Source: Clostridia bacterium
Lineage (GTDB): Bacteria > Bacillota > Clostridia > Christensenellales > CAG-917
NCBI GenBank assembly: GCA_045613765.1
Contig: JAZLBO010000020.1
Location: 5,193-69,192, forward strand
DNA length: 64,000 nt
Direction: 5' to 3'
In this document: in pieces, positions 1-64,000 of the stretch
How positions within the stretch are numbered: position 1 is the stretch's first letter
How the letters are laid out: every line of letters starts with the position of its first letter
Notes under the pieces: model-generated
The model's input: the letters and a program-made list of their open reading frames with translations, nothing else
What the model was told of the DNA's origin: nothing
The model's database searches: none
Program-made: the position numbers and the translations under genes

Positions 1-35
1 TGCGTCTGTCCTTTTATTTAGCGTATAAATAATGC

Positions 36-818
36 TCAGTATTTTGAGTAAATATCGTTTTCTCCAACAGCGTCAAGGGAAGGTTTTTCAATCTCTTTTA
101 CCTCGCCTTTTGTTGCAAGGAAACATCTTTCTCCAAGGTTGAATATGTACTTGTCAGAATGAATTGAATCGCTATATACATCCTTTACGATAATGTTTGG
201 AAGTTGTTTTTTAAGGCGCACAACTTTCTCTTCCTTTCTGCAAATTTCGCCCACCATTGTATATCTTTTTGACATTGTTGTTGCAATACAATAATCAACA
301 CCCATACGACGTGCAATTTCTTCAATAAGAAAATCTGGGCTTGCACTTATAAGTACAACCTTTCTGCCATTTCTGTTTTCAGGACGGAACCAATCGTAAA
401 TTTGCTTTTCGTACTTATCCCAAAACTTTTCAACGTTTCGTTTATTATTGATAAAGTTTGCAAACCAAAACGCAACCTTTTTACAAGTTTTGACAGAGAT
501 GATCTTACACCCCATCATAACACCCCAAATGAATTGGAAAGGAAGCATTAAGATAATCCAAGGGTTATGGAGCATACAATAGCCCCAATATTTCAGCTGA
601 CTGTCAAAGGGGATTGCAGTTTTGTCAAAGTCGTACATATCAACTTCGATCGCCTCATCAGTCAACACTTTGACGCCGTATAATGCCTCTTTTTCGCCGA
701 TCACGTACTCATTTGATATTTCTTCTGCGGGAGTATCATCTGCATCTTGTTTGACTTCTGGCAAGGTTTCATTTACTTGCTCATCAACTATAATTTGTTC
801 TTCGTATAATTCGTTCAT
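36..818 (-). CDS. HAD-superfamily hydrolase/phosphatase (subfamily IB-like)
   Basis: 260-aa ORF. DxDxT-type motif (MYDFDKTAI), then VVLISASPD and a C-terminal acidic motif (VYSDSIHSD), as in HAD phosphatases. Acidic low-complexity N-terminus. Confidence 0.6.
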   Translation of the reverse strand: MNELYEEQIIVDEQVNETLPEVKQDADDTPAEEISNEYVIGEKEALYGVKVLTDEAIEVDMYDFDKTAIPFDSQLKYWGYCMLHNPWIILMLPFQFIWGVMMGCKIISVKTCKKVAFWFANFINNKRNVEKFWDKYEKQIYDWFRPENRNGRKVVLISASPDFLIEEIARRMGVDYCIATTMSKRYTMVGEICRKEEKVVRLKKQLPNIIVKDVYSDSIHSDKYIFNLGERCFLATKGEVKEIEKPSLDAVGENDIYSKY

Positions 819-822
819 AGTG

Positions 823-2334
823 CTAAATCATTGGCTTACGGACGGTATATCCTTCCTTTTGCCATTTTGTAATTTGTGTATTTATTTGTTCAACAAACTC
901 GTTGTTTGATGATGTCTTTACAAGCATATTCAAAAGATTTTCAGTTGCTTCCATCGTATCCCCTGCTGCCAGCATCTTACGGACTCCCCAAACGCCTTCA
1001 AGTTCGTTGGGAGAAAGCAAAAGTTCTTCTTTTCTTGTGCCACTCTTTGCAAGGTCAATTGCAGGGAAAACTCTCTTTTCTTGCAGTCTTCTGTCAAGAT
1101 ATATTTCCATATTGCCCGTGCCTTTGAATTCTTCAAAGATAACTTCGTCCATTCTTGAACCCGTTTCTACAAGTGCAGTGGCAATGATTGTAAGGGAGCC
1201 ACCATTTTCAATTTTACGAGCAGAACCGAAGAAACGCTTAGGTGAGTGCAAAGCACCGGGATCAATACCACCCGAAAGACTTCTGCCTGTGGGTGCGATT
1301 GTCAAATTGTATGCTCGTGCAAGACGTGTCAAACTGTCCATCAAGATGACAACGTCTTTGCCGGACTCAACCATACGCTTTGCTCTGTCAAGGAGCATTT
1401 CTGCAGTCTTTGTGTGATGTTCCGGAAGTTCATCAAAGGTTGAGAACACAACTTCCCCGTTTATACTGCGCTGCATATCTGTGACTTCTTCAGGACGTTC
1501 ATCAATGAGCAGTACAAGAAGGACAACCTCAGGATAGTTTTCAGAGATTGAGTTTGCAATCATCTTGAGAAGGGTTGTCTTGCCTGCTTTGGGGGGTGAA
1601 ACGATAATTCCACGTTGACCCTTGCCAATGGGTGCAATCAAGTCTATACAGCGGGTAGCGTACTCTCTGGGTCTGCCGGGAAGTTCGAGGCGCAATCTTT
1701 CGTCAGGATATATAACCACAAGGTCATCAAAGTTGGGACGCTTGCCAACAGTGGCAACGTCCATACCATTGATACTGATGACACTTACAACTGCAGGGGG
1801 CTTGCCCTCTTGCATTGTTTTACAAACTGCTCTAACATAGTCGCCACGCCTTAAACCATATTGTTTGATTTTGGGGACGGGGACGTATGCATCCATATCG
1901 TTGATTTCGCCATTTTTGACACGCAAGAAACCGTAGCCATCAGGATATATTTCCAAGAAACCCATTCTTTCTTGTTCAACAGCACCTGAGTGCAATGATT
2001 GGCTTTCAAGACCATCATGACCGCCGCCAAATCTATGGAAAGGCTTAAAGTCGGGTTTGTCTTGTATGTTTCTGTCAATAACAGAGATGAGTTCATTTGT
2101 CTTTGGTTGTGTTTCAGTGGTTGTGCGATCTTCCTTTATATATACCTCCTTTGGAGGTCTGCCACGCTTGGGAGGATTGGGAGCGTCAATTTCACCATTG
2201 CTTATTTTAATAATTTGGTCAATAAGTTCGCCCTTATTTATCTTTGTCGCTGAAGGTATGCCAATGCCCCTTGCAATGTCACGTACCTCACAGATGCCTT
2301 TAGCACTCAATTGTTCAAAGGTATATTTTTCCAT
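823..2334 (-). CDS. rho: Transcription termination factor Rho
   Basis: 503 aa. Contains an N-terminal Rho_N-like segment, an RNA-binding OB region (GFLEIYPDGYGFLR), Walker A (PPKAGKTTLL) and a conserved RecA-type ATPase core. Confidence 0.95.
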   Translation of the reverse strand: MEKYTFEQLSAKGICEVRDIARGIGIPSATKINKGELIDQIIKISNGEIDAPNPPKRGRPPKEVYIKEDRTTTETQPKTNELISVIDRNIQDKPDFKPFHRFGGGHDGLESQSLHSGAVEQERMGFLEIYPDGYGFLRVKNGEINDMDAYVPVPKIKQYGLRRGDYVRAVCKTMQEGKPPAVVSVISINGMDVATVGKRPNFDDLVVIYPDERLRLELPGRPREYATRCIDLIAPIGKGQRGIIVSPPKAGKTTLLKMIANSISENYPEVVLLVLLIDERPEEVTDMQRSINGEVVFSTFDELPEHHTKTAEMLLDRAKRMVESGKDVVILMDSLTRLARAYNLTIAPTGRSLSGGIDPGALHSPKRFFGSARKIENGGSLTIIATALVETGSRMDEVIFEEFKGTGNMEIYLDRRLQEKRVFPAIDLAKSGTRKEELLLSPNELEGVWGVRKMLAAGDTMEATENLLNMLVKTSSNNEFVEQINTQITKWQKEGYTVRKPMI

Positions 2335-2492
2335 GTACTGCGTCTTTTATCTCCTATATTAATATTTCCTTGTTTTTTGTTTTGATTTTGTTGTTTTATT
2401 GGGGTTGTGAGAAATTTCTAAAATCTGCAGATAACTGCAAAGGGGACAAAGTGTTTCAAACTTCGCCCAATTAAGGGCGAAGGTCATAAGTG

Positions 2493-3152
2493 TTAAAATT
2501 TTTCAAGAACGTAAACCTTGGTGCTTTCTCCGTCAAAGTCATTACGATCAAACTCCACTGTATTTCCTTCAACGTAAACAATGTCTTCATCTTCAAAGAG
2601 ATCCAAAAATTCGCCTACTTTGTCAATGTCAAGTTCACAGTCCTTGGTTTTAAAGTGCATAGGGATAACGATGTCAGGCATAATCTTGTCAACGTATTCC
2701 TTTGCCATTTCTGCATCGATAGTATATGTGCCACCGACGGGGATAAGAAGAATATTGACAGGGATCATACTTTCCACAAGCATAGTTGAGCACTCCTCTC
2801 CAATATCTCCCATGTGACAGACTTCTACGCCGTCCATGCGGAATTTGAAGATGAGATTGCCACCCCTATCTGCGCCTTTGTTTTCATCGTGGTATGACTG
2901 TTGTGCAAACATATGCACGCCACCGATTTCATAGAACCCTGCATTGCGAATAACAGTGGGGTTTCCTTTGACGGCAGACACATTGCTGTGATCGTGATGT
3001 CCGTGTGATACTGTGACTATGTCAGCCTCAACTTCTGCCATGTCGTAGCCTACTTCACTGTCAAAAGGGTCTGTGACCACTGTTGTGCCAGTGCTTTCAA
3101 CAAGACTAAATGCCGAGTGACCTAACCATGTAAGTTTCAAAATTTCCTCCAT
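2493..3152 (-). CDS. MBL-fold metal-dependent hydrolase (UPF0173-like)
   Basis: 219 aa. HxHxDH motif (SHGHHDH). Size and layout fit small metallo-beta-lactamase-fold hydrolases. Confidence 0.8.
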   Translation of the reverse strand: MEEILKLTWLGHSAFSLVESTGTTVVTDPFDSEVGYDMAEVEADIVTVSHGHHDHSNVSAVKGNPTVIRNAGFYEIGGVHMFAQQSYHDENKGADRGGNLIFKFRMDGVEVCHMGDIGEECSTMLVESMIPVNILLIPVGGTYTIDAEMAKEYVDKIMPDIVIPMHFKTKDCELDIDKVGEFLDLFEDEDIVYVEGNTVEFDRNDFDGESTKVYVLEKF

Positions 3153-3165
3153 ATATCTCTAACGT

Positions 3166-4320
3166 CTATTTTGCGACGTGTGAGTTTGCAAGTGCGTGTA
3201 TTTTTTCAAAGGGGTCGAGAAGGTTTGCAACAGATTCATTGTAGTTGGCAGCAGCAATGATGAAAGCAATATACTTTGAAATGTCTGCTTCAATAAACCA
3301 ACTGCAGTCCTTGAGTTCGGGGATTCTGTATGTAAGGTTGGTTGACACAACTGCATCAAAATAACCTTTTTCATAAGCGTCATTGAACTTTTGGACACCT
3401 TCAGTGAAAAGTGAGAAGGTTGCAGAAAGGAAAACTCTCTTTGCGCCCTTTTCTTTGAGTTCTTTTGCGAGTTTGATTATGCTGTCGCCTGTTGCAATCA
3501 TATCGTCTGCAACAAAGACGTCTTTGCCTGCTACGGGTGCGCCAATGTATTCGTGTGCGACAATGGGGTTTCTGCCATTAATGATGACGGAATAGTCACG
3601 GCGTTTGTAGAACATACCAAGGTCAAGACCCAAGACTGTTGCATAATAGACGTTTCTGCCCATTGCGCCTTCGTCGGGGGAAACACACATCAAGTGATCC
3701 TTGTCAAAGTTGATTGTGGGGAACTTCTTGACAAGTGCCTTGAGGATTTGATAGTTGGCAAAATAGTTGTCAAAGCCCATGAGAGGCACTGCGTTTTGGA
3801 CACGAGGATCGTGTGCATCAAATGTTATGATGTCACTTACGCCCATATTTTGAAGTTCTTGAAGCATAATTGCACAGTCAAGAGATTCTCTGCCGGCTTT
3901 TCTGTGTTGTCTGCCACCATAAAGCATGGGCATTATGACGGTGATTCTGCTGGGCTTTCCACCTGCTGCTGAAATTATGCGCTTAAGATCTGCAAAGTGT
4001 TCGTCTGGGGTAAGAGGAATTTTTTGTCCAAAAAAGTCAAAGGTGACACCGTGGTTGCCGGGATCACAAATAATGTAAAGGTCTTTGCCACGGAGGGTTT
4101 CATAAATCATACCCTTGGCATCGCCGTTTGTAAATCTGGGGCAATTTGCCTCAATCAAAAATGAGCCTTTTTTAATGCGAGCATTTTTTGGAGCTGACGA
4201 GTTGTACATGGCAACAAGTCGTTTGTCAATAAGTTCTGCAAGTTCCTTTGCTCCGGGCGTTGCAATAATCGCAAGTGGTGCAGAGGGTCTCTCTTCAAAA
4301 AGTGACAGTTCGGGTGACAC
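3166..4320 (-). CDS. prs: Ribose-phosphate pyrophosphokinase family protein (long form)
   Basis: 384 aa. PRPP-synthetase-like N-domain and a phosphoribosyltransferase PRPP loop (VFVADDMIATGDS). Confidence 0.75.
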   Translation of the reverse strand: MSPELSLFEERPSAPLAIIATPGAKELAELIDKRLVAMYNSSAPKNARIKKGSFLIEANCPRFTNGDAKGMIYETLRGKDLYIICDPGNHGVTFDFFGQKIPLTPDEHFADLKRIISAAGGKPSRITVIMPMLYGGRQHRKAGRESLDCAIMLQELQNMGVSDIITFDAHDPRVQNAVPLMGFDNYFANYQILKALVKKFPTINFDKDHLMCVSPDEGAMGRNVYYATVLGLDLGMFYKRRDYSVIINGRNPIVAHEYIGAPVAGKDVFVADDMIATGDSIIKLAKELKEKGAKRVFLSATFSLFTEGVQKFNDAYEKGYFDAVVSTNLTYRIPELKDCSWFIEADISKYIAFIIAAANYNESVANLLDPFEKIHALANSHVAK

Positions 4321-4499
4321 GATTTTGACCTCCGTATTTTGTGAGTTGATTATAGCACAATTTTTTCAAAAAACAACCGAAATTGCACTGAAAATATTTA
4401 TTTGTAAATATTCGACAATATGCGACTGTCTTTGAAAATGGGTTTTGTGGGTTGAAAATGATTGATAAAAGTCGGTTTTTGATAGGATTGCGACCAAAA

Positions 4500-5627
4500 T
4501 TATGACAAAATTTCAACGAGAATATGATTCATAACGTCCATACCCTTGTCGTTGAGTGCAATTCTGCCATTTGAAATCGTGATAAAATCGGCAAATTTTT
4601 CTTTGAGAACATTTGCCTTTGAGCCAAGAATACTCTCGTCAATTCCGTCCTTTAGACGAAGTGCGAGCATCACTGTTTCTTCATGAATTTCATCATCTGT
4701 GAGAACTGTTGTTTCTCTTTCAAAATCAAAATAAGACAATGAATTTCGTGCATCTAACAGGTATTTTTCAATATTGTCGGTGTTTTTGAATCTTTCTTCA
4801 ACAACACCGTTTTCCTTTGATATTTTGGTCAAAGAACTCGCGTTCAAGCCCAAGCCAAGATACTCCTCTCTTGTCCAGTAGCCAGTGTTGTGGTTTGAGC
4901 GTTTTCCGTTTTTAGAGAAGTTGCTCACTTCGTATCTTTCAAAGCCCAAATCTTTCAATACATTGCAGGCATACTCAAAGAAATCAACTTGTTTGTCGGT
5001 GTCGGGCAAAATTATTTTGCCACTTTCAACAAGTTTTTCAAGAGGTGTGCCACTTTCAACGGATAACATATACACTGAAATATGGTCAACAAAAGGTGCA
5101 ACCAATTCAAGTTCTTCCTTGATTGATGCAAAGGTGTCATAAGGCAATCCAACAATAAAATCTACAGATAGATTGCCGAAATATTCCTTGATAAGACAAA
5201 TTTTGTCAAGGGCTGTTTGTCTATCGTGCACTCTGCCGATTGCCTTCAAATTGTCATCAAGCAATGATTGAACGCCAAGGCTGATTCTGTTTACGCCAAG
5301 ACTGCGCATCAACTGAAGTTTCTCTTTTGACACGCTTTCTGGATTACATTCAACTGTGATTTCTATGTTGTTTGAAAGGTTGAAGGAATTTGTTAAAGTG
5401 TTGAAAACACTTGAAAACTGCTCCAAATTGAGCAAAGATGGTGTGCCACCACCAAAATAAACAGACGTGATTTCACGGCTTGAAAATTCAGTGCCTGCAA
5501 GAGAGATTTCCTTGTTTAACCCGATTAGATAGTCATTTATTTTGTCACTATCGGCACAAGGAAAACTCTTGAAGTCACAGTATAAACATTTATTTTTACA
5601 AAATGGTATGTGAAGATAAAGTTTCAT
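4500..5627 (-). CDS. hemW: Radical SAM heme chaperone HemW (oxygen-independent coproporphyrinogen-III oxidase-like)
   Basis: 375 aa. N-terminal CxxxCxxC (HIPFCKNKCLYCDF), GGGTPS motif and a HemN_C-like tail. Located next to lepA, as in many Firmicutes. Confidence 0.85.
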   Translation of the reverse strand: MKLYLHIPFCKNKCLYCDFKSFPCADSDKINDYLIGLNKEISLAGTEFSSREITSVYFGGGTPSLLNLEQFSSVFNTLTNSFNLSNNIEITVECNPESVSKEKLQLMRSLGVNRISLGVQSLLDDNLKAIGRVHDRQTALDKICLIKEYFGNLSVDFIVGLPYDTFASIKEELELVAPFVDHISVYMLSVESGTPLEKLVESGKIILPDTDKQVDFFEYACNVLKDLGFERYEVSNFSKNGKRSNHNTGYWTREEYLGLGLNASSLTKISKENGVVEERFKNTDNIEKYLLDARNSLSYFDFERETTVLTDDEIHEETVMLALRLKDGIDESILGSKANVLKEKFADFITISNGRIALNDKGMDVMNHILVEILS

Positions 5628-5629
5628 AA

Positions 5630-7432
5630 TCAGTCATCATCACCGACTTTGAGTATGGTGACAAATGCTTCACTGGGGATTTCTACGCTACCCACACGGC
5701 GCATACGCTTTTTGCCTTCTTTTTGCTTTTCAAGAAGTTTCTTCTTTCTTGTGATGTCACCACCATAGCACTTGGCAAGAACGTCTTTGCGCAATGCTTT
5801 GACTGTTTCTCTTGCAATAACCTTGCCACCGATTGCTGCTTGCACGGGGATTTCAAAAAGTTGACGGGGGATTGCATCTTTGAGTTTTTCTGCAATACCT
5901 CTGCCCCTTGCATAAGCCTTATCCTTGTGGACAATGATTGAGAGAGCGTCACACATATCTCCGTTGATGAGCATATCAAGGCGAACAAGGTCACTACGTT
6001 GATAACCTGCCATATCATAGTCGAGAGATGCGTAACCACGGGTACGTGATTTGAGTTTGTCAAAGAAATCATAAATGATTTCATTGAGAGGGATTGTATA
6101 AGTCAACTGAACACGGGTGGGATCAATATAACTCATATCTTCAAAGACACCACGCTTGTCTTGGCAAAGTTCCATGATTTGTCCCACATACTCTGGGGGT
6201 GTATATACGGTTGCTTTGACAACAGGTTCTTCAATATAATCAATTTCGCCTGCAGGGGGCAAGTTGGTGGGGTTTGACACCTCAAGTTTTTCCCCATTGG
6301 TTTTTGTGACGATATATTGAACGCTTGGTGCAGTTGTGATAATATCAAGGTCAAACTCTCTTTCAAGACGTTCTTCAATGATTTCCATGTGAAGAAGACC
6401 CAAAAAACCACATCTAAAACCAAAACCAAGTGCGAGTGATGCCTCTTGTTCAAAACTGATACTTGCATCATTAAGTTGCAGTTTCAAAAGTGCCTCTTTG
6501 AGATCGTTGTATCTTGCGCCGTCTGCAGGGAAAATGCCAGTGTAAACCATTGGCGTTGCCTTTTTATATCCGGGGAGAGGCTCTTTGGAAGGATTGTCAA
6601 CTCTTGTGATTGTGTCGCCGACTGCTGTATCTGACACGTTTTTGATGCTTGCACCAATATAACCGACTTCCCCTGCCTCAAGTTTGCCAGTTGATTTCAT
6701 ATTGGGTGAAAATACGCCAACTTCAACAACGTCAAACTCTTTGCCCGTTGACATCATACGTATTCTATCTCCAACACTGACTGTGCCGTCAACAATACGA
6801 ACCATTGAGATTGCGCCACGATAATTGTCGTAGAAACTGTCAAAGATGAGTGCTTTCAAGGGTGCATCTTTATCGCCCTTGGGTGCAGGAAGTTTTTCTA
6901 TGATTGCAGTGAGAACATCATCAACACCAATGCCTTCTTTTGCAGAAATAAGGGGGCAACCGTCGGTGTCAAGACCGATAATATCTTCGATCTCTGCCTT
7001 TGCGCCGTCAATATCTGCAGATGCAAGGTCAATTTTGTTGATGACAGGTATGATTTCAAGATCGTTGTCAAGAGCAAGATACACGTTGGAGAGGGTTTGT
7101 GCCTCTACGCCTTGTGTTGCATCGACAACCAAAAGTGCGCCCTCACAAGCAGCGAGAGAGCGAGATACTTCGTAAGTAAAGTCCACGTGTCCCGGGGTGT
7201 CAATAAGGTTGAGCGTATATTCCTCCCCGTTGTGTTTGTGGAAAAGACGGCAAGTTTGAAGTTTGATTGTTATGCCTCTTTCCTTTTCGATATCCATATT
7301 GTCAAGAAGTTGGCTTGACATATCGCGGGCAGCAACAGTCCCCGTCTTTTCAATAAGACGGTCTGCGAGAGTGCTTTTGCCGTGGTCAATGTGGGCTATA
7401 ATTGAAAAATTGCGAATCTTATCTAAATTCAA
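5630..7432 (-). CDS. lepA: Elongation factor 4 (LepA)
   Basis: 600 aa. Contains [28 protein letters not shown] and NKID motifs, plus the LepA-specific C-terminal domain. Confidence 0.97.
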
Positions 7433-7458
7433 AACTGCCTCGAATTGTATATTTTATC

Positions 7459-7487
7459 TTGACAATATTATAATAGAATTATAAAAT
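7459..7487 (+). promoter_or_regulatory. Sigma-A type promoter for the GDPD gene
   Basis: TTGACA (7459-7464), a 17-nt spacer and TAAAAT (7482-7487), upstream of the RBS AAGGTGG and the ATG at 7533. Confidence 0.55.
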
Positions 7488-7532
7488 TTTATCAACGATT
7501 TATAAGCGAAAAATAGCAAGGTGGTCAAAAAT

Positions 7533-8282
7533 ATGAGTGATAATGCCCTTTCTTGGCTCTTAAACACACCAATAGCACACCGTGGACTTCATGATGATAT
7601 TATCCCCGAAAACAGTATGCCCGCTTTTGAAAAGGCTGTAAACTTGGGGCTGAACATTGAAATTGACGTCCATCTCACAAAAGATAACGTCCTTGTTGTC
7701 TTCCACGACGACAACTTGAAGCGTATTTGTGGCATTGACAAAGCAGTCAAAGATTGCACTATTGATGAAATCAAAACATGTCGTCTTAAAGATACCGACT
7801 GCACAATCCCCACTCTTGATGAGTTTCTTCAGTTGGTTGACGGAAAGGTTGGCATACTTTGTGAAGTAAAAGGCATAAACCCCTTTGACACAAGCATTGC
7901 AAAGGCAACCATTGAAAGATTTAAGTCATACAACGGCAACGTTGCACTGCAATCATTTAACTTTGGGGCTGTCATTTGCTTTAGAAAAGACGGCAGTCGC
8001 CCATTTGGTCAACTTATCACTTGGGGTTGGGGAAATGCCGAGAAATGCGCCAAAATGAACTGGATGGGCAAATTGCACGTCTGCAAACTTTCAAAGCCTC
8101 AATTCATTGCTTATGACGTGCGCAGTTGCCTTGACGCAGAAAAATATCTCAACAAACAAAAGCAAAAAGGCAAACCTATTATTCTTTGGACAATCAATAC
8201 ACCAGAAAAACTTGGAATCGCCAAGAAAATCGCAGACAATTTCATCTTTGAAATCCCCTGTGGTTATCTTGATGAACAATAA
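7533..8282 (+). CDS. Glycerophosphodiester phosphodiesterase family protein
   Basis: GDPD signature (IAHRGL..ENS..AF, EIDVHLTKD). The track ORF starts at GTG 7521, but ATG 7533 has a well-spaced AAGGTGG RBS. Confidence 0.8.
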   Translation: MSDNALSWLLNTPIAHRGLHDDIIPENSMPAFEKAVNLGLNIEIDVHLTKDNVLVVFHDDNLKRICGIDKAVKDCTIDEIKTCRLKDTDCTIPTLDEFLQLVDGKVGILCEVKGINPFDTSIAKATIERFKSYNGNVALQSFNFGAVICFRKDGSRPFGQLITWGWGNAEKCAKMNWMGKLHVCKLSKPQFIAYDVRSCLDAEKYLNKQKQKGKPIILWTINTPEKLGIAKKIADNFIFEIPCGYLDEQ

Positions 8283-8300
8283 CTTAAACAAATTAAAATT

Positions 8301-8326
8301 AAAGCCACCAAATCGGTGGCTTTTTT
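8301..8326. terminator. Intrinsic terminator after the GDPD gene (bidirectional shape)
   Basis: Stem GCCACC/GGTGGC with an A-run upstream and a T-run downstream. Confidence 0.7.
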
Positions 8327-8333
8327 GTAAAAT

Positions 8334-8429
8334 GAAAACTGGGTTTTCGGCAAATTTTGCTTGCGCAAAGTGAAAAGCAATCAAAGATTGCACCAAATGA
8401 CACGAAGTGTCACCGTGGATAATATCCAC
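8334..8429. repeat. Cluster of six adjacent short, dissimilar palindromes
   Basis: GAAAAC-tgg-GTTTTC (8334-8348), GCAAAtTTTGC (8350-8360), TTGCGCAA (8361-8368), GCAATC-aaa-GATTGC (8377-8391), TGACAC-gaa-GTGTCA (8398-8412) and GTGGAT-aat-ATCCAC (8415-8429). Confidence 0.6.
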
Positions 8430-8451
8430 ATTTAAATCCGCCGCCAAAACC

Positions 8452-9561
8452 TTATTTACTTGATTTTCTGCGGTTGTGTTCTTTGCAAAGCATTTGGCAG
8501 TTGGCTATTTCAGTCTTTCCACCCTCACACCACGGTGTTATGTGGTCTGCCTCCATTTCTTCTATCTCATAGTGAGTATTTTCTCTTCCTTCTTTAACGC
8601 AGTGATAGCATATTCCACCTTGCTTTTCGTAAACTTGTCTTTTTTCATTGTCCGTGAAAGCGCGTATATTAAGGTGCTTTTCGTTGCCAGACAATAGGTA
8701 TTCGTATATGCCTGCACGTTTTGTCACATCATCATCTTGCATGAGAAGTGTAATTTTTTGTTCTAATTCAGTAGGGTTGTAAACCTTATCCCCGTATGTG
8801 TTGTACAAAATCCCCCATTGCAGTCCTTTCATCTCTTTGCGATACTTGGGGAAAATTGTTTTCACCCAGTTGATTACAATTTGGAAATACTGCCACAAAG
8901 GTGTTGCATGACTATCGTGTTGGTGCATTGACATATAGTCTTCAATCTTTATTCCGTCACGGCTTGCAATCCAGCTTATTGCGGTCTCAAGATAGTCTTG
9001 TCTTATTGCCGTTCCATTGAGATAATCGTGTGCAATTTTATATGCAGCACAACTATTCTTTGAAAAGTATCTCTTGGCATCCGTCAACCACTCCCCCGTG
9101 TAGATTGCATTGCGCAATTCTTGGTCAGTAAGTTTTTCACCTGCAATGTTGATTATCTTAAACCAATCAAGTTTTTCCTTGTCATTGCCTTTGCAGATGT
9201 AAATCATCAATGGATAGTCAAGAATTTGTTGCTTTTCTGTTTCGGTCAAATTGTGAAATGCTCTGCTATCAAGTGAAAAATCACCATTGAAATATTGACA
9301 AATACTGAGTGTTCTTTGTTGTCCGTCGAGAAGTTCAAAATTGCCATCTTCATTTTCAACCCAGTACATAACGTTCAAAGGAAATCCTTTTTGCACCGTT
9401 TCAATGACTGCATCACGCTGTTTATCCTTGTACACAAATTCTCTTTGATATGCAGGTCGGATATTGAGTTTACCATTATAACCAACAACACCATTTTCGT
9501 CACTGTCAATATAGCCAGTAACAACATCTCTAATCAATATTTCGTGGAGTTCAATTTTCAT
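8452..9561 (-). CDS. DUF262 (ParB-like, DGQQR motif) plus C-terminal HNH nuclease fusion; presumptive restriction component
   Basis: 369 aa. N-terminal PAYQREFVY...LLDGQQRT motif typical of DUF262/GmrSD-type domains. C-terminal HNH (CYHC...ADHITPW...NCQMLCKEHNRRK). The start overlaps the upstream methyltransferase stop by 11 nt and has its own AGGAGA RBS. Confidence 0.75.
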   Translation of the reverse strand: MKIELHEILIRDVVTGYIDSDENGVVGYNGKLNIRPAYQREFVYKDKQRDAVIETVQKGFPLNVMYWVENEDGNFELLDGQQRTLSICQYFNGDFSLDSRAFHNLTETEKQQILDYPLMIYICKGNDKEKLDWFKIINIAGEKLTDQELRNAIYTGEWLTDAKRYFSKNSCAAYKIAHDYLNGTAIRQDYLETAISWIASRDGIKIEDYMSMHQHDSHATPLWQYFQIVINWVKTIFPKYRKEMKGLQWGILYNTYGDKVYNPTELEQKITLLMQDDDVTKRAGIYEYLLSGNEKHLNIRAFTDNEKRQVYEKQGGICYHCVKEGRENTHYEIEEMEADHITPWCEGGKTEIANCQMLCKEHNRRKSSK

Positions 9562-10666
9562 CTGCTTTTCTCCTTATTATTAACCTTGCGTAAGGAACAA
9601 TTAGTTTTTTGTTATCATCAAAATAAAACGGGATTCCTCTCCTAAATGCAGGATTCTGCTGCTTAAAATCCTTAATTTCATCTTCGGTGTAATTTGCTCC
9701 TATTCCTATATCTCTACCAAGATCTCCAGCACCTAAACCAATTATTTCAAATTGCTCAGGATTGTATTTATCTAAAAATGTGATAGGAACACCCATACAC
9801 CCAGCATAATCACATGGAATATCACTTACTTTATTTACATTTATTGCATCATATTTGTAATAACTTTTATATTCTGTTGGATTATATGTTTTGTATAAAA
9901 TTAATTCTTCGTGCCTTTTACGTATATCAATATTTGTAAACCAAGTAATAGCAGGAACTCGACCATACTTTTTTCCGTTTCTAATTTCGCCTTTGTATGT
10001 GTCAGGAACATTAAATTCAAGTGTTTTATTAAATATGTAACCACTCCACAGTTTCTCACATTTAATGTGTTTGAAAACATCGCGATAAGTTATAGCATTC
10101 ATATTTCCAATAATTATAAATTTTTTGTTATAATCTATGAGCTGGGTAACATATTCACGGAAAAGCGAAAAAGGTGGGTTTGTAACGACAACATCACACT
10201 CTTTAAGTAATTCAATGCACTCTTCAGAACGAAAATCGCCATTGCCGTTTAGCAATGAAAAAACGTTATTTTTATTTTTAAGCAGATATTTTACATCACT
10301 CAAATCAACTGCCCCGTCATTGTTGTAGTCATCAACTTCAGTTATTTCAATTTTATAAGCATGCCTACCTGAAAGGTCGTAGCGCACTTGCTTCATATCT
10401 TCAAACAATGAAACTTGCTCATAAGCAATGGGTGAATCATCATAACAAGTGCAAATAAGTTTTTTCAATCCTAAATGGTTGAAATTCATAGCAAAATATT
10501 TGAAAAAGTTGCTCTCATAAGGGTCATCACAGTTACAAAACACAACCTTTCCTTTGAAAAACTCTTTATAATGCTTTAACTCTAGTTCGATATCCGCAAG
10601 TTGAGTATAAAACTCATCAGATTTGTTCTTTCTTGCAGTTCCTCTGTTTGTTGCCATATCAACCAC
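9551..10666 (-). CDS. N6-adenine DNA methyltransferase (EcoRI-methylase-like family)
   Basis: 371 aa. NPPF catalytic motif (VVTNPPFSLFREY) and an N-terminal DEFYTQ segment as in EcoRI-type methylases. The gene is visibly more AT-rich than its flanks. Confidence 0.8.
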   Translation of the reverse strand: MVDMATNRGTARKNKSDEFYTQLADIELELKHYKEFFKGKVVFCNCDDPYESNFFKYFAMNFNHLGLKKLICTCYDDSPIAYEQVSLFEDMKQVRYDLSGRHAYKIEITEVDDYNNDGAVDLSDVKYLLKNKNNVFSLLNGNGDFRSEECIELLKECDVVVTNPPFSLFREYVTQLIDYNKKFIIIGNMNAITYRDVFKHIKCEKLWSGYIFNKTLEFNVPDTYKGEIRNGKKYGRVPAITWFTNIDIRKRHEELILYKTYNPTEYKSYYKYDAINVNKVSDIPCDYAGCMGVPITFLDKYNPEQFEIIGLGAGDLGRDIGIGANYTEDEIKDFKQQNPAFRRGIPFYFDDNKKLIVPYARLIIRRKADEN

Positions 10667-10675
10667 CTTTTAATG

Positions 10676-10733
10676 ATGTTTTATACATATATTTTATGTG
10701 TATTGCACATATTTGTCAATGTGTATTGCACAT
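10676..10733. promoter_or_regulatory. Tandem palindromic operators (C-box-like) in the divergent methylase/controller promoter region
   Basis: Two identical 15-mers ATGTGTATTGCACAT (10696-10710 and 10719-10733; arms ATGTG/CACAT). A weaker ATGTtttatACAT lies at 10676-10688. A TAAAAT box (10739-10744) sits 6 nt before the controller ATG, which suggests a leaderless transcript. Confidence 0.55.
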
Positions 10734-10750
10734 TTTAATAAAATATAGAT

Positions 10751-10957
10751 ATGGAATTTGGAAAGTATTTTAAAAGATGCAGAAAATATAGTGGAAAAAC
10801 ACAAAAGGACGTTGCAGAGCTTTTGGGCATACATCAATCCAATGTGAGCGACTGGGAAAACAACATTTCTCGTCCTGAATATGAAAACCTAATAAAGTTG
10901 GCAAAAATTTACGATGTCACGATCAATGACTTGCTTGGAATAGAAGATAAAAACTAA
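10751..10957 (+). CDS. XRE-family HTH protein, probable R-M controller (C) protein
   Basis: 68 aa. Classic XRE helix-turn-helix (KTQKDVAELLGIHQSNVSDWE). Its size and its position divergent from the methylase/nuclease pair match C proteins. Confidence 0.7.
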   Translation: MEFGKYFKRCRKYSGKTQKDVAELLGIHQSNVSDWENNISRPEYENLIKLAKIYDVTINDLLGIEDKN

Positions 10958-10986
10958 AAACGAACCTCTTTAGGTTCGTTTTTTTT
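10957..10986 (+). terminator. Intrinsic terminator after the controller gene
   Basis: Stem CGAACC/GGTTCG followed by a T8 run. Confidence 0.7.
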
Positions 10987-10991
10987 AATAT

Positions 10992-11017
10992 AAAAGGCAC
11001 TCGTGTGAGTGCCTTTT
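10992..11017. terminator. Intrinsic terminator after the 735-aa membrane protein gene
   Basis: Stem GGCACTC/GAGTGCC flanked by A and T runs, just downstream of the minus-strand stop at 11040. Confidence 0.6.
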
Positions 11018-11039
11018 GATTTTGTTTTGTCAAAGTTGA

Positions 11040-13247
11040 TTACTTTGATTTCTTTGCAGATGCTGTCTTGTTGGGGAGATCCTTGCACCATTCTGCCACT
11101 GTTGTGTGGAAGGGTTTGGGCATTGCAGGGATATCAACTCTCTTGCCGTCGTTTGAGATTGAGTAACTGACGTATGCATAGTAGAGTGTCACAAGAACTG
11201 CCAAGACGCTGAAGATGATAAAGTCGGGGCTTGTTGTTTCGAAGTTGACAAAGTATGCTGTTGTTGAACCACGGAACATATCGCTAAAGTGTGCTGTTGA
11301 TGCCACGAAACCACTGTTGCTCATAAGTTGTCCAAGGTTCAAGAACATAAGGACTGAATAGCCACCGAGGATGCCGAACATTCTCTTTTCGCCACTGATC
11401 ATTGTATAGATGAAGCCAAGTGCCAATGCAAGGAACAGATATGTGTAGTCAACCTTGAGTGTGAAGACACCAATGACTGCAAATGTAAATGATGCGAGCA
11501 TGAGAACTTCTTGCTTGTTGCGATTCTTGAAATACAATGTTGCCACGTAGATGACAAGGACGAGAAGGAACACAAGGTTGAGTGCAGATGCAGTTGAGTT
11601 GATGCCCTTTTCGTTCATTGTTGCAAGGCCGTAAAGACCGAGTGCGTTGTCTATCATCAACTTGTTGTTCATGATTTGGTTTGCGATCACTGTCAAGCCG
11701 TAGAAGGGTCTGGGTTCTTCGCCACCAATATAGTTGATTGCAACGGGCAATGTGAGAAGATATACAACGATAAATGCGCCGACAAGACCGAATACGATCA
11801 TTGCACGATTTGCTGTGAACTTCTTGAGATCTGCGTCGTCTTTGTAGTATCTATATCCCATATATGTCACTGCGAGAGGTGCAAGTGCCATTGCTCTTAC
11901 GTCAAGGACCACTGCAAGTGCAAAGACAAGATATGTGAGCAAGTACTTCTTTTCAACGAGAAGGATTATTGCGCCAACCAAGAGTGCAACAAGGAGTGCT
12001 GTAAATGTGTGATCAAGTCCACCCATAAGAAGTGTGATGGGAAGGAGTGCATACATTGCTGCATAGATGGTTGATTGACGGTCGCCAACGTACTTTCTGC
12101 CATAGAGATAGATCATGACAACTGTTGCAACTGTTGCAAGAGTGTTGACCAATCTAATGAGAATGCCGATTTCACCGAGTGATGACATATTTTGTCCAAT
12201 TGCGCCAATGATTGCAAGGATATAGACAACGCCGGGTGCTGTTGTGCTGAGTGCGCTGTAATCTGCGTATGCTGTGCCAACTGCGCCTGCCTTGCCCAAG
12301 TTAAATGCAAGTTGTGCAACCTTGTTGATTTCACTGCCGAAACCATACATTGAGAGCAAGAAGATAAGGTTGACAAGTGCCGTGCCGATTGCAAGCAATG
12401 TTGCAACTGTTGCAGGATTTGATGCAACTTTCTTCAATGCGCCTGCATTGCCGTCGAGTTTGTTGTAGTTCAAGAAAGCGTTGCTCTTTGAGTAGAGTCT
12501 ACGGATAAGAACATATGCTCCACCAAGGACTGCTACTGTGAACAATGAAAGAAGGACAACAAACAAGATGCCTGAAACGTTGACGTTGTAGCGTGCGATA
12601 TCTGACTTTTTGAAGTTTGTCACTGTGACACCTTCGGGTGCGCTTTCAACCTTTACTACTGAAACGTTGTCAAAGAGTGCTGTACCACTTGCAAATGCGT
12701 TTTCGCCACCGAGAGTAAGACAAATTGTAAGATAGTCTGTGTTGGTGGGGTTGACGTAGAAGGTCAAAGTTTCCCAGTTGGCTGTTTCTTCATTGTTGTA
12801 AACAGTCTTTCTTTCAACAAAGCGATAGCTGGGGTTTTCAAGGAACGTGACGTATGCGCCGTAATATTCGTCCTTGATGCCTTTCTTCACTGAGCCGTCA
12901 AGTTTGAGATCAACAGTCACTTTGTAGGTTGCATTTCTGTCAACTTTGATTTCTTGATAGAGATATGCATAACCTGCTGTGCTGTTTTGGATGCGAAGAT
13001 AACTTCCGCCGCCATCAGATCTGCTTGCGATTTGATATTGTGACTTTGCAGTGTCCCAACTTTCTGACACTTTCCAGCCATCAATAGTAATTGTACTACT
13101 ACCAGCAGATGTGTAATCGACAAAATCGCCATTTACAACGAGTTCTTCGTCATAAGGGATTTCATCTGTGTTACATGCTGTAAACGCAAAAAGTGCTAGC
13201 ACAACAACTAGCACTGATGCGAAGATAACGAATAATCTTTTCTTCAT
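11040..13247 (-). CDS. Lipoprotein-signal, jelly-roll (CBM-like) ectodomain fused to a polytopic membrane domain; possible glycosyltransferase-like protein
   Basis: 735 aa. N-terminal signal with a lipobox-like FAFTAC. A roughly 190-aa region resembles CBM4_9/galactose-binding-like domains (VVNGDF...FDNVSVVKV). About 13 predicted TM helices follow. The start is 11 nt after the rplS stop, with an AAGGA RBS. Confidence 0.5.
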   Translation of the reverse strand: MKKRLFVIFASVLVVVLALFAFTACNTDEIPYDEELVVNGDFVDYTSAGSSTITIDGWKVSESWDTAKSQYQIASRSDGGGSYLRIQNSTAGYAYLYQEIKVDRNATYKVTVDLKLDGSVKKGIKDEYYGAYVTFLENPSYRFVERKTVYNNEETANWETLTFYVNPTNTDYLTICLTLGGENAFASGTALFDNVSVVKVESAPEGVTVTNFKKSDIARYNVNVSGILFVVLLSLFTVAVLGGAYVLIRRLYSKSNAFLNYNKLDGNAGALKKVASNPATVATLLAIGTALVNLIFLLSMYGFGSEINKVAQLAFNLGKAGAVGTAYADYSALSTTAPGVVYILAIIGAIGQNMSSLGEIGILIRLVNTLATVATVVMIYLYGRKYVGDRQSTIYAAMYALLPITLLMGGLDHTFTALLVALLVGAIILLVEKKYLLTYLVFALAVVLDVRAMALAPLAVTYMGYRYYKDDADLKKFTANRAMIVFGLVGAFIVVYLLTLPVAINYIGGEEPRPFYGLTVIANQIMNNKLMIDNALGLYGLATMNEKGINSTASALNLVFLLVLVIYVATLYFKNRNKQEVLMLASFTFAVIGVFTLKVDYTYLFLALALGFIYTMISGEKRMFGILGGYSVLMFLNLGQLMSNSGFVASTAHFSDMFRGSTTAYFVNFETTSPDFIIFSVLAVLVTLYYAYVSYSISNDGKRVDIPAMPKPFHTTVAEWCKDLPNKTASAKKSK

Positions 13248-13258
13248 GATTTACGTCC

Positions 13259-13603
13259 TTATCTAACTTCCTTGAGTTTTGCAGCCTTACCTGTTCTCTC
13301 ACGGAGATAATAAAGTTTTGCTCTTCTGACTTTACCGTGTCTTACGACTTCGATACGATCAATTTTGGGTGAGTGGATGGGGAATGTTCTTTCTACGCCA
13401 ACACCGTATGTGACACGACGAACTGTCACTGTTTCACGGATGCCACCGTTCTTGAATGCGATAATTGTGCCTTCGTATGATTGAAGTCTTTCTTTGTCGC
13501 CTTCTTTAACTTTGACGAAGACCTTTACTTGGTCACCGATTGCGAGTTGGGGAAGATCTTGCTTCATGCCCTCTTTTTCCAATGTGTCGATAATGTTGCT
13601 CAT
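13259..13603 (-). CDS. rplS: 50S ribosomal protein L19
   Basis: 114 aa. Strongly conserved L19 sequence ([27 protein letters not shown]...). Confidence 0.97.
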
Positions 13604-13779
13604 TTGACTATACCTCCTATATTACGATACGTTCACAACAGATGTCTTCTGCCGGCGGAACGCACGAGTCACGTGTGCTATAATAGCATATAAATTATAT
13701 TTATACAAGCAAATTTACATCATTAACAAAAATTTTTTATTTTTAATGTTTCTTGCCGGTATATCGGTTGTTTTAGAGT

Positions 13780-14127
13780 TTAGCACTCAAATGCGTTGAT
13801 AATGTGGTTGATTTCGTCTTCTAAAACTTCGATTACGTCAAATCGTATGTCCGTATTCTTGATTTTGTGGGACAAGATATATCCTTTTGCACCTTGAATA
13901 TATCTCATTTGTTTTTGCTTTGTGACTGCTTCAACAGGTCTTCCAAAGAGTGTGTTAGTCCTTGTTTTCACTTCACAAAACACCAACGTTTTCTTGTCCT
14001 TGAAGATGATGTCCATCTCAACGCCTGCATAGGTACAATTCCTTTCAAGAACTTTGTAACCTTGGGTTTTTAGGTATTCTAATGCGATATTTTCTCCGAT
14101 ATCGCCAATCAATTTCTTGTTGCTCAT
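13780..14127 (-). CDS. YraN family (UPF0102) endonuclease-like protein
   Basis: 115 aa. GEN.A..YL...GY..L..N, E.D.I and EVK motifs of the YraN family. Overlaps the rnhB stop by 4 nt. Confidence 0.85.
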   Translation of the reverse strand: MSNKKLIGDIGENIALEYLKTQGYKVLERNCTYAGVEMDIIFKDKKTLVFCEVKTRTNTLFGRPVEAVTKQKQMRYIQGAKGYILSHKIKNTDIRFDVIEVLEDEINHIINAFEC

Positions 14128-14732
14128 TTGACAAAATTCTTGATGAAGGTCTTTCTGTGGATGGGTGTCGCGCCCAATTCCTTCAGTGCAGATATGTGTT
14201 GTGCAGTGCCGTAACCAACGTTACTTTCAAAGCCGTATTCGGGATACTTATCTGCCATTTCAAACATAAACTTATCTCTTGTCACTTTGGCAACGATACT
14301 TGCAGATGCGATTGAATAAGAAAGTGCATCTCCCTTTATTATACCCATTGTTTTGTAAGGTATATCAAGTTTCAATGCATCAACAAGAACAACGTCGGGT
14401 GCAACGGACAATCCCATAATTGCATCACGCATACAAGACTTTGTTGCTTCAAGTATGTTCATTTCATCTATTTGATGGTTGTCATAAGACACTGTGTTGA
14501 CTGCGATTGCCTTTTCCATAATGATGTCATAGAGTTTGATGCGCTTATTCTTTGACACCTTTTTGGAATCGTTGACACCTTGAATCAAATCATCAAGGGG
14601 CATAATGACTGCAGAACAAGTGACAGGGCCGGCAAGAGGGCCTCTGCCCACTTCGTCAACACCACAAATATACTTGTAGCCTGCGTCAAGCAGTTGTCTT
14701 TCATATTGCATAAGTTCGTTTACGTCAACCAT
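14124..14732 (-). CDS. rnhB: Ribonuclease HII
   Basis: 202 aa. Contains GVDEVGRGPLAGPV, DSKK and the conserved C-terminal HR motif. Confidence 0.93.
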   Translation of the reverse strand: MVDVNELMQYERQLLDAGYKYICGVDEVGRGPLAGPVTCSAVIMPLDDLIQGVNDSKKVSKNKRIKLYDIIMEKAIAVNTVSYDNHQIDEMNILEATKSCMRDAIMGLSVAPDVVLVDALKLDIPYKTMGIIKGDALSYSIASASIVAKVTRDKFMFEMADKYPEYGFESNVGYGTAQHISALKELGATPIHRKTFIKNFVK

Positions 14733-14761
14733 AATTTTAACCTACGTAAGATATTTCAAAA

Positions 14762-14789
14762 TTCAAAACCCCGACCATATCTTCGGGGC
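14762..14789 (-). terminator. Intrinsic terminator between rbgA and rnhB
   Basis: On the minus strand, GCCCCGA...TCGGGG is followed by TTTTGAATTTT. Confidence 0.5.
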
Positions 14790-14794
14790 TTTGA

Positions 14795-15625
14795 TTATTT
14801 TTCAAGTATGATTTTGCCAAGTCTGCCCTTTCTAAAATCGTCAATGATTGTACGAGCAGTGCGATCATAGTCCACTTCTGCACCACGCATTTTGTACCCA
14901 CGTGACATTGCGATTGCATCCATAATTTCAATGGTGCTTTCAGGAAGTTCCTTGAGATTGTATCTATCCACCAAGTTTTGAGGATAACTTTCCTTGATTT
15001 CTTCAAGGAAGTCAAAACACAAATCGCCAGTGTCAAGAATATCATCACGGATACTGCCAATGTATGCAAGATGGTGCGCAACCTTTTGGTCTTCAAATTT
15101 ACCCCACAACGTACCGGGGGTGTCAAGGAAATCAACTCCGTCTATTGAAAGCCATTGTTTGCCACGAGTGACACCCGGTCTATCCCCTGTGACTGCCTTT
15201 GCCTTGCCAACCATTGAGTTGATGATCGTTGACTTGCCACTATTGGGTACGCCGACCACCATTGCTCTAACACTGACCTTTGCGCCTTTTTCTGCAAAGC
15301 GTTGAAGTTTGTAGGCGTTGATTTCTTTGAGCTTCTTGACGATTGCAGTACAATCTCCAGACGTGCCTACGACTTTGACACATGGTTTGCCCAATTTTTC
15401 ATAGAGAGAAATCCATCTGTCAAGGTCGTTTTTGTCAACCAAGTCACACTTGTTGAAAACATACAAAACGTTTTTGCCTGTGATGAGTTTGTCAAGCAAA
15501 GGATTGGCGCAAGAATAGACTGCACGTGCATCAATGACGTATATGAGAGAATCCACAAGACGAAGATTTTCTTCCATCATGCGAATTGCTTTTGTCATGT
15601 GTCCCGGGAACCATTGAATATGCAT
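14795..15625 (-). CDS. rbgA: Ribosome biogenesis GTPase A (YlqF/RbgA)
   Basis: 276 aa. Circularly permuted GTPase motifs (NKCDL ... GVPNSGKST ... DTPG). Confidence 0.9.
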   Translation of the reverse strand: MHIQWFPGHMTKAIRMMEENLRLVDSLIYVIDARAVYSCANPLLDKLITGKNVLYVFNKCDLVDKNDLDRWISLYEKLGKPCVKVVGTSGDCTAIVKKLKEINAYKLQRFAEKGAKVSVRAMVVGVPNSGKSTIINSMVGKAKAVTGDRPGVTRGKQWLSIDGVDFLDTPGTLWGKFEDQKVAHHLAYIGSIRDDILDTGDLCFDFLEEIKESYPQNLVDRYNLKELPESTIEIMDAIAMSRGYKMRGAEVDYDRTARTIIDDFRKGRLGKIILEK

Positions 15626-15708
15626 ATTCTTCCTTACCTTTCAAATCACTACTGCCTGAAACTGGGCAAATACGGTGTTTTGGGTGCTATTTTGATACTA
15701 TAAACCGA

Positions 15709-16380
15709 TTATTTGAGCAAATCGGGGCGTCTTTCCTTGGTGATTTTGAGAGATTGTTCTTTGCGCCATTTGGCAATTTCACCATGGTTGCCACTTTGCA
15801 ATACTTCGGGGACTTTGAGCCCACGATACACTGCAGGACGGGTGTAGTGAGGATATTCAAGAAGACCGTTTGAAAAACTTTCTTCATTGGTGCTTTCACT
15901 TGATCCAAGCACGCCGTCAACATATCTTGCCACTGCATTGATGAGTACGAGAGCAGGCAGTTCACCACCTGTCAAAACATAGTCGCCTATGGATATTTCC
16001 TCATCAATACAAAGGTCGATAATGCGCTCGTCAATGCCTTCATAGTCCCCACACAAAAGCAAAAGTCCGTTTTCTTCCTTGGCAAGATCTTCAACAAGTC
16101 CTTGCTTGAGTTGTTTGCCCTTGGGAGAAAGGTAGATGCGTTTGAGTTTATGCTCGGGGTCAACTGCTTCAATGGCACTGACAACTGGGTCTGGTGTCAT
16201 GACCATACCTGCCCCACCACCGTAGGGATAGTCATCTGTCTTTGAGTGCTTGTCCTTTGAGTAGTCACGGATATTTGTGACAGACACGTCCAAGACGCCT
16301 TCTCGTATTGCCTTGCCAATAAGGCTTTGAGAAAGCACACCAAAGTACTCTGGGAATATGGTCAAGATTTCAAATTTCAT
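15709..16380 (-). CDS. trmD: tRNA (guanine37-N1)-methyltransferase
   Basis: Conserved MKFEILTIFPEYF N-terminus. I place the start at ATG 16380, immediately after the rimM stop, rather than the longer track ORF (16425). Confidence 0.95.
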   Translation of the reverse strand: MKFEILTIFPEYFGVLSQSLIGKAIREGVLDVSVTNIRDYSKDKHSKTDDYPYGGGAGMVMTPDPVVSAIEAVDPEHKLKRIYLSPKGKQLKQGLVEDLAKEENGLLLLCGDYEGIDERIIDLCIDEEISIGDYVLTGGELPALVLINAVARYVDGVLGSSESTNEESFSNGLLEYPHYTRPAVYRGLKVPEVLQSGNHGEIAKWRKEQSLKITKERRPDLLK

Positions 16381-16381
16381 A

Positions 16382-16894
16382 CTAATTGTTGTAAACTGCG
16401 ACTCTATCAAAGAATCTGCCGTCAATGATTATTTTGCCTTCTTCAACGTTGTAAGATTTGACAACTTCTTTCAGTGCAGGGAAATTGACTGTGCCTTCTC
16501 TATCCTTGAGTTTGACAACGTAAACATCTGCAGAGCCATATTGAAGAACGTCAACAAGTTCACCAATATTGTCGCCATCAACGATAACGTCACAGCCTAT
16601 GATATCTGCAATATAAACTTTGCCGCCGCCAAGTTTGGGAAGTTTGCTTCTGTCTGCATAAAGACTTTTGCCACGATACTTCTCTGCTTCTTCAACAGTG
16701 TCTATGCCTACAAATTTGATATAAGCAAAATCGCCTTCAACGGAGATTTTTTCAACGTCGAAGGCTTTGTCGCCAAGTTTGAATTGTTGGATTGAGCGAA
16801 AGCGCATTGGGTCTGACGTGTACAATTCAAAGCGAAGTTCGCCTTTCAGTCCACGAGGACGGAGTGCTTTGCCCACAAGGAATTCGGTCTTCAT
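16382..16894 (-). CDS. rimM: 16S rRNA processing protein RimM
   Basis: 170 aa. RimM/PRC-barrel pattern (VGKALRPRGLKGEL...). Standard position between the KH protein and trmD. Confidence 0.92.
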   Translation of the reverse strand: MKTEFLVGKALRPRGLKGELRFELYTSDPMRFRSIQQFKLGDKAFDVEKISVEGDFAYIKFVGIDTVEEAEKYRGKSLYADRSKLPKLGGGKVYIADIIGCDVIVDGDNIGELVDVLQYGSADVYVVKLKDREGTVNFPALKEVVKSYNVEEGKIIIDGRFFDRVAVYNN

Positions 16895-17124
16895 TATCTT
16901 TCTTCAATGACAACGTTATATCTCACAGGGCTCTTGACACTTGCTGCTTTGACAAGTGTACGGATTGCTCTTGCAATTCTGCCTGATTTGCCAATAACTT
17001 TGCCGATATCCTTTTTGGCAATGATTATTACAATGTCGCTCTCGTCACCGTTTTCACGAAGTTCGACTTCGTAGTCACCACCGGGGACGAGATTTGCGAC
17101 TAAATATTCAACCAGTTCCAACAT
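16894..17124 (-). CDS. KH-domain RNA-binding protein (YlqC-like)
   Basis: 76 aa. GKVIGKSGRIARAIR KH motif. Its stop overlaps the rimM start (TAATG). Confidence 0.85.
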   Translation of the reverse strand: MLELVEYLVANLVPGGDYEVELRENGDESDIVIIIAKKDIGKVIGKSGRIARAIRTLVKAASVKSPVRYNVVIEER

Positions 17125-17126
17125 AA

Positions 17127-17366
17127 TTAGATGATGCCGTTTGCTTTGAAAAGGTCACGAACTGTTTCTGTGGGTTGTGCACCGTTTGCAAGCCATTTCT
17201 TTGCGATTTCGCCATCGATGACAACAACTTTGGGTTGTGCAACGGGATTGTAATAACCGATTTGTTCGATATATTCGCCGTCACGTGCCTTGCGGCTGTC
17301 AACTGCTACGATACGATAGAAAGGTGCTTTCTTTGCGCCCATACGTGTAAGTCTGATTTTTACCAT
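17127..17366 (-). CDS. rpsP: 30S ribosomal protein S16
   Basis: 79 aa. Starts [25 protein letters not shown]. Confidence 0.97.
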
Positions 17367-17473
17367 AATTGTTTCTCCTTTTGGAAATGTTTATTTGTTG
17401 ATTTTGTGTTTTATTTGTTCAAAAACCTTGTTTATCACTTGGTTTCAGTTTTTTATCTATTGTTTTTATCCTT

Positions 17474-18802
17474 TTAGAAAAGTCCACGGAGTCCTTTAAG
17501 ACCACCTTTTTGCATGCGTGCCATCATATTCTTTGTCAATTCAAACTGCTTGAGAAGTTGGTTGACGTCTTGGATTGACGTGCCACTGCCTGCTGCAATT
17601 CTCTTGCGTCTTGATGCTTTAATGATGTCGGGATTGCGCTTTTCTTTGGTTGTCATTGATTGGATGATTGCCTTTGTGCGCTTAAGTTGATTTTCATCAA
17701 TTTGAGGTGCGCCACCTTTCATCTTGCCTGCAAGTCCGGGGATCATACTGACCATGTCACTGAGATTGCCCATCTTGCCGACACTGTCAAGTTGTTCAAG
17801 ATAATCATCAAGGGTGAAACTGTTTTCTTTGAGTTTTCTTTGAAGATTGAGTGCTTGTTCTTCTGAAAATGCTTGCTCTGCCTTTTCAATGAGTGTAAGC
17901 ACGTCGCCCATGCCAAGAATACGGCTTGCCATTCTGTCGGGGTGGAAAGGTTCAATTTCTTCCATCTTTTCGCCAACACCACAGAATTTGATGGGCTTGC
18001 CTGTGACTGCTTTGATTGAGAGTGCTGCACCACCACGAGTGTCGCCGTCAAGTTTTGTCATAATGACGCCAGTGACATCAAGGGTTTGATTGAAGGTGTC
18101 TGCAACAGTCACTGCATCTTGACCTGTCATTGAGTCAACAACAAGAAGGATTTCGCTGGGGTTGACTGCCTTTTTGACGTCAACAAGTTCATCCATCAAC
18201 TTTTCATCAATGTGAAGTCTGCCTGCTGTGTCAATGATGACTGTATCGTAGCCGTTTTTGAGCGCGTAAGGAATTGAATCCTTTGCGATCTTAACGGGGT
18301 TGATTTGACCTTCTTCAAAGACCTCTGTACCTGCTTTGCCTGCCACGACCTTCAGTTGTTGGATTGCTGCGGGACGATATATGTCGCAAGCGACGAGAAG
18401 AACTTTTTTGTTTTGTTTTTTGAGATAAAGAGCAAGTTTGCCACACATTGTTGTCTTGCCTGCGCCTTGCAAACCACACATCATATAGACGGTGGGTTGA
18501 TGGTCGCTGACGACAAGTTTTTGTGTCTTGCTGCCCATAAGTTCAACAAGTTCTTCATTGACGATCTTGACGATTTGTTGTGAAGGTGTCAATGATTTGA
18601 GAACTTCTTCTCCAAGGGCCTTTTCACTGACAGATGCAATGAACTGTTTGACGACCGTGAAGTTGACGTCTGCTTCAAGCAATGCAACACGAATTTCGCG
18701 CATGGCTTGTTTGATTTCAAGTTCCGTAAGTCTGCCCTTATTGCGAAGTTTTGAGAATATATGGTTCATTCTCTCACTCAATGATGCAAATGTACGTGCC
18801 AT
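17474..18802 (-). CDS. ffh: Signal recognition particle protein Ffh
   Basis: 442 aa. N/G domain (GLQGAGKTT, DTAGR, TKLDG) and a Met-rich M domain. Confidence 0.97.
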   Translation of the reverse strand: MARTFASLSERMNHIFSKLRNKGRLTELEIKQAMREIRVALLEADVNFTVVKQFIASVSEKALGEEVLKSLTPSQQIVKIVNEELVELMGSKTQKLVVSDHQPTVYMMCGLQGAGKTTMCGKLALYLKKQNKKVLLVACDIYRPAAIQQLKVVAGKAGTEVFEEGQINPVKIAKDSIPYALKNGYDTVIIDTAGRLHIDEKLMDELVDVKKAVNPSEILLVVDSMTGQDAVTVADTFNQTLDVTGVIMTKLDGDTRGGAALSIKAVTGKPIKFCGVGEKMEEIEPFHPDRMASRILGMGDVLTLIEKAEQAFSEEQALNLQRKLKENSFTLDDYLEQLDSVGKMGNLSDMVSMIPGLAGKMKGGAPQIDENQLKRTKAIIQSMTTKEKRNPDIIKASRRKRIAAGSGTSIQDVNQLLKQFELTKNMMARMQKGGLKGLRGLF

Positions 18803-19120
18803 TTAGCCCTCCAATACCTTTTTAATTTCCTTGACTTGTCCAATGACGCTTTCATCATCAAGTGATGAGATAAGGTCATCAAGCATACCGTCAATTTTTG
18901 TTTCCTTCTCTACGAGTTTCAACACTGCCTCGTATTCTTCAAGATGTTTGACACCTTTTGTGATACTATCAAGAACTGCATTTCTTGACACTTCAAACAT
19001 CTCTGCGATTTCGCCATAAGACATATCTTCGTCATAGTGAAGTTCAATCATCTTGTTTTGCTTGTCTGTGAGCAGTCCACCATAGTAAGCACGAAGTGTT
19101 GATATCTTAAATCTATCCAT
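18803..19120 (-). CDS. ylxM: YlxM/UPF0122 putative helix-turn-helix protein
   Basis: Conserved position upstream of ffh, with a sigma-70 region-4-like HTH. I prefer ATG 19120 (AGGAG RBS 5 nt upstream) over the TTG at 19135 used by the track. Confidence 0.85.
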   Translation of the reverse strand: MDRFKISTLRAYYGGLLTDKQNKMIELHYDEDMSYGEIAEMFEVSRNAVLDSITKGVKHLEEYEAVLKLVEKETKIDGMLDDLISSLDDESVIGQVKEIKKVLEG

Positions 19121-19245
19121 AACTGCTCCTGTCAAGGTTTTTTACTTCACACCTATAATACACACAAAAATAAAGGGTGTCAAGCATTTTAACCTAACAC
19201 CCAATAAATTTTTATAAAATTTTTATATAATCCCTTTTGCTCACT

Positions 19246-20190
19246 TTAGAAAAGGGCATCAACAAAGTCTTCTGCGTCGAAGGGGATAAGATCATCAATC
19301 TTCTCGCCTACACCAACGTAAAGGACGGGGAGTTCCAATTCGTCACTGATTGCAACCACAACACCACCTTTTGCAGTGCCGTCAAGTTTGTTGAGGATAA
19401 TACCGTCAATGTCGATTGCCTCGCCAAACACCTCTGCTTGAGATACTGCATTTTGTCCTGTTGTTGCATCAAGGACGAGATATTTTCTAAAGTCGGCATC
19501 AGGCATTTCTCTTTCTACAACACGGCAGATCTTCTTGAGTTCGTTCATGAGATTGACTTTGTTGTGAAGTCTGCCTGCTGTATCAACAAGCACAACGTCT
19601 GTACCTTTGGCTTTTGCAGATGAGATTGCATCAAACACTACTGCAGCAGGGTCACTGCCTTCCCCGTGCTTGACAACACGGACGCCTGCACGTTGTCCCC
19701 ATACTTCAAGTTGTTCACTTGCAGCAGCACGGAAGGTGTCTGCCGCCGCCACAACAACACTCTTGCCGTCTTCTTTGAACATATTGGCAAGTTTGCCGAT
19801 GGCAGTGGTCTTTCCAACACCGTTTACCCCTGATACGAGAATGACCAAAGGATAGTCATAATCATCAATATCAAACTTTATGTCACCGATTATGATGTCT
19901 TTAAGTAGTGATTGTGCGTCTTCCGGGGATTTGATCTTTCTTTCAAAGACTTCGTCGCGAAGTTGCTCTATGACAGACTCTGATGCAGTGATGCCCATAT
20001 CTGCACTGAGCAATGCTTCTTCAAGATTGTCATAAAATTCATCATTGAGTTGGCGAGCAGAAAAGGCGTAAAACAACTTCTTTTTGAAATTGTCGTTGGT
20101 CTTTTTCATACCATCTTTTATCTTTTGGAAAAATTGACCCTTTTCCCCTTTTTGCCTTTTCTCTTTCTTTTCTTTCTTATCCTTTGCCAT
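19246..20190 (-). CDS. ftsY: Signal recognition particle receptor FtsY
   Basis: 314 aa. Lys/Glu-rich N-terminus, then an NG domain (GVNGVGKTT, DTAGR, NKLDG). Confidence 0.95.
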   Translation of the reverse strand: MAKDKKEKKEKRQKGEKGQFFQKIKDGMKKTNDNFKKKLFYAFSARQLNDEFYDNLEEALLSADMGITASESVIEQLRDEVFERKIKSPEDAQSLLKDIIIGDIKFDIDDYDYPLVILVSGVNGVGKTTAIGKLANMFKEDGKSVVVAAADTFRAAASEQLEVWGQRAGVRVVKHGEGSDPAAVVFDAISSAKAKGTDVVLVDTAGRLHNKVNLMNELKKICRVVEREMPDADFRKYLVLDATTGQNAVSQAEVFGEAIDIDGIILNKLDGTAKGGVVVAISDELELPVLYVGVGEKIDDLIPFDAEDFVDALF

Positions 20191-23100
20191 TATGCCTCCA
20201 TAGCAAGACCGTCATCATTGCCGTCCATACCTGCAGTTGCTTTGACTGCTTCTTCAAATTCGATTGCGACGATCTTTGTGACACCACGTTCTTCCATTGT
20301 TACGCCAAAGATACTATCTGCGTGGCGCATTGTGGGTTTACGGTGGGTGATGACGATAAATTGTGTATAGTCAGAGAACTTGGTGATAAATTCTGCAAAG
20401 AGGTTTGCATTTGATTCGTCAAGTGCTGCGTCAATTTCGTCGAGCACACAGAAAGGCATAGGTTTCAAACTCAAGATTGAGAAAAGAATTGCGATTGCCG
20501 TAACTGCTCTTTCGCCACCTGACAACAATGAGATGTGTTTGAGTGACTTTCCGGGAGGTTGTGCATAGATTTCAATGCCTGCCTCAAGGGGATCATTGGT
20601 TTCGCTTGTGTCAAGACGGAGTTCGCCTTTGCCACCACCAAAGAGTTTTGTAAAGACGTCTTTGAAGTTGACTTGGATCTTTTCAAATGCGTCAACAAAC
20701 TTGCCCGTCATTTCGGTGGTCAATTCTTCTATAATCTTGAAGATGTCGTTGTATGCTGCTTGAATATCGTCACGTTGGACAACTTGTTCTTCGTGGCGTT
20801 TTTCTGTTTCTTCAAGGGTTTGAACTGCCAAGGGGTTGACTTCGCCAAGGCGACTGATTTCCTTCTTCAAATCACTGATTGCAGTCTTTGCACCGTGGAT
20901 TTCAAAGGCTTCATCCTTAAATTCAAGTGCGCTTGTGTACGTGAGATCATATTCTTCAAGAACATGTTCTTGAAGGTGTCTGTTTTCATCATCAATACGT
21001 TCAAGCATACCTTCGTCACGGATTTTCTTTTCAGAAAGGGCGTTCTTTTCTTCAAGAAGTGTGTTCTTCAACGTGTCAAGCTCACGAATTCTTTCTGCAG
21101 TGGTACGTTTCTTTTCTGACAAATTGCCGATTGAAGTTTCAAGTTCACGTATTCTCTTAAGGTCTGCATCTGAGAAAGACGTCCTTTCAGGTGCATTGGT
21201 AATGTTGTTGAGTTGTGCTTGAACTGATTGGATCTTGGCAATATAGTCAAGTTTTTCTTCTTCAAGTTCTGTTGCAGTACGTTTGTGTCTAAACATTTCT
21301 GCATCATAGCCGTCAAGTTCGCTTTGGATTTGTGCCATCTTGACACGAAGATCCATAACTTCTTGGCTGAGTTGATCACGCTCGCTCTTTCTTTCGCCTT
21401 TGTCTGCCTTTTGCATTGCAACAAGGCTATCGTATTCTTGCTCACGTGATTTGACAAGGGTTTCAAGTTCATCAATAGATGAAAGGCGTTCCGTCAAGTC
21501 TTTGACTCTTTCCTTGACGATTTCATATTCCCCTGCGTTTTGTGAGATTTCTTGACGGAGTGATTCTATGAGTTCAACTGACTTCTTGGACTTGTCTTCG
21601 TTGAGTGTGATTTCAATACGGAGTTCAGAGATACGAGTGTTGAGTGCCTCCAACTTTTCATCATAAAGTTCGATATCTCTTGCTCTATCTTCTCTTTGTT
21701 CACGGAGTGATGACAGGTTCTTGAGAAGTCTTTCAAGGTTTTGTTTGTGTTGTTCGATTTGTGCCTCTTGTGAAAGAAGACCACTTGTTGCGCTACGTCT
21801 TGAACCACCAGTGACTTCGCCACCACGTGCATAAACTTCGCCATCAAGTGTGACAATCTTAAATGAACGATCGTACTTCTTCCAAATACGTTCTGCACTG
21901 ATCATGTTATCTACGATAACAACGTTGCCGAGAAGTGCGCTGACAAAGTCATCAAACTTGGGTTCGCACTTGACAAGATCCGCCGCCACACCAAGACAAC
22001 CTTGTTCCTTCAATACTTCAAGTTCGTAGCCTTGAAGACTTCTGCGCTTGCAAGCAGTACGAGGACGGAAGGTAATTCTGCCGTAGTTCTTTTGTTTAAG
22101 GTGTGTGATGAGTGCGCCTGCATCACGTTCGTTTTCAACGAGAACGTTTTGCATATTGCCACCGAGTGAGTACTCGATTGCAGATTCATATTCCTTGGGG
22201 ACAACCAACACTTCTGCCATAACACCCAAAATCTTGCTTTGGAGTGAAGGATCGTGCTTGGCATCTGCCATAAGGCGCTTGATTGACTCTTGATAACTTG
22301 AATATTCGTCCTTGGCAGCGATTGCAAGTTTCAACTGGCTTTCAATAAATGCTCTCTTTGCATTAAGACTGACTTCGTCTTCATTGATGCCCTTGATTGC
22401 TTCCCCTGCATCTGCCTTTTCTGAAAGTGTTTCGTTGTATTCTTGCAGTGTGTTACGAAGTTCTTCCTTTCTTGCCTTGATGTTTGAATCAGAGATTGAG
22501 AGATTGGTGTTTTCTTCATCAAGTTTTGCTTTCTTTTCGTTGACGAGAGCAAGCAAGTTTTTGGCTCTTTCTTCGTTGACACCTTTTTCTTGAATGTATG
22601 CAGATGAGTTGTTTCTCAAATCGCCAAGTTCCTTGATGGCAGAAATATACTCTGCATTCTTGGCTTCAAGGTCTGTTTCGCCACCTTCGATTGAACGAGA
22701 AAGAAGTTGAAGTCTTTCATCACGTTGCTTGTAGTCCTTTGATGTTTCAAGGAACAAAGCCATTGTTTCTTCTTTCTTTGTTTCGCTCTTACGAATAAGG
22801 TCGGTTGTGATGACAAGTTGTGCATCAACTGACTTGAGTTCATCATTAAGACGGTTTTCTTCGTTTTTAAGGTTTGAGATACGTTCCTTCAAAACGTTGA
22901 CTTGACCGGTCACTTTTTCTGCATCAACTTTCAATGAGAGAAGTTCTGCATTTTCTTGATCGTAGGTTTGGTCAAGAAGGGTGCTTTCTCTCAAGTTTCT
23001 TTCATATTCTTCAACTGCACCGTTGTATGCAAGTTCCTTTGCCTTCAACTGACGATTGGTTTCATCAATACGGTCATAGACCTTTTTCTTGATGGACTCG

Positions 23101-23825
23101 TTGTTTTCGTAGTTGTAGATGTAAAGGTTGACTTCTTGGCGTTTCAAAGAGTCTTTCAAAGCATACCACTTCTTTGCTGCTTCTGCTTGACGGCGCAAAG
23201 GTACAAGTTGTCTTTCAATTTCTGCAATAACTTCGTTGGCTGTTTGAAGATTGAGTGCAGTCTTTTCAAGTTTTCTTTCTGCTTCAACTCTTTGTGCTCT
23301 AAACTTTGAGATGCCTGCTGCTTCTTCAAAGATATTTCTTCTGTCTTCAGGCTTTGCAGACAAAATCTCGTCAATACGACCTTGACCAATGATTGAATAA
23401 CCTTCCTTGCCGATACCAGTATCGTGAAGAAGATTGATGATGTCTTTCATACGGCAACGGGTGTTGTTGATGTAGTATTCTGAAAGACCACTTCTGTCAA
23501 GTTTACGAGTGATTGACACTTCTTCAAAAGGAAGACTGGGGAAAATCTTGCGACCGTCAACGGGTGTGTTGTTGAACACCAAAGAAACTTCGCTATAAGA
23601 CATACTCTTACGCTTTTCCGTACCTGCGAAAATGACGTCTTGCATGCTCTTACCACGAAGGGACTTTGCGCTTTGTTCACCAAGTGTCCAACGGATTGCC
23701 TCTGCAACGTTTGACTTGCCACAACCATTAGGACCAATGATTGCAGTAAAGCCATCTTTGAGAGGGATCTTTGTCTTGTCGGCAAATGACTTAAAGCCGT
23801 GTAGTTCTATACGTTCAAGATTCAA
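20190..23825 (-). CDS. smc: Chromosome segregation protein SMC
   Basis: 1211 aa. Walker A (GPNGCGKSN), long coiled coils, a hinge, the signature LSGGE and Walker B (FCVLDEIDAALD). Confidence 0.97.
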   Translation of the reverse strand: MNLERIELHGFKSFADKTKIPLKDGFTAIIGPNGCGKSNVAEAIRWTLGEQSAKSLRGKSMQDVIFAGTEKRKSMSYSEVSLVFNNTPVDGRKIFPSLPFEEVSITRKLDRSGLSEYYINNTRCRMKDIINLLHDTGIGKEGYSIIGQGRIDEILSAKPEDRRNIFEEAAGISKFRAQRVEAERKLEKTALNLQTANEVIAEIERQLVPLRRQAEAAKKWYALKDSLKRQEVNLYIYNYENNESIKKKVYDRIDETNRQLKAKELAYNGAVEEYERNLRESTLLDQTYDQENAELLSLKVDAEKVTGQVNVLKERISNLKNEENRLNDELKSVDAQLVITTDLIRKSETKKEETMALFLETSKDYKQRDERLQLLSRSIEGGETDLEAKNAEYISAIKELGDLRNNSSAYIQEKGVNEERAKNLLALVNEKKAKLDEENTNLSISDSNIKARKEELRNTLQEYNETLSEKADAGEAIKGINEDEVSLNAKRAFIESQLKLAIAAKDEYSSYQESIKRLMADAKHDPSLQSKILGVMAEVLVVPKEYESAIEYSLGGNMQNVLVENERDAGALITHLKQKNYGRITFRPRTACKRRSLQGYELEVLKEQGCLGVAADLVKCEPKFDDFVSALLGNVVIVDNMISAERIWKKYDRSFKIVTLDGEVYARGGEVTGGSRRSATSGLLSQEAQIEQHKQNLERLLKNLSSLREQREDRARDIELYDEKLEALNTRISELRIEITLNEDKSKKSVELIESLRQEISQNAGEYEIVKERVKDLTERLSSIDELETLVKSREQEYDSLVAMQKADKGERKSERDQLSQEVMDLRVKMAQIQSELDGYDAEMFRHKRTATELEEEKLDYIAKIQSVQAQLNNITNAPERTSFSDADLKRIRELETSIGNLSEKKRTTAERIRELDTLKNTLLEEKNALSEKKIRDEGMLERIDDENRHLQEHVLEEYDLTYTSALEFKDEAFEIHGAKTAISDLKKEISRLGEVNPLAVQTLEETEKRHEEQVVQRDDIQAAYNDIFKIIEELTTEMTGKFVDAFEKIQVNFKDVFTKLFGGGKGELRLDTSETNDPLEAGIEIYAQPPGKSLKHISLLSGGERAVTAIAILFSILSLKPMPFCVLDEIDAALDESNANLFAEFITKFSDYTQFIVITHRKPTMRHADSIFGVTMEERGVTKIVAIEFEEAVKATAGMDGNDDGLAMEA

Positions 23826-23899
23826 AATGTTTCTCCTACATTTTATAATTTTGTAAATTATAACACATTTCCCCTTTCATTTCAAGTAAATACCGAATA

Positions 23900-23939
23900 A
23901 AAAAAGAGATGTTTCACAAAATCCGTGAAACATCTTTTT
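23900..23939. terminator. Intrinsic terminator after rnc (bidirectional shape)
   Basis: 11-bp stem AGATGTTTCAC/GTGAAACATCT flanked by an A7 run and a T4 run. Confidence 0.7.
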
Positions 23940-24009
23940 GAACTGGGTTATTTTGGCACTTTTCATTGTTTTTGCGTGCTGCACAAAGGCAATTATGCAA
24001 TTAAACAAC

Positions 24010-24690
24010 TTATTTGGTGAGTTTTTGAAGTGCCTCTTTGGCTGCCCATTGTTGAGCATTTTGTTTTGTGTAGCCCTTGCCGTTGCCCATACAGACACCA
24101 TCAACGTACACTTCAAATTCAAATGTAGGTTTGTGTACGGGGCCTATTTGTGACACAAGGACGTAGTCTATGCTACTGCCGTGTTTTGTGGCGTATTCAT
24201 TGAGTTTGGACTTGGCATCAAGGTCTTCTTCCGGCTTTGAGAAAGCGATTGCCTTATCAAGCATTGTAAGGACAAATTTCTTGGCATTTTCCATGCCACC
24301 GTCAAGATAAATTGCACCCACGATTGACTCAAACAAATCGCATTTAATAGAGTCGTTTTCATACACCTTTCTGCGCTTTTCTCCAACGCCGAATTGCATA
24401 TATTCCGTAAGTCTAACCCGTCCAATTGCATCAGACAAAGGTTGTTCACTGACGATTTGTGCGCGCATTTTCGTGAGGATGCCTTCATTATAACTGGGGT
24501 TGATTTCCATCAATCTTTCTGCAATGATGAAATCCAAAATGCTATCCCCAAGATATTCCAATACTTGATAGTTTTCTTCCACTTTTGCCTTCAAAGAAGG
24601 ATGAGTAAAAGCACGAATAAGAATTGTCTTATCCTTGAAAACATAACCGATTATATCTTCAATTTCTCGTACTTTTGCTTGGTCAAGCAT
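24010..24690 (-). CDS. rnc: Ribonuclease III
   Basis: RNase III signature (ERLEFLGDS-like: QVLEYLGDSILD) and a C-terminal dsRBD. I prefer the start at ATG 24690 (MLDQAKV), just after the plsX stop, over the track start at 24735. Confidence 0.93.
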   Translation of the reverse strand: MLDQAKVREIEDIIGYVFKDKTILIRAFTHPSLKAKVEENYQVLEYLGDSILDFIIAERLMEINPSYNEGILTKMRAQIVSEQPLSDAIGRVRLTEYMQFGVGEKRRKVYENDSIKCDLFESIVGAIYLDGGMENAKKFVLTMLDKAIAFSKPEEDLDAKSKLNEYATKHGSSIDYVLVSQIGPVHKPTFEFEVYVDGVCMGNGKGYTKQNAQQWAAKEALQKLTK

Positions 24691-24694
24691 AGTG

Positions 24695-25705
24695 TTATTG
24701 GATACCTTCTTTGATAAGTTCAGGAAGACCTGCAACGGCCAATTTCTTTGCCATAATTATGCTTGCAGAAATTGCTTTATACTTACTGCTACCATGTGCT
24801 TTGACAACAACCTTGTTGCAGCCAAGGAAGGCTGCGCCACCCTGTTGATTGTAGTCAACCTTTCTCTTGAGAGCACGAAGTACGGGCTTGAGCAAAAGAT
24901 AACCTATCTTTGCTTTTATGCCACCCTTTTCAATGCCTGCTTTAAGGATTGAGAAGATTGCACCTGCTGTGCCTTCTGCAGATTTCAATGCAATATTGCC
25001 GTTGAATCCGTCTGAAACCACGACGTCATAGTCGCCAGAAAGCAAATCTCTTGCCTCGCAGTTGCCTACAAAGTTGATGTTTTCATCTTCCTTGAGAAGT
25101 GCAAAGACTTCTTGATTGAGTTCCGTGCCCTTGTGATCTTCTGCACCGTTTGAGAGAAGACCAACGCGAGGATTTTCCTTGCCGAGCATGGCTTTTGAGA
25201 AGGCGTTGCCCATAATTGCAAAGTGATGAAGATTGATTGCTTTGCAGTCAATGTTTGCACCACAATCGCAAAGTATGACCTTTTCTTCCCCATTGACTGT
25301 GGGAAGCATAGGTGCGAGTGCAGGACGTGAGATGCCTTTTATTCTGCCTATCTTCATAAATGCACCAACAAGGACTGCCCCTGTTGAACCAGCAGAAACA
25401 AGACCACCGACGTTTTCATCACTGGCAACTCTATCCATTGCTTTGACAAGTGAACTTTCCTTCTTTTGCTTGATTGCAATCGTGGGAATATCGTCATTTG
25501 TGATGATATCCTTTGCATCAACAAGTTCAATTCTATCCTTGCCTGCGCTTGCGTTGATCAATTCAACGTCAATCTTGTCAAGATCGCCAACCAGCACAAC
25601 TTCAAGTGTGTTGTCTTGTTCTATTGCGTCAAGTGTGCCTTTTACTACTTCTTCGGGTGCATAATCGCCACCCATTGCATCTACAACTATCTTATTCAAA
25701 CTCAT
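24695..25705 (-). CDS. plsX: Phosphate acyltransferase PlsX
   Basis: 336 aa. Contains VDAMGGDYAP and conserved PlsX core motifs. Confidence 0.95.
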   Translation of the reverse strand: MSLNKIVVDAMGGDYAPEEVVKGTLDAIEQDNTLEVVLVGDLDKIDVELINASAGKDRIELVDAKDIITNDDIPTIAIKQKKESSLVKAMDRVASDENVGGLVSAGSTGAVLVGAFMKIGRIKGISRPALAPMLPTVNGEEKVILCDCGANIDCKAINLHHFAIMGNAFSKAMLGKENPRVGLLSNGAEDHKGTELNQEVFALLKEDENINFVGNCEARDLLSGDYDVVVSDGFNGNIALKSAEGTAGAIFSILKAGIEKGGIKAKIGYLLLKPVLRALKRKVDYNQQGGAAFLGCNKVVVKAHGSSKYKAISASIIMAKKLAVAGLPELIKEGIQ

Positions 25706-25745
25706 AATAGTAAAAAGAGAGCGATTGATCGCTCTCTATTCATCC

Positions 25746-25937
25746 TTATTTTTCTTCGTTTTTGCTTACGATTTGTTCACCATCATAGTAACCGCATTTG
25801 GGGCAAACTACGTGGCTCTTTTTCAATTCGTGGCATTGAGGACATTCAACAAGACCGGGAGTTGAGAGTCTGTTCTTCCAGTTTGCGAAACGTGAATTTG
25901 TCTTTGAATGTGAAATTTTATTTTTTGGTGTTGCCAT
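25746..25937 (-). CDS. rpmF: 50S ribosomal protein L32
   Basis: 63 aa. Contains a CPQC...CPKCG zinc ribbon and the L32 N-terminus (ATPKNKISHSK). Confidence 0.93.
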   Translation of the reverse strand: MATPKNKISHSKTNSRFANWKNRLSTPGLVECPQCHELKKSHVVCPKCGYYDGEQIVSKNEEK

Positions 25938-26098
25938 ATCTATCTCCTCCGCATATTAATCAATAATATATTTTGCTTATGCAATTATATAGAAAAAATA
26001 CTATATTGTCAAACGATTTGAGTATTTTCTCTATTTTGCTGAAATTTATAGGGATTTTGGTGGTTTTTTGCACCAATTTCCCTATTTTTCAACCAAAA

Positions 26099-27310
26099 TT
26101 ACGCATTTTGAACCAATGCTTTGGTTTCTCTTGCGATTGAAAGTTCCTCATTGGTGGTTGCAACAAGCACTTTGACCTTGCTATCTTTTGCTTGGATTTC
26201 GTAGATGCCTGCATCATAACCACGGACGTATTTCTTGTTGAGTTCGTCATCAAGTTCAACGCCGAGATATTGCATATCCCCTGCGATAAGTCCTCTCATA
26301 AGGTCACTATGTTCGCCAATGCCACCTGTAAATGCGATTGCATCAACACCGTTGAGTGATGCTGCAAATGCGCCAACGTACTTCTTGATGCGATATGCTG
26401 CTGCTGTGATTGCGATGGTTGCCTTTTCGTCCCCTGCGAGCATCTTGGGTTCAAGGTCACGCATATCTGAACTGAAGTCCCCACTCAAGCCGTACATACC
26501 ACATTTCTTGTTGAGGTATGTGACCATTTCGCCCATGTCTTTGCCGAGTTTTTTGCCAAGATATTCAACTGCGCCTGCATCAATATCCCCTGCTCTTGTG
26601 CCCATGATAAGACCTTCAAGAGGTGTGAAACCCATTGTTGTATCTACGCACTTGCCTGCATTGACTGCTGAAAGACTGCTGCCGTTGCCAAGGTGACATA
26701 CGATAATCTTTGCATTGGGATTGTCAAGATACTTTGCCACTTCTTGTGACACGAACTTGTGGCTTGTGCCGTGGAAACCGTACTTACGGACTTTGTAGTT
26801 TTCATAGTCTTCGTAACGGATGCCGTACATATATGCTTTTGCGGGAATTGTTGAGTGGAAGGTTGTGTCAAACACTGCAACCATAGGCTTGCCGGGCATA
26901 ACTTGTTGACAACCCTTAATACATGCAACGTTGCCGGGATTGTGCAAGGGTGCAAGGTCACTATTTCTTTCACAGATTGCGATAACTTCTTCGTCAATGA
27001 CAACTGACGTTGTAAAATCTTCGCCACCGTGGACAACTCTGTGACCTACTGCAGAAACTTCGTCAACTGATTTGATTGCGCCAAATTCAGGATCAACAAG
27101 TGCTTTGAGCACCAATTCAAGAGCCTCTTTGTGTGTGGGCATATCTTGCGTGACAACGAGTTTTTTGCCGTCTGCAGTCTTTTGTGTGAGCATGCCACCT
27201 GTTGCTGTAATTCTTTCACAGATGCCTGTCAAGATTGCTTCTTCGGTGGTCATATCAACGAGTTGATATTTGAGTGATGAACTGCCTGCATTGAGAACGA
27301 GAACTTTCAT
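26099..27310 (-). CDS. ackA: Acetate kinase
   Basis: Conserved MKVLVLNAGSSSLKYQL start at ATG 27310 with a GGAGGA RBS. The track ORF is extended upstream to 27379 and overlaps pta. Confidence 0.96.
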   Translation of the reverse strand: MKVLVLNAGSSSLKYQLVDMTTEEAILTGICERITATGGMLTQKTADGKKLVVTQDMPTHKEALELVLKALVDPEFGAIKSVDEVSAVGHRVVHGGEDFTTSVVIDEEVIAICERNSDLAPLHNPGNVACIKGCQQVMPGKPMVAVFDTTFHSTIPAKAYMYGIRYEDYENYKVRKYGFHGTSHKFVSQEVAKYLDNPNAKIIVCHLGNGSSLSAVNAGKCVDTTMGFTPLEGLIMGTRAGDIDAGAVEYLGKKLGKDMGEMVTYLNKKCGMYGLSGDFSSDMRDLEPKMLAGDEKATIAITAAAYRIKKYVGAFAASLNGVDAIAFTGGIGEHSDLMRGLIAGDMQYLGVELDDELNKKYVRGYDAGIYEIQAKDSKVKVLVATTNEELSIARETKALVQNA

Positions 27311-27321
27311 ATTTTCCTCCA

Positions 27322-28320
27322 TTATTTTGCTTGAAGTGCTGTGATTGCTGCAACTGCTGCGATATCTTCTGCAGAGCAACCACGTGAAAGGTCATTGACA
27401 GGAAGTGCAAGACCTTGCATGATAGGGCCAACTGCCATAAAGTTGCCAAGACGTTGTGCGATTTTGTAACCGATATTGCCTGCATCAAGGTTGGGGAATA
27501 CAAAGACGTTTGCTTCGCCTGCCACTGTGCTTTCGGGGGCTTTTTGCTTGCCTACGCTGGGCACGAGTGATGCATCAAATTGCATTTCGCCATCAACGTT
27601 GATTTCGGGATGTTCTGCCTTGACTTTGTCATAAGCATTTCTAACCTTTTGCACTGCTTCGTGATTTGCACTGCCTTTGGTTGAGAAACTGAGCATTGCA
27701 ATCTTGGGTTCGATACCGATAATATTCTTTGCGCTATCGTTGGCTGCAACAACGATATCTGCAAGTTGGTCTTCTGTGGGGTAAGGGATGACTGCACAGT
27801 CTGCAAAGATATATGCAGGTGCATTGTCATACTTGAAACCGTTTTCGGGGGGAATCATCACAAAGCAACTTGACACACTGCTGATGCCGGGGGCTGCTTT
27901 GACAACTTGAAATGCTGCTCTTGAAACGTCTGCTGATGAGAACACTGCACCACCGACAACACCATCAACGTCACCACACTTGAGTGCTACGCAAGCATAG
28001 AACATATTGTTGGTTGACACGATTTGACGTGCATTTTCAAGTGTCATACCCTTTGCCTTGCGAAGTTCAAACAACATATTTGCGTACTTTTCAAGGTTTT
28101 CGGATGTGGCAGGATTTTCAAACTTGACACCATCAAAGTTGACTTCGGGGAACTTGGCTCTTGCCTCGTTTTCATCACCGATAAGCACCACTTTGCAGAT
28201 GCCGTCTTTTGTGAGCATTTCTGCTGCTTTGCAAGCACGAATATCAAAACCTTCTGCAAGTGCGATGGTTTTGCCACGTTCTTTTGCTCTTGCCATCAAG
28301 TTGTCAAGGAATTGTGACAT
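27322..28320 (-). CDS. pta: Phosphate acetyltransferase
   Basis: 332 aa. PTA_PTB family pattern. Forms an operon with ackA. Confidence 0.93.
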   Translation of the reverse strand: MSQFLDNLMARAKERGKTIALAEGFDIRACKAAEMLTKDGICKVVLIGDENEARAKFPEVNFDGVKFENPATSENLEKYANMLFELRKAKGMTLENARQIVSTNNMFYACVALKCGDVDGVVGGAVFSSADVSRAAFQVVKAAPGISSVSSCFVMIPPENGFKYDNAPAYIFADCAVIPYPTEDQLADIVVAANDSAKNIIGIEPKIAMLSFSTKGSANHEAVQKVRNAYDKVKAEHPEINVDGEMQFDASLVPSVGKQKAPESTVAGEANVFVFPNLDAGNIGYKIAQRLGNFMAVGPIMQGLALPVNDLSRGCSAEDIAAVAAITALQAK

Positions 28321-28481
28321 AATATATCTCCTTCATATCATATAATCTTATTTGCTTGCTTTTCATAAAAAAGCATATATAATTATAGTAAACTATCCAA
28401 AATAAATCAAGAATAAATTTACACAATCGCCACTTTTGGACAAACATTTGTCAAAAAAATCGGTTGTGGAAGGGATAATAC

Positions 28482-29585
28482 GTGAAAATCGCAGGAATTA
28501 TTGCAGAATACAATCCTCTGCACAACGGACATCTTAAGCAAATTCGCAAAGCAAAACGTGAAGTCGGCGCCGACATCTTGGCAGTTGTCATGAGTGGCAG
28601 TTTTACTGAACGTGGGGACATTTGCGTGGCAGACAAATATACTCGTGCAAAATGGGCTATTGAAGCAGGCGCAGACGTGGTTATTGAATTACCCACCGTC
28701 TATACCCTTTCAAATGCTCAATTCTTTGCAGAAGGCGCAATGAAGACACTTTCTATGCTTGGGGAATTCACTCTCTGCTTTGGCACTGAAACTGAAGAAC
28801 TCAACGATCTTGCTATGGTGGCAGAATTTATGGCAAGCGAATCAAAGGATATGTCAGTTATGCTCAAAGGTTTCCTTTCAGAAGGATACTCTGTGGCAAA
28901 ATCTCGCTCTCTCGCTCTCAATCTCATACGCCCTGATATTGCAAATATGCTCCAAATGCCCAACAATATACTTGCCGTTGAATATATCAAGGCAGGGGCA
29001 AAGTACGGAGATAAGGTGGAATATCACAATATCCCTCGCATACCCGACAATGAGCGCACTATTCTTTCATCAACAAAGATAAGAAATCGCCTTTACAACG
29101 GCAACGATTTTTCAAAGGCAGTGCCCGAATTTGTAAAGAAAGAAGATATGCCTGTTGATATTGACAAGTACGGCACAATCTCTACATACGCATTAAAATC
29201 AAAGACACCTGAAGAATTGGCAGAAATAACCAATATTCACGAAGGTATGGAAAATAGAATTTCAAAGGCAGACTTCAACAACTTTGAAGAATTCCTTGGT
29301 CTTACCTCAAAGAGATATACTCGCTCTACCATAAAGAGAATTGCTGCTTGCACAACAATCGGCATCACAAAGGCTCACGTTCAACTTGCAAAGGATGAAA
29401 AACCTTATACAACAATCCTTGCAATCCGTGATAGCAAACGCAAAAAGATACTTCCTTTGCTTTCGGCGGCGGATGGCTACTTCTACTACAAACCCAGTGA
29501 TTGCCCTAAGGACTCACCTGTACGCCCCTTGCTTGACCTTGATGCAAAGGCTGCAAAAGTGTTGAAACTCTGCTCTCAAGAATAA
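28482..29585 (+). CDS. tmcAL: tRNA(Met) cytidine acetate ligase (TmcAL / YlbM, UPF0348 nucleotidyltransferase)
   Basis: 367 aa. N-terminal IIAEYNPLHNGH (HxGH-type nucleotidyltransferase motif), characteristic of the YlbM/TmcAL family. Confidence 0.8.
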   Translation: MKIAGIIAEYNPLHNGHLKQIRKAKREVGADILAVVMSGSFTERGDICVADKYTRAKWAIEAGADVVIELPTVYTLSNAQFFAEGAMKTLSMLGEFTLCFGTETEELNDLAMVAEFMASESKDMSVMLKGFLSEGYSVAKSRSLALNLIRPDIANMLQMPNNILAVEYIKAGAKYGDKVEYHNIPRIPDNERTILSSTKIRNRLYNGNDFSKAVPEFVKKEDMPVDIDKYGTISTYALKSKTPEELAEITNIHEGMENRISKADFNNFEEFLGLTSKRYTRSTIKRIAACTTIGITKAHVQLAKDEKPYTTILAIRDSKRKKILPLLSAADGYFYYKPSDCPKDSPVRPLLDLDAKAAKVLKLCSQE

Positions 29586-29695
29586 TTCCTTTGAGTTGAA
29601 CAAATATTATTCTAAAATTCTCAAATTTCTATCCGTGTATCTCAGTGAAACACAATAGAAAACTGGTGTTCTAACAACGTATTTTACATCAATAA

Positions 29696-29737
29696 ATGTC
29701 CGTCACATAATTTCGTGTTGACGGGCATATTTTTTTG
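29696..29737 (+). terminator. Intrinsic terminator after tmcAL
   Basis: 10-bp stem ATGTCCGTCA/TGACGGGCAT (one G-T pair) followed by a T7 run. It overlaps the 5' end of the next track ORF. Confidence 0.65.
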
Positions 29738-30839
29738 TGTGAGAAAAACGGTTGCAGTGTCAAATAGGTCAAAAAATCGTACAAAGGTCTTTGCCACTTT
29801 TGTCAATACAAGAAACGTGGCAAGGCGACAAAAAGTGGTAGATGTTTTTGAAAAGACAAAGCCATATATTTTGCCACTTATACTTTTGGTTTTCATTGGA
29901 CTGATGCTTGCATTTCCAACCCATTATTTGACTGCAACAAGAAATGGATTGTCGCTATTTGCTCACTCAATTTTGCCTGCCATATTCCCTTTTCTCTTTT
30001 TATCTTCCGTCCTTGGAAAAACAGACTTTATAAAAGATGTTTCAAGGGCATTTGAAAAGCCAATCAAGTTTCTCTTTGGCACGTCATCTTATGGGGCTTA
30101 CGTGTTGTTTTCAAGCCTTATATGTGGTTATCCTGTGGGTGCGCTTACCACATACGAATTGTACAAAGACGGGCGCATATCTTCAAGAGATGCAAGAAGT
30201 TTTCTGCCCTTTACGTCAACGGCAGGTCCTATCTTTATTTTGGCAACTGTTGGTGGTGCAATATTTGGAGATAAGGACATTGGACTTGTAATACTTCTAT
30301 CTCACTATGCAGGCACGCTCATCAACGGCTTGTTGTGGCGTAGAAGAAGCATAAGATTGTTGACGGATAATGTTGAGCCTTGCACACTCACGCACGCATA
30401 CGGGCGCGTACACGCTCTTATTGATAATGATGGGAGGGATATTTTTGGAGATAGCATTGTCAAATCAACAACTCAAATGTTGACGGTGGGTGGATATATC
30501 GTTTTGTTTGGGCTTTTAATTGACACGCTCTGTCTTTTGCCTTTCGTTGAAAACCTATCCCCCATTTTGAAAAGTCTGCTCTTTTCATTGTTTGAGATGA
30601 CAAGGGGTGTTGCCACCTGCACAAACATACCTTTCAAATGGTTGTCCGTGAGTTTTGCAACCTTGGCTGTTACCTTTGGTGGACTGGGTGTAAATATGCA
30701 AAATTACCACTTTCTTTCAAAGTGTAAATGCCCCTTGAAAGAAGTCGTTTTGAGCAAAATTTCACAGGGGATTTTGGCCTTTTTTTGTGCAATAATTTTT
30801 TCACTAATTTTTTTCAACATTTTTGGCACAAACTATTGA
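29715..30839 (+). CDS. ylbJ: Sporulation integral membrane protein YlbJ-like (nucleoside-recognition/Gate-domain membrane protein)
   Basis: Multi-TM protein with YlbJ-like N-terminal topology and position next to ylbM. The first 120 nt or so of the track ORF overlap the tmcAL terminator, so the true start is probably downstream (for example in-frame GTG 29835). The start is uncertain. Confidence 0.6.
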   Translation: MLTGIFFCVRKTVAVSNRSKNRTKVFATFVNTRNVARRQKVVDVFEKTKPYILPLILLVFIGLMLAFPTHYLTATRNGLSLFAHSILPAIFPFLFLSSVLGKTDFIKDVSRAFEKPIKFLFGTSSYGAYVLFSSLICGYPVGALTTYELYKDGRISSRDARSFLPFTSTAGPIFILATVGGAIFGDKDIGLVILLSHYAGTLINGLLWRRRSIRLLTDNVEPCTLTHAYGRVHALIDNDGRDIFGDSIVKSTTQMLTVGGYIVLFGLLIDTLCLLPFVENLSPILKSLLFSLFEMTRGVATCTNIPFKWLSVSFATLAVTFGGLGVNMQNYHFLSKCKCPLKEVVLSKISQGILAFFCAIIFSLIFFNIFGTNY

Positions 30840-30915
30840 CTTTTAATATAAAAAACTCGTATTCTTATGGTACAAAGATTATTTTTTTACATTTTCACGG
30901 AGGAACAACTTAATA

Positions 30916-31404
30916 ATGACAAAAAATTGGAGCAACACTTTGATTGTTGCTTATTCTCATTTACCCAAAATCGTTAAAATTATCGATTCAAGGGTGGAAA
31001 ATCGCGTAAATTCAGGTTTTCAGAGCGTTCACTTGCAACGTGGCATGACAAATGAGCAATTATATGGTGAAATACTGCAATTAATTGGTGAAAAGCACAA
31101 AATGTACAACCTTTATCACATTGTAAACGACGGTCTTGACGAGATAAAAGACAACTGCCGTCTGCTCATTGAACTGCGCTATTTTCGTAAGAAAACTTGG
31201 AACGAGATCTCTCAAACTCACGGCATACCTATGCGCACTCTTCACCGTCGCATTGATGAGGCTTTGACAAGATTTCAAAAGGCGATTTCAAAAATGGGCT
31301 ATACTGAAGAATTTCTTGAAAAGGAATACGGCTCAATGAAATATATGGAAATACTCCACGAGTCCATTGACAAAGAAAAGTTTTCACCGTCCTTTGACAA
31401 CTGA
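30916..31404 (+). CDS. Small sigma-70 region-4-like / ArpU-like transcriptional regulator
   Basis: 162 aa with a GGAGGA RBS. The C-terminal half (LIELRYFRKKTWNEISQTHGIPMRTLHRRIDEALTRF) resembles the sigma-70 region 4.2 HTH. No region 2 is visible. Confidence 0.5.
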   Translation: MTKNWSNTLIVAYSHLPKIVKIIDSRVENRVNSGFQSVHLQRGMTNEQLYGEILQLIGEKHKMYNLYHIVNDGLDEIKDNCRLLIELRYFRKKTWNEISQTHGIPMRTLHRRIDEALTRFQKAISKMGYTEEFLEKEYGSMKYMEILHESIDKEKFSPSFDN

Positions 31405-31414
31405 ATATGTAAAA

Positions 31415-31446
31415 TAAAAAACGGCGAAAATCTCGCCGTTTTTTGT
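31415..31446. terminator. Bidirectional intrinsic terminator
   Basis: Stem ACGGCGA/TCGCCGT flanked by A6 and T6 runs, between convergent genes. Confidence 0.75.
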
Positions 31447-31460
31447 TTACAATTTAATGT

Positions 31461-31964
31461 TTATTGTTTGCCACCACAATGTGTACAGAAAGTTGAATCT
31501 GCATCAATCATTTGTCCGCAATGTTTGCAGAACTTTTGGGGATCTCCATCATCGTCAATTGGATGACTATTTGTTTGACCGTCCGTCCAACCCTCTTTGA
31601 TTGCTTTTGTTGTGGTTGTCACTGCCCCACCATAAATTTCTGCTTTAGTGGACGCAATATCTGTCAAATCGTCTTTGTTTTCTTGTTGCAGATACTTTTC
31701 TGTTTGAACGATCGTCTTATTGATTTGAGGTATAAATGCAAATACCGAGCCAAGAACACCAATAAACGTAACGAGTATGCCGGGTATAAGGCAGGCTACG
31801 TTGGGCCAAATTTCAGTTTCACCCATAAACTCTTCTTTGTCTCCAAGGACTGTGCAACTAAGCACAATGAGAGTTATGCCCAATGCAAGAAGAATTGGGG
31901 CTACTATCTTGAGTATTGTGAAGATTTTGGGTTTTTCAACTCTTTGATTGCTAATATTTGACAT
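31461..31964 (-). CDS. Membrane protein with two N-terminal TM helices and a C-terminal zinc ribbon
   Basis: 167 aa. Contains CKHCG...CTHCGGKQ. Paralog of the adjacent gene. Confidence 0.6.
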   Translation of the reverse strand: MSNISNQRVEKPKIFTILKIVAPILLALGITLIVLSCTVLGDKEEFMGETEIWPNVACLIPGILVTFIGVLGSVFAFIPQINKTIVQTEKYLQQENKDDLTDIASTKAEIYGGAVTTTTKAIKEGWTDGQTNSHPIDDDGDPQKFCKHCGQMIDADSTFCTHCGGKQ

Positions 31965-32004
31965 ATTAAATTTTACCCTCTTTATGATTTATTTAATTTA
32001 GACG

Positions 32005-32706
32005 TTATTGTTTGCCACCACAGTGATTGCAGAAATTTGAATTTGCGTCAATCTTTGCACCACAGTGTGCGCAAGTTTTGCCATCTCTGACTGCATCTTT
32101 GATTGAGGTCGCAACTGTTGCCACTGCATCACCAAGGACTTCTGCTCCTGTTGAAACAAAGTCCTTGATGTCATCTTTATGCTCTGCGACAACTTCTGTT
32201 GCTGTTTCAACACCAAAGCCGACTGCCTCTTTGCCAAGGTTCTTGATTTTATCCTTATTTTCTGCAACAATGCCTGTTGCTGTGTCAACACCAAGACCAA
32301 CTGCTTTTTTGCCAAGGTCTGCAATGCCTTCCTTGTGTTCATCAATGATTTCTGTTGTTGATTCAACACCGAAGTCCACCACTGATTTGCCAAGTTCTTT
32401 TGCATCTTTCTTTGTGCTATCCAAAACAAATCTGCCTGTCTTGACTGCAAGTTTGGGGATAAGGGGCAAGCATGAAAGGGCTGTGCCAATACAACCAATG
32501 ACTGTGAGGATGATGCCACCAATCAACGCAAAGCCATTGGGTTGTGTGCCAAAGTGTGTTGTTTCATAACCCAATACGGTGCAAGCAAGTGCAATAAGAG
32601 TGATGCCACTCACTGCCAACAAGATGCCAATTACTCTCAATACGATAAAAAAGATGGGCAATTTTGCCATTGTTGTTTTTTTGACGTTTGTATTGTTTTG
32701 TTCCAT
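32005..32706 (-). CDS. Paralogous membrane zinc-ribbon protein with internal 26-aa tandem repeats
   Basis: 233 aa. Same 2-TM N-terminus and CAHCG...CNHCGGKQ C-terminus as the neighbouring gene. Between them lie 3 to 4 repeats of the LGK.AV.FGV.TAT..VAE.KD.I type. Confidence 0.6.
   Translation of the reverse strand: MEQNNTNVKKTTMAKLPIFFIVLRVIGILLAVSGITLIALACTVLGYETTHFGTQPNGFALIGGIILTVIGCIGTALSCLPLIPKLAVKTGRFVLDSTKKDAKELGKSVVDFGVESTTEIIDEHKEGIADLGKKAVGLGVDTATGIVAENKDKIKNLGKEAVGFGVETATEVVAEHKDDIKDFVSTGAEVLGDAVATVATSIKDAVRDGKTCAHCGAKIDANSNFCNHCGGKQ
32089..32403 (-). repeat. In-frame tandem repeat of about 78 nt (26 aa), 3 to 4 copies, inside CDS 32005..32706
   Basis: Peptide units AKELGKSVVDFGVESTTEIIDEHKEGI, ADLGKKAVGLGVDTATGIVAENKDKI and KNLGKEAVGFGVETATEVVAEHKDDI, plus a degenerate fourth. 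Confidence 0.7.
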
Positions 32707-32762
32707 TTGATTTTCTCCTATTTTCTATGGGATATTTTTGTACTATCCCTTGTTTACAATCC

Positions 32763-32850
32763 TATTATATTCCTTATGTCACACAAAATAAATGACTGGA
32801 AAGTTAAAATAAACCACTCTATTTTGCACAAAAAGTAAAATAATAGGCAA
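32763..32850. repeat. Intergenic conserved module, copy A (paired with 55361-55449)
   Basis: Colinear blocks with spacing that is identical between the first three blocks, and 26 vs 27 nt to AGGCA: ATTATAT, then ACTGGA 31 nt later, then CTATTTTGC(A/G)CAAAAAGTAAAA 24 nt later, then AGGCA. Confidence 0.6.
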
Positions 32851-32888
32851 AATCCCACCTTTCACATTGAAAAATGGGATTTTTGTCG

Positions 32889-33602
32889 TTATCTATTTCT
32901 TATTGTAATTGAGAGATATTTGTCAACGTCATAGTGTTGCCAAAGACCGACTTCGGGGGGATATACCCTAAAAGTCATTTGTTGACCACCAACGGGGTGT
33001 GCAAATCTCAACTCGCTTGCCCAAAGGTGCAAAGGAAGTGAATATTTGTCGCCATTGCCGTATCTTCTGTCACCAACGATAGGGTTGCCCATTGTTGCCA
33101 TCTGAACACGGATTTGGTGTCCTCTGCCTGTGACAAGGTTGACTTGAACAAGACTTGTATTATCCTTGCTTTCAAGAAGTTTGTAGTCAAGTTCTGCATA
33201 CTTTGCCCCTTCGGTCAGTTGAGGGACAACTCTCACTGTGTTTTCTTGAGGGAACTTTTTAAGGAAACAAGTGAGTTTTTCACTGCGTTCTCTTGTTGTG
33301 CCTTCAAGGATGGCAAGATATTTCTTTTCAACTTCGCCATTGCGCAGTTGTTCACTAAGTCTTGATGCTGCCTTTGATGTCTTTGCAAAAACCATAACGC
33401 CACCAGTGGGTCTGTCAAGACGGTGGACAAGTCCAAGATATGCATCGCCAGGCTTGTTGTACTTTTCAACCAAATACTCTTTGAGCATTGTGAGAAGATC
33501 CTTGTCCCCACTTTCGTCTTCTTGGACAGGTATGTTCATAGGTTTTGCAACAACCAAAAGATGATTGTCTTCAAACAAAATGTCAATGTCTTTGTAGTTC
33601 AT
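32889..33602 (-). CDS. RluA-family pseudouridine synthase
   Basis: Contains HRLDRPTGG (catalytic Asp motif) and KKYLAI. I prefer the start at ATG 33602 (MNYKDIDILFED, GGAGAA RBS). The track ORF extends to 33773 and overlaps the upstream gene. Confidence 0.88.
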   Translation of the reverse strand: MNYKDIDILFEDNHLLVVAKPMNIPVQEDESGDKDLLTMLKEYLVEKYNKPGDAYLGLVHRLDRPTGGVMVFAKTSKAASRLSEQLRNGEVEKKYLAILEGTTRERSEKLTCFLKKFPQENTVRVVPQLTEGAKYAELDYKLLESKDNTSLVQVNLVTGRGHQIRVQMATMGNPIVGDRRYGNGDKYSLPLHLWASELRFAHPVGGQQMTFRVYPPEVGLWQHYDVDKYLSITIRNR

Positions 33603-33610
33603 AAGTTCTC

Positions 33611-34465
33611 CTAAAAGGTTGCAAAGGCTGTACATCCTTGGGGGAGCACAAGACCTTCGTCTGTGGGTATGCCGATTTCGTCGGCTTCTATCTTTGCCGT
33701 TGCAGGCAACGTGAGTTTGAGTATGTTTGCCATGACTGTGGGTTGAAGTCCCGTTGTATAACTGTTCAAGCACACAAACAAAGGTTTGTCACTGAGAAGT
33801 TCACTGATAAGTTCACAAAGTTCAGAGATGCCTTCTTCAATCTTCCACTTTTCTCCGTTTGGTCCACGGCCAAAACTTGGGGGATCAAGGATGATTGCGT
33901 CATACTTTCTTCCACGTCTTTTTTCTCTTTCGCAGAATTTGAAGCAATCGTCAATTATGTATCTCATACCTTGGCTTTCAAGACCTGACAATCTAAGATT
34001 GTCCCCTGCTCTTTCAACCATTGCTTTTGCCCCGTCAACGTGGCATACTTTTGCCCCTGCTTGTACACAAGCCACTGATGCTGCACCTGTGTAGCCAAAC
34101 AAGTTGAGCACAGAGATTTCTCTCCCTGCATTTTTGATGAGATCCATCATTCTTGACCAGTTGACTGCTTGCTCGGGAAACAAGCCTGTATGCTTGAAGC
34201 CCATAAGTTTCAACTTAAACTTCAAATCACGCCAACCAATGACAAAGTCATCAGGGACGGGTTTATTGTACTTCCAAAAGCCACCACCCGTTGAACTTCT
34301 TTCATAGATGGCAGTTATGCCTTGATATGAGCGAAGGGGCTTTTTGGCGTGCCAAATGACTTGAGGGTCGGGGCGCAACAATATAAGGTCGCCCCAACGT
34401 TCAAGTTTTTCTCCGTCACCGGTTGCAATGACTTGATAATCTTTCCAATCTGGTGCTAATAACAT
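33611..34465 (-). CDS. Class I SAM-dependent RNA methyltransferase (RlmI/RlmK-like)
   Basis: 284 aa. SAM-binding LNLFGYTGA and DPPSFGR motifs typical of the RlmI/YwbD family. Confidence 0.8.
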   Translation of the reverse strand: MLLAPDWKDYQVIATGDGEKLERWGDLILLRPDPQVIWHAKKPLRSYQGITAIYERSSTGGGFWKYNKPVPDDFVIGWRDLKFKLKLMGFKHTGLFPEQAVNWSRMMDLIKNAGREISVLNLFGYTGAASVACVQAGAKVCHVDGAKAMVERAGDNLRLSGLESQGMRYIIDDCFKFCEREKRRGRKYDAIILDPPSFGRGPNGEKWKIEEGISELCELISELLSDKPLFVCLNSYTTGLQPTVMANILKLTLPATAKIEADEIGIPTDEGLVLPQGCTAFATF

Positions 34466-34488
34466 AATTCACCGTTTTTAGTCTTTGA

Positions 34489-37400
34489 CTAAATCTTCTT
34501 CACTGACAACGTGACTTTGTCGCCATTTATGTCAAGTGCCTTTGTATATCCGTCAACTTCGGTTGAAATCTTATCGCAAAGGACGTCTGCCAAGAAACTG
34601 CCACTTTCAAGGACTTCAAGTGCAAGGCCTGTTGCCTCGTAGCCGATTGCGATATGGTCAACAACTTCAAAACCTGCCTCTTTGCGCATTGTTTGGATCT
34701 TGCTGACAAGTTCTCTTTCAACGCCTTCACGGATGAGTTCATCATTGAGTTCTGTGTCAAGGACAACTGTTGTTTCGCCGTCGCTTTCTGCAGAGAAACC
34801 TTCTCTATTTTGCACTGAAATCAAAACGTCATCTTCTGTGAGTTCGATTGTCTTGCCGTCAACATCTCTTGTAAAGACACCACCGTCTTTCACTGCAAGG
34901 ACGATTTCTTTGCCGTCATTTGCCATGATTTCACGGATCTTGCCAAGGAGTGCGCCATATTTGGGGCCCAATGTCTTGAGTTGGGGCTTGACAATGTATG
35001 TCACATAGTCTGCACTGCCGTCACTGATTTCAACTTCTTTGACGTTGAGTTCATCTTCAACAAGTGCTTTGAGTTCATCACTCAAATCGTTCTTGCCGTT
35101 GTAGATAAGTCTGGGCAAAGGTTGACGATTCTTGATATTTGCCTTGTTTCTTGCTGCTCTGCCAAGGACAACAACCTTCAACACGTCATCCATACCCTTT
35201 TCAAGTGCGCTGTCAATATACTTTTCGTCTGCTTCGGGGAAGGTGCAGAGATGTACGCTCAAAGGTGCGTTTTCGTCAAAGTTGCGCACAAGGTTTTGAT
35301 AGATATTTTCTGCCACGAAAGGCACGTAAGGTGCGATAATCTTTGACAAGGTTGCAAGGACTGTGTAGAGAGTTGTGTATGCTGCTTCCTTGTCGGGATT
35401 CATATCACTGCCCCAGAAACGTTCACGGCAACGACGGACGTACCAGTTGGAAAGATTGTCTGTGAATTCGGCAATCTTACGTGATGTTTCTGTGATCTTA
35501 TATTCGTTCAAACCTTCGTCAACAAACTTGATAAGGCTGTTGAGTTCGGACAAAATCCATCTGTCCATGACGCTCAATTTTTGGTCTTCAAGTTTATGTT
35601 CTGTGGGATTGAACTTGTCGATTTCGGCATACAATACGTAGAATGCGTAGGTATTCCACAATGTACCCATAAATTTACGTTGTGATTCGCTGACGTTATC
35701 TCCACTGAATCTTGAAGGCAACCAGGGTGCGCTTGCTGTGTAGAAATACCATCTTGTTGCATCTGCGCCTTGCTTGTCAAGGACTGACCAAGGATCAACC
35801 ACGTTGCCTTTGTGCTTTGACATCTTCACGCCGTCTTTGTCATTGACAAGGCCGAGAACGATACAGTTCTTGAAAGGTGCTTTGTCAAAGAGTACCGTTG
35901 AGATTGCAAGAAGTACGTAGAACCAACCACGTGTTTGGTCAACTGCTTCTGAGATGAAGTCTGCAGGGAATTCCTTCTCAAAGAGTTCCTTATTTTCAAA
36001 GGGATAGTGCCATTGTGCAAAGGGCATTGATCCACTGTCAAACCAACAGTCAAGGACTTCGGGTGTACGTTCAAAAGTGCCACCACATTCACAATCCCAC
36101 TTGACACCGTCAATGTAAGGTCTGTGAAGTTCAATATCGCTGTCAAGGTTGCCACACTTTCTCAGTTCTTCACGAGAGCCGATAACGTGGATCTTGCCAC
36201 ACTTGTTGCATACCCAGATGGGCAAAGGTGTGCCCCAATATCTTTCACGTGAGAAGCCCCAGTCAACAACGTTTTCAAGGAAGTTGCCCATACGGCCTGT
36301 GCCGATTGTTGAGGGCATCCAGTTGATTGATGCATTGTTTTTGAGAAGTTGGTCTTTGACTTCTGTCATCTTGATGAACCAACTTGAGCGTGCGTAGTAA
36401 AGCAAAGGTGTGTCACAGCGCCAGCAGAAAGGATAACTGTGTTCAAACATTTCTTCTTTGAACAACGTTCCGTTGGCTTTGAGCATACCAATGATGACTT
36501 TGTCTGCATCTTTGACAAACATACCTTCAAGGTCTTTTGCCTCGGGGATAAACTTGCCTCTTTCGTTGACCATTTGGACAAAAGGCAAATCATACTTTCT
36601 GCCAACTCTGCCGTCATCTTCACCAAATGCAGGTGCGATATGGACGATACCTGTGCCGTCTGTCAACGTGACGTAATCATCATTGACAACATAGTGTGCT
36701 TTCTTCTTTGCCCCTGTTTCATAGTTGAACAAAGGCTCGTATTCTGCATATTCATATTCCTTGCCTTTCTTGAGAGAAAGTCTTTCATAAGTGCCTTCTT
36801 CAAAGAGTTTTGCAACAAGTGCATCTGCAAGGATAAATCTTTCATCTTCCACTTTGATTTCTGCATAGTCTTCGTTTGCGTTCATACAAAGTGCAACGTT
36901 TGAAGGAAGTGTCCAAGGTGTTGTTGTCCAAGCAAGGAAATATCTGCCTTCTTCTCCCTTCAACTTGAATTTTGCATATACGGAAACTTCCTTCACGTCT
37001 TTGTAGCCTTGTGCCACTTCGTGTGATGAAAGTGCAGTTCCACAACGGGGACAATAGGGGACGATCTTGTAGCCTTTGTAGATAAGTCCTTTATCGTAGA
37101 TGGTCTTGAGTGCCCACCACACAGACTCAATGTAATTGTTGTCGTATGTGATGTAGGGTTCTTTCATATCTGCCCAGTAGCCGATACGGTCGGACATCTT
37201 TTCCCACTCGCTTGTATATTTCCACACAGATTCCTTACATTTTGCAATGAAGGGTTCTATGCCGTAGTTTTCAATTTCTTGCTTGCCGTCAATGCCGAGA
37301 AGTTTTTCAATTTCCAACTCAACGGGAAGTCCGTGTGTGTCCCAACCTGCTTTGCGAAGAACGTGATAGCCTTTCATGGTCTTGTAGCGAGGGATAATAT

Positions 37401-37596
37401 CCTTCATAACTCTTGTGAGAATATGACCAATGTGAGGTTTGCCGTTGGCTGTAGGGGGGCCATCATAAAAATTGAAGCCCTTTTTGCCTTCGTTGATTGC
37501 AACGCTCTTTTCAAAAACGTTGTTTTCCTTCCAGAAAGCAAGGACTTCCTTTTCTCTTTCAACAAAATTGAGATTTGTGTCAACTGGTTTGTACAT
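34489..37596 (-). CDS. ileS: Isoleucine--tRNA ligase (type 2, long form)
   Basis: 1035 aa. HIGH (PHIGH) and KMSKS (KMSKHKGN) motifs, a CP1 editing domain and a type-2 C-terminal extension. Confidence 0.97.
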   Translation of the reverse strand: MYKPVDTNLNFVEREKEVLAFWKENNVFEKSVAINEGKKGFNFYDGPPTANGKPHIGHILTRVMKDIIPRYKTMKGYHVLRKAGWDTHGLPVELEIEKLLGIDGKQEIENYGIEPFIAKCKESVWKYTSEWEKMSDRIGYWADMKEPYITYDNNYIESVWWALKTIYDKGLIYKGYKIVPYCPRCGTALSSHEVAQGYKDVKEVSVYAKFKLKGEEGRYFLAWTTTPWTLPSNVALCMNANEDYAEIKVEDERFILADALVAKLFEEGTYERLSLKKGKEYEYAEYEPLFNYETGAKKKAHYVVNDDYVTLTDGTGIVHIAPAFGEDDGRVGRKYDLPFVQMVNERGKFIPEAKDLEGMFVKDADKVIIGMLKANGTLFKEEMFEHSYPFCWRCDTPLLYYARSSWFIKMTEVKDQLLKNNASINWMPSTIGTGRMGNFLENVVDWGFSRERYWGTPLPIWVCNKCGKIHVIGSREELRKCGNLDSDIELHRPYIDGVKWDCECGGTFERTPEVLDCWFDSGSMPFAQWHYPFENKELFEKEFPADFISEAVDQTRGWFYVLLAISTVLFDKAPFKNCIVLGLVNDKDGVKMSKHKGNVVDPWSVLDKQGADATRWYFYTASAPWLPSRFSGDNVSESQRKFMGTLWNTYAFYVLYAEIDKFNPTEHKLEDQKLSVMDRWILSELNSLIKFVDEGLNEYKITETSRKIAEFTDNLSNWYVRRCRERFWGSDMNPDKEAAYTTLYTVLATLSKIIAPYVPFVAENIYQNLVRNFDENAPLSVHLCTFPEADEKYIDSALEKGMDDVLKVVVLGRAARNKANIKNRQPLPRLIYNGKNDLSDELKALVEDELNVKEVEISDGSADYVTYIVKPQLKTLGPKYGALLGKIREIMANDGKEIVLAVKDGGVFTRDVDGKTIELTEDDVLISVQNREGFSAESDGETTVVLDTELNDELIREGVERELVSKIQTMRKEAGFEVVDHIAIGYEATGLALEVLESGSFLADVLCDKISTEVDGYTKALDINGDKVTLSVKKI

Positions 37597-37644
37597 GTCT
37601 GTCTCTCCTGCACGTATGTGCGCGTTTTCTATATAATCGCAAAA

Positions 37645-37673
37645 ATTATATAATAGTTTATTAAATATTGCAA
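37645..37673 (-). promoter_or_regulatory. Sigma-A type promoter for ileS
   Basis: On the minus strand: TTGCAA (37673-37668), a 17-nt spacer and TATAAT (37650-37645). This leaves a leader of only about 40 nt before AGGAGAG and the ATG. Confidence 0.6.
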
Positions 37674-37729
37674 GTGAAAAATTAAAAACTAAAAAATTCC
37701 GTGCAAAAAGTAATGTAAATTTGAATTTT

Positions 37730-37850
37730 AAAAACTGTGATATTTAGATGCATGACGAGGAAAGAAAAAGCCCACGGATAGGCGCGTACTTGCCGTACGT
37801 AACTATTCGTGGGCTTGAACTTAACAAAGTCAGGCGCTAAATAGCAAACA
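37730..37850. repeat. Inverted-repeat-bounded structured element, copy 1
   Basis: Left end AAAAACTGTGATATTTAG and right end GCGCTAAATAGC. Central nested hairpin (CCCACGGA/TTCGTGGG around CGTAC-ttgcc-GTACG). On the minus strand the hairpin is followed by a T5 run. Confidence 0.65.
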
Positions 37851-37889
37851 CTAAACGTATTGCTGCTCTGAACATTTTTTAGGAACGCT

Positions 37890-38013
37890 TAAAAACTGCG
37901 ATATTTAGATGCATAGCAAGGAAGAAAAACCCACAGGGGTCGTGACATACTTGTCGTATGTGAGAATCCTGTGGGTTGTATCTGACGATGATAGGCGCTA
38001 AATAGCGCAGTTT
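37890..38013. repeat. Inverted-repeat-bounded structured element, copy 2
   Basis: Ends AAAAACTGCGATATTTAG and CTAAATAGCGCAGTTTTT are complementary at 17 of 18 positions. Central nested hairpin (CCCACAGG/CCTGTGGG around ACATAC-ttgtc-GTATGT). Copy offset is 161 nt. Confidence 0.7.
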
Positions 38014-40272
38014 TTACCTTTTGATGATTTTGTGGCCTGTCTTGGTCAACAACCAATGGGCATCATCAAGAAGTTGATAGTCATACTTGATGACGTCCTT
38101 TCTTTCTTCTGCTTGAAGAAGGGTTTCGTCTTCTCTCTTGTCCCTTTCTGCAACCATTTTTCTAAACTCAACGAGTCCATCAAAGGTTGTAAGATTACCA
38201 TGACGGCGCAACGTATAGTTTTTGCCGTTGGTATGCTTTTCAGTACCGTCTGCCATTGTGACAGTTTCTGTCAAGATTTGTTCCTTGCTTGCAGGCACTG
38301 TTCCCTTTGAAATCATATAGGAATTCCAACGATAGTGCTCGTGGATTGCCATATTCTTTCTTCTTGAATCTTTGAAGTCAAGGGTGTAGCCAATAATTGC
38401 CTTGCCGTCTGCAGTCACAGAGTATGCGCTCTTGTCGGGCATATCATTTTGGGCATAGATTTCAAGATATTCATCTTCTGTCAAAGCCTTGCCGTCTTCA
38501 TCTACTTTGCAATAGTCAAGCCCCATCATATTAAGTTTACTGCGAAGGCTCAATGCACAATAGATGTTGGACTCTCTTTCGTTTTGGGTTTTTCTTTGAT
38601 ACCAATCACGGTGTGCTTGCTTTTTGATTTCATCCACTCTTTCTTCAGTCAACTCTTTGCCGTCACTTGCCACTTCGTACTCAATGGCGTAAACAGCGTC
38701 ACGAAGACCTGCCATTTTGAATATATCGTCTGCAATTATGTTTTCAACGTCATAGACTTCATCTTCGCAAGCAATGATATAGTATCCTTCATTGTCCTTG
38801 ATGCCTTGACCGTGGTGGTTATCTCGTACTTTCACAAAGATGGTTGTGTTGTCCCCTTCCCACTCTTTGAGTTTGCCCAAAAGTTTCTTTGCCATATCCA
38901 CGTTTTCAAGATCACTGCCAAATGCAATGATGACAAAGTTGGCGTCATCACTTGACTTTGTAAGCACTGCCTTAATTTGATTGTAGAACTTTTGGTCATT
39001 GACGTCTAAGTGATGGAAGTTTTCACCCGCAGGATAACTGGGCAAAGGCAAGTATTTTTTGTCCTTGTCATCACGCTTTTCTTCTTCCTTGGCGATATGT
39101 TCAAACTCGTTCTTATATCTAAAATAGTTGTGGTTGAGATTTTTGTCATTGACAGAGCAATCGCACTTGTCTATGGTGTGTTCATCAACAAAGCACTTGT
39201 CAAAAAGATGATAGTTGACCTTCTTCAGTTCAACACCATCTGCACCTTGTGAGATAAATTGATTGTTGGCAACAGAGGTCAAGAAAAGTTGTTGATTTGT
39301 CCTGCCAAAGCCCAACATAACGACGTTGATGTCAACCCCATTTTTTACACAAGACGTGGTATAATCTATATGTTTTGCATCCATAAACATTGTGTATGGA
39401 TATTTTGATGCAAAATTGACTGCCATTTTTTGATATTTGTTGACGTAGGAAATGACACCTTTTCCGTCTTCAACAACTTCTTCATAGATGGCTTCAAATT
39501 TGGGGTCACCAAACAAATAGACTGCAACGTTGTCAAATACTTCAACTTGCTTTTCGGGGGCAAGTTTTGAAAACTCGCTTGTAAATTGTCTTGCAATTTC
39601 AAGGTTTCTTTCATCATCTTTCGTGTTGATGATGACGGTGATTTTCTCTTGTCTTTTCACTTGACTGCCTGCAAGTTTTGTGATGTAGTTGTCTGTTGAA
39701 TTTACTTTTGTGTATGCGATATTTTCAATGTAAAGTGAGAGTGCATCATCACTTGAAATATTGTCAACAATGACCTTTGCCCTTGCTTTTTCACTGGCAT
39801 AAATCTTGTAGTTTTGCTCATTATTGCCAAAGATAACAAGTTTATTTTTGCTATATTTTACACGTTGATTTGTTATGAAATTCCAGAGATATTGACTGAC
39901 AAGGGACAACGCAAAAAGCACAACGTTGACACATACAAGTGCAAATGAAAAGTATATTGCAAAGTTGTACAAAGGATTTGCGCTTGCAAGTGCTTCCACT
40001 GCCCCAACATTGAACTTCAATACAACGGAATCCATAATCAATGGTATTGCATTGATGAAGCCGTCAAGGATTGATTGACCACTGTAAATCAAGCCAATCC
40101 AGAACAACGGGAACACACAGATGTAGATGAGCACTATTCTGCCCTTTTTGTAGTCACGGAGATAGTTGACTTTGTCTTCACGATTCTTTTTGAGCAAGCC
40201 AAAGAACACCGAAACCAAGCCGATAATCATTGCCGTAAGACAAAGTGATGTGATTATGTAATATGGTGTCAT
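38014..40272 (-). CDS. Uncharacterised membrane protein: N-terminal multi-TM region, two RCK/TrkA-N-like Rossmann segments and a C-terminal RyR-like segment
   Basis: Probable start at ATG 40272 (GAGG RBS); the track extends to GTG 40320. About four TM helices. KLVIFGNN...ITVIINTKDDERNLEIA and NVVMLGFGRTNQQ...FVIIAFGSDLENVDMA resemble RCK N-domains. AIHEHYRWNSYM...RHGNLTTFDGL resembles the RyR-domain signature. No K+ selectivity filter was seen. Confidence 0.5.
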   Translation of the reverse strand: MTPYYIITSLCLTAMIIGLVSVFFGLLKKNREDKVNYLRDYKKGRIVLIYICVFPLFWIGLIYSGQSILDGFINAIPLIMDSVVLKFNVGAVEALASANPLYNFAIYFSFALVCVNVVLFALSLVSQYLWNFITNQRVKYSKNKLVIFGNNEQNYKIYASEKARAKVIVDNISSDDALSLYIENIAYTKVNSTDNYITKLAGSQVKRQEKITVIINTKDDERNLEIARQFTSEFSKLAPEKQVEVFDNVAVYLFGDPKFEAIYEEVVEDGKGVISYVNKYQKMAVNFASKYPYTMFMDAKHIDYTTSCVKNGVDINVVMLGFGRTNQQLFLTSVANNQFISQGADGVELKKVNYHLFDKCFVDEHTIDKCDCSVNDKNLNHNYFRYKNEFEHIAKEEEKRDDKDKKYLPLPSYPAGENFHHLDVNDQKFYNQIKAVLTKSSDDANFVIIAFGSDLENVDMAKKLLGKLKEWEGDNTTIFVKVRDNHHGQGIKDNEGYYIIACEDEVYDVENIIADDIFKMAGLRDAVYAIEYEVASDGKELTEERVDEIKKQAHRDWYQRKTQNERESNIYCALSLRSKLNMMGLDYCKVDEDGKALTEDEYLEIYAQNDMPDKSAYSVTADGKAIIGYTLDFKDSRRKNMAIHEHYRWNSYMISKGTVPASKEQILTETVTMADGTEKHTNGKNYTLRRHGNLTTFDGLVEFRKMVAERDKREDETLLQAEERKDVIKYDYQLLDDAHWLLTKTGHKIIKR

Positions 40273-40364
40273 ATTTACCTCATGCCCTATGTTTTCGGGC
40301 AAAAATTCTTCAAAAAACACATAAATCCACCATTACAGTGGATTTACGATTGATACTATTATAA

Positions 40365-41189
40365 TTATTGGATCATGAGCCAAGGCAAGCACTTTTCAAT
40401 GAGAAGTCCATATCTCAAATCTGCCTTTTGCTTGAGTGACGTCTTGATGAGTTCGTGGCAGAAGTCAACTGCTTTTTGTGCAGAGTCTTCAAAAGAGCAA
40501 CCACTCATAAGTTTGCCAATAAATGCAGATGAAAGACAATCCCCTGCACCGTGGATATAGGTGTCAAAATGCTCGTTGTATTGGAAAGAAATTCTGCCGT
40601 TTTGCAATGTTGCAGTGCCCTGCTTGTCGTCTGCAATTATGCCGCTGAGAAGAACCTTTTTGTATCCGTTGTGACGAAGGATGTTGAGTATCATCCTTGC
40701 ATTTTCGGGTGTAGGATCAAGTTCCATATCAAGACCTGCAAGCATTTTGCCTTCTGTGAAGTTGGGCATAACAATGTCTGCAACTTGGCAAAGTTCTTGG
40801 ATCTTTTTCCAGTACTTTTGATCAAATATGCGATAAAGTTGACCGTGTTCTGCACAAGCAGGGTCGATGGCAATAAGTGTGCCCTTCTCTTTCAATGCCT
40901 TTGCAATTTTGATTGTTGCTTCAACGGTTTCCATTGTGCCGATAAAGCCTGTGTACATACAATCAAACTTGATGTCAAGTTTTGTCCAATGTTCAAAACT
41001 GGGCATCATATTTGAGTATAAATCGTTGAATGTGAAGCCTTCGATGCCTGCAGTTTGTGTTGACAAAAGTGCTGTGGGCAAACCAACAGGTTCTTGACCA
41101 CAAGCAGAGATAATGGGGATTGCTGCCGTAAGCGAGCATCTGCCGATTGATGAGTAATCTTGGATTGTAAGGATGCGTGTATGCTTCAT
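40365..41189 (-). CDS. pdxK: Pyridoxal/pyridoxamine kinase (PfkB/ribokinase-like)
   Basis: 274 aa. Contains ILTIQDYSSIGRCSLTAAIPIISACG and the C-terminal GAGD anion-hole motif. Confidence 0.85.
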   Translation of the reverse strand: MKHTRILTIQDYSSIGRCSLTAAIPIISACGQEPVGLPTALLSTQTAGIEGFTFNDLYSNMMPSFEHWTKLDIKFDCMYTGFIGTMETVEATIKIAKALKEKGTLIAIDPACAEHGQLYRIFDQKYWKKIQELCQVADIVMPNFTEGKMLAGLDMELDPTPENARMILNILRHNGYKKVLLSGIIADDKQGTATLQNGRISFQYNEHFDTYIHGAGDCLSSAFIGKLMSGCSFEDSAQKAVDFCHELIKTSLKQKADLRYGLLIEKCLPWLMIQ

Positions 41190-41266
41190 ATATACACCTC
41201 TTATATAGTATATTGTTATTATTTTATCATAAATGTACGCTCAAATCAATAGGCTTGAAAATTTTG

Positions 41267-41295
41267 TTGCAATTTTTTCAAAGTAGTGTTATAAT
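41267..41295 (+). promoter_or_regulatory. Sigma-A type promoter for the SRP RNA
   Basis: TTGCAA (41267-41272), a 17-nt spacer and TATAAT (41290-41295). Confidence 0.7.
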
Positions 41296-41299
41296 TCTC

Positions 41300-41570
41300 T
41301 CGCTGTGCTAGATGGGGAGTTGGCGGTGCCCTGTAAACTGCAATCCGCCATAGCAGTATTGAACACCGATCGAGGCCTTCCATATGGTTGGTCGCACCAA
41401 ACAAGGAATGTTGATATCAAGGTCCGATGCAACACCGTGTCGTGAACCGTGTCAGGGCCTGACCGCAGCAGCACTAAGCGAATTTCGGCGTGTGCCATCG
41501 GGAAGCTTTGAAGGAGTCACCTATTTGGTTTCCACTTCGGTGTGGATTGTCGGAATCGGCGCACAGTATT
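41300..41570 (+). ncRNA. ffs: Signal recognition particle RNA, large Bacillus type (with Alu domain)
   Basis: Recalled similarity to B. subtilis scRNA: GCTGTGCTAGATGGGGAGTTGGCGGTGCCCTGTAAACTGCAATCCGCC at the 5' Alu domain, and CCGTGTCAGGGCCTGACCGCAGCAGCACTAAGCG (domain IV, helix 8). The 5' CTGTGC pairs with the 3' GCACAG. The ends are approximate. Confidence 0.85.
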
Positions 41571-41581
41571 TTGCAAGAAAC

Positions 41582-41611
41582 AAGGAGTCTATTGACTCCT
41601 TTTTCTTTTTT
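41582..41611 (+). terminator. Intrinsic terminator after the SRP RNA
   Basis: Stem AAGGAGTC/GACTCCTT followed by TTTTCTTTTTT. Confidence 0.8.
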
Positions 41612-41649
41612 GTGTTTAAAAATGGAGTGAGTGCGAACATATCAATTTA

Positions 41650-41958
41650 GGATTCCCCCTTTCCTCATGTGTTTCCCCCCATTGGCTTCGCCAAGCCCTA
41701 CGGGCAGGGGCAACTCGACGCGATTGACTTCGTAGCAATCGCTATTCCGTCACTTTGTTCCTTACGGCACGCGCACATTAAGTGCCGTTCTCTCATTATG
41801 TCACTTGCCACTTGGGTGGGGAAAATATGATCCCCAAGTGGCTGGCGTACTTTCGTCTGGTGCTTGGCACTCGCTTTCTCGCCACCCTGTGGCTCGCGTT
41901 CCGTCCTTAAACGAGTGAGTGCTTGTATAAGTACCCCACGAACTTGCCGTAGTGCACA
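41650..41958. ncRNA. Candidate structured non-coding region of unassigned class
   Basis: No credible ORF. Noticeably more GC-rich than the surroundings. Several strong local hairpins: GCGATTG/CAATCGC 41720-41742, ACGGCAC/GTGCCGT 41764-41788, CCACTTGGG/CCCAAGTGG 41808-41841 and GCCAC/GTGGC 41881-41893. Bounded by terminators. Strand not determined. Confidence 0.3.
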
Positions 41959-41986
41959 AAAAACTGCGCTAAATAGCGCAGTTTTT
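41958..41986. terminator. Perfect palindromic hairpin sharing the end sequence of the 37.7-38.0 kb elements
   Basis: AAAAACTGCGCT-aaat-AGCGCAGTTTTT. A 12-bp stem with A and T runs on either side. Confidence 0.65.
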
Positions 41987-41987
41987 G

Positions 41988-42019
41988 AAAAAGGGTGCTC
42001 GTCTTGAGCACCCTTTTTG
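41988..42019. terminator. Bidirectional intrinsic terminator after the EF-G paralog
   Basis: AAAAAGGGTGCTC-gtctt-GAGCACCCTTTTT. Confidence 0.8.
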
Positions 42020-42034
42020 TTTGTATTGAGGTAA

Positions 42035-44098
42035 TTATTTCTTTGCTGCTTCTTCTTTACGTTTCTTTGCGTCTTCAATGATCTTTGCATTGGCTGAGCC
42101 GGGAACTTCTTCATATCTTGTGAGTTCCATTGTGAACTTGCCTCTGCCTTGTGTCATTGAACGAAGGTCTGTTGCATAGCGGAACATTTCTGCTTGAGGA
42201 ACTTCTGCTGTGATGACTTGCTTTGAGCCTTCTGCATCTGTAAAGAGAATTCTACCACGACGCTTGTTCATATCGCCAAGGATGTCGCCAAGATAGTCGC
42301 TGGGGACTGTGATCTTTGCTGTCATGATGGGTTCAAGGAAGCAAGGTGATGCCTTTGCGCATGCTTCGTCATAAGAGAGTTTTGCTGCGATAACAAATGC
42401 GATTTCCTTACTATCAACGGGGTGATATTTTCCATCATAAAGTGTTGCTTTGAGGTTGACCATAGGATATCCTGCAAGGACGCCTTCTTTGATTGCTTCA
42501 CGAAGACCCTTTTCAACTGCGGGGATAAATTGTCTGGGAACTGCGCCACCGACAACTGCGTCAACAAATTCAAATTCGCCATCTGCTGCACCGGGTTCAA
42601 ACTTGATCCAAACATCACCAAATTGACCTGCACCACCTGATTGTTTCTTGTGCTTGCCTTCTGCTGATGCTTCTTTACGGATTGTTTCTTTGTATGCAAC
42701 TCTGGGTTCTTGCCAGCTGATGTCAATGCCGAGTTTGTTCTTTACGCGTTTGCACATAATGTCAAGTTGTGCTTCGCCAAGACCACTGATGAGGACGTCG
42801 CCTGTGACAACGTTCTTTTCAACTTTGAATGTTGCATCTTCGTCTTGCATCTTGATAAGACCTTGGATTGCCTTTTCTTCGTCTTTGTTTGCGCTGACTG
42901 CGTATGAAATGACGGGTTGAGGGAATTCGATCTTGCTGTATTGAAGTTTGTAGTCAGGTGCTGAGAGTGTATCGTTTGTGTTTGTGTAAACGAGTTTTGC
43001 AAGTGCGCCGATATCGCCTGCGTTGAGTGAATCAACTGCTTCTTGCTTTTTGCCCTTAAGGATGTAGAGTGCGCCTGCTTTTTCTGCTTTTTCTGCAGTG
43101 TTGTTGAACATTGCATCGCCACTTGAGAGTTTGCCACTCAAAACCTTGAAGATGAGAAGTTTGCCAACATAGGGGTCAACGATTGACTTGAAGACTTGTG
43201 CGCTGAAAGGTGCATTTGCATCACATGCGATTTCTTCTTCCTTGCCTGCCACTGTTGCTTTTGCTTTGTTTGCTGTTGCAGGGCTGGGGAGATAGTCAAC
43301 GATAATGTCAAGAAGACTGCTGATGCCTGTTGATGTTGTTGCATTGCCTGCCATAAGAGGAATAAGTGATTCTGTTGCGATTGCTGTGAGAATACCCTTC
43401 TTGATTTCTTCTGCAGTAAATTCTTCCCCTTCAAAGAACTTCATCATGAGTTCTTCGTCGGTTTCTGCAACCATTTCCATGAGTTGATCTTTGTATGCGC
43501 TTGCCTTTGATGCGACGTCTGCAGGTGCATCAATTGCTTTGCCGTTGAGATCCTTTGCTGAACCTGAAAGGACGTCAACTGAACCGACCATCTTGCCACC
43601 TTCGATAATAGGAAGTTCGATAGGAAGGACTTTGCCGTATTTTGATGTGATTGCATCAACTGTACCGTAGAAGTCACTGTTTTCTTTGTTGATTGCGTTG
43701 ACAAAGATGAGTGCGGGCACTGCCTTTTCTGCACACATATCAAGTGCTTTTTCTGTGCCGACTGTGAGTGAGCCACTTGCTGATGTGACGACTACTGCAC
43801 TGTCTGCTGCGTGGAGTGCTGATGCCATTTCGCCTTCAAAGTCGAAGAATCCGGGAACGTCAAGGACGTTGATCTTTGTGTCACGATGAATTGCGTATGC
43901 AACACCCATGCTGATGGATATCTTGCGCTTGATTTCTTCATCATCAAAGTCCATTGTTGAGTTGCCATCGTCAACTTTGCCGAGACGGTCTACTGTCTTG
44001 GTTGCAAACAAGAGTGCTTCTGCAAGAGAAGTCTTGCCTTCACCAGAGTGACCGATGAGAGCGATATTACGAATAAATTCTGTTGTGTAAGATTTCAT
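42035..44098 (-). CDS. Elongation factor G paralog (EF-G2-like translational GTPase)
   Basis: 687 aa. G1 motif GHSGEGKTS (non-canonical, as in EF-G2-type paralogs), DVPGFFDF and NAINK motifs, and EF-G domains II-V. Confidence 0.88.
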   Translation of the reverse strand: MKSYTTEFIRNIALIGHSGEGKTSLAEALLFATKTVDRLGKVDDGNSTMDFDDEEIKRKISISMGVAYAIHRDTKINVLDVPGFFDFEGEMASALHAADSAVVVTSASGSLTVGTEKALDMCAEKAVPALIFVNAINKENSDFYGTVDAITSKYGKVLPIELPIIEGGKMVGSVDVLSGSAKDLNGKAIDAPADVASKASAYKDQLMEMVAETDEELMMKFFEGEEFTAEEIKKGILTAIATESLIPLMAGNATTSTGISSLLDIIVDYLPSPATANKAKATVAGKEEEIACDANAPFSAQVFKSIVDPYVGKLLIFKVLSGKLSSGDAMFNNTAEKAEKAGALYILKGKKQEAVDSLNAGDIGALAKLVYTNTNDTLSAPDYKLQYSKIEFPQPVISYAVSANKDEEKAIQGLIKMQDEDATFKVEKNVVTGDVLISGLGEAQLDIMCKRVKNKLGIDISWQEPRVAYKETIRKEASAEGKHKKQSGGAGQFGDVWIKFEPGAADGEFEFVDAVVGGAVPRQFIPAVEKGLREAIKEGVLAGYPMVNLKATLYDGKYHPVDSKEIAFVIAAKLSYDEACAKASPCFLEPIMTAKITVPSDYLGDILGDMNKRRGRILFTDAEGSKQVITAEVPQAEMFRYATDLRSMTQGRGKFTMELTRYEEVPGSANAKIIEDAKKRKEEAAKK

Positions 44099-44234
44099 TA
44101 TTTTACCTCAATAAATAATTTAATACTGGGATATAATACACTATTTGGGGGTGAGTTGACAAGCAAAAAAAACTACTACACGCCACTTTTTTTAATTTTT
44201 TGATACTTTTTTCGGTTTTTGCATATTGTGAAGT

Positions 44235-44966
44235 ATGAGTATCATAGGGATTTATGACAGTGGAATCGGTGGACTTACCACTCTTTGCGCTTTGAAAAAA
44301 GTCTTTCCGAGGTGCGATTTTTATTATCTTGCAGACAACAAAAACGTGCCTTTGGGTACAAAAAGCCGTGAAGAAATCGTCAGTGCAGTTGAGCATGGTC
44401 TTGAACTTTTGAAAAGAAAAAGCCATCTTCAAGTGGTGGCATGCAACACGGCGTCAACCGTCGTAAATCCCGATGCCTATCTTCTTTGCCCTAATCTTGA
44501 AAACTTGCCCTGTGACAAAACTTTACTTTTGTGCACACCTGCAACGTCATCTGCACTTGGACTGAAAGAAAAGGGCTATACCATTGCAGACACAAAGTGT
44601 CTTGCATCTCAAGTTGAAGAAATTGCTCAATGCAAATTCCTTGAAAACCAAGATTTGACCTTTGAAAGCCTTGAAAGTACTCTTGAAAATATTGTCCAAA
44701 AGGCACTTGAAGAAAACCCGAAAATAGACAGAATTTATCTTGGTTGCTCACACTATTTATACTTCAAAAGCACCCTTGAAAAAGTTTGTCACGGGTTGAA
44801 AATCCTTGACGGCAACAAGAGTCTAATAAGCGAGATGTTGACCCTTGAAAATATCAATTACGGCAGCAGAAAAATGCAATTTGATTTCACACTGTCGCCC
44901 TGCCGAGAAAAGTACGATTGGACACTTGAAAAGTTGATGAAAAATCCAAAGTTTTACGGCATCTAA
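44235..44966 (+). CDS. murI: Glutamate racemase
   Basis: 243 aa. Contains IGIYDSGIGGLT and the two catalytic Cys motifs (VVACNTAS, LGCSHY). Confidence 0.8.
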   Translation: MSIIGIYDSGIGGLTTLCALKKVFPRCDFYYLADNKNVPLGTKSREEIVSAVEHGLELLKRKSHLQVVACNTASTVVNPDAYLLCPNLENLPCDKTLLLCTPATSSALGLKEKGYTIADTKCLASQVEEIAQCKFLENQDLTFESLESTLENIVQKALEENPKIDRIYLGCSHYLYFKSTLEKVCHGLKILDGNKSLISEMLTLENINYGSRKMQFDFTLSPCREKYDWTLEKLMKNPKFYGI

Positions 44967-44970
44967 TCGG

Positions 44971-45831
44971 TCAAATTGAATATGCGATATTGACGGCTTG
45001 TGCGATTATATTCGAAGTGTTTTCAAGGTATAATTTCACTTCTTTTGGTGCAACCACAAGCCGTGACAACTTTTTGTCACAAAGGGTGCTGTGAAAAGCA
45101 AATTCATCAATGTTGAAGGTTGGATTTGTTTCCTTATAACTTTTGACAAAATCTTTGATGACGCCTTGCATTGTCAAGACAAGTGGCACACCGATTGAGA
45201 TTGTTGGCACACCGTATATTTCCTTGTTCATTGGTGGCTTGTCACTGCCCACACCACTGCCGGGGGTTATGCCTGCCGTTGACATTTGAAATGACGTGCC
45301 GAGGCGTGATACACTTGTTGTGGCAAGGGTGTCAAATATCAAGATGGCAGACGGTTGAATTTTGTCCCGTAATGCAGACAGTATTTCATTAGATTTGATG
45401 CCACTGACACCCTCTACACCCAAAGGGTGAGTGCAAAGATTGTATCTATGTTCATTTAGGCTGTTGCCACGGGTTGCATTTATCTTTTCAACCACTTTTA
45501 CACCAAGAGCGTCTGCAAGGACTTGTCCATTGCCAAGCCCAACAGCGAGTATCGTGCTTCCCACCGGCAGTATGCCAACTACTTGCCGTATTGTGCTTGC
45601 AATTATCTTTGACAAATAGTCCTGATAGCCTTCGTCACGGACTGAACTTGTATCATAGGTCACATAGATGCCTTTTGGCTTTCCAATCTTACTGGCAAGG
45701 TCGTTGTTTTTGACGTTGACAACAGATTGAGAAATTCCGTAGAATAGTTTTTTGACGGTGGCAAGATCGTTTAGCCCCCTATTTTCAAGGTTGTCAAGTG
45801 CCATATCACTGTAAAAAATGTCGTTTTGCAT
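44971..45831 (-). CDS. gpr: Germination protease GPR (spore endopeptidase)
   Basis: 286 aa. Contains VGLGNGQVLADALG and ITPGSGVG...GVPTISIGVPLV motifs. Adjacent and divergent to rpsT, as in Bacillus. Confidence 0.82.
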   Translation of the reverse strand: MQNDIFYSDMALDNLENRGLNDLATVKKLFYGISQSVVNVKNNDLASKIGKPKGIYVTYDTSSVRDEGYQDYLSKIIASTIRQVVGILPVGSTILAVGLGNGQVLADALGVKVVEKINATRGNSLNEHRYNLCTHPLGVEGVSGIKSNEILSALRDKIQPSAILIFDTLATTSVSRLGTSFQMSTAGITPGSGVGSDKPPMNKEIYGVPTISIGVPLVLTMQGVIKDFVKSYKETNPTFNIDEFAFHSTLCDKKLSRLVVAPKEVKLYLENTSNIIAQAVNIAYSI

Positions 45832-45871
45832 AAAATTATTGTGTGCATTATCAAAAAATAGATTAAAACAC

Positions 45872-45900
45872 TTGCAACTTTTTTCTAAATATGCTAATAT
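45872..45900 (+). promoter_or_regulatory. Sigma-A type promoter for rpsT
   Basis: TTGCAA, a 17-nt spacer and TAATAT. Confidence 0.6.
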
Positions 45901-45943
45901 TTCAAAGATTTCTAATTAAGTATTCAAATATGAGGAGATAAAT

Positions 45944-46213
45944 ATGCCTAATATTAAGTCAGCAAAAAAGAGAGTCAAGGTTTCAGCAAGACAAAACAAA
46001 GAAAACACAATGAAAAAGTCACGCGTTAAGAACGCAGTCAAGAAGTACAATGATGCAATCGCAGCTAACGATGTCGCACTCGCAACAGAACTTCTTCCCG
46101 GAACCATGGCAGTCATCGACGCAGCAACTTCTGATGGTGTTTACCACAAGAACACAGCAGCAAGAAAGAAAGCAACTCTCTGCCGTTCATTGGACAAAAT
46201 TAAGAACAACTAA
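45944..46213 (+). CDS. rpsT: 30S ribosomal protein S20
   Basis: 89 aa. Starts MPNIKSAKKRVKVSARQN. Confidence 0.95.
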   Translation: MPNIKSAKKRVKVSARQNKENTMKKSRVKNAVKKYNDAIAANDVALATELLPGTMAVIDAATSDGVYHKNTAARKKATLCRSLDKIKNN

Positions 46214-46238
46214 TTGACACTTACGACACTCAATGAAA

Positions 46239-46265
46239 GGGTTGTCAGTTGACAGCCCTTTTTTT
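46239..46265 (+). terminator. Intrinsic terminator after rpsT
   Basis: Stem GGGTTGTC/GACAGCCC (one G-T pair) followed by a T7 run. Confidence 0.7.
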
Positions 46266-46320
46266 CGTATAATAAATACATTACACTACTATCATATTTG
46301 AATATCAACACAAAAATAAA

Positions 46321-46346
46321 AGCAGACCACTACGTCTGCTTTTTTG
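46321..46346. terminator. Intrinsic terminator after the 670-aa peptidase gene
   Basis: Stem AGCAGAC/GTCTGCT with flanking A and T runs. Confidence 0.65.
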
Positions 46347-46417
46347 TTTGCTTTTTTATATTTTAATTGTTGCTTGTTGCAATTTAATGGGACGTCAAAG
46401 CTGCATTTTCAAATGTG

Positions 46418-48430
46418 CTATTTCTTCTGCTCTTTCTTCTTGAGTACGGCAAAGACGATTGAAAGCACAATGACACCTATGACTGCATAGGCGACGTAGA
46501 ACGCAATTATGACAATCCAGATATATTCTGTGGCAACGGCAATGCCAGCAAAAGCAAGCGCATAGATGACAAAGAGCACGAGCCACGCATCTGAGGATTC
46601 ACTTTCGTATTCTACCACTTTATAGTCAATTACTTCTTCGCCGTTGACCTTGACCGTAATTATATAGGGTATATTCTCTGCGCCATCTTCCACTGCAAAA
46701 TCAAAATTGTTGCCAGTGTGTGCCAACTGACCGTTGACATACCACTCTATTGATTGGATTGTAATTGAGGGGTCAAGATAATCCGATCTAATGCTATAGG
46801 TATAACTGTAGGTATCATTTTCTTTGACGAATATGCAAAGGTCTTCAATTTGTTGATAGACAACATTGAATACGATAGGTTCTTCTGCAACCATATATTC
46901 GTTGCCTGCCTTGTCATAAATCGCCCATGTAATTTGATATTCGCCTACTTCTTCGGGCACTTCAAAGTGCGCATACCAACCCTCTGCAAAAAGATATTCT
47001 TCTCCGTTAAAGACATACCACCATTTTACATCATAATCGTATTTCATTGTTGAAGGTGTAGGCATTGCATACAATGTGATTTCACTATCTTTGCCTACAA
47101 TGTAAGATTCTTGAGCGTCGCTGAGAATATCAACGCTTTCTTCTGCGCCAACAACGGAATTGATAAACACAACGTCGCCGTAGAAGTTGTAGGAAAGAAT
47201 ATCAGTGAGATTGAGCATTGGATATTGCTCGTACTCCAAACGGGAATTAGAGCCGTTTCGAGCGCCGTAGGGGATCATTGCACGGATTATGTCGGGTGTC
47301 AGTTCAACGTCCAATCCATAGTTGTTGTAGCCCCTAAATCTAAAGTATGCCAGAGCACTTGCAAAGGCAGTGATGGGTGTTGCCATACTTGTGCCTGTGA
47401 GCGTGCCGTATTCATCTCCGTTGATTGAAGATATTATATCTGTGCCGGGTGCTGCAATGTCATACCAAATGCCGTAGGTGGAACTGTCTGCCAAGACGGC
47501 TTTGCCGTTGCTTGTCATTTCATAGTTCATTACACCAAGGACGTTTGAGTGGGCTGCAGGATAGCCGTCGGTGTTTTTGCCTTGGTTTCCTGCTGCTGCA
47601 ACCAAAACCATATCGTCTGCTCTGTCAAAGTCATAAGATGTTTTATTGCTTGAGGTTGCAGTGAGTGAAAGGTTGACAACATCTGCGCCATTTTCATAGG
47701 CAAATTCCAATGCACTTTCAATGTTTGAACTATTGTAGCTGGCAAGGTATTCCCCGCTTTTTTTGTTGGAAAGGGTTGTGTTTGCCTTTATCGGCAAAAT
47801 CTTGATGTAGTCTTCAAGTCCAAGTTGGTGGATGAGAAGTGCCACAATGCCTGTGACGTGTGTGCCGTGATCGTTGGACGTGTTGTCAACAAGGTCAAGG
47901 GCAATGTTGCCACTGTCTGTCACTGCAGTGATTGTTTTGTCTATGAGATTAGTGTCAATCTTCACTTTGTCGGCAAAGTTTTTGTAGATATAATTGCCGT
48001 CGCCGTCCTTCAAAAGCACGTCATCAAAGATTTCGTGGAGTTTGTAGGATACACCACTGTCATAGACGTTTTCGGGGTTTACTGCCACTTCCGTTGAGAC
48101 ACTTGTCTTGTAGGCATATCCTATGCCACTGTCAATGACTGCAATTACAATGGGATCGTTTTTTAAGGTTTCTTTGTCAAAATCTGGGTCACTCAAGAAA
48201 TCTTGTACAAATGCAAGCGCACCATCAAGATTGAGATAAGTTTCGCCAAAATACCAATCTTTGTTGTCCGTTGATGGCAATGAGTTGATATGCTCGGTGT
48301 AGCCATCTTGCCAATCTGCGTAGGCAACCCCAGATGGTGCAAAAATAAATGAGCACAACAAAAGAAGGACAAATGTAATTGTTGCCAAGGACAAAATGTC
48401 GTTTCTCTTTGCTATGCTCAAATTTTTCAT
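46418..48430 (-). CDS. Membrane-anchored S8 (subtilisin-family) serine peptidase with Ig-like repeats
   Basis: 670 aa. Signal peptide, canonical triad motifs (VIDSGIG, DHGTHVTG, GTSMATP), two Ig-like modules of about 90 aa, and C-terminal TM helices with a KKKEQKK tail. Confidence 0.85.
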   Translation of the reverse strand: MKNLSIAKRNDILSLATITFVLLLLCSFIFAPSGVAYADWQDGYTEHINSLPSTDNKDWYFGETYLNLDGALAFVQDFLSDPDFDKETLKNDPIVIAVIDSGIGYAYKTSVSTEVAVNPENVYDSGVSYKLHEIFDDVLLKDGDGNYIYKNFADKVKIDTNLIDKTITAVTDSGNIALDLVDNTSNDHGTHVTGIVALLIHQLGLEDYIKILPIKANTTLSNKKSGEYLASYNSSNIESALEFAYENGADVVNLSLTATSSNKTSYDFDRADDMVLVAAAGNQGKNTDGYPAAHSNVLGVMNYEMTSNGKAVLADSSTYGIWYDIAAPGTDIISSINGDEYGTLTGTSMATPITAFASALAYFRFRGYNNYGLDVELTPDIIRAMIPYGARNGSNSRLEYEQYPMLNLTDILSYNFYGDVVFINSVVGAEESVDILSDAQESYIVGKDSEITLYAMPTPSTMKYDYDVKWWYVFNGEEYLFAEGWYAHFEVPEEVGEYQITWAIYDKAGNEYMVAEEPIVFNVVYQQIEDLCIFVKENDTYSYTYSIRSDYLDPSITIQSIEWYVNGQLAHTGNNFDFAVEDGAENIPYIITVKVNGEEVIDYKVVEYESESSDAWLVLFVIYALAFAGIAVATEYIWIVIIAFYVAYAVIGVIVLSIVFAVLKKKEQKK

Positions 48431-48492
48431 ACTATACCTTTATGATTTGTTTTTAGATGATACAAGTATTGTTTTTGTGATTATGTGACCAA

Positions 48493-51400
48493 TTAGACAA
48501 TCTTACGCTTTTTCTTCAAAAGCAATGCAAGTGCCCATGCTCCAAAGCCCAAGGTTGAACTGCCAAGGACTGATGATGTTGCAATAAGTGCCGTCTTTGC
48601 ACCATTGTCATCATTTTCATCCACAGTGGGTGTTTGTTCTTCTTGAGTGGGAGGTGTTGTGGGTTCACCTTCGGTGACAGGAGGTGTGGGTGTTGTGTCT
48701 TCAACCGTGTGAGTTGCCACTTGTCTTTCTTGTCCGTCCACAACAACTGTGATGACGTATTCGCCGGGCATGATCAACGTGCAAGTGTAATCTGCGCCAG
48801 TTGCCACCAATATGCCGTTGAGATACCACTCTATTCCATCCACAACCGTGGGATCAAGGAGATTTTCGGGTATTGCATAGTGGACTGCTTTGTCGAAGGT
48901 TTCAACGACTTCAACGTCCACGTCTTCGGGTGCATAGTAGATCACTGCAAAGGTAAGTGCGTTGGTGCTTTGTGCGTATCTCACGCCGTCTTTGCCAACG
49001 TATGCACACTTGACAACGTAGTTGCCTACTGCGCCGGGGATTGCAAACTCAACCGTTGCGCCTGTGCCAATGATTGTTTCCTTGCCACCGACTTCGTACC
49101 ACCATGTGAGTGCGTCTTCTGTCTTGTAGTTTGAAGGATTGGTTGTTGCAGTGAGTGTGACAACTGTTGTTGTGTCGATCATATATTCATTGTCAATGAT
49201 GGTGTTGATCGTTGTGCTCTTGGGGCTATAATCCAAGACGTCAATTGACAATGTGTTTGAATTTGAAAGGGTTATATTGCCTTCGCTGTCCTTGAGTACG
49301 CAGTAGATTGTGTATGTGCCGGGCTCGGTGGGGAGAACGAAGTCAAGGGTTGCGCCTGTGCCAACTTCTGTTGTGGTTGTGCCAACTTTACACATCCACA
49401 CAAGAGTGTCGTCGGTGACTGCGTTTGTGGGATTTATGGTTGCAGTAAACGTTACTGACACACCATTGTGGTCCACCACAGAAACTGCAATGCTTTCAGG
49501 CACGTAGTTTGTCACTGCAAATGAGATTGTATCGGTTGAAACCAGTGTCTTGACACCACTTGCATTTACAAGTGCGCAATAGATTGTGTATTCGCCTATA
49601 GCATTGGGAATTGCAAACTCAACTGTCCAACCACTGCCGATTTCAAAGGTGTATTTGCCGTCTATGACGCCCCACCAATAGGGTGTGTCTGCCGTGTATT
49701 CGTCTGCGCCGATTGTTGCACTCAAAGTGACAACTGCATTGGTTTCAACTTTGTATTCACTTTCAACGCTTGCAACAACACTCAATGCATCGACTTTTGC
49801 GTATGCAGTCAAAAGGATTGTGTCATTGCCTTGGATATACAAGCCACTTTCATTGTTTGAGAGTGTGCAATAGATTTCGTATTCCCCTGCTTGATTGGGA
49901 ATTGTGAAATTGATATTCCAACCGTAGCCAATTGCGTTTGCTTTGCCGTCAAGTTGATACCACCAATAAGGTTGTTCATCTTGGAACAATCCGTTGGTTG
50001 CGATGGTTGCATTCAAGGATATTGTGTCGCCAAGATAGTGAATTGACTCTGCATTTGATGTGACGTCAATCACCGTTGAAACACCTATCAATTCAAGGAA
50101 ATCTTGATCGCCGTAGAAATCGTAAGTCAAGACGTTCTTGAAATCGAGAGCAGGATATGAGTATGTGACGTTGCCATCTTTCTTCGTTGCCACTTGATCG
50201 GAGCAATAAGGAATCATATTCTTGATGACGTCGGGCGTAAGTTCAATATCTACACCATAGTTGTCATATCCCCTATATCTAATCACTGCAAGTGCACTTG
50301 CAAATGCTGCGACGGGGGTTGAAGAACTTGTGCCACCCATAACCTTATATGAGTAGATTGAATCCAAGGTTGCGCCATAACAAGGAATGACAAGATTTTC
50401 GCCGGGAGCAGCGATGTCATACCATTCTCCGTAGGTTGAACCTGCAGTTCCATCGTACAAAACGAGATTGCCATTGCCGTCCTTCACGTAGTTCATTACG
50501 CCAAGCACGTTGTCAAAGCCTGAAGGATATCTGTGTTCAATTTGGTTTGTGTTTCCTGCAGCGCCAACAATAAGGATTTCATCTGCCAATTTTTTGTACA
50601 ATTGACTGTCTGCGGTGCCATAGGATGCGTTAACGATGTCTGCTCCGTTGTCATACGCCCATTGCAATGCCTCTTCCAATATTTTGGCTGAAAAGCCACG
50701 TTGGAAAACTCCTTTGTCATCCATCCAGAAGGAATCTCCCGCCTTGATGGGCATAATCTTCACGTAGTCTTCAACGCCAAATTGATGGATGAGATATGCA
50801 ATTATGCCACCAACGGCAACACCATGGTCGTCAAAAGATACAAGGTCGTGGGCGATGTCGCCATTGTTTTCCCACGTGTAATTAATGACCGTGCCATCTC
50901 TTCTGTCGGTGTAAACGATGTCCGTTGCAAGGTTTGCATATACGCAGTTGCCATTGGCATCGGTCAAAATGACGTCTTCAAAGATGGGGTGCATTCTAAA
51001 CGCCGTGTTGGGATTTTTTTCTATAATGGTGTGTCCAAAGCCGACTTCTTCTACAAGGTAGCCGTATTCATCGGTTGAAAATGCAACACTAAATCCGGGC
51101 TCAATGACTGCGATGACAATGGGGTCTGCCATAAGTGATGCCTTGTCAAAATTTGGATCACTCAACATGGTTTGCAATTCTACAATTGCATTGTAGATGT
51201 CAAGATATTGTTCATCAAAATACCAGTCTGCATCTGCTCCACCATTGGCGTTTGCATACGTGTCAAGATAATTTTGATAGTCTTCTTCCCAGTCGTACAC
51301 ACTTTCAGCAACGTTGAAAGCGACACTGTTGCTTTGAAGGATAATGTTGTCATTGTCATCAAAGATGACACAATAGACTGTATATCTGCCAACAACGTGA

Positions 51401-54400
51401 GGGATTGAGATTGTGACACTTGCTCCATCTCCAAATTCAACCACGTTTCCGTCAAGTTCATAGCACCAGACAATAGTGCCATCAAACACTGCATTTGTAG
51501 GGTTGACGGTTGCACTGAAAGTTGCATTGTAACTCTTGTCAACTCTATATTCGCCCGTGACATTTGAAGTGAGGGTTATACTTTCGGGGGCATAGTTGCT
51601 CACCACAAATGAGATTGCATCTGTTGAAACAAGTGTCTTGTTGCCTTGATTATCAACCAATGCACAATAGACTGTGTATTCGCCTGCAACATTGGGGATT
51701 GAGAATTCAACTGTTGCGCCTGTGCCGATTGTTGTTGCAATACCACCGAGTTCATACCACCATGTGAGTGTATCTTCGGTCACTGCCAAGGTGGGATTGA
51801 TTGTTGCAGAGAGTGTGACGACTTCGGCTGTGTCAACTTTGTATTCACTTTCAATGTCTGCACTGACTGAAATGCTTTCGGGGGCATAGTTTGTCACTGT
51901 AAAATCAATGGGATTGCTTGAAAGCAAGTAGTATGCGCCATCCGAGTTTCTATAACCACAATTGATTCTATATGTGCCAACTTCTTGAGGAACTTGAAGT
52001 TCTGCAGTAAAGCCTGTTGTGATGAAATGATACTTGTTGCCCTCGGACAAATAGAACCAAGCAAACTCGCCATCTGTATATGAATTTGCAGGAGAAACCA
52101 CTGCACTAAGCATAATCTTGTCTGTGGTGTCAACCTTGTATTCGCCCTTTGCATTTGAATAGATGGTTATGCGTTGAGGCTCATAGTAGGACACTGTAAA
52201 TGCAAGAGTATCCGTGCTTTGTGCATACATGACACCATTTTCATCAACGAGTGCACAGAAAATTTGATAACTGCCTGCTGTTGTGGGGATTTGATAGTCA
52301 ACCGACCAACCACTGCCGATTTCAAAGGTGTATTTGCCGTCCACAACGCCCCACCAATAGGGTGTATCTTCCGTATATTCGTCTGCGCCGATTGTTGCAG
52401 TGAACGTGACTGACTTGCCACTGTCAACCTTGTAATTTGCTTGCAAATTGCTGGTTACTGTGACTTTTTCAGGCAAAGGAAGTGTTGCTTTGGGCACTGA
52501 GAATTCAATGAGTTCTGCACTTCTCCTCAAATCGTATGCACTGCCTTTCCAAACGGTCAAGACGTAATAAATGTCGTAGTCGCCTTCTTCGGGAATGACG
52601 AAATTGATTTCGTTGCCTGTGCCTATGGTATATTCTATACCGTCAAGTCTATAATACCAAGTCGCATTGTCGATGCTGTCGTACTTGCCGTCTTCAACTA
52701 TTGCCATGGCACGGAGTAAGATTGTATTGCCCACTTCTTCCACGTCTTTTGCGTTGGAAAGTGCGCCAAAGTATCCACTTGCATGAATACCAACACTATT
52801 CATAAATTCGCCGTCTTTCAAGAACTCGTACGTCAAGACTGCGTTGAAATCAAGGGCAGGATATTCATACACTACTCCGTTGCCAACGTCCTTTGTTGCC
52901 ACCTTGTCGGTGCAATAAGGAATCATTTCTCTTGCAATTCTGGGAGTGATTTCAATGCCTGTGCCGTAACTGTTGTAGCCTCTATATCTAAACAGTGCGA
53001 GTGCGCTTGCAAATGATGCAACAGGGGCTGCTGCACTTGCGCCATGCATTTGCTTATATGACGCTGTATAACTTATGTGATTGCCGTAGCAAGGTGTAAC
53101 CAAGTCTTCGCCGGGGGTGGCAACGTCATACCACTCGCCATAATTTGAACCAGTATTGCTATTGGATGCGTCACCATAAAGGACAACGTTGCCGTCTTTA
53201 TCTCTTGAATAGTCCATGACACCCAAGACGTTTTCAAAGCCTGCGGGATAATGTTGGGCCATTTCGTTGTCGTTGCCTGCTGCACCGACAACAATGATAC
53301 TATCACCGTATGCACCATACAAATTGTTGTCGGCACTGCCACCAAAGGATGCATTGACGATATCTGCACCCGCTTCCTTTGCATACCTAACTGCATCATT
53401 CATGGTGTTCATATCGTATCTTGTTACGATTTGATTATTCTCGTTTCTTACGTATGCACTGTCGGCTTTGATGGGCAAGATTTTGATGTAATCTTCAAGA
53501 CCAAATTGATGTATCAAATATGCCATAACACCGGTGACACCTATGCCGTGATCGTCAACACTGACCATATCTTTGGCGATATCGCCCGTGTTGTTCCAGT
53601 AGTATGTGACCAAACTGGGATTGGGATCTGTTCCAGTCTTTTTTGGTTGATATTTAAATGTAGGTGTTGACAAATAATACACGTAGTCGCCATTTTCATC
53701 TTTTAAAAGGACGTCTTCAAAGATGGGATGGAGAACGTATTCCACTTCAACGGGGTTGATGAACATAGCAGTCAACCCTGCTCTACTGCCACTTGATTTG
53801 ATATAGCCGGAACTGATGCCCGTTTCAATTGATGCAATGATGATGGGATCTTCCTTCAATGCATCACGATCAAAGATACTATCGTTAAGCATATTTTGAA
53901 CTTCTACAATTGCATTGTAGAGATCAAGATATTGCTCATCATAATACCAGTCATCTCTTATATCGTCAGTGAAGTCATCATAGATTTCTTGCCAATCACG
54001 GCCCCATTCCACAACCCTAAATGTAAGGGCTTCTTCTGCTTTTTGCGTGCTGCCGTCATAGAGTGTTGCATAAATGACGTAGTCGCCTGCCATTTTGGGA
54101 ACTGTCATACCAAAGTCCCAACCGCTGACGGATTCAATCAAAATTCCGTTGACATAACATTCCCACTGAACGGTGCAATCTGCAAGACTTTGATCGGTGA
54201 CGTGTGCTTTGACACTAATTTCATCGCCAACTTGCATTTCGCTTTCTACGTTGGTTGTAAGTTTGAGCGTTGTGCCGTATGTAACCTCTGCACTTGCAGG
54301 GTTTGAAACAGGAGCAAATACAACTGCAAAAGTTGTCAAAAGCAAAGCAACAGCAACTATAAATATGGTTGCTGTCCAAATTCTGTTAAGTTTCGTGGTG

Positions 54401-54408
54401 TTTGTCAT
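48493..54408 (-). CDS. Giant surface protein with two subtilase-like domains (Glu at the Asp position) and about 11 Ig-like repeats, C-terminally membrane anchored
   Basis: 1971 aa. Signal/TM at the N-terminus. S8-like domain 1 (SIETGIS, DDHGIGVTG, HGASAAAP) and domain 2 (VIEPGFS, DDHGVAVGG, GGTSSSTP). Repeated modules with the WW(Y/G)...G..IP...G.Y.IYC pattern. Pro/Thr linker, then a TM helix and a KKKRKIV tail. Confidence 0.85.
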   Translation of the reverse strand: MTNTTKLNRIWTATIFIVAVALLLTTFAVVFAPVSNPASAEVTYGTTLKLTTNVESEMQVGDEISVKAHVTDQSLADCTVQWECYVNGILIESVSGWDFGMTVPKMAGDYVIYATLYDGSTQKAEEALTFRVVEWGRDWQEIYDDFTDDIRDDWYYDEQYLDLYNAIVEVQNMLNDSIFDRDALKEDPIIIASIETGISSGYIKSSGSRAGLTAMFINPVEVEYVLHPIFEDVLLKDENGDYVYYLSTPTFKYQPKKTGTDPNPSLVTYYWNNTGDIAKDMVSVDDHGIGVTGVMAYLIHQFGLEDYIKILPIKADSAYVRNENNQIVTRYDMNTMNDAVRYAKEAGADIVNASFGGSADNNLYGAYGDSIIVVGAAGNDNEMAQHYPAGFENVLGVMDYSRDKDGNVVLYGDASNSNTGSNYGEWYDVATPGEDLVTPCYGNHISYTASYKQMHGASAAAPVASFASALALFRYRGYNSYGTGIEITPRIAREMIPYCTDKVATKDVGNGVVYEYPALDFNAVLTYEFLKDGEFMNSVGIHASGYFGALSNAKDVEEVGNTILLRAMAIVEDGKYDSIDNATWYYRLDGIEYTIGTGNEINFVIPEEGDYDIYYVLTVWKGSAYDLRRSAELIEFSVPKATLPLPEKVTVTSNLQANYKVDSGKSVTFTATIGADEYTEDTPYWWGVVDGKYTFEIGSGWSVDYQIPTTAGSYQIFCALVDENGVMYAQSTDTLAFTVSYYEPQRITIYSNAKGEYKVDTTDKIMLSAVVSPANSYTDGEFAWFYLSEGNKYHFITTGFTAELQVPQEVGTYRINCGYRNSDGAYYLLSSNPIDFTVTNYAPESISVSADIESEYKVDTAEVVTLSATINPTLAVTEDTLTWWYELGGIATTIGTGATVEFSIPNVAGEYTVYCALVDNQGNKTLVSTDAISFVVSNYAPESITLTSNVTGEYRVDKSYNATFSATVNPTNAVFDGTIVWCYELDGNVVEFGDGASVTISIPHVVGRYTVYCVIFDDNDNIILQSNSVAFNVAESVYDWEEDYQNYLDTYANANGGADADWYFDEQYLDIYNAIVELQTMLSDPNFDKASLMADPIVIAVIEPGFSVAFSTDEYGYLVEEVGFGHTIIEKNPNTAFRMHPIFEDVILTDANGNCVYANLATDIVYTDRRDGTVINYTWENNGDIAHDLVSFDDHGVAVGGIIAYLIHQFGVEDYVKIMPIKAGDSFWMDDKGVFQRGFSAKILEEALQWAYDNGADIVNASYGTADSQLYKKLADEILIVGAAGNTNQIEHRYPSGFDNVLGVMNYVKDGNGNLVLYDGTAGSTYGEWYDIAAPGENLVIPCYGATLDSIYSYKVMGGTSSSTPVAAFASALAVIRYRGYDNYGVDIELTPDVIKNMIPYCSDQVATKKDGNVTYSYPALDFKNVLTYDFYGDQDFLELIGVSTVIDVTSNAESIHYLGDTISLNATIATNGLFQDEQPYWWYQLDGKANAIGYGWNINFTIPNQAGEYEIYCTLSNNESGLYIQGNDTILLTAYAKVDALSVVASVESEYKVETNAVVTLSATIGADEYTADTPYWWGVIDGKYTFEIGSGWTVEFAIPNAIGEYTIYCALVNASGVKTLVSTDTISFAVTNYVPESIAVSVVDHNGVSVTFTATINPTNAVTDDTLVWMCKVGTTTTEVGTGATLDFVLPTEPGTYTIYCVLKDSEGNITLSNSNTLSIDVLDYSPKSTTINTIIDNEYMIDTTTVVTLTATTNPSNYKTEDALTWWYEVGGKETIIGTGATVEFAIPGAVGNYVVKCAYVGKDGVRYAQSTNALTFAVIYYAPEDVDVEVVETFDKAVHYAIPENLLDPTVVDGIEWYLNGILVATGADYTCTLIMPGEYVITVVVDGQERQVATHTVEDTTPTPPVTEGEPTTPPTQEEQTPTVDENDDNGAKTALIATSSVLGSSTLGFGAWALALLLKKKRKIV
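49627..49720 (-). repeat. Near-identical intragenic repeat (partner at 52306-52399)
   Basis: 94-nt stretches differing at 6 positions by my count. They encode the TPYWWGV.DGKYTFEIGSGW core of Ig-like units 3 and 8. Confidence 0.8.
52306..52399 (-). repeat. Near-identical intragenic repeat (partner at 49627-49720)
   Basis: See the partner entry. Confidence 0.8.
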
Positions 54409-54430
54409 AATTGCCTCGTCTTTGAGATGA

Positions 54431-55228
54431 TTATATCCACTTCACCGTTCCGTCAGTGGATATCGTACCCCATTTGCCGTCCTTCTTGACTTTTGCTTCT
54501 CCATTTTCAAAGGCTGTGGCTGCATCATATTCAAAGGGGATCACAAGTGTGTTTTCCTTGTTGATATAGCCAAACTTATCCCTTTTTGCAACTGCGGCAA
54601 GACCTTCAGAGAAACTCATTGCAGTTTCGTATTCAAAAGGTATGACAACGTTGTTGTCACTGTCAATGTACCCACACTTTTCATCAAGTTCTACTGATGC
54701 AAGTCCATCACGGAAGCAAAATACTTCATCATAGGTTGCAGGTATGACAGTTTTCATGCCATCATAGAAACCCCATTTGCCACCCTTTTGAATCTTGCGC
54801 CAATCGTTGACTGACAAAGGTTCATTGAGTTTTGCAGGCTTTTCAGGTTGCTCTTTTTGCACCTTTTCTTGCTTGCCCTTTTGTCCTTTGCCCTCTTGCT
54901 TTTCAACTTTGCGAGGCTCGTTTTTGGGTGCTTTGGGGACGGCAGGTCTAAATTCCATGCCCTGTGACTTCAATGCATCTTTGAGTTCAAAGAGCATCTT
55001 CTTGTTGAAGCCTTGCACCTTGAACATATCTCTTTCAGTGCGAATACAGACGTCGCCTGCAGTGTTGATCTTGTTTTTTGCAAGAAGTTCTGCAGTTTTG
55101 ACGCTCACGCCTATATTTTCAAGGACGAGATTCATCTTTTCTGCAGGATAAAGATTGCTTTGAGTTTCTGTGTTTTGTTGCTTTGAAACTGATTTGTTTC
55201 TGTTGTGATAATAAAATTTCTTTGCCAT
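54431..55228 (-). CDS. WG/KWG-repeat protein with an N-terminal RpoA-CTD-like helix-hairpin-helix segment
   Basis: 265 aa. Contains ELLAKNKINTAGDV...VQGFNKKMLFELKDAL (alpha-CTD-like) and a Lys/Glu-rich linker. The C-terminal repeats are GKWGFYDG, KCGYIDSDNNVVIPFEYE, KFGYINKENTLVIPFEYD and GKWGTIS. Confidence 0.7.
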   Translation of the reverse strand: MAKKFYYHNRNKSVSKQQNTETQSNLYPAEKMNLVLENIGVSVKTAELLAKNKINTAGDVCIRTERDMFKVQGFNKKMLFELKDALKSQGMEFRPAVPKAPKNEPRKVEKQEGKGQKGKQEKVQKEQPEKPAKLNEPLSVNDWRKIQKGGKWGFYDGMKTVIPATYDEVFCFRDGLASVELDEKCGYIDSDNNVVIPFEYETAMSFSEGLAAVAKRDKFGYINKENTLVIPFEYDAATAFENGEAKVKKDGKWGTISTDGTVKWI

Positions 55229-55360
55229 AGTTTTTTACCTTTTCTTTATACTAACATAATACATAGATATTTACAAGTATAAATAAAACTATATTCAACC
55301 AAAATTTTACATCTTTGACAGTTGCATCAGTCAAATGGCACAACAAATGATTGTAGAATA

Positions 55361-55449
55361 CATTATATCCCACTTTTTCTCTTGAAAAAATCACTGGACT
55401 GTAAAAATAGACCCATCTATTTTGCGCAAAAAGTAAAAATCGCAGGCAT
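55361..55449. repeat. Intergenic conserved module, copy B (paired with 32763-32850)
   Basis: Same ordered blocks and spacing as copy A. On the minus strand the ATTATA block reads as a TATAAT -10 box. Confidence 0.6.
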
Positions 55450-55519
55450 AACGTTCAACAACACACCTTTGCAAAATTTACACCAACAACCCCAACACCT
55501 TTCAACTATTTCTATTGTC

Positions 55520-55548
55520 TTGACTAAAACTGTCATTTTGTATATAAT
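55520..55548 (+). promoter_or_regulatory. Consensus sigma-A promoter abutting the start codon (probable leaderless mRNA)
   Basis: TTGACT (55520-55525), a 17-nt spacer and TATAAT (55543-55548). The first ATG at 55555 is 6 nt downstream of the -10 box, and no Shine-Dalgarno sequence is present. Confidence 0.6.
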
Positions 55549-55554
55549 TTGTGT

Positions 55555-57903
55555 ATGCTTATGAAGATGAAGAAACAATCAATCATTTCTACGTTGATTT
55601 TTGCCGTAATTTTGGTTTCGGCAGTTTTTTCGTACTCAAATATAGCCTTTGCAGACCAAGTGGAATTGCTCTACCCCAACGACGGATATGTGCAAGCAGA
55701 AAACGTTGATTGCATTGGACTGAACAATCTCTACACCGTCACTTTTGACAACGAAAATCAACTCTTGTCATACAACGGCACAAAGGTCGGCTCAATCCAA
55801 CTTGAAGACAGCGTTTCAAAGATCTTTGTCTTTGGCAACACTGCAGTTGTCAAAGGGGAAAAGGGCTTTTATTTTGTTGACTTCTCTGCAAATGAAATTT
55901 CCGTCCAATCAACCACACTTTTTGATGGGGATAGTTATCTTGCAACAGACGGCACTTCCCTTTTTGTTCACTCATACGGACAAGTGGTTGTATATGACGA
56001 GAGCATTCAAGTGGTAAGCACATATACTGACAGCATCTTCAACAACAAGCCTGTTTTGGTGGCACAAGACAACGTCATCTACGGCTTTGTGGTTGAACAC
56101 GGCATCAGTATTGTTTACACCTACGATACACTGACTGGCGAAGCACATAGTTTCATCAAAGACACAGTCATAAAAGGTGCAGTGGCAGGTGGCACAATCT
56201 TTGGCTACAATGGGGAAAATATCATACTCGTTGACAAGAAAAATATACCTGTTGATGACGGCACTCTTGACTTTGTTGCAACAGATATAAGCGAGCAAAA
56301 TTTCACTGCTTTTGGCGACTATCTTTACATTGCAAAAAGCAAGGACGGATTTGACAAATTTGCATATCAAAATGGCGCTCTCACATTTGTTGGAAACTAC
56401 TCCTACACAGGCAGTGGCCTTGACAAGTTGAACAACCCTTCATCAGTGGCAACAATGAAAGACGAACTCATCATTGCAGACACTTCAAACAATCGTATTC
56501 TCTATGTGGGCGACGAGGTTGTGGCTCTTGAAATGGACGCCCCTACACTCATCACTGCAAGCAAAAATAGACTGTATGTTTTGACATCAAACGGCATTGC
56601 AATCGTTGACAACAAAACCGTTGTAAGCACAATCAAAACAAGCGTTGAAATCCATGATATGATTTACACTGACGGATTGTATGTTTTGGCAGAAAACGGG
56701 GTTTATATACTCATAGGTGGCAGTTTAATCAAGGTTATTGACGTAAATGACTGCTTTGCCTTTGCATCAAACTCATTGATTTACACTCTCAATTCAACTG
56801 GTGTTAAGGTCTTTGATTTTGACGGAAATGAAAACGAACTTTTGTCCTTTGTAGTTGATGGATACACCCCTCTTGACCTTCTTGTTGACGTGGTTGGCAA
56901 TGTGTATATTCTTGGTGACGACAATGCAGTCCACGTATATAAATGGCAAGATATAATAAGTGCAAATATCAGTGGCAACACCACTCTTTCAACTGAAATT
57001 TCCATCGACTCAACAACGTACAATTTCAGTGCACAATCAATGTTTGAAATTGATGAAAAACTTGTATTTGCAACAACAGAAAATGCTTTGATTTCTCTTG
57101 ATAATCCCCTTGTAAAAACCGTTGAAAACGGTGTGTCTATTGACACTGCAAACTACGGTGCAGACACATACGTTACAACTGAAAGCGCATACTTTATAAC
57201 CAATGAAAATGACGGCACAACTGCAATGAAAATTGACAGTGAAATAATACTGATTTGCTACGAAGTTGAGGGTATGCTTTACACCTCTATTGACGGCAAA
57301 AAGGGTTGGATTTTTGGCGCTGACAAGGTCATAGAAGACACTGCTTGCGCAGGCGAATATATTGCAAAGGCAGACATCAAGTTGTATGCAAATCCTATGG
57401 TTGACAGTGGCATAACCGTAAAGAAAGGCACTGCTCTCAACGTGATTGACAATGCAGGTGGATATGATGGCAACAAGTGGGTGCGTGTGGAATACAACGG
57501 CAAGACCTACTACACTGAAAGCAGTGGACTTCAAAAGAAATCATCAGCCACTATCCTTCCTGAAATACCCAAACCTGAAAAGCCTGAAAAGGTTGACACT
57601 GAATACGGCAGAGCCAAAGCATCACGTGCAGGGGAACTTGTGTCACTCTACTCTCTTGACGGCTCAACCGTTGTTACAAGCGTTGCAGACGGCACAAAAC
57701 TTGAAGTGGTTGAAAAGATTGGGGAATACTTTAAAGTCAAGCACGACGGGAGCGAGGTTCTCATCCACCAAGATCATTTCAAACTTGACGGATTGACAAC
57801 GGTGCAAATCGTTGCAATCATATTGTCCGTGGTTGTTGTGCTTACAGGTGGACTTATTTTTGCAGTGACTTCTCTGTCAAAGAAAAAAGAAGAAAACCAA
57901 TAA
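55555..57903 (+). CDS. Secreted, membrane-anchored beta-propeller (NHL-like) protein with C-terminal SH3b-like domains
   Basis: Signal peptide. NHL-like repeat (LIIADTSNNRILYV). SH3b-like segments (GEYIAKADIKLYANP...NKWVRVEYNGKTYY; ELVSLYSLDGS...YFKVKHDG). A TM helix and a KKKEENQ tail. The start could be ATG 55555, 55561 or 55567. Confidence 0.72.
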   Translation: MLMKMKKQSIISTLIFAVILVSAVFSYSNIAFADQVELLYPNDGYVQAENVDCIGLNNLYTVTFDNENQLLSYNGTKVGSIQLEDSVSKIFVFGNTAVVKGEKGFYFVDFSANEISVQSTTLFDGDSYLATDGTSLFVHSYGQVVVYDESIQVVSTYTDSIFNNKPVLVAQDNVIYGFVVEHGISIVYTYDTLTGEAHSFIKDTVIKGAVAGGTIFGYNGENIILVDKKNIPVDDGTLDFVATDISEQNFTAFGDYLYIAKSKDGFDKFAYQNGALTFVGNYSYTGSGLDKLNNPSSVATMKDELIIADTSNNRILYVGDEVVALEMDAPTLITASKNRLYVLTSNGIAIVDNKTVVSTIKTSVEIHDMIYTDGLYVLAENGVYILIGGSLIKVIDVNDCFAFASNSLIYTLNSTGVKVFDFDGNENELLSFVVDGYTPLDLLVDVVGNVYILGDDNAVHVYKWQDIISANISGNTTLSTEISIDSTTYNFSAQSMFEIDEKLVFATTENALISLDNPLVKTVENGVSIDTANYGADTYVTTESAYFITNENDGTTAMKIDSEIILICYEVEGMLYTSIDGKKGWIFGADKVIEDTACAGEYIAKADIKLYANPMVDSGITVKKGTALNVIDNAGGYDGNKWVRVEYNGKTYYTESSGLQKKSSATILPEIPKPEKPEKVDTEYGRAKASRAGELVSLYSLDGSTVVTSVADGTKLEVVEKIGEYFKVKHDGSEVLIHQDHFKLDGLTTVQIVAIILSVVVVLTGGLIFAVTSLSKKKEENQ

Positions 57904-57937
57904 TTTTTCACAAATTTATTTATTTTGTGTTAAATGC

Positions 57938-57966
57938 TTGCTTTTTATATTTCTATGATATATAAT
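57938..57966 (+). promoter_or_regulatory. Sigma-A type promoter for tRNA-Pro
   Basis: TTGCTT, a 17-nt spacer and TATAAT, ending 11 nt before the mature tRNA 5' end. Confidence 0.65.
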
Positions 57967-57977
57967 AGCAACGCTAT

Positions 57978-58054
57978 ATGGGTGTGGCGCAGTTTGGTAG
58001 CGCGCTTGAATGGGGTTCAAGAGGTCGGGGGTTCAAGTCCCTTCACCCATACCA
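57978..58054 (+). tRNA. tRNA-Pro (anticodon GGG), CCA-encoded
   Basis: Manual cloverleaf. Acceptor ATGGGTG/CACCCAT, D arm GCGC-AGTTTGGTA-GCGC, anticodon arm CTTGA-ATGGGGT-TCAAG, variable loop AGGTC, T arm GGGGG-TTCAAGT-CCCTT, discriminator A and CCA. Confidence 0.88.
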
Positions 58055-58055
58055 G

Positions 58056-58093
58056 AAAAAGACTCAGGATTGTAATCAATCTTGAGTCTTTTT
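58056..58093 (+). terminator. Intrinsic terminator after tRNA-Pro
   Basis: AAAAAGACTCA...TGAGTC followed by a T5 run. Confidence 0.7.
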
Positions 58094-58100
58094 CAATTAT

Positions 58101-58267
58101 ATCCGCCTTTGACGGAATAAATCCACATCAGTGGATGAAATCGCTCCGCGATGAAATCTACCTAATCGGCAGGTTTGAAAAGGTGGATATGATTTCATCT
58201 GAGGTGACACAACGAAGATTTCATCCAAACCTGTTTGGATTTCATCCTGCAAAAGCAGGATTTCATT
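58101..58267. repeat. Array of ATC...GAT palindromic hairpins joined by a constant 9-nt junction
   Basis: Hairpins: ATCCAC-atca-GTGGAT (58121-58136), ATCGC-tcc-GCGAT (58140-58152), ATCCAAAC-ct-GTTTGGAT (58223-58240) and ATCCTGC-aaaa-GCAGGAT (58244-58261), plus weaker ones. The junction GATGAAATC occurs at 58134 and 58150. Its reverse complement GATTTCAT(C) occurs at 58191, 58217, 58238 and 58259. Confidence 0.65.
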
Positions 58268-58316
58268 ATTGCTTTTCAATAGATTTTGTACTATACTTGT
58301 AAAAGAGGTGACTATT

Positions 58317-58661
58317 ATGACAGAAAACAAACTCGCAGATTTGTCTATAGATTTTGCTGTTAGCGTTTTAAAATTGACAGGTAGCATCAAAGGACACTAC
58401 TCTCTTGTAAATCAATTAGAACGCAGTGCAACATCTATCGGTGCAAATATTCGTGAAGCAAAATACGCTCATAGCAAGGCAGACTTTATATCCAAACTTC
58501 AAATTTCTTTAAAGGAATGTTATGAAACTGAATATTGGCTTGAGATTATGCAAAGAGCCGAAATAATAAATGACGACAAATCTAAAGCACTTATGCACGA
58601 TTGTGGCTCCATCAGAAAAATCCTCATTTCTTCCATAAACACTGCCAAAACAAATTCATAA
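58317..58661 (+). CDS. Four-helix-bundle protein (23S rRNA intervening-sequence protein / Avd-like family)
   Basis: Start at ATG 58317 with an AGAGGTG RBS. The sequence LERSATSIGANIREA...FISKLQISLKECYETEYWLEI is typical of the TIGR02436/PF05635 family. Confidence 0.85.
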   Translation: MTENKLADLSIDFAVSVLKLTGSIKGHYSLVNQLERSATSIGANIREAKYAHSKADFISKLQISLKECYETEYWLEIMQRAEIINDDKSKALMHDCGSIRKILISSINTAKTNS

Positions 58662-58690
58662 GACGCTATTTCAACAATATATAAAACCAC

Positions 58691-58727
58691 AAAAAAACGG
58701 ACTATATTCAGTCCGTTTTATTTTTTT
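58691..58727. terminator. Bidirectional intrinsic terminator
   Basis: A7 run, then stem CGGACT/AGTCCG, then TTTTATTTTTTT. Confidence 0.75.
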
Positions 58728-58792
58728 GAATTTTGAATTATCTGGGGGTTTAATGCTCAAATTTTCTTTATAAAGTGGTTGTTTTTGCGATT

Positions 58793-58975
58793 TTACTCGT
58801 CACTCTCAGTAACTGCATTGTCCTTTTTGCTGTGGCAAGAATTTGCGTGGGGGCAGGTGGCACAACCACAGCCACAACCACTTTTGCCTTTTACTTTTTT
58901 GTAGATGGAAAGGGCTATCACTGACACTACGATCAGTGCAGACACCACCACTATTGCGATTTCAGTCGGGGTCAT
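58793..58975 (-). CDS. FeoB-associated Cys-rich membrane protein
   Basis: 60 aa. One TM helix followed by GCGCGCATCPHANSC, immediately downstream of feoB. Confidence 0.8.
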   Translation of the reverse strand: MTPTEIAIVVVSALIVVSVIALSIYKKVKGKSGCGCGCATCPHANSCHSKKDNAVTESDE

Positions 58976-58984
58976 AGTACCCTC

Positions 58985-61279
58985 CTATTTTTTGTTTTTG
59001 ATTTTGTCAATAACTTTCTTTGGGTTCAACTTTGACAAGTTGATTTTGCCTTTGTTGTTGAGCAGGATAAGGGTTATGACAACTGCCCACAGTGCAAGGA
59101 AGATGAACACTGTCCACCACCATTGACCGATAAGGTAGAACATTGATGACACTATGTATGACGTTGCCACCCAGAATACCAATGTCCAAGCAAATGACTT
59201 TTTGTTGCCAAGTTCTGCCTTGGCTGTGGCGACAGCTGCAAAGCAAGGTATTGTGAGCATATTGAACACGATAAAGGATATGAGCGCAGGCACTGTGACG
59301 CCTGTTGCAGTGATCATGTGGACTACTGCATCAACCCCTTCCACTTCCCCAGTTGCCACAAGACCGGCAGACACACAAGCAGCGAGAGTGCCAAAGGTTG
59401 CAACGACGTTCTCTTTGGCGATAAGACCTGTGATTGCTGCCACAACAAATACCCAACCAAAGCTTGTCAGTTGTGAGCCAAATCCAAGGGGTGTGAACAA
59501 GGGCAAAATGAGTTTGCCTATGCCTGCGAGAATACTCTCGTTGATGCGAGTATCGTCAAGGTAGTGCCAATCAAATGAGAAGTGTGACACAAACCATATA
59601 ACTATTGTTGAGGCAAGGATAACCGTGAAAGCCTTTTCAATGAAGTGCTTTGCTTTATCCCACAAGTGCAACATAAGGTTTTTGAATTGGGGTGCATGGT
59701 AGTTGGGCAATTCCATAATAAATGGGGGGACGTCGCCTTTCATGGTTGTTGAGCGCATGAGAAGAACGGACAAGATTGCCACCACTATTCCAACCACGTA
59801 CATGCCGTATGTGATAAGGTCGGTGTGAGGAAGTCCAAAGGACAAGCCAATTCCACCTGCGATTGCAGTGAGTATGGGCATTTTTGCGCCACAACTGAAG
59901 AAAGGTATGACACGTATGGTTGCCTTACGCTCGTTTTCGTCTGCAAGAGTGCGAGTGTTGATTATTGCAGGCACTGAACAGCCAAAGCCCATAATCATAG
60001 GCATAAATGCTCTGCCTGACAAACCGAATTTACGGAAAATTCTGTCCAAGATAAAGGCAACACGTGCCATATATCCACTATCTTCAAGTATTGAGAATAA
60101 GAGGAACAACAAGAGAATTTGAGGAAGGAAGGTGAGCACTGCAAAGAGTCCACCAAGCACCCCTTCGCACACAAGTCCTATTGCCCACTCGCTAATGTCT
60201 CCTTCTACCATTGCATTTGAGATGAGGTCCGTGAGAGTGGATGTGCCAAGATCTAATAGGTTGAAAAGCACTACGCCGGGTGAATTGATGCCACCTTCAC
60301 CAAATACACCTTCCATCACCGTGCCTTGAAGTGCTACCCAATCTTTTGGCAAGAAAAGACTGATGAACAAGAAGTCTTCAGAGAAAGTCAAGTGGAATAC
60401 GCCAAAGAGTATCACAAGGAAGATGGGTATGCCCCAGAACTTGTGTGTGAGCACTTTGTCGATCTTGTCCGACTTGGTGTTGCCGTCACTGTGTGCTTTG
60501 GGATTGCGAGTGAGTGCAACTGAATAGTGTTTGGTTATGTGCTTATATCTGCTATCTGCGATAACTGCCTCAAAATCACTGCCAAAGGTGTCATTTTCGT
60601 AGGTTTTCTTGAATTCTTCCACCATAACTGCAGAACTTGGGTGGGCTTCCACTTCAATTTCGTCAAGTTCCACAAGTTTGACTGCATGGAAAAGTGCATT
60701 GTCAACTCCTTGACCTTCAAGAGCAATACGACAGTCGCCAATAAGGTGCATAAGGGGTGTATTTTGCATGACGGTAAAGCCTTTGCGCTTTTCTTTGCTA
60801 CACTCGTATGCACGTGTCATAAGTTGGTCAAGCCCCGTTTCCTTGAGTGCAGATATTGACACAACGGGGACACCAATCTTTTCTTCAAGTTTTCTTTCGT
60901 CAAGGACATCTCCACACTTTTCAAGTTCATCCATCATATTGAGCGCAACGATAACTGGCACGTCAATTTCAAGGATTTGTGTTGTGAGATACAAGTTTCT
61001 TTCAAGATTGGTTGCGTCAACGATATTTATGACACAATCAGGCTTTTCATCTAAGATGAAATTACGTGAAATAACTTCCTCGGGTGTGTATGGAGAAAGT
61101 GAATAAATACCGGGCAAATCTACAATAGATATTGGCTCAGCACATTTTTTGTATAAACCTTCCTTTTTGTCAACAGTGACACCGGGCCAGTTGCCAACGT
61201 GAGCAGTTGAGCCTGTCAATGAGTTGAAAAGGGTGGTTTTTCCACTATTGGGGTTTCCTACAAGGGCAAATCTTTTCAT
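58985..61279 (-). CDS. feoB: Ferrous iron transport protein B
   Basis: 764 aa. N-terminal G domain (GNPNSGKTTLFN, DLPG, NMMD) and a polytopic Gate-domain permease. Confidence 0.96.
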   Translation of the reverse strand: MKRFALVGNPNSGKTTLFNSLTGSTAHVGNWPGVTVDKKEGLYKKCAEPISIVDLPGIYSLSPYTPEEVISRNFILDEKPDCVINIVDATNLERNLYLTTQILEIDVPVIVALNMMDELEKCGDVLDERKLEEKIGVPVVSISALKETGLDQLMTRAYECSKEKRKGFTVMQNTPLMHLIGDCRIALEGQGVDNALFHAVKLVELDEIEVEAHPSSAVMVEEFKKTYENDTFGSDFEAVIADSRYKHITKHYSVALTRNPKAHSDGNTKSDKIDKVLTHKFWGIPIFLVILFGVFHLTFSEDFLFISLFLPKDWVALQGTVMEGVFGEGGINSPGVVLFNLLDLGTSTLTDLISNAMVEGDISEWAIGLVCEGVLGGLFAVLTFLPQILLLFLLFSILEDSGYMARVAFILDRIFRKFGLSGRAFMPMIMGFGCSVPAIINTRTLADENERKATIRVIPFFSCGAKMPILTAIAGGIGLSFGLPHTDLITYGMYVVGIVVAILSVLLMRSTTMKGDVPPFIMELPNYHAPQFKNLMLHLWDKAKHFIEKAFTVILASTIVIWFVSHFSFDWHYLDDTRINESILAGIGKLILPLFTPLGFGSQLTSFGWVFVVAAITGLIAKENVVATFGTLAACVSAGLVATGEVEGVDAVVHMITATGVTVPALISFIVFNMLTIPCFAAVATAKAELGNKKSFAWTLVFWVATSYIVSSMFYLIGQWWWTVFIFLALWAVVITLILLNNKGKINLSKLNPKKVIDKIKNKK

Positions 61280-61280
61280 A

Positions 61281-61508
61281 CTATATTCTCTCCATTGTCA
61301 CAAGTTCAGCCTCTGTCTTGCGCAGAGTGAGTTCATAGCCACGGAGTTTGACTTCAATGGGATCGCCAAGGGGTGCTTTTTTGCGCAAAGTGATTTCTGC
61401 GCCCGGTGTGACACCCATATCAAAAAGACGTCTGCGAATTGCACCTTCGCCACCAACCGTCTTGACTACTCCCCTTTCTCCAATGGTAAATTCGCTGAGT
61501 TGTTTCAT
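61281..61508 (-). CDS. feoA: Ferrous iron transport protein A (FeoA)
   Basis: 75 aa. SH3-like FeoA pattern (RRLFDMGVTPGAEI...). Confidence 0.9.
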   Translation of the reverse strand: MKQLSEFTIGERGVVKTVGGEGAIRRRLFDMGVTPGAEITLRKKAPLGDPIEVKLRGYELTLRKTEAELVTMERI

Positions 61509-61730
61509 ATCAAATCTCCTAACAAAAAACTAAAATGTGAACTTTATTTCATATTTTGCAAAATTATTATATGACTTTGTGTGTCTTTTGTCAATCAAAA
61601 AGTGAAACAAATTTCATATTTTTGAAAATTTTTCTTGCAGAATATAAAATATGAGTTATAATGTATATGAAATAAATTATATCAAATTATATATCATTGT
61701 ATTGTGGCATTTTGTCACATAGGGGGAAAG

Positions 61731-62330
61731 ATGAGCGAAGTCCGTACACCACAGCAAGAGCGTTCAATCGCCAAAAAGAAAAAGATCATTGAGGCAGGTT
61801 ATGACCTGTTCTCTCGTGTGGGCTATCACGCAACAAATACTGCAGAAATCGCCAAGCACGCAGGGGTTTCAACAGGCATAGTCTATGGCTACTTTAAGGA
61901 TAAGAGAGATATCCTTCTCGACGTCCTTGACATCTATCTTGACAAGGCTCTCGCACCTGTCCTTACACTTTTTGACGGACTTACTGCACCCATCAACTTT
62001 GACAAATTTATCCCCGAAGTCATTGATGCAACCATCGACACACACCGTCACAATGCCAACATCCACGAAGCACTCCACGCCATGAGCGCAAGCGACGAGG
62101 CAGTCAACCATAAGTTTATGGAACTTGAAGACAAAATGACGTCTGCCATCGCAAACAAACTAAAATCACTTGGGGTTGACGTTGATAGTATGGAAGAAAA
62201 AATTCACCTTGCCATCGGTATCGTGCAAAGTTTCTCCCACGAGTGTATCTTCGACAACCACCACTATCTCAACTACGATAAAATGCGTGACGTCTGCATA
62301 AGCGTTGTAAAAAGCATGTTTGAAAACTAA
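61731..62330 (+). CDS. TetR/AcrR family transcriptional regulator
   Basis: N-terminal TetR HTH (GYHATNTAEIAKHAGVSTGIVYGYF). I prefer ATG 61731 (GGGGGAAAG RBS) over the track GTG at 61704. Confidence 0.85.
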   Translation: MSEVRTPQQERSIAKKKKIIEAGYDLFSRVGYHATNTAEIAKHAGVSTGIVYGYFKDKRDILLDVLDIYLDKALAPVLTLFDGLTAPINFDKFIPEVIDATIDTHRHNANIHEALHAMSASDEAVNHKFMELEDKMTSAIANKLKSLGVDVDSMEEKIHLAIGIVQSFSHECIFDNHHYLNYDKMRDVCISVVKSMFEN

Positions 62331-62353
62331 CAACCAGCAAACTTGAAGCACAT

Positions 62354-62383
62354 AAAAAAACGAGCCTAAAATGGCTCGTTTTT
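62354..62383. terminator. Bidirectional intrinsic terminator between the TetR gene and the M13 peptidase gene
   Basis: A7 run, then stem CGAGCC/GGCTCG, then a T5 run. Confidence 0.75.
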
Positions 62384-62425
62384 ATTATGCATTATACTTT
62401 TGCAAATTTCATAATCGACGTTTTA

Positions 62426-64000
62426 TTACCATATAATAAGACGTTTATCTTCTGAAATGTACATTTTGTCTGTTTCCTTGACGTCAAATGTTTCATACCA
62501 CTCTTTGAAGTTTCTGGGAGGAATGTTTGCTCTCAAAATGCTGGGGCCGTGGACATCAACTGAAAGAAGAAGGGTGAGATATTCAGGCTTTGCCTTTTCG
62601 CACCATACTCTTGCCCAATTCTTGAAATATTCTTTAAATGATGCACCTTCTGTTCTTCTCATGATGTCAACTGTGACTGCCATACCACCATTGTCTGCCA
62701 TATTTTCGCTGACGATAAATCTGCCGTTGACTTTGCCCCAAGGAAGTTCAATGCCGTCAAATTGCTCTACCATTGCTTCAACCTTTTGGTCAAAACGCTT
62801 GAAGTCTTCGTCTGTCCACCAGTTGTTGATGTTGCCGTTTTCGTCACATTTTGCACCGTTTGAGTCAAATGCGTGTGAGATTTCGTGACCGATAACTGCG
62901 CCTATGCCACCAAGGTTTTCACTTCTTGATTGCTTGAGTGAATAGAAAGGTGCTTGCAAGATTGCTGCAGGGAAAGTGATGTCATTGACAAAAGGATCAT
63001 AGCAAGCATTGACCATGTGTCCGGGCATTGCCCAGTTTTCGGGATTGGTGGGCTTTGTAAGGCTTGCATAGTTGTCAAGTTCCTTGACCGCTTTGAGTTT
63101 GAGTTGAATATCAAAGAGTGAATCTTCGGGGTTGAAATCCATTTGTTCATAGATGTCTCTAACCTTGTCGGGATAACCGAGTTTGAGTCCCATCTTTGAG
63201 AGTTTGAGGATTGCCTTTTCTCTTGTTTCATCTCCAAGGATTTCGTTGGTCTTGATACGTTCTTTGTACGTGTCAACGATTTGACGGACGATTTCTGTGA
63301 TGTCTTTCTTTGCTTCTTCGCCAAAGTACTTTTCGCCGTAGTAGATGCCGACGGGTTCTGAGTACGTCATTGATGCAAGGTTGTATGCAAATTTTTCAAT
63401 AGATTGCATCTTTGCAACGCCCATAATTGCACGGTTGTACATACCACCCATATCACGAAGTTCTTCTGAAAGGTATGAACATGATTTCAAAAGACCTGTG
63501 ACATATGCCCAGTGCTTGTAAAGTTCAAGGTTTTCGCCGTTGAATACTGTTGCAAATGCGTTAAAATATCTGGGCTCTGTGACGACAACAATTGAGGGTA
63601 CTGTGCCAAACAAATCATTGAGCACTGCTGTAAAATTCATTGTTGAGAGGGTTGCGCTCATCTTGTCTGTGTCAACGGGGTTGTACATTTCAACGTACTT
63701 TGACCATTCTTCACGAGTTTTGACAAGACCACCAAGGATTGCGTCAAATGCAAGGGTGTCTGCGACGTACTTTTCTTGGTCTTCGGGTGTCAAATCTGTC
63801 TTTGACATAACCATCTTGGCAACGTTTGTCCAAATGCCCAAGATTTGTGCCTTTTGTGCCTCCATTTCGGACTTGTAGTATGATGCATCAGGAAGGATGA
63901 CGCCGGGGCCTTGAATATATGCAAGACGTTGTTTGGTGTTTTTCATATCTGTGTCTGCACCAATGTTGATGGGTGTGGGGATACCATTCAATGAAAGTGT
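62426..64000 (-). CDS. pepO: M13-family zinc metallopeptidase (neprilysin/PepO-like), N-terminus beyond the window edge
   Basis: HEISHAFD (HExxH) and ENMADNGG motifs. The frame stays open to position 64000, so the gene is truncated by the window. Confidence 0.9.
   Translation of the reverse strand, partial: TLSLNGIPTPINIGADTDMKNTKQRLAYIQGPGVILPDASYYKSEMEAQKAQILGIWTNVAKMVMSKTDLTPEDQEKYVADTLAFDAILGGLVKTREEWSKYVEMYNPVDTDKMSATLSTMNFTAVLNDLFGTVPSIVVVTEPRYFNAFATVFNGENLELYKHWAYVTGLLKSCSYLSEELRDMGGMYNRAIMGVAKMQSIEKFAYNLASMTYSEPVGIYYGEKYFGEEAKKDITEIVRQIVDTYKERIKTNEILGDETREKAILKLSKMGLKLGYPDKVRDIYEQMDFNPEDSLFDIQLKLKAVKELDNYASLTKPTNPENWAMPGHMVNACYDPFVNDITFPAAILQAPFYSLKQSRSENLGGIGAVIGHEISHAFDSNGAKCDENGNINNWWTDEDFKRFDQKVEAMVEQFDGIELPWGKVNGRFIVSENMADNGGMAVTVDIMRRTEGASFKEYFKNWARVWCEKAKPEYLTLLLSVDVHGPSILRANIPPRNFKEWYETFDVKETDKMYISEDKRLIIW

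Follow-up and report, generated by a model that had tools for sequence, protein, structure and literature searches.

Two palindromic elements between a 768-aa ORF and ileS

The window, i.e. the whole stretch of 64,000 nucleotides that was analysed, contains two related palindromic elements between a 768-aa ORF and ileS, both genes being read on the minus strand, see Table 1. The two elements form a direct repeat of 118 nt (37728-37845 and 37889-38006) that is 71% identical, with 161 nt from start to start. The tandem pair had been described in the initial annotation, directly after the stop codon of the upstream gene and in front of the ileS promoter, and both the pair and its position are confirmed here: the TAA stop codon overlaps the end of copy 2, and a promoter-like site follows copy 1.

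The ends of copy 2, TAAAAACTGCGATATTTAG and CTAAATAGCGCAGTTTTTA, are complementary over 19 nt (95%), as had been proposed. Copy 1 is less complete; its right end is reduced to 10 nt, and its gene-proximal end is degenerate, reading CTAAATAGCAAACAC on the plus strand. Both copies carry a central hairpin nested between the ends, in which the double changes listed earlier are found, the inner stem of copy 2 being ACATAC/GTATGT. On the minus strand, i.e. as in the transcript of the upstream gene, copy 2 reads TAAAAACTGCGCTATTTAGCG, followed by the central hairpin, TTTTTCTTCC and finally CATCTAAATATCGCAGTTTTTA. The T-run noted before, TTTTTCTT(C/T), directly follows the central hairpin on this strand in both copies. 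Copy 2 matches the covariance model (see below) on the plus strand, which is the canonical orientation of the model.

Each copy folds into a single hairpin of ~55 bp. The z-scores range from -5.8 to -9.3 over both strands, and none of 200 shuffled sequences folds as well. In copy 2, the minimum free energy is -55.8 kcal/mol on the plus strand (z -8.3) and -47.9 kcal/mol on the minus strand (z -9.3).

Table 1. Positions of the elements, their parts and the neighbouring features in the window.
Feature	Position	Strand	Remark
Copy 2, intact, gene-proximal	37890..38016	-	covariance model 125.4 bits
Copy 1, distal	37729..37854	-	covariance model 102.5 bits
Spacer between copy 1 and copy 2	37855..37889		not covered by either model match
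Central GC-rich hairpin of copy 2, AACCCACAGG ... CCTGTGGGTT	37928..37977	-	inverted repeat of 10 nt, 100% complementary
Central hairpin of copy 1, AAGCCCACGGATAGGCGCGTAC / GTACGTAACTATTCGTGGGCTT	37768..37816	-	inverted repeat of 22 nt, 82% complementary
U-rich tract TTTTTCTTCCT (minus strand), directly 3' of the central hairpin of copy 2	37919..37929	-	
U-rich tract TTTTTCTTTCC (minus strand), 3' of the central hairpin of copy 1	37759..37769	-	
TAA stop codon of the 768-aa ORF	38014..38016	-	its AA opens the A-run of the element
768-aa ORF (752 aa counted from the first ATG)	38014..40320	-	
ileS	37596..34489	-	start at 37596
ileS promoter-like site, TTGCAA-17-TATAAT	37645..37673	-	just downstream of the element pair
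Core-less solo form AAAAACTGCGCTAAATAGCGCAGTTTTT	41958..41986		exact 21-mer match and fold

The two copies belong to different subfamilies. Copy 2 represents the widespread CCCACAGGGGTCGT type, and the copies of L016, L032, L024 and L006, all in other genomes, share 96-99% identity with it; the nearest relative of copy 1 (L038) is 85% identical to it. Thus, although the double changes between the two copies are real, they reflect two lineages and not a stepwise compensatory change at this locus.

A repeat family in uncultured gut Clostridia

The pattern ACTGYGMTATTTAG-N75-105-CTAAATAGC was searched against 185,579 genomes, one per species. Full copies were found at 39 loci in about 17 metagenome-assembled genomes (MAGs), all from uncultured gut or rumen Clostridia that are labelled 'Christensenella sp.', Clostridiales or Firmicutes CAG. 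The copy number looks low, at a few to about ten loci per MAG; the pattern gave 1-8. A covariance model built from 41 copies finds 56 confident copies (E < 1e-14) at 46 sites. They are arranged in arrays of one to four: 29 sites are single, 14 double, two triple and one quadruple, and the tandem pair of the window is therefore typical of the family.

This clearly shows that the two window elements are true members of a family of palindromic repeats that was previously uncatalogued, which bears out the earlier suggestion of a small structured repeat family. The family is specific to one lineage of uncultured gut Clostridia; it adds a new case to an established type of bacterial repeat. No member was found in the collections of phages, plasmids and viral contigs.

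A search of the window and five other loci against Rfam, as proposed earlier, gave no match at gathering level on the elements. The LOOT RNA (RF03000) is the only Rfam model with a weak full-length match to copy 2, scoring 21.2 bits against a gathering threshold of 46.4. The element forms a single long hairpin, in contrast to the four separate ones of the model, and the match rests on the central stem AAAAACCC...GGGUU; membership was therefore rejected. Matches to miRNA-like long hairpins in E-value scans were likewise rejected on score and architecture. A coding role was also considered: a small ORF can start from a conserved ATG in AGATGAAGAAC, but it spans 8-30 codons with no conserved length and has no Shine-Dalgarno sequence. 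Readings as a retron, a k-turn (C/D-box-like) or a DNA uptake sequence were discarded, as their defining features are lacking.

Pairing and covariation

The unit is one long imperfect hairpin of ~125 nt that can be divided into three zones. (i) The outer stem is AU-rich and conserved in sequence, A4-5-CTGCGMTATTTAG pairing with CTAAATAGCGCAG-T4-5. (ii) The middle is weakly paired, with purine-purine mismatches on one strand and a U/C-rich sequence on the other. (iii) The central hairpin is GC-rich, and its sequence varies freely provided that the pairing holds. Conservation thus follows the zones. The sequence is conserved over the outermost ~35 nt of either side, (A)4-5 CTGCGATATTTAGATGAAGAAC... 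and ...GTTATTCGCTAAATAGCGCAG (T)4-5, while the central ~50 nt diverge almost completely between subfamilies with the pairing kept. The terminal inverted repeats that surround this short non-coding core are 18-19 nt long, 89-95% complementary and conserved across 41-56 copies.

The support for pairing survives when more copies are aligned. In the model alignment, standard pairs occupy 95.5% of the cells compared with 82% in shuffled alignments, and 24 of the 33 pairs have changes on both sides; none of 500 shuffles reaches any of these measures. As a control, the partner was slid by 1-3 columns, and pairing then falls to 29-45%. Even the outer stems covary in one array (L015), where GTTCGCCAAACAG/CTGTTTGGCGGAC and CCTAAGGGCG/CGCTCTTAGG take the place of the usual ends.

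About nine mismatches are left in each element. On the plus strand they are purine-purine in 532 cases against 37 pyrimidine-pyrimidine, with AG (263), GA (126) and AA (116) among the purine-purine types. G.U (G.T) and A.C are balanced, 133 vs 117, and in 29 of 40 copies the plus strand, i.e. the antisense one for the genes, gives a somewhat better fold; within the subfamily of the window it is more stable by 8-12 kcal/mol. Thus, the base pairs give no preference to the sense RNA.

DNA-level processes can likewise produce covariation in a palindrome. The element could then be a DNA site, i.e. a cruciform or hairpin for a recombinase (attC-like), or for nucleoid proteins, gyrase or other DNA-binding proteins as with the BIMEs of E. 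coli, with its pairing maintained by e.g. template switching in quasi-palindromes. We consider this highly improbable. The balance of G.T and A.C is what is expected if neither RNA strand is favoured, and the arrays are mosaics with other small modules, as BIMEs are. Units of ~125 nt with an imperfect dyad, conserved asymmetries (here one A.G mismatch and one bulged A) and a position at the end of an ORF recall the attC/VCR sites of integrons. However, by inspection the ends, AAAAACTG ... CAGTTTTT, do not fit the R''/R' core sites of attC (RYYYAAC / GTTRRRY), the neighbours are housekeeping genes and not cassettes, and there is neither a nearby integrase nor an integrase-like repeated ORF in the 318 kb around the copies. 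A DNA site would also leave unexplained the strict orientation and the strand-specific U-tract, both described below.

Position relative to the genes

The orientation of the element relative to the upstream gene is identical at all sites. At ~35 of them, a long ORF closes right at the element, with the end of its stop codon -1 to +5 nt from the first base of the element; all but one of these stop codons are TAA, and in most cases the A-run begins with the AA of the stop codon, as it does in the window. Within arrays, the gene-proximal end is intact only in the gene-proximal copy and degenerate in the distal copies, as in copy 1 of the window. The gene downstream is convergent at 18 and co-directional at 15 of the 33 sites that could be scored.

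The upstream genes that were confirmed by Pfam encode the ribosomal proteins L1 (four species) and L7/L12, GroEL, [FeFe] hydrogenase, class II aldolase, rubrerythrin, PyrH and a DUF1292 protein. Several others, recognised from their sequence, we take to be GAPDH (nine species), PNPase, DnaN and GuaB, in addition to a number of less obvious genes. The family is often found behind highly expressed genes (gap, fba, hydA, groEL, rplA, rplL, rubrerythrin). At one of the L1 sites (L028), the element stands in front of the L10 leader.

A nucleotide-precise fusion to the stop codon of highly expressed genes is unusual among the described bacterial repeats. Three points are unusual in the family: its one-way fusion to TAA, its nested design and its preference for highly expressed genes. 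Four observations go beyond the initial annotation, namely the fixed orientation, the stop-codon fusion, the enrichment at highly expressed genes and the presence of two subfamilies in the window.

A position behind highly expressed genes would also suit a functional RNA made from the plus strand, i.e. in antisense to its neighbours, or a 3'-UTR module to which a protein binds. A trans-acting factor would then read the purine-rich internal loops and the apical GTAC...GTACGTGAG, and the genes would form a post-transcriptional regulon. Several features of the fold agree with such a module: the plus strand has conserved internal loops rich in purines, one U.G pair is kept in 55 of the 56 copies, the apical region has invariant positions, and the plus strand is the more stable one in the window subfamily. 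A plus-strand RNA needs a promoter, however, and no promoter-like site was found on the plus strand in the window; at most sites there is no room for one, because the coding sequence abuts the element. Furthermore, the core is free to vary, even within one genome, no Rfam family matches, and the wobble counts show no strand preference. We therefore regard an RNA module of this kind as very unlikely; both it and the DNA site are less likely than either a terminator or a selfish element, to which we now turn.

Turnover between sites

The orthologous site behind gap allows the element to be compared with its gene. The coding sequences are on average 91% identical (77% at third codon positions), while the arms of the element are 87-91% and the middle 68% identical. 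Two species pairs whose gap genes are 97-98% identical carry quite different cores. Thus, cores are replaced faster than point substitution permits.

The opposite is found as well, i.e. clusters of at least 95% identity that join non-orthologous sites across genomes. One cluster contains the site behind the 768-aa gene of the window, two sites in RGIG5583 (behind a corA-like gene and pepO) and one behind an adh-like gene in T1900045493. Another joins gap in one species with rplA in two others, and a third gap and groEL in one species with hydA in another. Between the window and RGIG5583, the flanking genes are 78-79% identical and the element 97.6%. In addition, one copy (L036) is a recombinant with arms from two subfamilies, and the units of one array (L028) share an odd junction that points to tandem duplication.

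The presence of the element varies between relatives. At pepO it is present in L032 and absent in the window, and before ileS it is present in the window and absent in L042. The pepO site differs by a mosaic block of ~390 nt that contains fragments of the element, so that no insertion boundaries can be read from it. Eight homologues of the 768-aa protein, 51-61% identical, were found in a scan of metagenomes; none has an element at its locus, and only L042 is syntenic. Presence/absence variation, which the initial annotation proposed to look for, was thus seen, but a clean empty site was not. No target-site duplication of 2-5 nt was found in the 35 copies with both ends intact, at any boundary offset and in comparison with shuffled flank pairings, where a TA within the A- or T-runs would be masked. 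The 318 kb around the copies contain no transposase-like or multi-copy ORF, and a weak motif scan detected no HUH-Y ORF in them.

The main rival of a terminator is a purely selfish, non-autonomous element, REPIN- or MITE-like, that depends for its movement on a transposase gene at another place in the genome, e.g. one for a HUH/Y1 enzyme that works on ssDNA hairpins. A position at stop codons would then reflect a target preference together with the few tolerated sites of compact genomes, and no host function. Near-identical copies at non-orthologous sites of different species are what such an element would leave, and so is the presence/absence variation. Even the lack of a target-site duplication fits, as Y1-type transposition acts on single strands. 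The ends are conserved and inverted, the gene-proximal end is in itself a short palindrome, and REPINs have the same conserved ends with a compensating spacer (PMC3116915). Still, a purely selfish element is rather unlikely in our view. It would not lead us to expect a low-looking copy number, the occupation of the orthologous gap, rplA and hydA sites in many species, the strand-specific conservation of the U-tract or the absence from the collections of phages, plasmids and viral contigs. The orientation is 100% consistent and the stop fusion nucleotide-precise at ~35 sites, while REPINs are reported to be randomly placed in extragenic space (PMC3116915). The lack of a transposase-like or multi-copy protein in the 318 kb around the copies also speaks against it, and so, more weakly, does the HUH-Y scan. 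The selfish element and the terminator are, however, compatible, i.e. the two readings do not exclude each other.

A terminator-like signature

To score a terminator, we counted a GC-rich stem base that is followed by at least five U in 8 nt. This signature is present in 48 of the 56 copies on the gene-sense strand compared with six of 56 on the other strand. The tract is interrupted by C or G, and the stem is much longer than is usual for intrinsic terminators. The tract is only loosely paired on the sense strand, since the mismatches of the arms are purine-purine on the antisense strand and the tract itself is rich in U and C. On the sense strand the whole hairpin ends in U4-5, as does that on the opposite strand.

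Apart from the two elements, the minus strand of the window has nothing that looks like a terminator from the stop codon of the 768-aa ORF to the ileS promoter-like site. In the syntenic relative L042 (ileS 86% identical at the nucleotide level), an ordinary short terminator takes their place before the ileS promoter, and the sequence is conserved with the window from about the -10 box onward.

Some observations complicate this picture. In the full-length folds, the 5' arm takes up part of the U-tract, and the tract is also partly paired in the minimum free energy fold of a 'nascent' sense RNA, made to isolate the inner terminator. At gap in three species (L008, L018, L035), an ordinary terminator follows the element, which is thus not the sole terminator there. 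A hairpin of 60-100 nt with an interrupted U-tract is atypical for terminators in Firmicutes. Moreover, a terminator role does not by itself account for the strong conservation of the ends.

We suggest that the element is probably a nested intrinsic terminator and 3'-end hairpin that is used by the host and is spread by recombination, by tandem duplication or by some further route. The mRNA of the upstream gene would run from the TAA stop codon straight into the element and there meet the central hairpin, then the U-rich tract and then the second U-run. Most transcripts would stop at the inner hairpin with its U-tract, and the full hairpin with U4-5 would stop the read-through as well as transcripts that arrive from the opposite direction. 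The structured 3' end would further shield the message against 3' exonucleases. In the window, transcription of the 768-aa gene would be kept by the pair from running into the ileS promoter. Exchange between sites could occur by recombination at the conserved ends, by tandem duplication or by a form of transposition that makes no target duplication. Both the termination and stabilisation in vivo and the manner of spread are what we infer from the sequences.

It can be speculated that the family goes further than this. It might be a 3'-UTR module with a conserved trans-acting factor, or the Firmicute counterpart of the relationship between REPINs and RAYTs; we hold this to be doubtful. The conserved ends and the purine-rich loops would then be a recognition site, and translation termination, transcription termination and mRNA stability would be coupled across a regulon, with a freely varying core that is exchanged between sites.

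Since the family marks gene ends, its model can improve the annotation of transcription-unit boundaries in these MAGs, which represent poorly studied gut Clostridia, and the stop-codon fusion could bear on termination, ribosome release and mRNA half-life. The family also offers a data set of one scaffold with dozens of distinct paired cores and with orthologous sites across species. It lends itself to two questions: how pairing is kept in long hairpins that evolve faster than synonymous sites, and how sites exchange their repeats in the absence of classical transposition.

Relationship to known repeats

The family is best described as closest in design to the SPRITE repeats of pneumococcus; it is also REPIN-like, and it falls within the broader class of repeats reviewed in PMC3184786. 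SPRITE has AAAA/TTTT ends, a long duplex with a U-rich tract and a position near the 3' ends of coding sequences, with ~30 copies per genome, no target-site duplication and no insertion sequence with matching ends (PMC3049150). Both are Firmicute repeats of ~105-125 nt with AAAA...TTTT termini and an unusually long duplex that is followed by a U-rich tract (PMC3049150). They also share a low copy number, the location at the 3' ends of coding sequences with enrichment between convergent genes, and the lack of both a target-site duplication and a matching insertion sequence. This likeness is one of architecture and not a comparison of sequences, and SPRITE differs in its host lineage. Unlike SPRITE, the family has conserved inverted ends of ~30 nt that enclose a terminator-like hairpin, i.e. 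a nested design, an A-run that is fused to the stop codon, a one-way orientation, tandem arrays and a hypervariable covarying core.

REPINs are characterised by conserved inverted ends and a less conserved spacer with compensatory changes (Bertels & Rainey 2011, PMC3116915). They resemble the family in these inverted ends and in the compensating hairpin spacer, as well as in the solo forms, the clusters, the extragenic location and the lack of a target-site duplication. However, REPINs are linked to a RAYT transposase, have hundreds of copies and occur mainly in Proteobacteria, while the family looks low in copy number, is anchored to stop codons in one orientation, and has no RAYT among the ORFs of the 318 kb by the weak HUH...Y scan.

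ERIC, Correia, RUP and bcr1 are imperfect palindromes of ~100-160 nt that are co-transcribed at the 3' ends of genes, and such MITE-like palindromes form long RNA stem-loops with possible effects on mRNA stability or termination (PMC3184786). The imperfect palindrome, the gene 3' end and the long stem-loop are shared with the family, which is in contrast restricted to one clade of uncultured Clostridia. A classical MITE is flanked by a target-site duplication, which is often TA, and shares its inverted repeats with a parent insertion sequence. For the family neither could be detected, the search for the insertion sequence covering the 318 kb, and the lack of a target-site duplication weakens this reading.

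Among the element types that the initial annotation had offered, a REP/REPIN-like repeat and a terminator module are thus the best supported; the case for a classical MITE is weakened by the missing target-site duplication, and for a trans-acting sRNA no specific support was found. Membership of the family in the MITEs (no target-site duplication), the REPINs (non-random placement and no RAYT shown), the attC sites (core sites absent) or an Rfam family is not established.

Ordinary bidirectional terminators, finally, have the same succession of A-tract, hairpin and T-tract directly after a gene. They have stems of ~5-14 bp, compared with ~55 bp in the family, and share no sequence between unrelated genes or species.

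A solo hairpin in the same window

The 21-mer GCGCTAAATAGCGCAGTTTTT of the right end has an exact second occurrence at 41966-41986, as had been noticed initially, where none is expected by chance. It is part of a core-less form in which the two ends of the element meet directly in a perfect hairpin of 12 bp, with A5-6 on one side and T5-6 on the other. By its shape this solo form looks like a plain bidirectional terminator; it also resembles a REP singlet, which would fit a selfish element. On the minus strand, it comes directly after the ordinary terminator (41987-42018) of a 687-aa gene. The neighbouring fragment CCCACGAACTTGCCGTA had been likened to the core of copy 1, but that it is a remnant of this core cannot be demonstrated; it lies at the edge of a different multi-copy non-coding sequence at 41620-41942. 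The solo form itself scores 25 bits in the covariance model with the entire core deleted.

A second repeat family and shared modules

A second conserved, multi-copy non-coding sequence of about 200-330 nt is found in the window, read on the minus strand, between the solo hairpin (the core-less form of the ~125-nt palindromic element) on one side and the SRP RNA terminator on the other, see the table. It had no match in Rfam and its folding signal is weak (z -2). The family is built of modules, and its blocks carry GCACTCAC, GCGAGAAAGCGAGTGCC and GAGGGGAAACACGTGAGGAAGGGGTGG; in several genomes it adjoins palindromic elements in either relative orientation.

A hairpin module of about 50 nt (GTGACGGAATAGCGATTG...CAATCGCGTC) is also placed inside one arm of otherwise normal palindromic elements, and the result is a branched form of 179 nt. 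This module also occurs, as an optional block, in the second repeat family. As the module is common to both families, the region is a BIME-like mosaic of small modules.

Recombination and a variable site

One palindromic element (L036) is a chimera of two subfamilies, GGCACTCTCAG for its left arm and CCTGTGGGTT for its right arm. Full pairing of the central stem is lost, because the arms derive from two subfamilies. This chimera is evidence that copies of the palindromic element recombine with each other.

Downstream of the pepO-like gene, the blastn alignment has a gap of just 30 nt in the window, next to a bidirectional terminator that is shared. At the orthologous site, the RGIG5583 genome has an additional block of about 390 nt, which includes one full palindromic element, pieces of two others and a further terminator.

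Neighbouring genes and known RNAs

In many Firmicutes, ileS is regulated by a T-box leader. Here the leader is short, about 45 nt, behind a promoter-like site, and Rfam detected no T-box in it. Known RNAs lie nearby (see the table).

The 768-aa ORF upstream of the palindromic elements had no match in Pfam. Its homologues are 51-61% identical and are found in varied, non-syntenic contexts. Next to one of them (L043), an ORF begins MDYEIFISYKYSDENG..., which resembles a TIR domain. The 768-aa gene may be part of a mobile or defence-type locus.

Motifs flanking the elements

Two short motifs adjoin palindromic elements. The first, a recurring hairpin (GCGCACTYATTAACGGAATGTGC), is seen in UBA7588 and UBA767 genomes, partly at the element following gap (the GAPDH gene). 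The second, ...GCACTC(N)GC, is conserved at the distal end of the element, where the A-run follows it immediately, and is part of a conserved spacer of about 40 nt that separates tandem copies.

Features in the window and in loci of other genomes (L numbers)
Feature	Locus	Position	Strand	Remark
Second repeat family	window	41620-41942	-	
Second repeat family	L034	3375-3746		
Second repeat family	L016	1020-1300		
Second repeat family	L006	1285-1527		
Second repeat family	L007	340-560		
Second repeat family	L009	3806-4024		
Second repeat family	L029	12-177		
Element with hairpin module in one arm	L017	3736-3914		
Element with hairpin module in one arm	L011	7401-7530		
Chimeric element	L036	3854-3979		
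Site 3' of pepO-like gene	window	62415-62445		
Orthologous site, RGIG5583	L032	2066-2496		
ileS leader with promoter-like site	window	37597-37673		
Bacterial large SRP RNA	window	41303-41566	+	own terminator at 41578-41612
Gut-1 RNA	L015	7469-7549		near palindromic element
L10 leader	L028	6217-6353		directly 3' of three-copy array
768-aa ORF	window	38014-40320	-	
768-aa homologue locus with next ORF	L043	2315 onward		
GCGCACTYATTAACGGAATGTGC hairpin	L003, L015			downstream of gap element
GCGCACTYATTAACGGAATGTGC hairpin	L013, L040			left flank of element
...GCACTC(N)GC	L007, L009, L025, L027, L029, L032, L034, L036, L038			left flanks, RGIG5583 and T1900045493 copies

Follow-up and report, generated by a model that had tools for sequence, protein, structure and literature searches.

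A many-copy family of ~290-nt structured intergenic elements in gut Clostridia, with one copy beside an SRP RNA gene

In the window, the whole 64,000-nucleotide stretch of Clostridia DNA analyzed here, an SRP RNA gene lies at positions 41303-41566 of the plus strand (Rfam, 156.7 bits), and the gene for an EF-G paralog lies at 42035-44098 of the minus strand, convergent with the element described below. The original prediction described the DNA between them as a GC-rich island next to the SRP RNA that is free of ORFs and dense in hairpins, and each part of this description was borne out. The GC content is 0.47-0.55 over 41600-41999 as against 0.34-0.45 in the coding and intergenic flanks, and in the vicinity similar values are found only in the neighboring SRP RNA. 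There is no credible coding frame: Pfam returns no match at E≤1 for any ORF, including the six small ones between the SRP RNA and the EF-G paralog and the 138-aa minus-strand ORF at 41698-42114, which overlaps the end of the EF-G gene. Small minus-strand ORFs behind the Shine-Dalgarno-like sequence GAGGAAAGGGG were also considered and rejected, as their frame is not conserved. At least four local hairpins are present, one with a perfect stem of 10 bp, two with stems of 7 bp, and a fourth at 41881-41885/41889-41893. The plus strand of 41640-41958 folds with -113.2 kcal/mol (z = -4.6), a value that none of 100 shuffled sequences equals, and the minus strand of the same stretch gives z = -2.1.

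The absence of hallmarks of several known RNA classes, also noted beforehand, extends to database searches. In 41612-41937, Rfam 15 returns nothing on either strand, even at E≤10, and the only Rfam matches nearby are terminator look-alikes at 41938-42060. The models covered include HEARO, ROOL, GOLLD, OLE, raiA, 6S, RNase P, tmRNA, T-box, riboswitches, and group I and II introns. Rfam was likewise negative on a canonical copy of the family introduced below (L162:5382-5677) and, at gathering score, on at least 15 copies in 147 kb from 12 further loci. Literature searches by exact sequence and by keyword retrieved no description of the family, which may lurk among unnamed bulk predictions. The family therefore appears to be new, in the sense that it lies outside Rfam 15 and the searchable literature.

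The stretch at 41645-41953 of the plus strand is one copy of an apparently undescribed, many-copy, non-coding family of ~290 nt, whose hosts are uncultured gut Christensenellales/Clostridia MAGs and human-gut metagenomes. Homologues of the window stretch occur in 15-16 of 80 loci selected by EF-G homology, where they point in either direction and differ in position. An exact match to a 22-mer of the best conserved part, CCCYTTCCTCANGTGTTTYCCC, is found in at least 120 metagenome loci, mostly from human gut; an nhmmer profile gives 181 matches among the 22-mer metagenome loci listed, and a covariance model gives 116 matches at E<1e-10 in 0.85 Mb of fetched loci. Single genomes carry many copies: at least five full ones lie on the 218-kb contig UOJS01000012, five on the 196-kb contig ERZ1673730.60, and one assembly has at least 10 on contigs whose coverage is similar. 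Furthermore, 7 of 16 matches in the MAG loci are cut by contig ends and numerous metagenome contigs end within the element, as is typical of a repeat that breaks assemblies. In phage and plasmid collections, blastn found no match to the element, and a pattern search of viral contigs was also negative.

The copies are related but well diverged. Within one assembly they are 0.62-0.95 identical, with a median of ~0.78 and no identical pair, and tandem as well as partial copies occur. As judged from the alignment, similarity among the copies sets in ~16 nt ahead of the CCCC run, or ~30 nt further upstream in copies with an accessory module, and at the 3' side the end of similarity is spread over ~30 nt. 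Copy-to-copy comparison of these boundaries revealed no clear inverted ends or target duplications, and the ends of the family consensus carry direct repeats rather than inverted ones.

The window copy is a genuine, somewhat divergent member of this family. Covariance model R1, derived from 46 copies that do not include the one in the window, matches it over its full length (model positions 1-293) with 79.1 bits and E 7.3e-24, and the same search finds no second copy in the 64 kb. The boundaries, which had been left open, are set by this match at 41645-41953, with family-typical upstream sequence from ~41613. The 5' motif, P1, the CUCAUUAUGYCAC block, P5, P7, UUCCGUC and the tail are all present.

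The structure common to the family was examined in two alignments: A2, a MAFFT alignment of 46 canonical copies with a median pairwise identity of ~0.67-0.78, and A3, a model-based alignment of 116 sequences. A nine-helix structure was derived from RNAalifold together with inspection. In A2, long invariant unpaired blocks stand alongside variable stems, and 96.0% of the cells in paired columns are paired, compared with 31-54% after sliding the partners by 1-3 columns. Changes on both sides are seen at 15 pairs and in 148 cells, where shuffles give 49±8 and none of 500 reaches the observed count. A3 was fitted to the model; here the paired share of cells is 95.6%, and double-sided changes occur at 32 of 45 pairs and in 339 cells, versus 92±7 cells in shuffles. 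The slid-partner controls and the independent MAFFT alignment should accordingly be regarded as stronger evidence for the fold than A3. As judged from these alignments, the family keeps a conserved single-strand, multi-helix fold through compensatory changes, and the homologues carried by related genomes thus provide both the conservation and the covariation on which the proposal of a structured RNA had been made to depend. In an unconstrained column-pair scan, subfamily structure inflates the column correlations, many of which are spurious. In this relaxed scan, the search for extra long-range helices or pseudoknots was swamped by these subfamily correlations and yielded nothing convincing, and the idea of a GUAC-GUAC pairing was dropped for want of covariation in A2.

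From 5' to 3', the fold consists of an unpaired motif, helix P1 enclosing a junction, P4, a hypervariable P5, P6, and P7 with its UC/CU internal loop. Covariation is distributed over these helices. One pair of P1 covaries between CG and UA, P2 and P2a show GC/AU and CG/UA switches, and one pair of P4 alternates between GU (66) and AU (24). The six inner pairs of P5 all have compensatory changes across the family, the closing pair of P7 covaries between CG (69) and GC (33), and the stem pairs of P7 covary among CG, UA and GC. In the paired columns, G-U cells outnumber A-C cells by 312 to 75, and G-U is the commonest state at several pairs; the folded strand, previously unassigned, is therefore the plus strand of the window. 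Singleton substitutions in stem columns keep the pairing 42 times and break it 25 times, and the diverged copies of one genome keep the fold. This bias toward kept pairs, together with the divergence of the copies, suggests that single copies are under continuing constraint, as opposed to having arisen in recent bursts and then decayed.

Upstream of the window copy, the terminator scan places the SRP RNA terminator hairpin and its T-run at 41582-41612 (+). The T-run stands ~46-58 nt upstream of the conserved C-rich motif, a distance typical of the family. It is followed at 41613-41644 (+) by an upstream accessory module, GTTTAAAAATGGAGTGAGTGCGAACATATC, which corresponds to the CTCTACAAGAGTGAACGGCGTGTACTC module found ahead of about half of the copies in the family. 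The direct repeat GAGTGAGTGC occurs in this module (41625-41634) and again in the tail (41913-41922). Similarity between the window and its closest relative, L001, begins at 41607.

Within the core, the unpaired pyrimidine-rich 5' motif TTCCCCCTTTCCTCA lies at 41653-41667 (+) and corresponds to the family consensus UUCCCCYUUCCUCA, whose columns are invariant in A2 and unpaired in the consensus structure. Helix P1 (41669-41714, +) is formed by GTGTTTCCCC at 41669-41678 with GGGGCAAC at 41707-41714, and the P1 pairs of the family are 99% paired. In the window, P1 encloses two short hairpins (41682-41686/41690-41694 and 41696-41698/41702-41704), which in this lineage take the place of the canonical P2/P2a/P3 three-way junction. 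The two-hairpin variant is common to the window, L062 and L001, the first hairpin shows compensatory changes, and the window copy thus represents a divergent subtype shared with these two loci. Inserted after P1, at 41715-41767 (+), is a hairpin module of ~53 nt (TCGACGCGATTGAC..GCAATCGCTATTCCGTC..TCCTTACGG) with a 7-bp stem at 41720-41726/41736-41742. This module occupies the same site in L161 and L130, and stands alone in intergenic regions elsewhere. A search located it at 20 of 200 loci, with a single occurrence in the window.

The P4-equivalent region with the conserved motif CUCAUUAUGYCAC, located by alignment to model R1, spans 41768-41805 (+), and a 7-bp hairpin is formed there by 41764-41770/41782-41788. 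It is followed by P5, the hypervariable long hairpin (41807-41842, +), whose arms of 10 bp at 41807-41816/41833-41842 are perfectly complementary. The P7 hairpin at 41878-41896 (+) has the stem GCCAC/GUGGC and a closing C-G pair at 41878/41896 that spans the invariant UC/CU internal loop; alignment to model R1 shows that the window P7 holds a compensated A-U variant. The element ends with the UUCCGUC motif at 41899-41905, also found in the inserted module at 41745-41751, and a modular tail (..GAGTGAGTGCTTGTATAAGTAC..), which together occupy 41899-41958 (+). Tail-only duplicates stand after several other copies.

Beyond the tail, two bidirectional terminator hairpins (41959-41986 and 41988-42018, together 41959-42018) are shared with the convergent EF-G paralog. 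The 3' end of the island had been said to carry a fragment of a repeat family found at 37.7 kb in the window. An exact 21-nt match, GCGCTAAATAGCGCAGTTTTT, does exist between 41966-41986 and 37995-38015, but it is part of the first terminator hairpin and sits just outside the reported end. A 10-mer, ACTTGCCGTA, at 41942-41951 is also common to the 37.7-kb repeat units. Finally, a perfect 9-bp inverted repeat, TTTTTTGTG at 41606-41614 and CACAAAAAA at 41955-41963, brackets the segment 41606-41963, and this segment is inverted in L001 between the same flanks. The repeat consists of the terminator T- and A-runs plus 3 nt and could arise by chance, and it is treated here as a lead only.

The genomic surroundings of the family show that the window element has no special link to the SRP RNA. 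The genes next to the copies are diverse and of housekeeping type. The upstream gene lies on the same strand as the element in 35 of 67 cases and on the opposite strand in 32; of the 67 downstream genes, 44 are convergent with the element and 23 co-oriented. The element was therefore rejected as a 5' leader or riboswitch, for which co-orientation with the downstream gene in only 23 of 67 cases is too infrequent. When 704 ORFs within 3.5 kb of ~130 copies were clustered, no recurrent transposase, reverse transcriptase, nuclease or recombinase family emerged, and the only recurrent neighbor set was a loose group of generic ABC ATPases without a fixed arrangement.

Comparison of orthologous sites reveals considerable turnover. 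In L001, EF-G is 94% identical to that of the window and the same flanks are 88-92% identical, yet the ~350 nt that separate these flanks run in the opposite orientation, with an identity to the window of just 73-80%. The element is present in L050 but not in L049, L041 or L044 (flanks 88-99% identical), and in L155 but not in L093 or L082 (flanks of the orthologous sites 84-99% identical overall). The spacer between EF-G and SRP RNA itself lacks the element in L049, L041, L044 and L062. Orientation flips are seen not only between the window and L001 but also between L197 and L156, where the flanks are 95-99% identical, and between L135 and L133; L156 carries two tandem copies, and its adjacent sequence differs from that of L197. 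Neither a clean insertion with target duplication nor a clean inversion accounts for these differences, as the junctions at orthologous sites differ beyond the element, and comparison of the filled site in L050 with the empty sites in L049 and L041 showed no target duplication. The proposal of a structured RNA at this locus consequently holds in that the element is non-coding, conserved in relatives and endowed with a covariation-supported fold. What does not hold is the picture of a discrete, single-copy RNA gene belonging beside the SRP RNA: the element is a dispersed repeat with unrelated neighbors that occurs in either orientation, is inverted between the same flanks in the closest relative, and is present or absent at orthologous sites elsewhere.

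The intergenic regions that contain the copies are mosaics of small repeats, among them Z units, the ~53-55-nt hairpin module, a GGGTGTGGGG hairpin followed by (AATTATT)n, and Gut-1. The family would be expected to spread and turn over by duplication and recombination among such terminator-proximal intergenic regions rich in small repeats. Two side observations concern these repeats themselves: the Z repeat beside the element weakly resembles LOOT, and in L062 the orthologous spacer between EF-G and SRP RNA is filled by Gut-1.

Several established classes of repeat and RNA were considered for the family as a whole. MITEs were rejected on the lack of terminal inverted repeats at sharp ends, the ends being direct repeats with a 3' boundary ~30 nt wide, and on the lack of target-site duplications and near-identical copies (maximum within-assembly identity 0.95). 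REP/BIME units are imperfect palindromes of 20-40 nt, as compared with ~290 nt and a multi-helix fold, and a retron ncRNA or group II intron was dismissed since no RT-like ORF family occurs near the copies and the intron and retron-type Rfam models are negative. With regard to IS200/IS605 PATEs and omega RNAs, no TnpA, TnpB or IscB ORF recurs within 3.5 kb, and a conserved TWAAWT block precedes the element. With the classes that are available, the general kind is best given as bacterial multi-copy structured intergenic elements or RNAs.

Signals for transcription were sought on both sides of the copies. No sigma-70 consensus promoter was found upstream of the window copy or of three canonical copies, and the upstream logo shows no -35 element, only a weak TWAAWT block plus conserved A's immediately before the C-run. 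A promoter formed from the upstream X module or from the TATAAG box of the tail was rejected because manual reading gave no legal spacing. Over the 113 non-redundant upstream contexts, a T-rich stretch runs from -52 to -43 (T 0.41-0.51). In the 120 nt before the element, hairpins resembling terminators were found on the element strand in 30 of 59 cases and on the opposite strand in 20 of 59; downstream, the corresponding counts of 21 and 20 of 59 show no bias. Read from sequence signals, expression is neither supported nor excluded.

Together, these observations raise the possibility that the family is a multi-copy, trans-acting structured RNA, a tentative reading to which we assign a probability of roughly 0.4. 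The working form would be an RNA of ~300-350 nt from the plus strand, acting in trans, in which a rigid multi-helix body would display the invariant pyrimidine-rich 5' segment UUCCCCYUUCCUCA. This segment may act like the UCCC-motif sRNAs of Firmicutes and pair with purine-rich sequences of Shine-Dalgarno type, or it may titrate a protein. The P5 hairpin differs between sibling copies. The trans-acting RNA is favored because the whole 290 nt is constrained, including the long unpaired blocks, in old and diverged copies, and because there is neither a linked mobilizing gene nor transposon-type ends. Counted against it are the missing sigma-70 promoter, the weak upstream logo, the unbiased downstream hairpins and target sites that are not clearly enriched: the window contains nine sites complementary to the C-rich motif versus 4.4±2.2 expected, and since 5 of 100 shuffles also reach nine, the enrichment of targets within the window is not significant. 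Furthermore, a selfish repeat would account no less well for the turnover at orthologous sites and for a copy number in the tens per genome.

The strongest competitor, which we consider a realistic possibility, is a non-autonomous mobile element of the MITE, PATE or SINE manner, whose fold would serve its own spread and no host function. A trans-encoded enzyme, for which an HUH/Y1 transposase, an RNA-guided TnpB/IscB-type protein or a reverse transcriptase would be candidates, would recognize the strand-specific fold on single-stranded DNA or on an RNA intermediate. Such an element would explain the copy number, the turnover, the terminator-proximal placement and the missing promoters at least as well as a trans-acting RNA would. 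The tens of copies per genome in both orientations, the presence or absence at orthologous sites (L050 and L155 versus their relatives), the flips in three pairs of loci, the tandem and partial copies, the small modules nested inside copies and the preferred placement ~30-50 nt after terminator T-runs are all in keeping with it. There is also a precedent in HEARO, a multi-copy structured RNA that was later recognized as the IscB omega RNA. Yet terminal inverted repeats and target-site duplications are missing and the 3' boundary is fuzzy; the copies of one genome are not near-identical (maximum 0.95, median 0.78); the 3.5 kb on either side of ~130 copies contain no recurrent transposase, TnpB, IscB or RT gene; and no match was obtained with the Rfam models for HEARO or with any of the group II, retron-like and IS605-associated ones. 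In addition, private stem substitutions favor kept pairs, which is unexpected for dead copies, and structure and conservation extend over the whole 290 nt rather than the ends alone.

A related but improbable alternative is that the element forms the RNA or single-stranded DNA part of an unrecognized mobile or RNA-guided system, either HEARO-like with a partner encoded elsewhere or SINE-like, in which the hypervariable P5 or the flanking sequence would give specificity. It is equally doubtful that the element is a mosaic module in the manner of REP, BIME or BOX that works in cis as an insulator, a backup terminator or a barrier to 3' exonucleases after terminators. The long intergenic regions in which the copies lie are indeed crowded with other repeat families, for half of the copies the preceding 120 nt include a terminator-like hairpin on the same strand, and the window element is situated between the SRP RNA terminator and those of EF-G. 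However, known REP, BOX and ERIC units are far simpler than an element of ~290 nt that has a multi-helix junction and long stretches of invariant unpaired sequence, and the fold is strand-specific although the orientation to the upstream gene is approximately random; with random orientation, transcription from neighboring genes would read many copies on the wrong strand.

The 9-bp inverted repeat of the window, the inversion of the segment between its arms in L001 within conserved flanks, and the contig breaks at the element could together be accounted for by a phase-variable inverton, on which a site-specific recombinase would act. We judge this very unlikely, as the arms coincide with the T-run and A-run of two terminators plus 3 nt, L001, in the opposite orientation, has no comparable repeat, the family consensus has direct rather than inverted repeats at its ends, the flip between L197 and L156 is not clean with respect to adjacent sequence and the second tandem copy, and no recombinase gene recurs nearby. 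A decayed coding remnant, or a lineage-specific single-copy ncRNA tied to the SRP RNA or the EF-G paralog, has in its favor only the position beside the SRP RNA and the 138-aa minus-strand ORF, and is contradicted to the point of having practically no probability by ORFs that are all negative in Pfam, by conservation that follows paired columns and indels and not codons, by family copies that adjoin unrelated genes, and by the four relatives whose spacer is without the element.

Large bacterial ncRNAs with complex folds are rare, and several have proved to be functionally sophisticated, as illustrated by OLE, ROOL/GOLLD and HEARO/omega RNA. The present family comprises more than 100 representatives from abundant uncultured hosts of the human gut, shows strong covariation and invariant unpaired motifs, and reaches tens of copies per genome. 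As a trans-acting RNA, it would far exceed every known family of sibling sRNAs in size; as a mobile element, it would be unusual in having no ends, no linked enzyme and no recent bursts. In either case, the element breaks metagenome assemblies in its host lineages and marks intergenic regions that carry several further uncharacterized repeat families.

Among known systems, HEARO (RF02033, the IS200/IS605-type IscB omega RNA) resembles the element in its length of ~300 nt, its multiple helices, its many dispersed copies, the existence of copies without an ORF and its presence/absence variation among relatives. The two differ in that the HEARO model is negative on both strands, no HNH-, IscB- or TnpB-like ORF lies downstream of any of ~130 copies, and no recognizable guide segment or transposon ends were found. 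The BOX, ERIC, REP/BIME and Correia-type repeats are similarly multi-copy, intergenic, hairpin-forming and present in either orientation, in mosaics with small modules that are often terminator-proximal and strain-variable. However, these units are of 35-150 nt and are simple palindromes or have inverted ends, whereas the element has ~290 nt, at least seven distinct helices, a junction and long invariant unpaired motifs, and lacks inverted ends, target duplications and near-identical copies. Gut-1 (RF01706) and LOOT (RF03000) are orphan motifs from gut metagenomes that occur in the same organisms and intergenic regions, but their sequence and structure are different and neither model matches. 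Finally, the C-rich, UCCC-motif trans-acting sRNAs of Firmicutes, such as RsaE/RoxS and LhrC1-5, share with the element an unpaired pyrimidine-rich motif beside stable hairpins and, as sibling families, several paralogous copies per genome. Unlike these sRNAs, which are 70-120 nt long, have up to ~7 copies and possess clear promoters and terminators, the element has tens of ~290-nt copies without a consensus promoter, and its target-site enrichment in the window is not significant.

The main element, the ~290-nt structured repeat next to the SRP RNA gene, is enclosed in the window by a perfect 9-bp inverted repeat (41606-41614, TTTTTTGTG; 41955-41963, CACAAAAAA), and the segment between these arms lies in the opposite orientation in the closest relative, L001. 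Two consecutive hairpins (41959-42018) occupy the space between the main element and the convergent gene for the EF-G paralog. Each is preceded by an A-run and followed by a T-run, and the pair looks like bidirectional terminators.

Among the related loci, a GC-rich hairpin, GGGTGTGGGG..CCCCACCC, often directly adjoins the main element on its 3' side, in about one third of the copies compared; an (AATTATT)n-like simple repeat comes after the hairpin (for example, L050:2518-2590). At the orthologous site in L049 (6200-6290) and L041, this hairpin and its simple repeat are present without the main element. Genomes carrying the main family also carry Gut-1 RNA (RF01706; L062:6169-6243, L002:81-152 and L196:811-890), an orphan motif that is, to our knowledge, known only from human-gut metagenomes. 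In L062, Gut-1 occupies the position of the main element in the spacer between EF-G and the SRP RNA, and it is adjoined there by a remnant of the main element's 3' end.

Some copies of the main family additionally hold, at one fixed site, an internal hairpin module of ~53-55 nt, composed of GACGCGATTGAC..GCAATCGC plus UAUUCCGUC..UCCUUACGG. This module was found in 20 of 200 loci and once in the window (41715-41767); copies lie, for instance, in L027 (6159-6183), L137 (4688-4740, reverse complement) and L001 (twice within 4080-4260). It also occurs alone, in either orientation, and behaves as an independent small repeat; its layout of a hairpin with UUCCGUC is shared with the end of the main element that holds the hairpin P7. 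In a variant subfamily of the main element (L137:3590-3960, L137:10317-10594 and L153:2128-2411), CCCCUUCCCUUCGGGC replaces CCUCACGUG at the 5' end and the 5' domain is also a different one; variant and canonical copies sometimes stand in tandem.

Elsewhere in the window, the direct-repeat families D1-D9 (~47700-54000) comprise three diverged copies, 62-84% identical, of a ~2.7-2.9-kb unit containing 290-nt sub-repeats. They resemble a tandem set of paralogous genes whose domains are repeated.

A second repeat family besides the main element, termed Z, has units of ~120-160 nt, two of which are found in the window (37728-37845 and 37889-38006, minus strand) directly behind the stop codon (38014) of a 768-aa gene. 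On the minus strand, each unit runs from a long hairpin through a T-run to a CTTGTTCTTCATCTAAATATCG-like sequence, and the order of hairpin and T-run therefore makes the window pair tandem terminator-like units. Further copies lie at L137:4350-4800 and 3' of EF-G in L049, L041 and L044, and related loci contain tandem Z arrays. The 99%-identical strains L087 and L190 are set apart by exactly one Z unit of 126 nt, which has direct repeats on both sides. Among known RNAs, Z weakly resembles the orphan motif LOOT (RF03000), with a score of 21 bits (E 0.06), where the gathering score of the LOOT model is 46.

Follow-up and report, generated by a model that had tools for sequence, protein, structure and literature searches.

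In an uncultured Clostridia bacterium from the gut, one 1971-aa protein contains two subtilisin-like S8 modules, in each of which Glu takes the place of the catalytic Asp. Homology and fold assign the protein to family S8, but it departs from the defining Asp-His-Ser triad: the catalytic Asp of the family is absent, and Glu195 and Glu1103 fill the Asp32 column. A working Glu-His-Ser protease, rather than a dead one, is the most likely interpretation, because the Glu is kept by selection and swaps with Asp among relatives. We consider it probable that the protein is exported by Sec, anchored in the membrane, and built as a modular multi-protease whose functional triad accepts Glu and Asp interchangeably. 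The fold, the equivalence of the residues, their conservation, purifying selection, and the exchange of the two acids are shown by the analysis; catalysis with Glu, the localisation, and the substrates are among the parts of this explanation that we infer.

Architecture of the protein and its locus

The gene spans positions 48493..54408 (minus strand, as all features below) of the window, that is, the whole 64,000-nt stretch of DNA that was analysed. It starts with ATG, contains zero internal stops, and encodes a modular protein, probably exposed at the cell surface, in which two PF00082 stretches mark the S8 modules. The N-terminal 40 residues (54289..54408) form a predicted Sec-type signal peptide or anchor with a hydrophobic window at aa 6-20, and the A-x-A motif would place the cleavage site between ...PASA and EV. 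There follow Ig-like repeat 1 (aa 48-133; 54010..54267; repeat HMM, i-E 2e-27), S8 module 1 (aa 135-545; 52774..54006), Ig-like repeats 2-6 (aa 548-1034; 51307..52767; i-E 1e-28 to 1e-39), S8 module 2 (aa 1040-1446; 50071..51291), and Ig-like repeats 7-10 (aa 1447-1823; 48940..50070; i-E 3e-30 to 4e-36). Both S8 modules are supported by Pfam, alignments, AF2 models, and Foldseek. The initial annotation had placed runs of Ig-like repeats after each S8 domain, and the repeat HMM bore this out: altogether there are 10 clear all-beta repeats of ~95 aa, five after module 1, four after module 2, and one more before module 1; repeats 2 and 3 are all-beta in the AF2 model as well. A stretch of the type W..DW..DWYFDEQYLD.., which had been described as a separate module preceding each domain, actually belongs to the S8 domain, of which it forms the helical N-terminal portion (modelled with pLDDT 83-98). 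The canonical 670-aa paralog has it as well; the stretch is no special feature of the Glu domains.

The C-terminal region begins with a divergent beta domain of the IEWYLNG type (aa 1833-1905; 48694..48912), recognised by a weak repeat HMM match and conserved columns, which is common to the 670-aa paralog and the orthologs. It is followed by a Pro/Thr-rich linker, a hydrophobic segment, and a KKKRKIV tail (aa 1906-1971; 48496..48693), so that the protein ends with ...NDDNGAKTALIATSS...LLLKKKRKIV. Inspection of this C-terminus revealed no LPXTG motif. The same type of end is found in the relatives P0001 and P0111 and in the upstream protein of locus L004, and the hydrophobic segment probably anchors the protein in the membrane.

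The gene is flanked by two co-directional neighbors. The 670-aa paralog, 62 nt downstream (46418..48430), is a canonical D-H-N-S S8 protein according to its ORF, the Pfam match, and the alignment, and the motifs ascribed to it at the outset (VIDSGIG, DHGTHVTG, and GTSMATP) were all recovered. The gene 22 nt upstream (54431..55228) encodes a 265-aa protein for which the domain search identified an RNA polymerase alpha-CTD-like domain and WG_beta_rep. Synteny places this gene in the same position in every related locus, and therefore it probably belongs to the same operon as the 1971-aa gene.

Family membership, fold, and residue equivalence

The 1971-aa protein matches PF00082 in two stretches with 148.4 bits (cut-off 21.8), whereas the 670-aa paralog has one match. 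Translation of the ORF placed the motifs and Glu codons of both domains as initially annotated. In module 1, the residues are Glu195 (codon GAA, 53824..53826; motif SIETGIS at aa 193), His287 (53548..53550; DDHGIGV at aa 285), Asn379 (53272..53274), and Ser458 in a G-A-S-A-A context (53035..53037; HGASAAAP at aa 455). The corresponding residues of module 2 are Glu1103 (codon GAG, 51100..51102; VIEPGFS at aa 1101), His1195 (50824..50826; DDHGVAV at aa 1193), Asn1286 (50551..50553), and Ser1361 in a G-T-S-S-S context (50326..50328; GGTSSSTP at aa 1358). The alignments equate the three latter residues of each module with His64, the oxyanion-hole Asn155, and the nucleophile Ser221, respectively.

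Three kinds of alignment agree that Glu occupies the Asp32 position in both domains with His and Ser retained. In a three-way alignment of both modules and the 670-aa paralog, Glu195 and Glu1103 fall in the Asp column, and the surrounding DPI-IA-I[D/E]-G is invariant. When 50+ domains were aligned by HMM, both Glu residues again came to lie in the Asp32 column and His, Asn, and Ser in the family columns; the 670-aa paralog and >100 relatives have Asp in the column of Glu195 and Glu1103. The profile-to-PDB alignment put 'sietGi' onto 'VIDTGC' of the intracellular subtilisin 7xr8, although that piece alone is weak (domain i-E 22). A single-sequence PDB search covered only the C-terminal two thirds of the S8 domains, because an insert of ~90 aa sits between the acid and the His. 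An alternative conserved Asp, sought by alignment, was not found: none takes the catalytic position. Both modules conform to the catalytic order acid-His-Ser and to the HG... and G-T/A-S-x-x-x-P motifs, and in both the oxyanion-hole Asn lies in GAAGN.

The AF2 models are of good quality, with a mean pLDDT of about 85 (85.4) for module 1 and a pLDDT of 90.4 and pTM of 0.91 for module 2. According to the DSSP positions of the three residues, both models have the canonical subtilisin topology: the Glu is at the end of the first core beta-strand, and one helix starts at the His and another at the Ser. Foldseek matched the two modules to thermitase and subtilisins with E values from 1e-12 to 1e-14; module 2 gave about 1e-14 against thermitase and subtilisins, and module 1 reached a TMt of up to 0.73 against subtilisins.

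Exchange of Asp and Glu at the acid site

Among the relatives, Asp is found in 95 of 95 canonical HGTH-type sequences, and likewise in 116 aligned DHNS domains. The Glu-type arrangement (EHNS) occurs in both modules of the 1971-aa protein in two strains, the upstream gene of L007, module 3 of P0111, module 2 of P0112, and all members of the clusters P0253 (8 sequences) and P0254 (11 sequences). Relatives of 1418 and 2985 aa keep Glu in the equivalent modules. Altogether, at least six lineages and about 25 sequences carry it, with dN/dS values of 0.14-0.36, so that the possibility of a strain-specific Glu in a decaying gene fails. The related loci encode one, two, or three S8 modules per protein, or two separate Glu-type genes, and then always a canonical Asp-type gene, to which the upstream S8 genes lie in tandem. 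Across strains, the architecture takes the form of split genes or of proteins of 699, 1179, 1418, 1971, and 2985 aa. The syntenic locus of another species contains two separate Glu-type genes and one Asp-type gene; thus, the E,E,D composition is conserved whether the modules are fused or unfused. Several related contigs break inside the homolog of the 1971-aa gene. The contigs L025-L030, which adjoin the closest small paralogs, cover the upstream gene in its Ig repeats but not in its catalytic module, so that they are uninformative on the acid residue.

The upstream S8 genes form a clade without the conserved His67 (HGTH replaced by HG[VITL][GSA]). Neighbour-joining trees with Kimura-corrected distances (not maximum-likelihood trees) imply at least five changes between Asp and Glu across this clade, with no residue other than Asp or Glu at the site, and a Glu-bearing subclade with 94% bootstrap support. 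Two of the switches are shallow. Module 1 of the 1971-aa protein (GAA) and module 2 of P0111 (GAC) are 91.6% identical (omega 0.20), and P0001 (GAC) and L007 (GAA) are 88% identical (omega 0.15 in the catalytic part). In the comparison of IASIETG with IASIDTG, the acid site is the sole difference. Each of these two Asp 'reversions' is known from one metagenome assembly. Conversely, the GAG codon for Glu was kept between module 2 of the 1971-aa protein and module 3 of P0111, which are 64% identical, at a dS of 1.56 (omega 0.16). An origin of the two modules by internal duplication was rejected: they are 47% identical to each other but 55-57% identical to single-module orthologs, and they were never sisters (0% of 500 bootstraps).

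Between the two strains with a 1971-aa ORF, omega was 0.36 for module 1, 0.14 for module 2, and 0.26 for the whole gene, compared with 0.23-0.32 for the canonical paralog and 0.09-0.16 for GPR. The constraint on the Glu modules is similar to or stronger than that on the canonical paralog. For L035 and L036, dN/dS is not computable because their two Glu-type genes are identical.

The initial annotation had left open whether the modules have an E-H-S variant triad or are non-catalytic binding modules. The strongest rival, which we nevertheless regard as unlikely, is that they are pseudoproteases, that is, S8 folds that do not cleave but bind peptides or proteins or regulate the adjacent canonical S8 protein, as CspA and CspC do for CspB. 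The replaced canonical acid fits this reading, as does the divergence of other S8 positions: HGTH has become HG[IV][GA], and GTSMA has become GASAA or GTSSS, with Met222 changed to Ala or Ser and, in module 1, Ala at the Thr220 position. The Ser/Thr-Gly that normally follows the acid in S8 has also changed, to Pro in module 2 (D[ST]G to EPG) and to Ala-Ser in module 3 of P0111. Furthermore, the Pfam scan detected no I9 propeptide in either module, the gene for a canonical paralog always lies adjacent, and CspBA offers a clostridial precedent for a protease-pseudoprotease fusion (PMC7200643). The Csp work has also shown that an intact triad is no guarantee of protease activity (PMC7200643). However, active kexins and pyrolysins have HGTR, HG[TS][HFA], and GTSAAA, so that loss of His67 or Met222 is by itself no sign of inactivity (PMC5371821). 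Whereas the known Csp pseudoproteases lose His and/or Ser (PMC7200643), the His, the oxyanion Asn, and the Ser are invariant in every Glu-type module; a true pseudoprotease would be expected to look like P0116 from a related locus, in which Asp replaces Asn and Gly replaces Ser. The acid site itself argues in the same direction. A single-base change of GAA or GAG that is nonsynonymous and not a stop yields Asp in just 2 of 7 cases, and therefore an unconstrained site should show other residues, yet only Asp or Glu appeared over the at least five changes. Taken together with the omega values, which are as low as or below that of the canonical paralog, these observations favor the variant triad and disfavor non-catalytic binding modules.

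Alternatively, the Glu modules might be active but attenuated or pH-shifted relative to the Asp type, with the toggling between the two acids being adaptive tuning or diversification rather than neutral. The switches on very shallow between-strain branches and the strong variability of the locus architecture between strains are in line with this idea, but the flanking residues show no consistent compensatory change at the switches, and the present evidence does not separate tuning from neutrality; we consider this explanation rather improbable. It is hardly conceivable that gene decay, chimeric assembly, or faulty sequencing produced the two-domain ORF or its Glu codons: misassembly is common in repeat-rich genes, and contigs do break within this one, but the reading is effectively refuted by the identical, intact architecture with both Glu codons (that for Glu195 being GAA again) in an independent sample differing at 141 residues, by the lack of stops and frameshifts, by the overall omega, and by the presence of Glu in many lineages.

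Proposed mechanism and comparison with known systems

Under the preferred reading of a functional Glu-His-Ser triad, the 1971-aa protein would be exported via Sec and, with its C-terminus as the probable membrane anchor, would display two subtilisin-fold modules on stalks of ~95-aa Ig-like repeats. In each module, Ser would act as the nucleophile, His as the general base, and Asn in the oxyanion hole, and the acid needed to orient and polarise the His would be Glu instead of Asp. The loss of His67 in the upstream clade may have been permissive for the interchange of Asp and Glu. The protein probably serves in proteolysis outside the cell or on its surface, for example, in protein foraging or surface-protein processing. 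The locus itself is modular and evolves rapidly. Subtilisin without Asp32 loses about 10^4-fold in kcat, and the longer side chain of Glu could misplace the carboxylate, which counts against a working triad. A broader proposal, for which we see the case as evenly balanced, is that these proteins form a natural clade in which, after the loss of His67, the triad acid is freely Asp or Glu, and which would include the first functional Glu-His-Ser subtilases, with hypervariable Ig-repeat stalks that bear one, two, or three catalytic heads and are encoded at one conserved locus of gut Clostridia.

Literature searches on tandem S8 domains, D32E, and Glu-His-Ser subtilases retrieved no relevant work, and no precedent for the Glu-His-Ser type came to light. 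The S8 family and fold are already known; what would be new is a functional Glu-His-Ser triad within them. Asp-His-Ser is the canonical definition of S8, and surveys routinely drop other sequences as pseudogenes (PMC5371821); if the Glu-type modules are active, this rule mislabels real enzymes. The tolerance of Glu, if true, would inform the role of the triad acid and protease engineering, and the natural Asp/Glu pairs at 88-92% identity would provide a ready-made experiment on the contribution of the triad acid in the subtilisin fold. In addition, the locus illustrates very rapid modular evolution of a surface protein, with module fusion and fission and repeat expansion between close gut strains.

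With S8A peptidases such as thermitase (1THM), Ak.1 protease (1DBI), subtilisin BPN', and savinase, the 1971-aa protein shares the fold, the catalytic order, and the His, Asn, and Ser motifs; it differs from them by Glu in place of Asp, the ~90-residue beta-rich insert between the acid and His, the missing I9 propeptide, and the presence of two catalytic modules per chain together with about ten Ig-like repeats. Mycosins, the S8 proteins associated with type VII secretion, also have a C-terminal membrane anchor and are the highest-scoring curated NCBIfam family, but the score for TIGR03921 was 130.5 bits against a cut-off of 278.75, there is no T7SS context, and the acid residue and architecture differ; thus, a mycosin identity was rejected. 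Cell-envelope proteinases typically contain a PA-domain insert and an LPXTG anchor. Lactocepin PrtP, the streptococcal C5a peptidase, and Vpr are likewise large multidomain S8 proteins that are secreted and retained at the surface and contain beta-sandwich spacers, and the Foldseek matches of module 1 with its repeats include Vpr and a streptococcal S8 protease. However, proteinases of this group have a single catalytic domain with canonical Asp, whereas relatives of the 1971-aa protein have up to three modules. The LPXTG type (PrtP/ScpA) was rejected for the lack of a PA domain (Pfam) and of LPXTG, with a hydrophobic C-terminal anchor instead; the SGO_0316 LPXTG peptidase model matched the 670-aa paralog only, with 15 bits.

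In sedolisins (S53), an Asp acts in the oxyanion hole. These enzymes share the subtilisin fold and an active-site Glu with the 1971-aa protein, but in their Ser-Glu-Asp triad Glu takes the place of His (PMC5371821). A sedolisin identity is rejected, as His and Asn are retained and Glu stands in the Asp32 column, not in the His64 column. Clostridioides difficile CspBA is likewise a single clostridial polypeptide with two subtilase domains, and the active site of one domain is non-canonical (PMC7200643). Csp proteins reside in spores, have prodomains but no signal peptide or anchor, and lose His and/or Ser (Thr170/Gly485; Gln757/Ala1064), whereas the 1971-aa protein keeps both residues and replaces only Asp by Glu. 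Membership in the CspBA family was rejected: NF040809 was not matched by the 1971-aa protein and gave 25 bits for the 670-aa paralog (cut-off 1250), both His and Ser are retained, and Pfam found no propeptide. A parallel comes from folds unrelated to that of subtilisin. The triad acid is Asp or Glu in active alpha/beta-hydrolases, for example, acetylcholinesterase, and in picornaviral 3C proteases, and to our knowledge no such interchange is known for the subtilisin fold. If the proposed explanation is true, the subtilisin scaffold, like that of the alpha/beta-hydrolases, tolerates either acid once His67 has changed.

Architecture and catalytic residues of the giant subtilase

The giant protein is encoded by an uninterrupted ORF of 1971 codons (48493..54408, minus strand), and the canonical paralog of 670 codons (46418..48430) lies 62 nt downstream in the same orientation. 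Pfam Peptidase_S8 matched the giant twice, at 148 bits against a cut-off of 21.8, and the paralog once. Following a signal peptide (aa 1-40, …PASA/EV), the giant consists of an Ig-like repeat (aa 48-133), S8 module 1 (aa 135-545), Ig-like repeats 2-6 (aa 548-1034), S8 module 2 (aa 1040-1446), Ig-like repeats 7-10 (aa 1447-1823), a divergent beta domain (aa 1833-1905), a Pro/Thr-rich linker (aa 1906-1938), and a hydrophobic segment with a KKKRKIV tail (aa 1939-1971). Its sequence and the Pfam scan gave no sign of an LPXTG motif, a PA domain or an I9 propeptide. This layout is of the surface-displayed type, and the protein is likely to be located at the cell surface.

The Ig-like repeat, about 95 aa long, is present at 48940-52767 and 54010-54267 (minus strand) in the giant and again in the small paralog (46859-47134, minus strand, aa 433-524). 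Its consensus is roughly ES..V.A...SEYKVDT...V.L.ATI.P......D.L.WWYE..G....IG.G..VEF.IP...GEY.IYCAL. Because no Pfam family scored above threshold, the only matches being sub-threshold ones to Cupredoxin_1, N_BRCA1_IG, DUF4625 and Big_3_2, it probably constitutes an undescribed repeat family.

The catalytic motifs were found where the initial annotation had placed them: Glu195 (GAA, 53824-53826) with DDHGIGV and HGASAAAP in domain 1, Glu1103 (GAG, 51100-51102) with DDHGVAV and GGTSSSTP in domain 2, and VIDSGIG, DHGTHVTG and GTSMATP in the paralog. That both Glu residues occupy the catalytic Asp position, as it had proposed, was borne out by the agreement of the paralog alignment, the HMM alignment, the profile-to-structure alignment and the AlphaFold models. 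In a three-way alignment with the paralog (41-42% identity to the two domains), the Asp column holds both Glu residues in the invariant context DPI-IA-I[D/E]-G, and the Glu falls in the same column when over 50 related domains are aligned by HMM. When a clade profile was aligned to an intracellular subtilisin whose structure is known, 'sietGi' fell on 'VIDTGC', and this segment was co-linear with the main match. In the models of module 2 (pLDDT 90.4, pTM 0.91) and of module 1 with two repeats (pLDDT 85.4), the Glu closes the first core strand, and the His and the Ser each open a helix, as in subtilisin; the Foldseek matches of the modelled modules included thermitase, subtilisins and Vpr. Both modules keep the Asn of the oxyanion hole (GAAGN). 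Thus, with Glu in the Asp column and His, Asn and Ser in place, the acid alone differs among the catalytic residues, yielding E-H-N-S instead of the usual S8 D-H-N-S.

Throughout the family, canonical paralogs included, a beta-rich insert of about 90 residues separates the acid from the His (aa 196-284 in the giant, about 53557-53823, minus strand); because of it, the acid motif is not aligned to solved structures when single sequences are used as queries. The 'W..DW..DWYFDEQYLD' segment, previously described as a separate module, turned out to belong to the S8 domain, as its N-terminal helical portion, and the canonical paralog has it too.

The locus in related genomes

The gene order is retained in uncultured Clostridia from gut metagenomes: a divergent SH3_3/NHL gene, an alpha-CTD/WG-repeat gene, the upstream S8 gene or genes, the canonical S8 gene of about 670 aa, rpsT, gpr, a putative racemase gene and an EF-G-like gene. 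The alpha-CTD/WG protein, encoded 22 nt upstream of the giant by a 265-codon ORF (54431-55228, minus strand), contains a helix-hairpin-helix resembling the RNA-polymerase alpha C-terminal domain, together with three WG_beta_rep repeats and a linker rich in Lys and Glu; in every related locus its gene directly precedes the S8 genes. The divergent gene (55549-57903, plus strand), which adjoins the S8 cluster in all relatives, encodes a protein of 784 aa that has a signal peptide and a hydrophobic segment at the C-terminus, as well as NHL-like/beta-propeller-like repeats and two SH3_3 domains. An Rfam scan of the window detected a large bacterial SRP RNA (41303-41566, plus strand, 156.7 bits) and a tRNA gene (57978-58051, plus strand), both ordinary.

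The upstream S8 position itself varies extremely among loci. It is empty in L006, and is occupied by a single-module protein of 699 aa in L001 (P0001, L001 3465-5564) and L007, by a single-module protein of 1179 aa with more repeats in L004 (6414-9953), by a two-module protein of 1418 aa in L034 (P0112, 6001-10257), by the two-module protein of 1971 aa in the window, by a three-module protein of 2985 aa with 16 repeats in L033 (P0111, 6001-14958), and by two separate single-module genes, of 792 and 682 aa, in L035 (3421-7918). Altogether, the same syntenic slot holds 1-3 S8 modules with 2-16 Ig-like repeats, or two separate genes. The small paralog of the P0111 strain is 91% identical to that of the window, yet P0111 has one whole catalytic module more than the giant. 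The locus resembles a hotspot at which modules are rearranged. A recent internal duplication of the giant's modules was rejected, given that they are 47% identical to each other, have closer single-module orthologs (55-57%) and were never sisters in bootstraps; fusion or fission of tandem genes would be the simplest account. The E,E,D composition of genes or modules is kept across species.

Aspartate and glutamate across the family

Canonical HGTH-type relatives invariably carry Asp, in 95 of 95 cases in the first search and in 116 aligned DHNS domains later. The word-indexed homolog search missed the giant, P0111 and P0112, although all were present in the searched collection, so that a survey based on it alone would have made Glu wrongly appear unique to the giant. 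In the upstream clade, the two strains with the giant carry E-H-N-S in each of its modules, and the same pattern occurs in the L007 protein, in P0111 module 3 and P0112 module 2, and throughout the P0253 cluster (8 full-length sequences and 3 fragments) and the P0254 cluster (11 sequences). P0001, P0111 modules 1 and 2, P0112 module 1, the L004 and P0252 proteins and P0113 have D-H-N-S. The P0133 cluster consists of fragments from the N-terminal end of proteins in the Glu-type P0253 lineage; in this cluster, P0249 (221 aa, ENA contig of 880 nt) is out of frame after about residue 160, which reflects either a misassembled contig or a frameshift in the allele.

Neighbour-joining with the D/E column left out recovered the upstream clade as monophyletic (100% support) and a subclade with both modules of the giant (94%); on these trees, mapping the states required at least five Asp-Glu changes. 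Two switches are shallow: giant module 1 (GAA) versus P0111 module 2 (GAC), 91.6% identical with a dN/dS of 0.20, and L007 (GAA) versus P0001 (GAC), 88% identical with a dN/dS of 0.15 for the catalytic part. Between giant module 2 and P0111 module 3, the Glu (GAG) was kept at a dS of 1.56 (dN/dS 0.16). Among the upstream-clade sequences, a residue other than Asp or Glu was never seen at the acid position. Because the exchange is exclusive while Asp is reached by just 2 of the 7 nonsynonymous single-base changes of a Glu codon that do not create a stop, selection appears to act for a carboxylate; the argument is rough and falls short of a formal test.

Every member of the upstream clade has also lost the conserved His67 (HGTH to HG[VITL][GSA]), whereas P0115, just outside the clade, retains both His67 (HGIHV) and Asp, which suggests that loss of His67 may have been permissive for the exchange.

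Functional readings and comparison with known subtilases

On the sequence evidence, the giant's modules are somewhat more likely than otherwise to be functional Glu-His-Ser proteases, whose active sites would work with either Asp or Glu as the triad acid. This reading is favoured because His, Asn and Ser never vary, the acid is only Asp or Glu, the E,E,D composition is kept, and selection is as strong as on the paralog. Between the two strains, dN/dS was 0.26 for the whole giant gene, 0.36 for module 1 and 0.14 for module 2, compared with 0.23-0.32 for the canonical paralog and 0.09-0.16 for the housekeeping GPR gene. Replacement of Met222 by Ser or Ala and loss of His67 also occur in active kexins and pyrolysins (PMC5371821).

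The main rival, that the Glu modules bind without cleaving, as pseudoproteases comparable to CspA and CspC, has perhaps one chance in a few. The Glu modules lack an I9 propeptide, module 1 carries Ala at the Thr220 position, a Pro directly follows the Glu in module 2, and the Csp proteins demonstrate that activity does not follow from a complete triad (PMC7200643); the invariant residues, the restricted acid position and the purifying selection argue against it. Catalytic loss in this family is exemplified by P0116 (692 aa, five member sequences on record), the third S8 gene of L034 (13465-15543), a probable true pseudoprotease judging by its D-H-D-G pattern, with Asp and His kept, the oxyanion Asn replaced by Asp and the nucleophile Ser by Gly. 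Of the two branches of the earlier interpretation, the catalytic E-H-S variant is therefore favoured and the non-catalytic binding module disfavoured. That the Glu forms are active but altered, a tuning of the enzyme, would be a much less likely reading, and neutral interchange fits these data equally well. A decaying or artefactual gene, in which the Glu would be a strain-specific change, is effectively excluded by the low dN/dS and by a second 1971-aa version from other samples, which differs at 141 residues and keeps both Glu codons; the exact protein is also on record in a 158.6 kb NCBI genome contig. If the Glu forms are active, the natural D/E pairs would offer direct access to the part that the triad acid plays in enzymes with the subtilisin fold.

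By homology and fold the giant is an S8 subtilase, yet it fails the family-defining Asp. Glu-His-Ser subtilases, subtilisin D32E, or tandem S8 modules besides CspBA were not reported in the full-text literature searched, the incomplete coverage of which is no proof of novelty. Sedolisins are excluded, since the giant keeps His and Asn. The giant is not a Csp protein, as the CspBA model was unmatched (25 bits for the small paralog, cut-off 1250), a prodomain is missing, and His and Ser are kept. Assignment as a mycosin (130 bits, cut-off 279) was likewise rejected, as was, with curated family models and with neither LPXTG motif nor PA domain detected, that as an LPXTG cell-envelope proteinase. 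The closest functional likeness is to the large surface subtilases, from which the giant differs in its multiple catalytic heads and its Glu/Asp-interchangeable acid.
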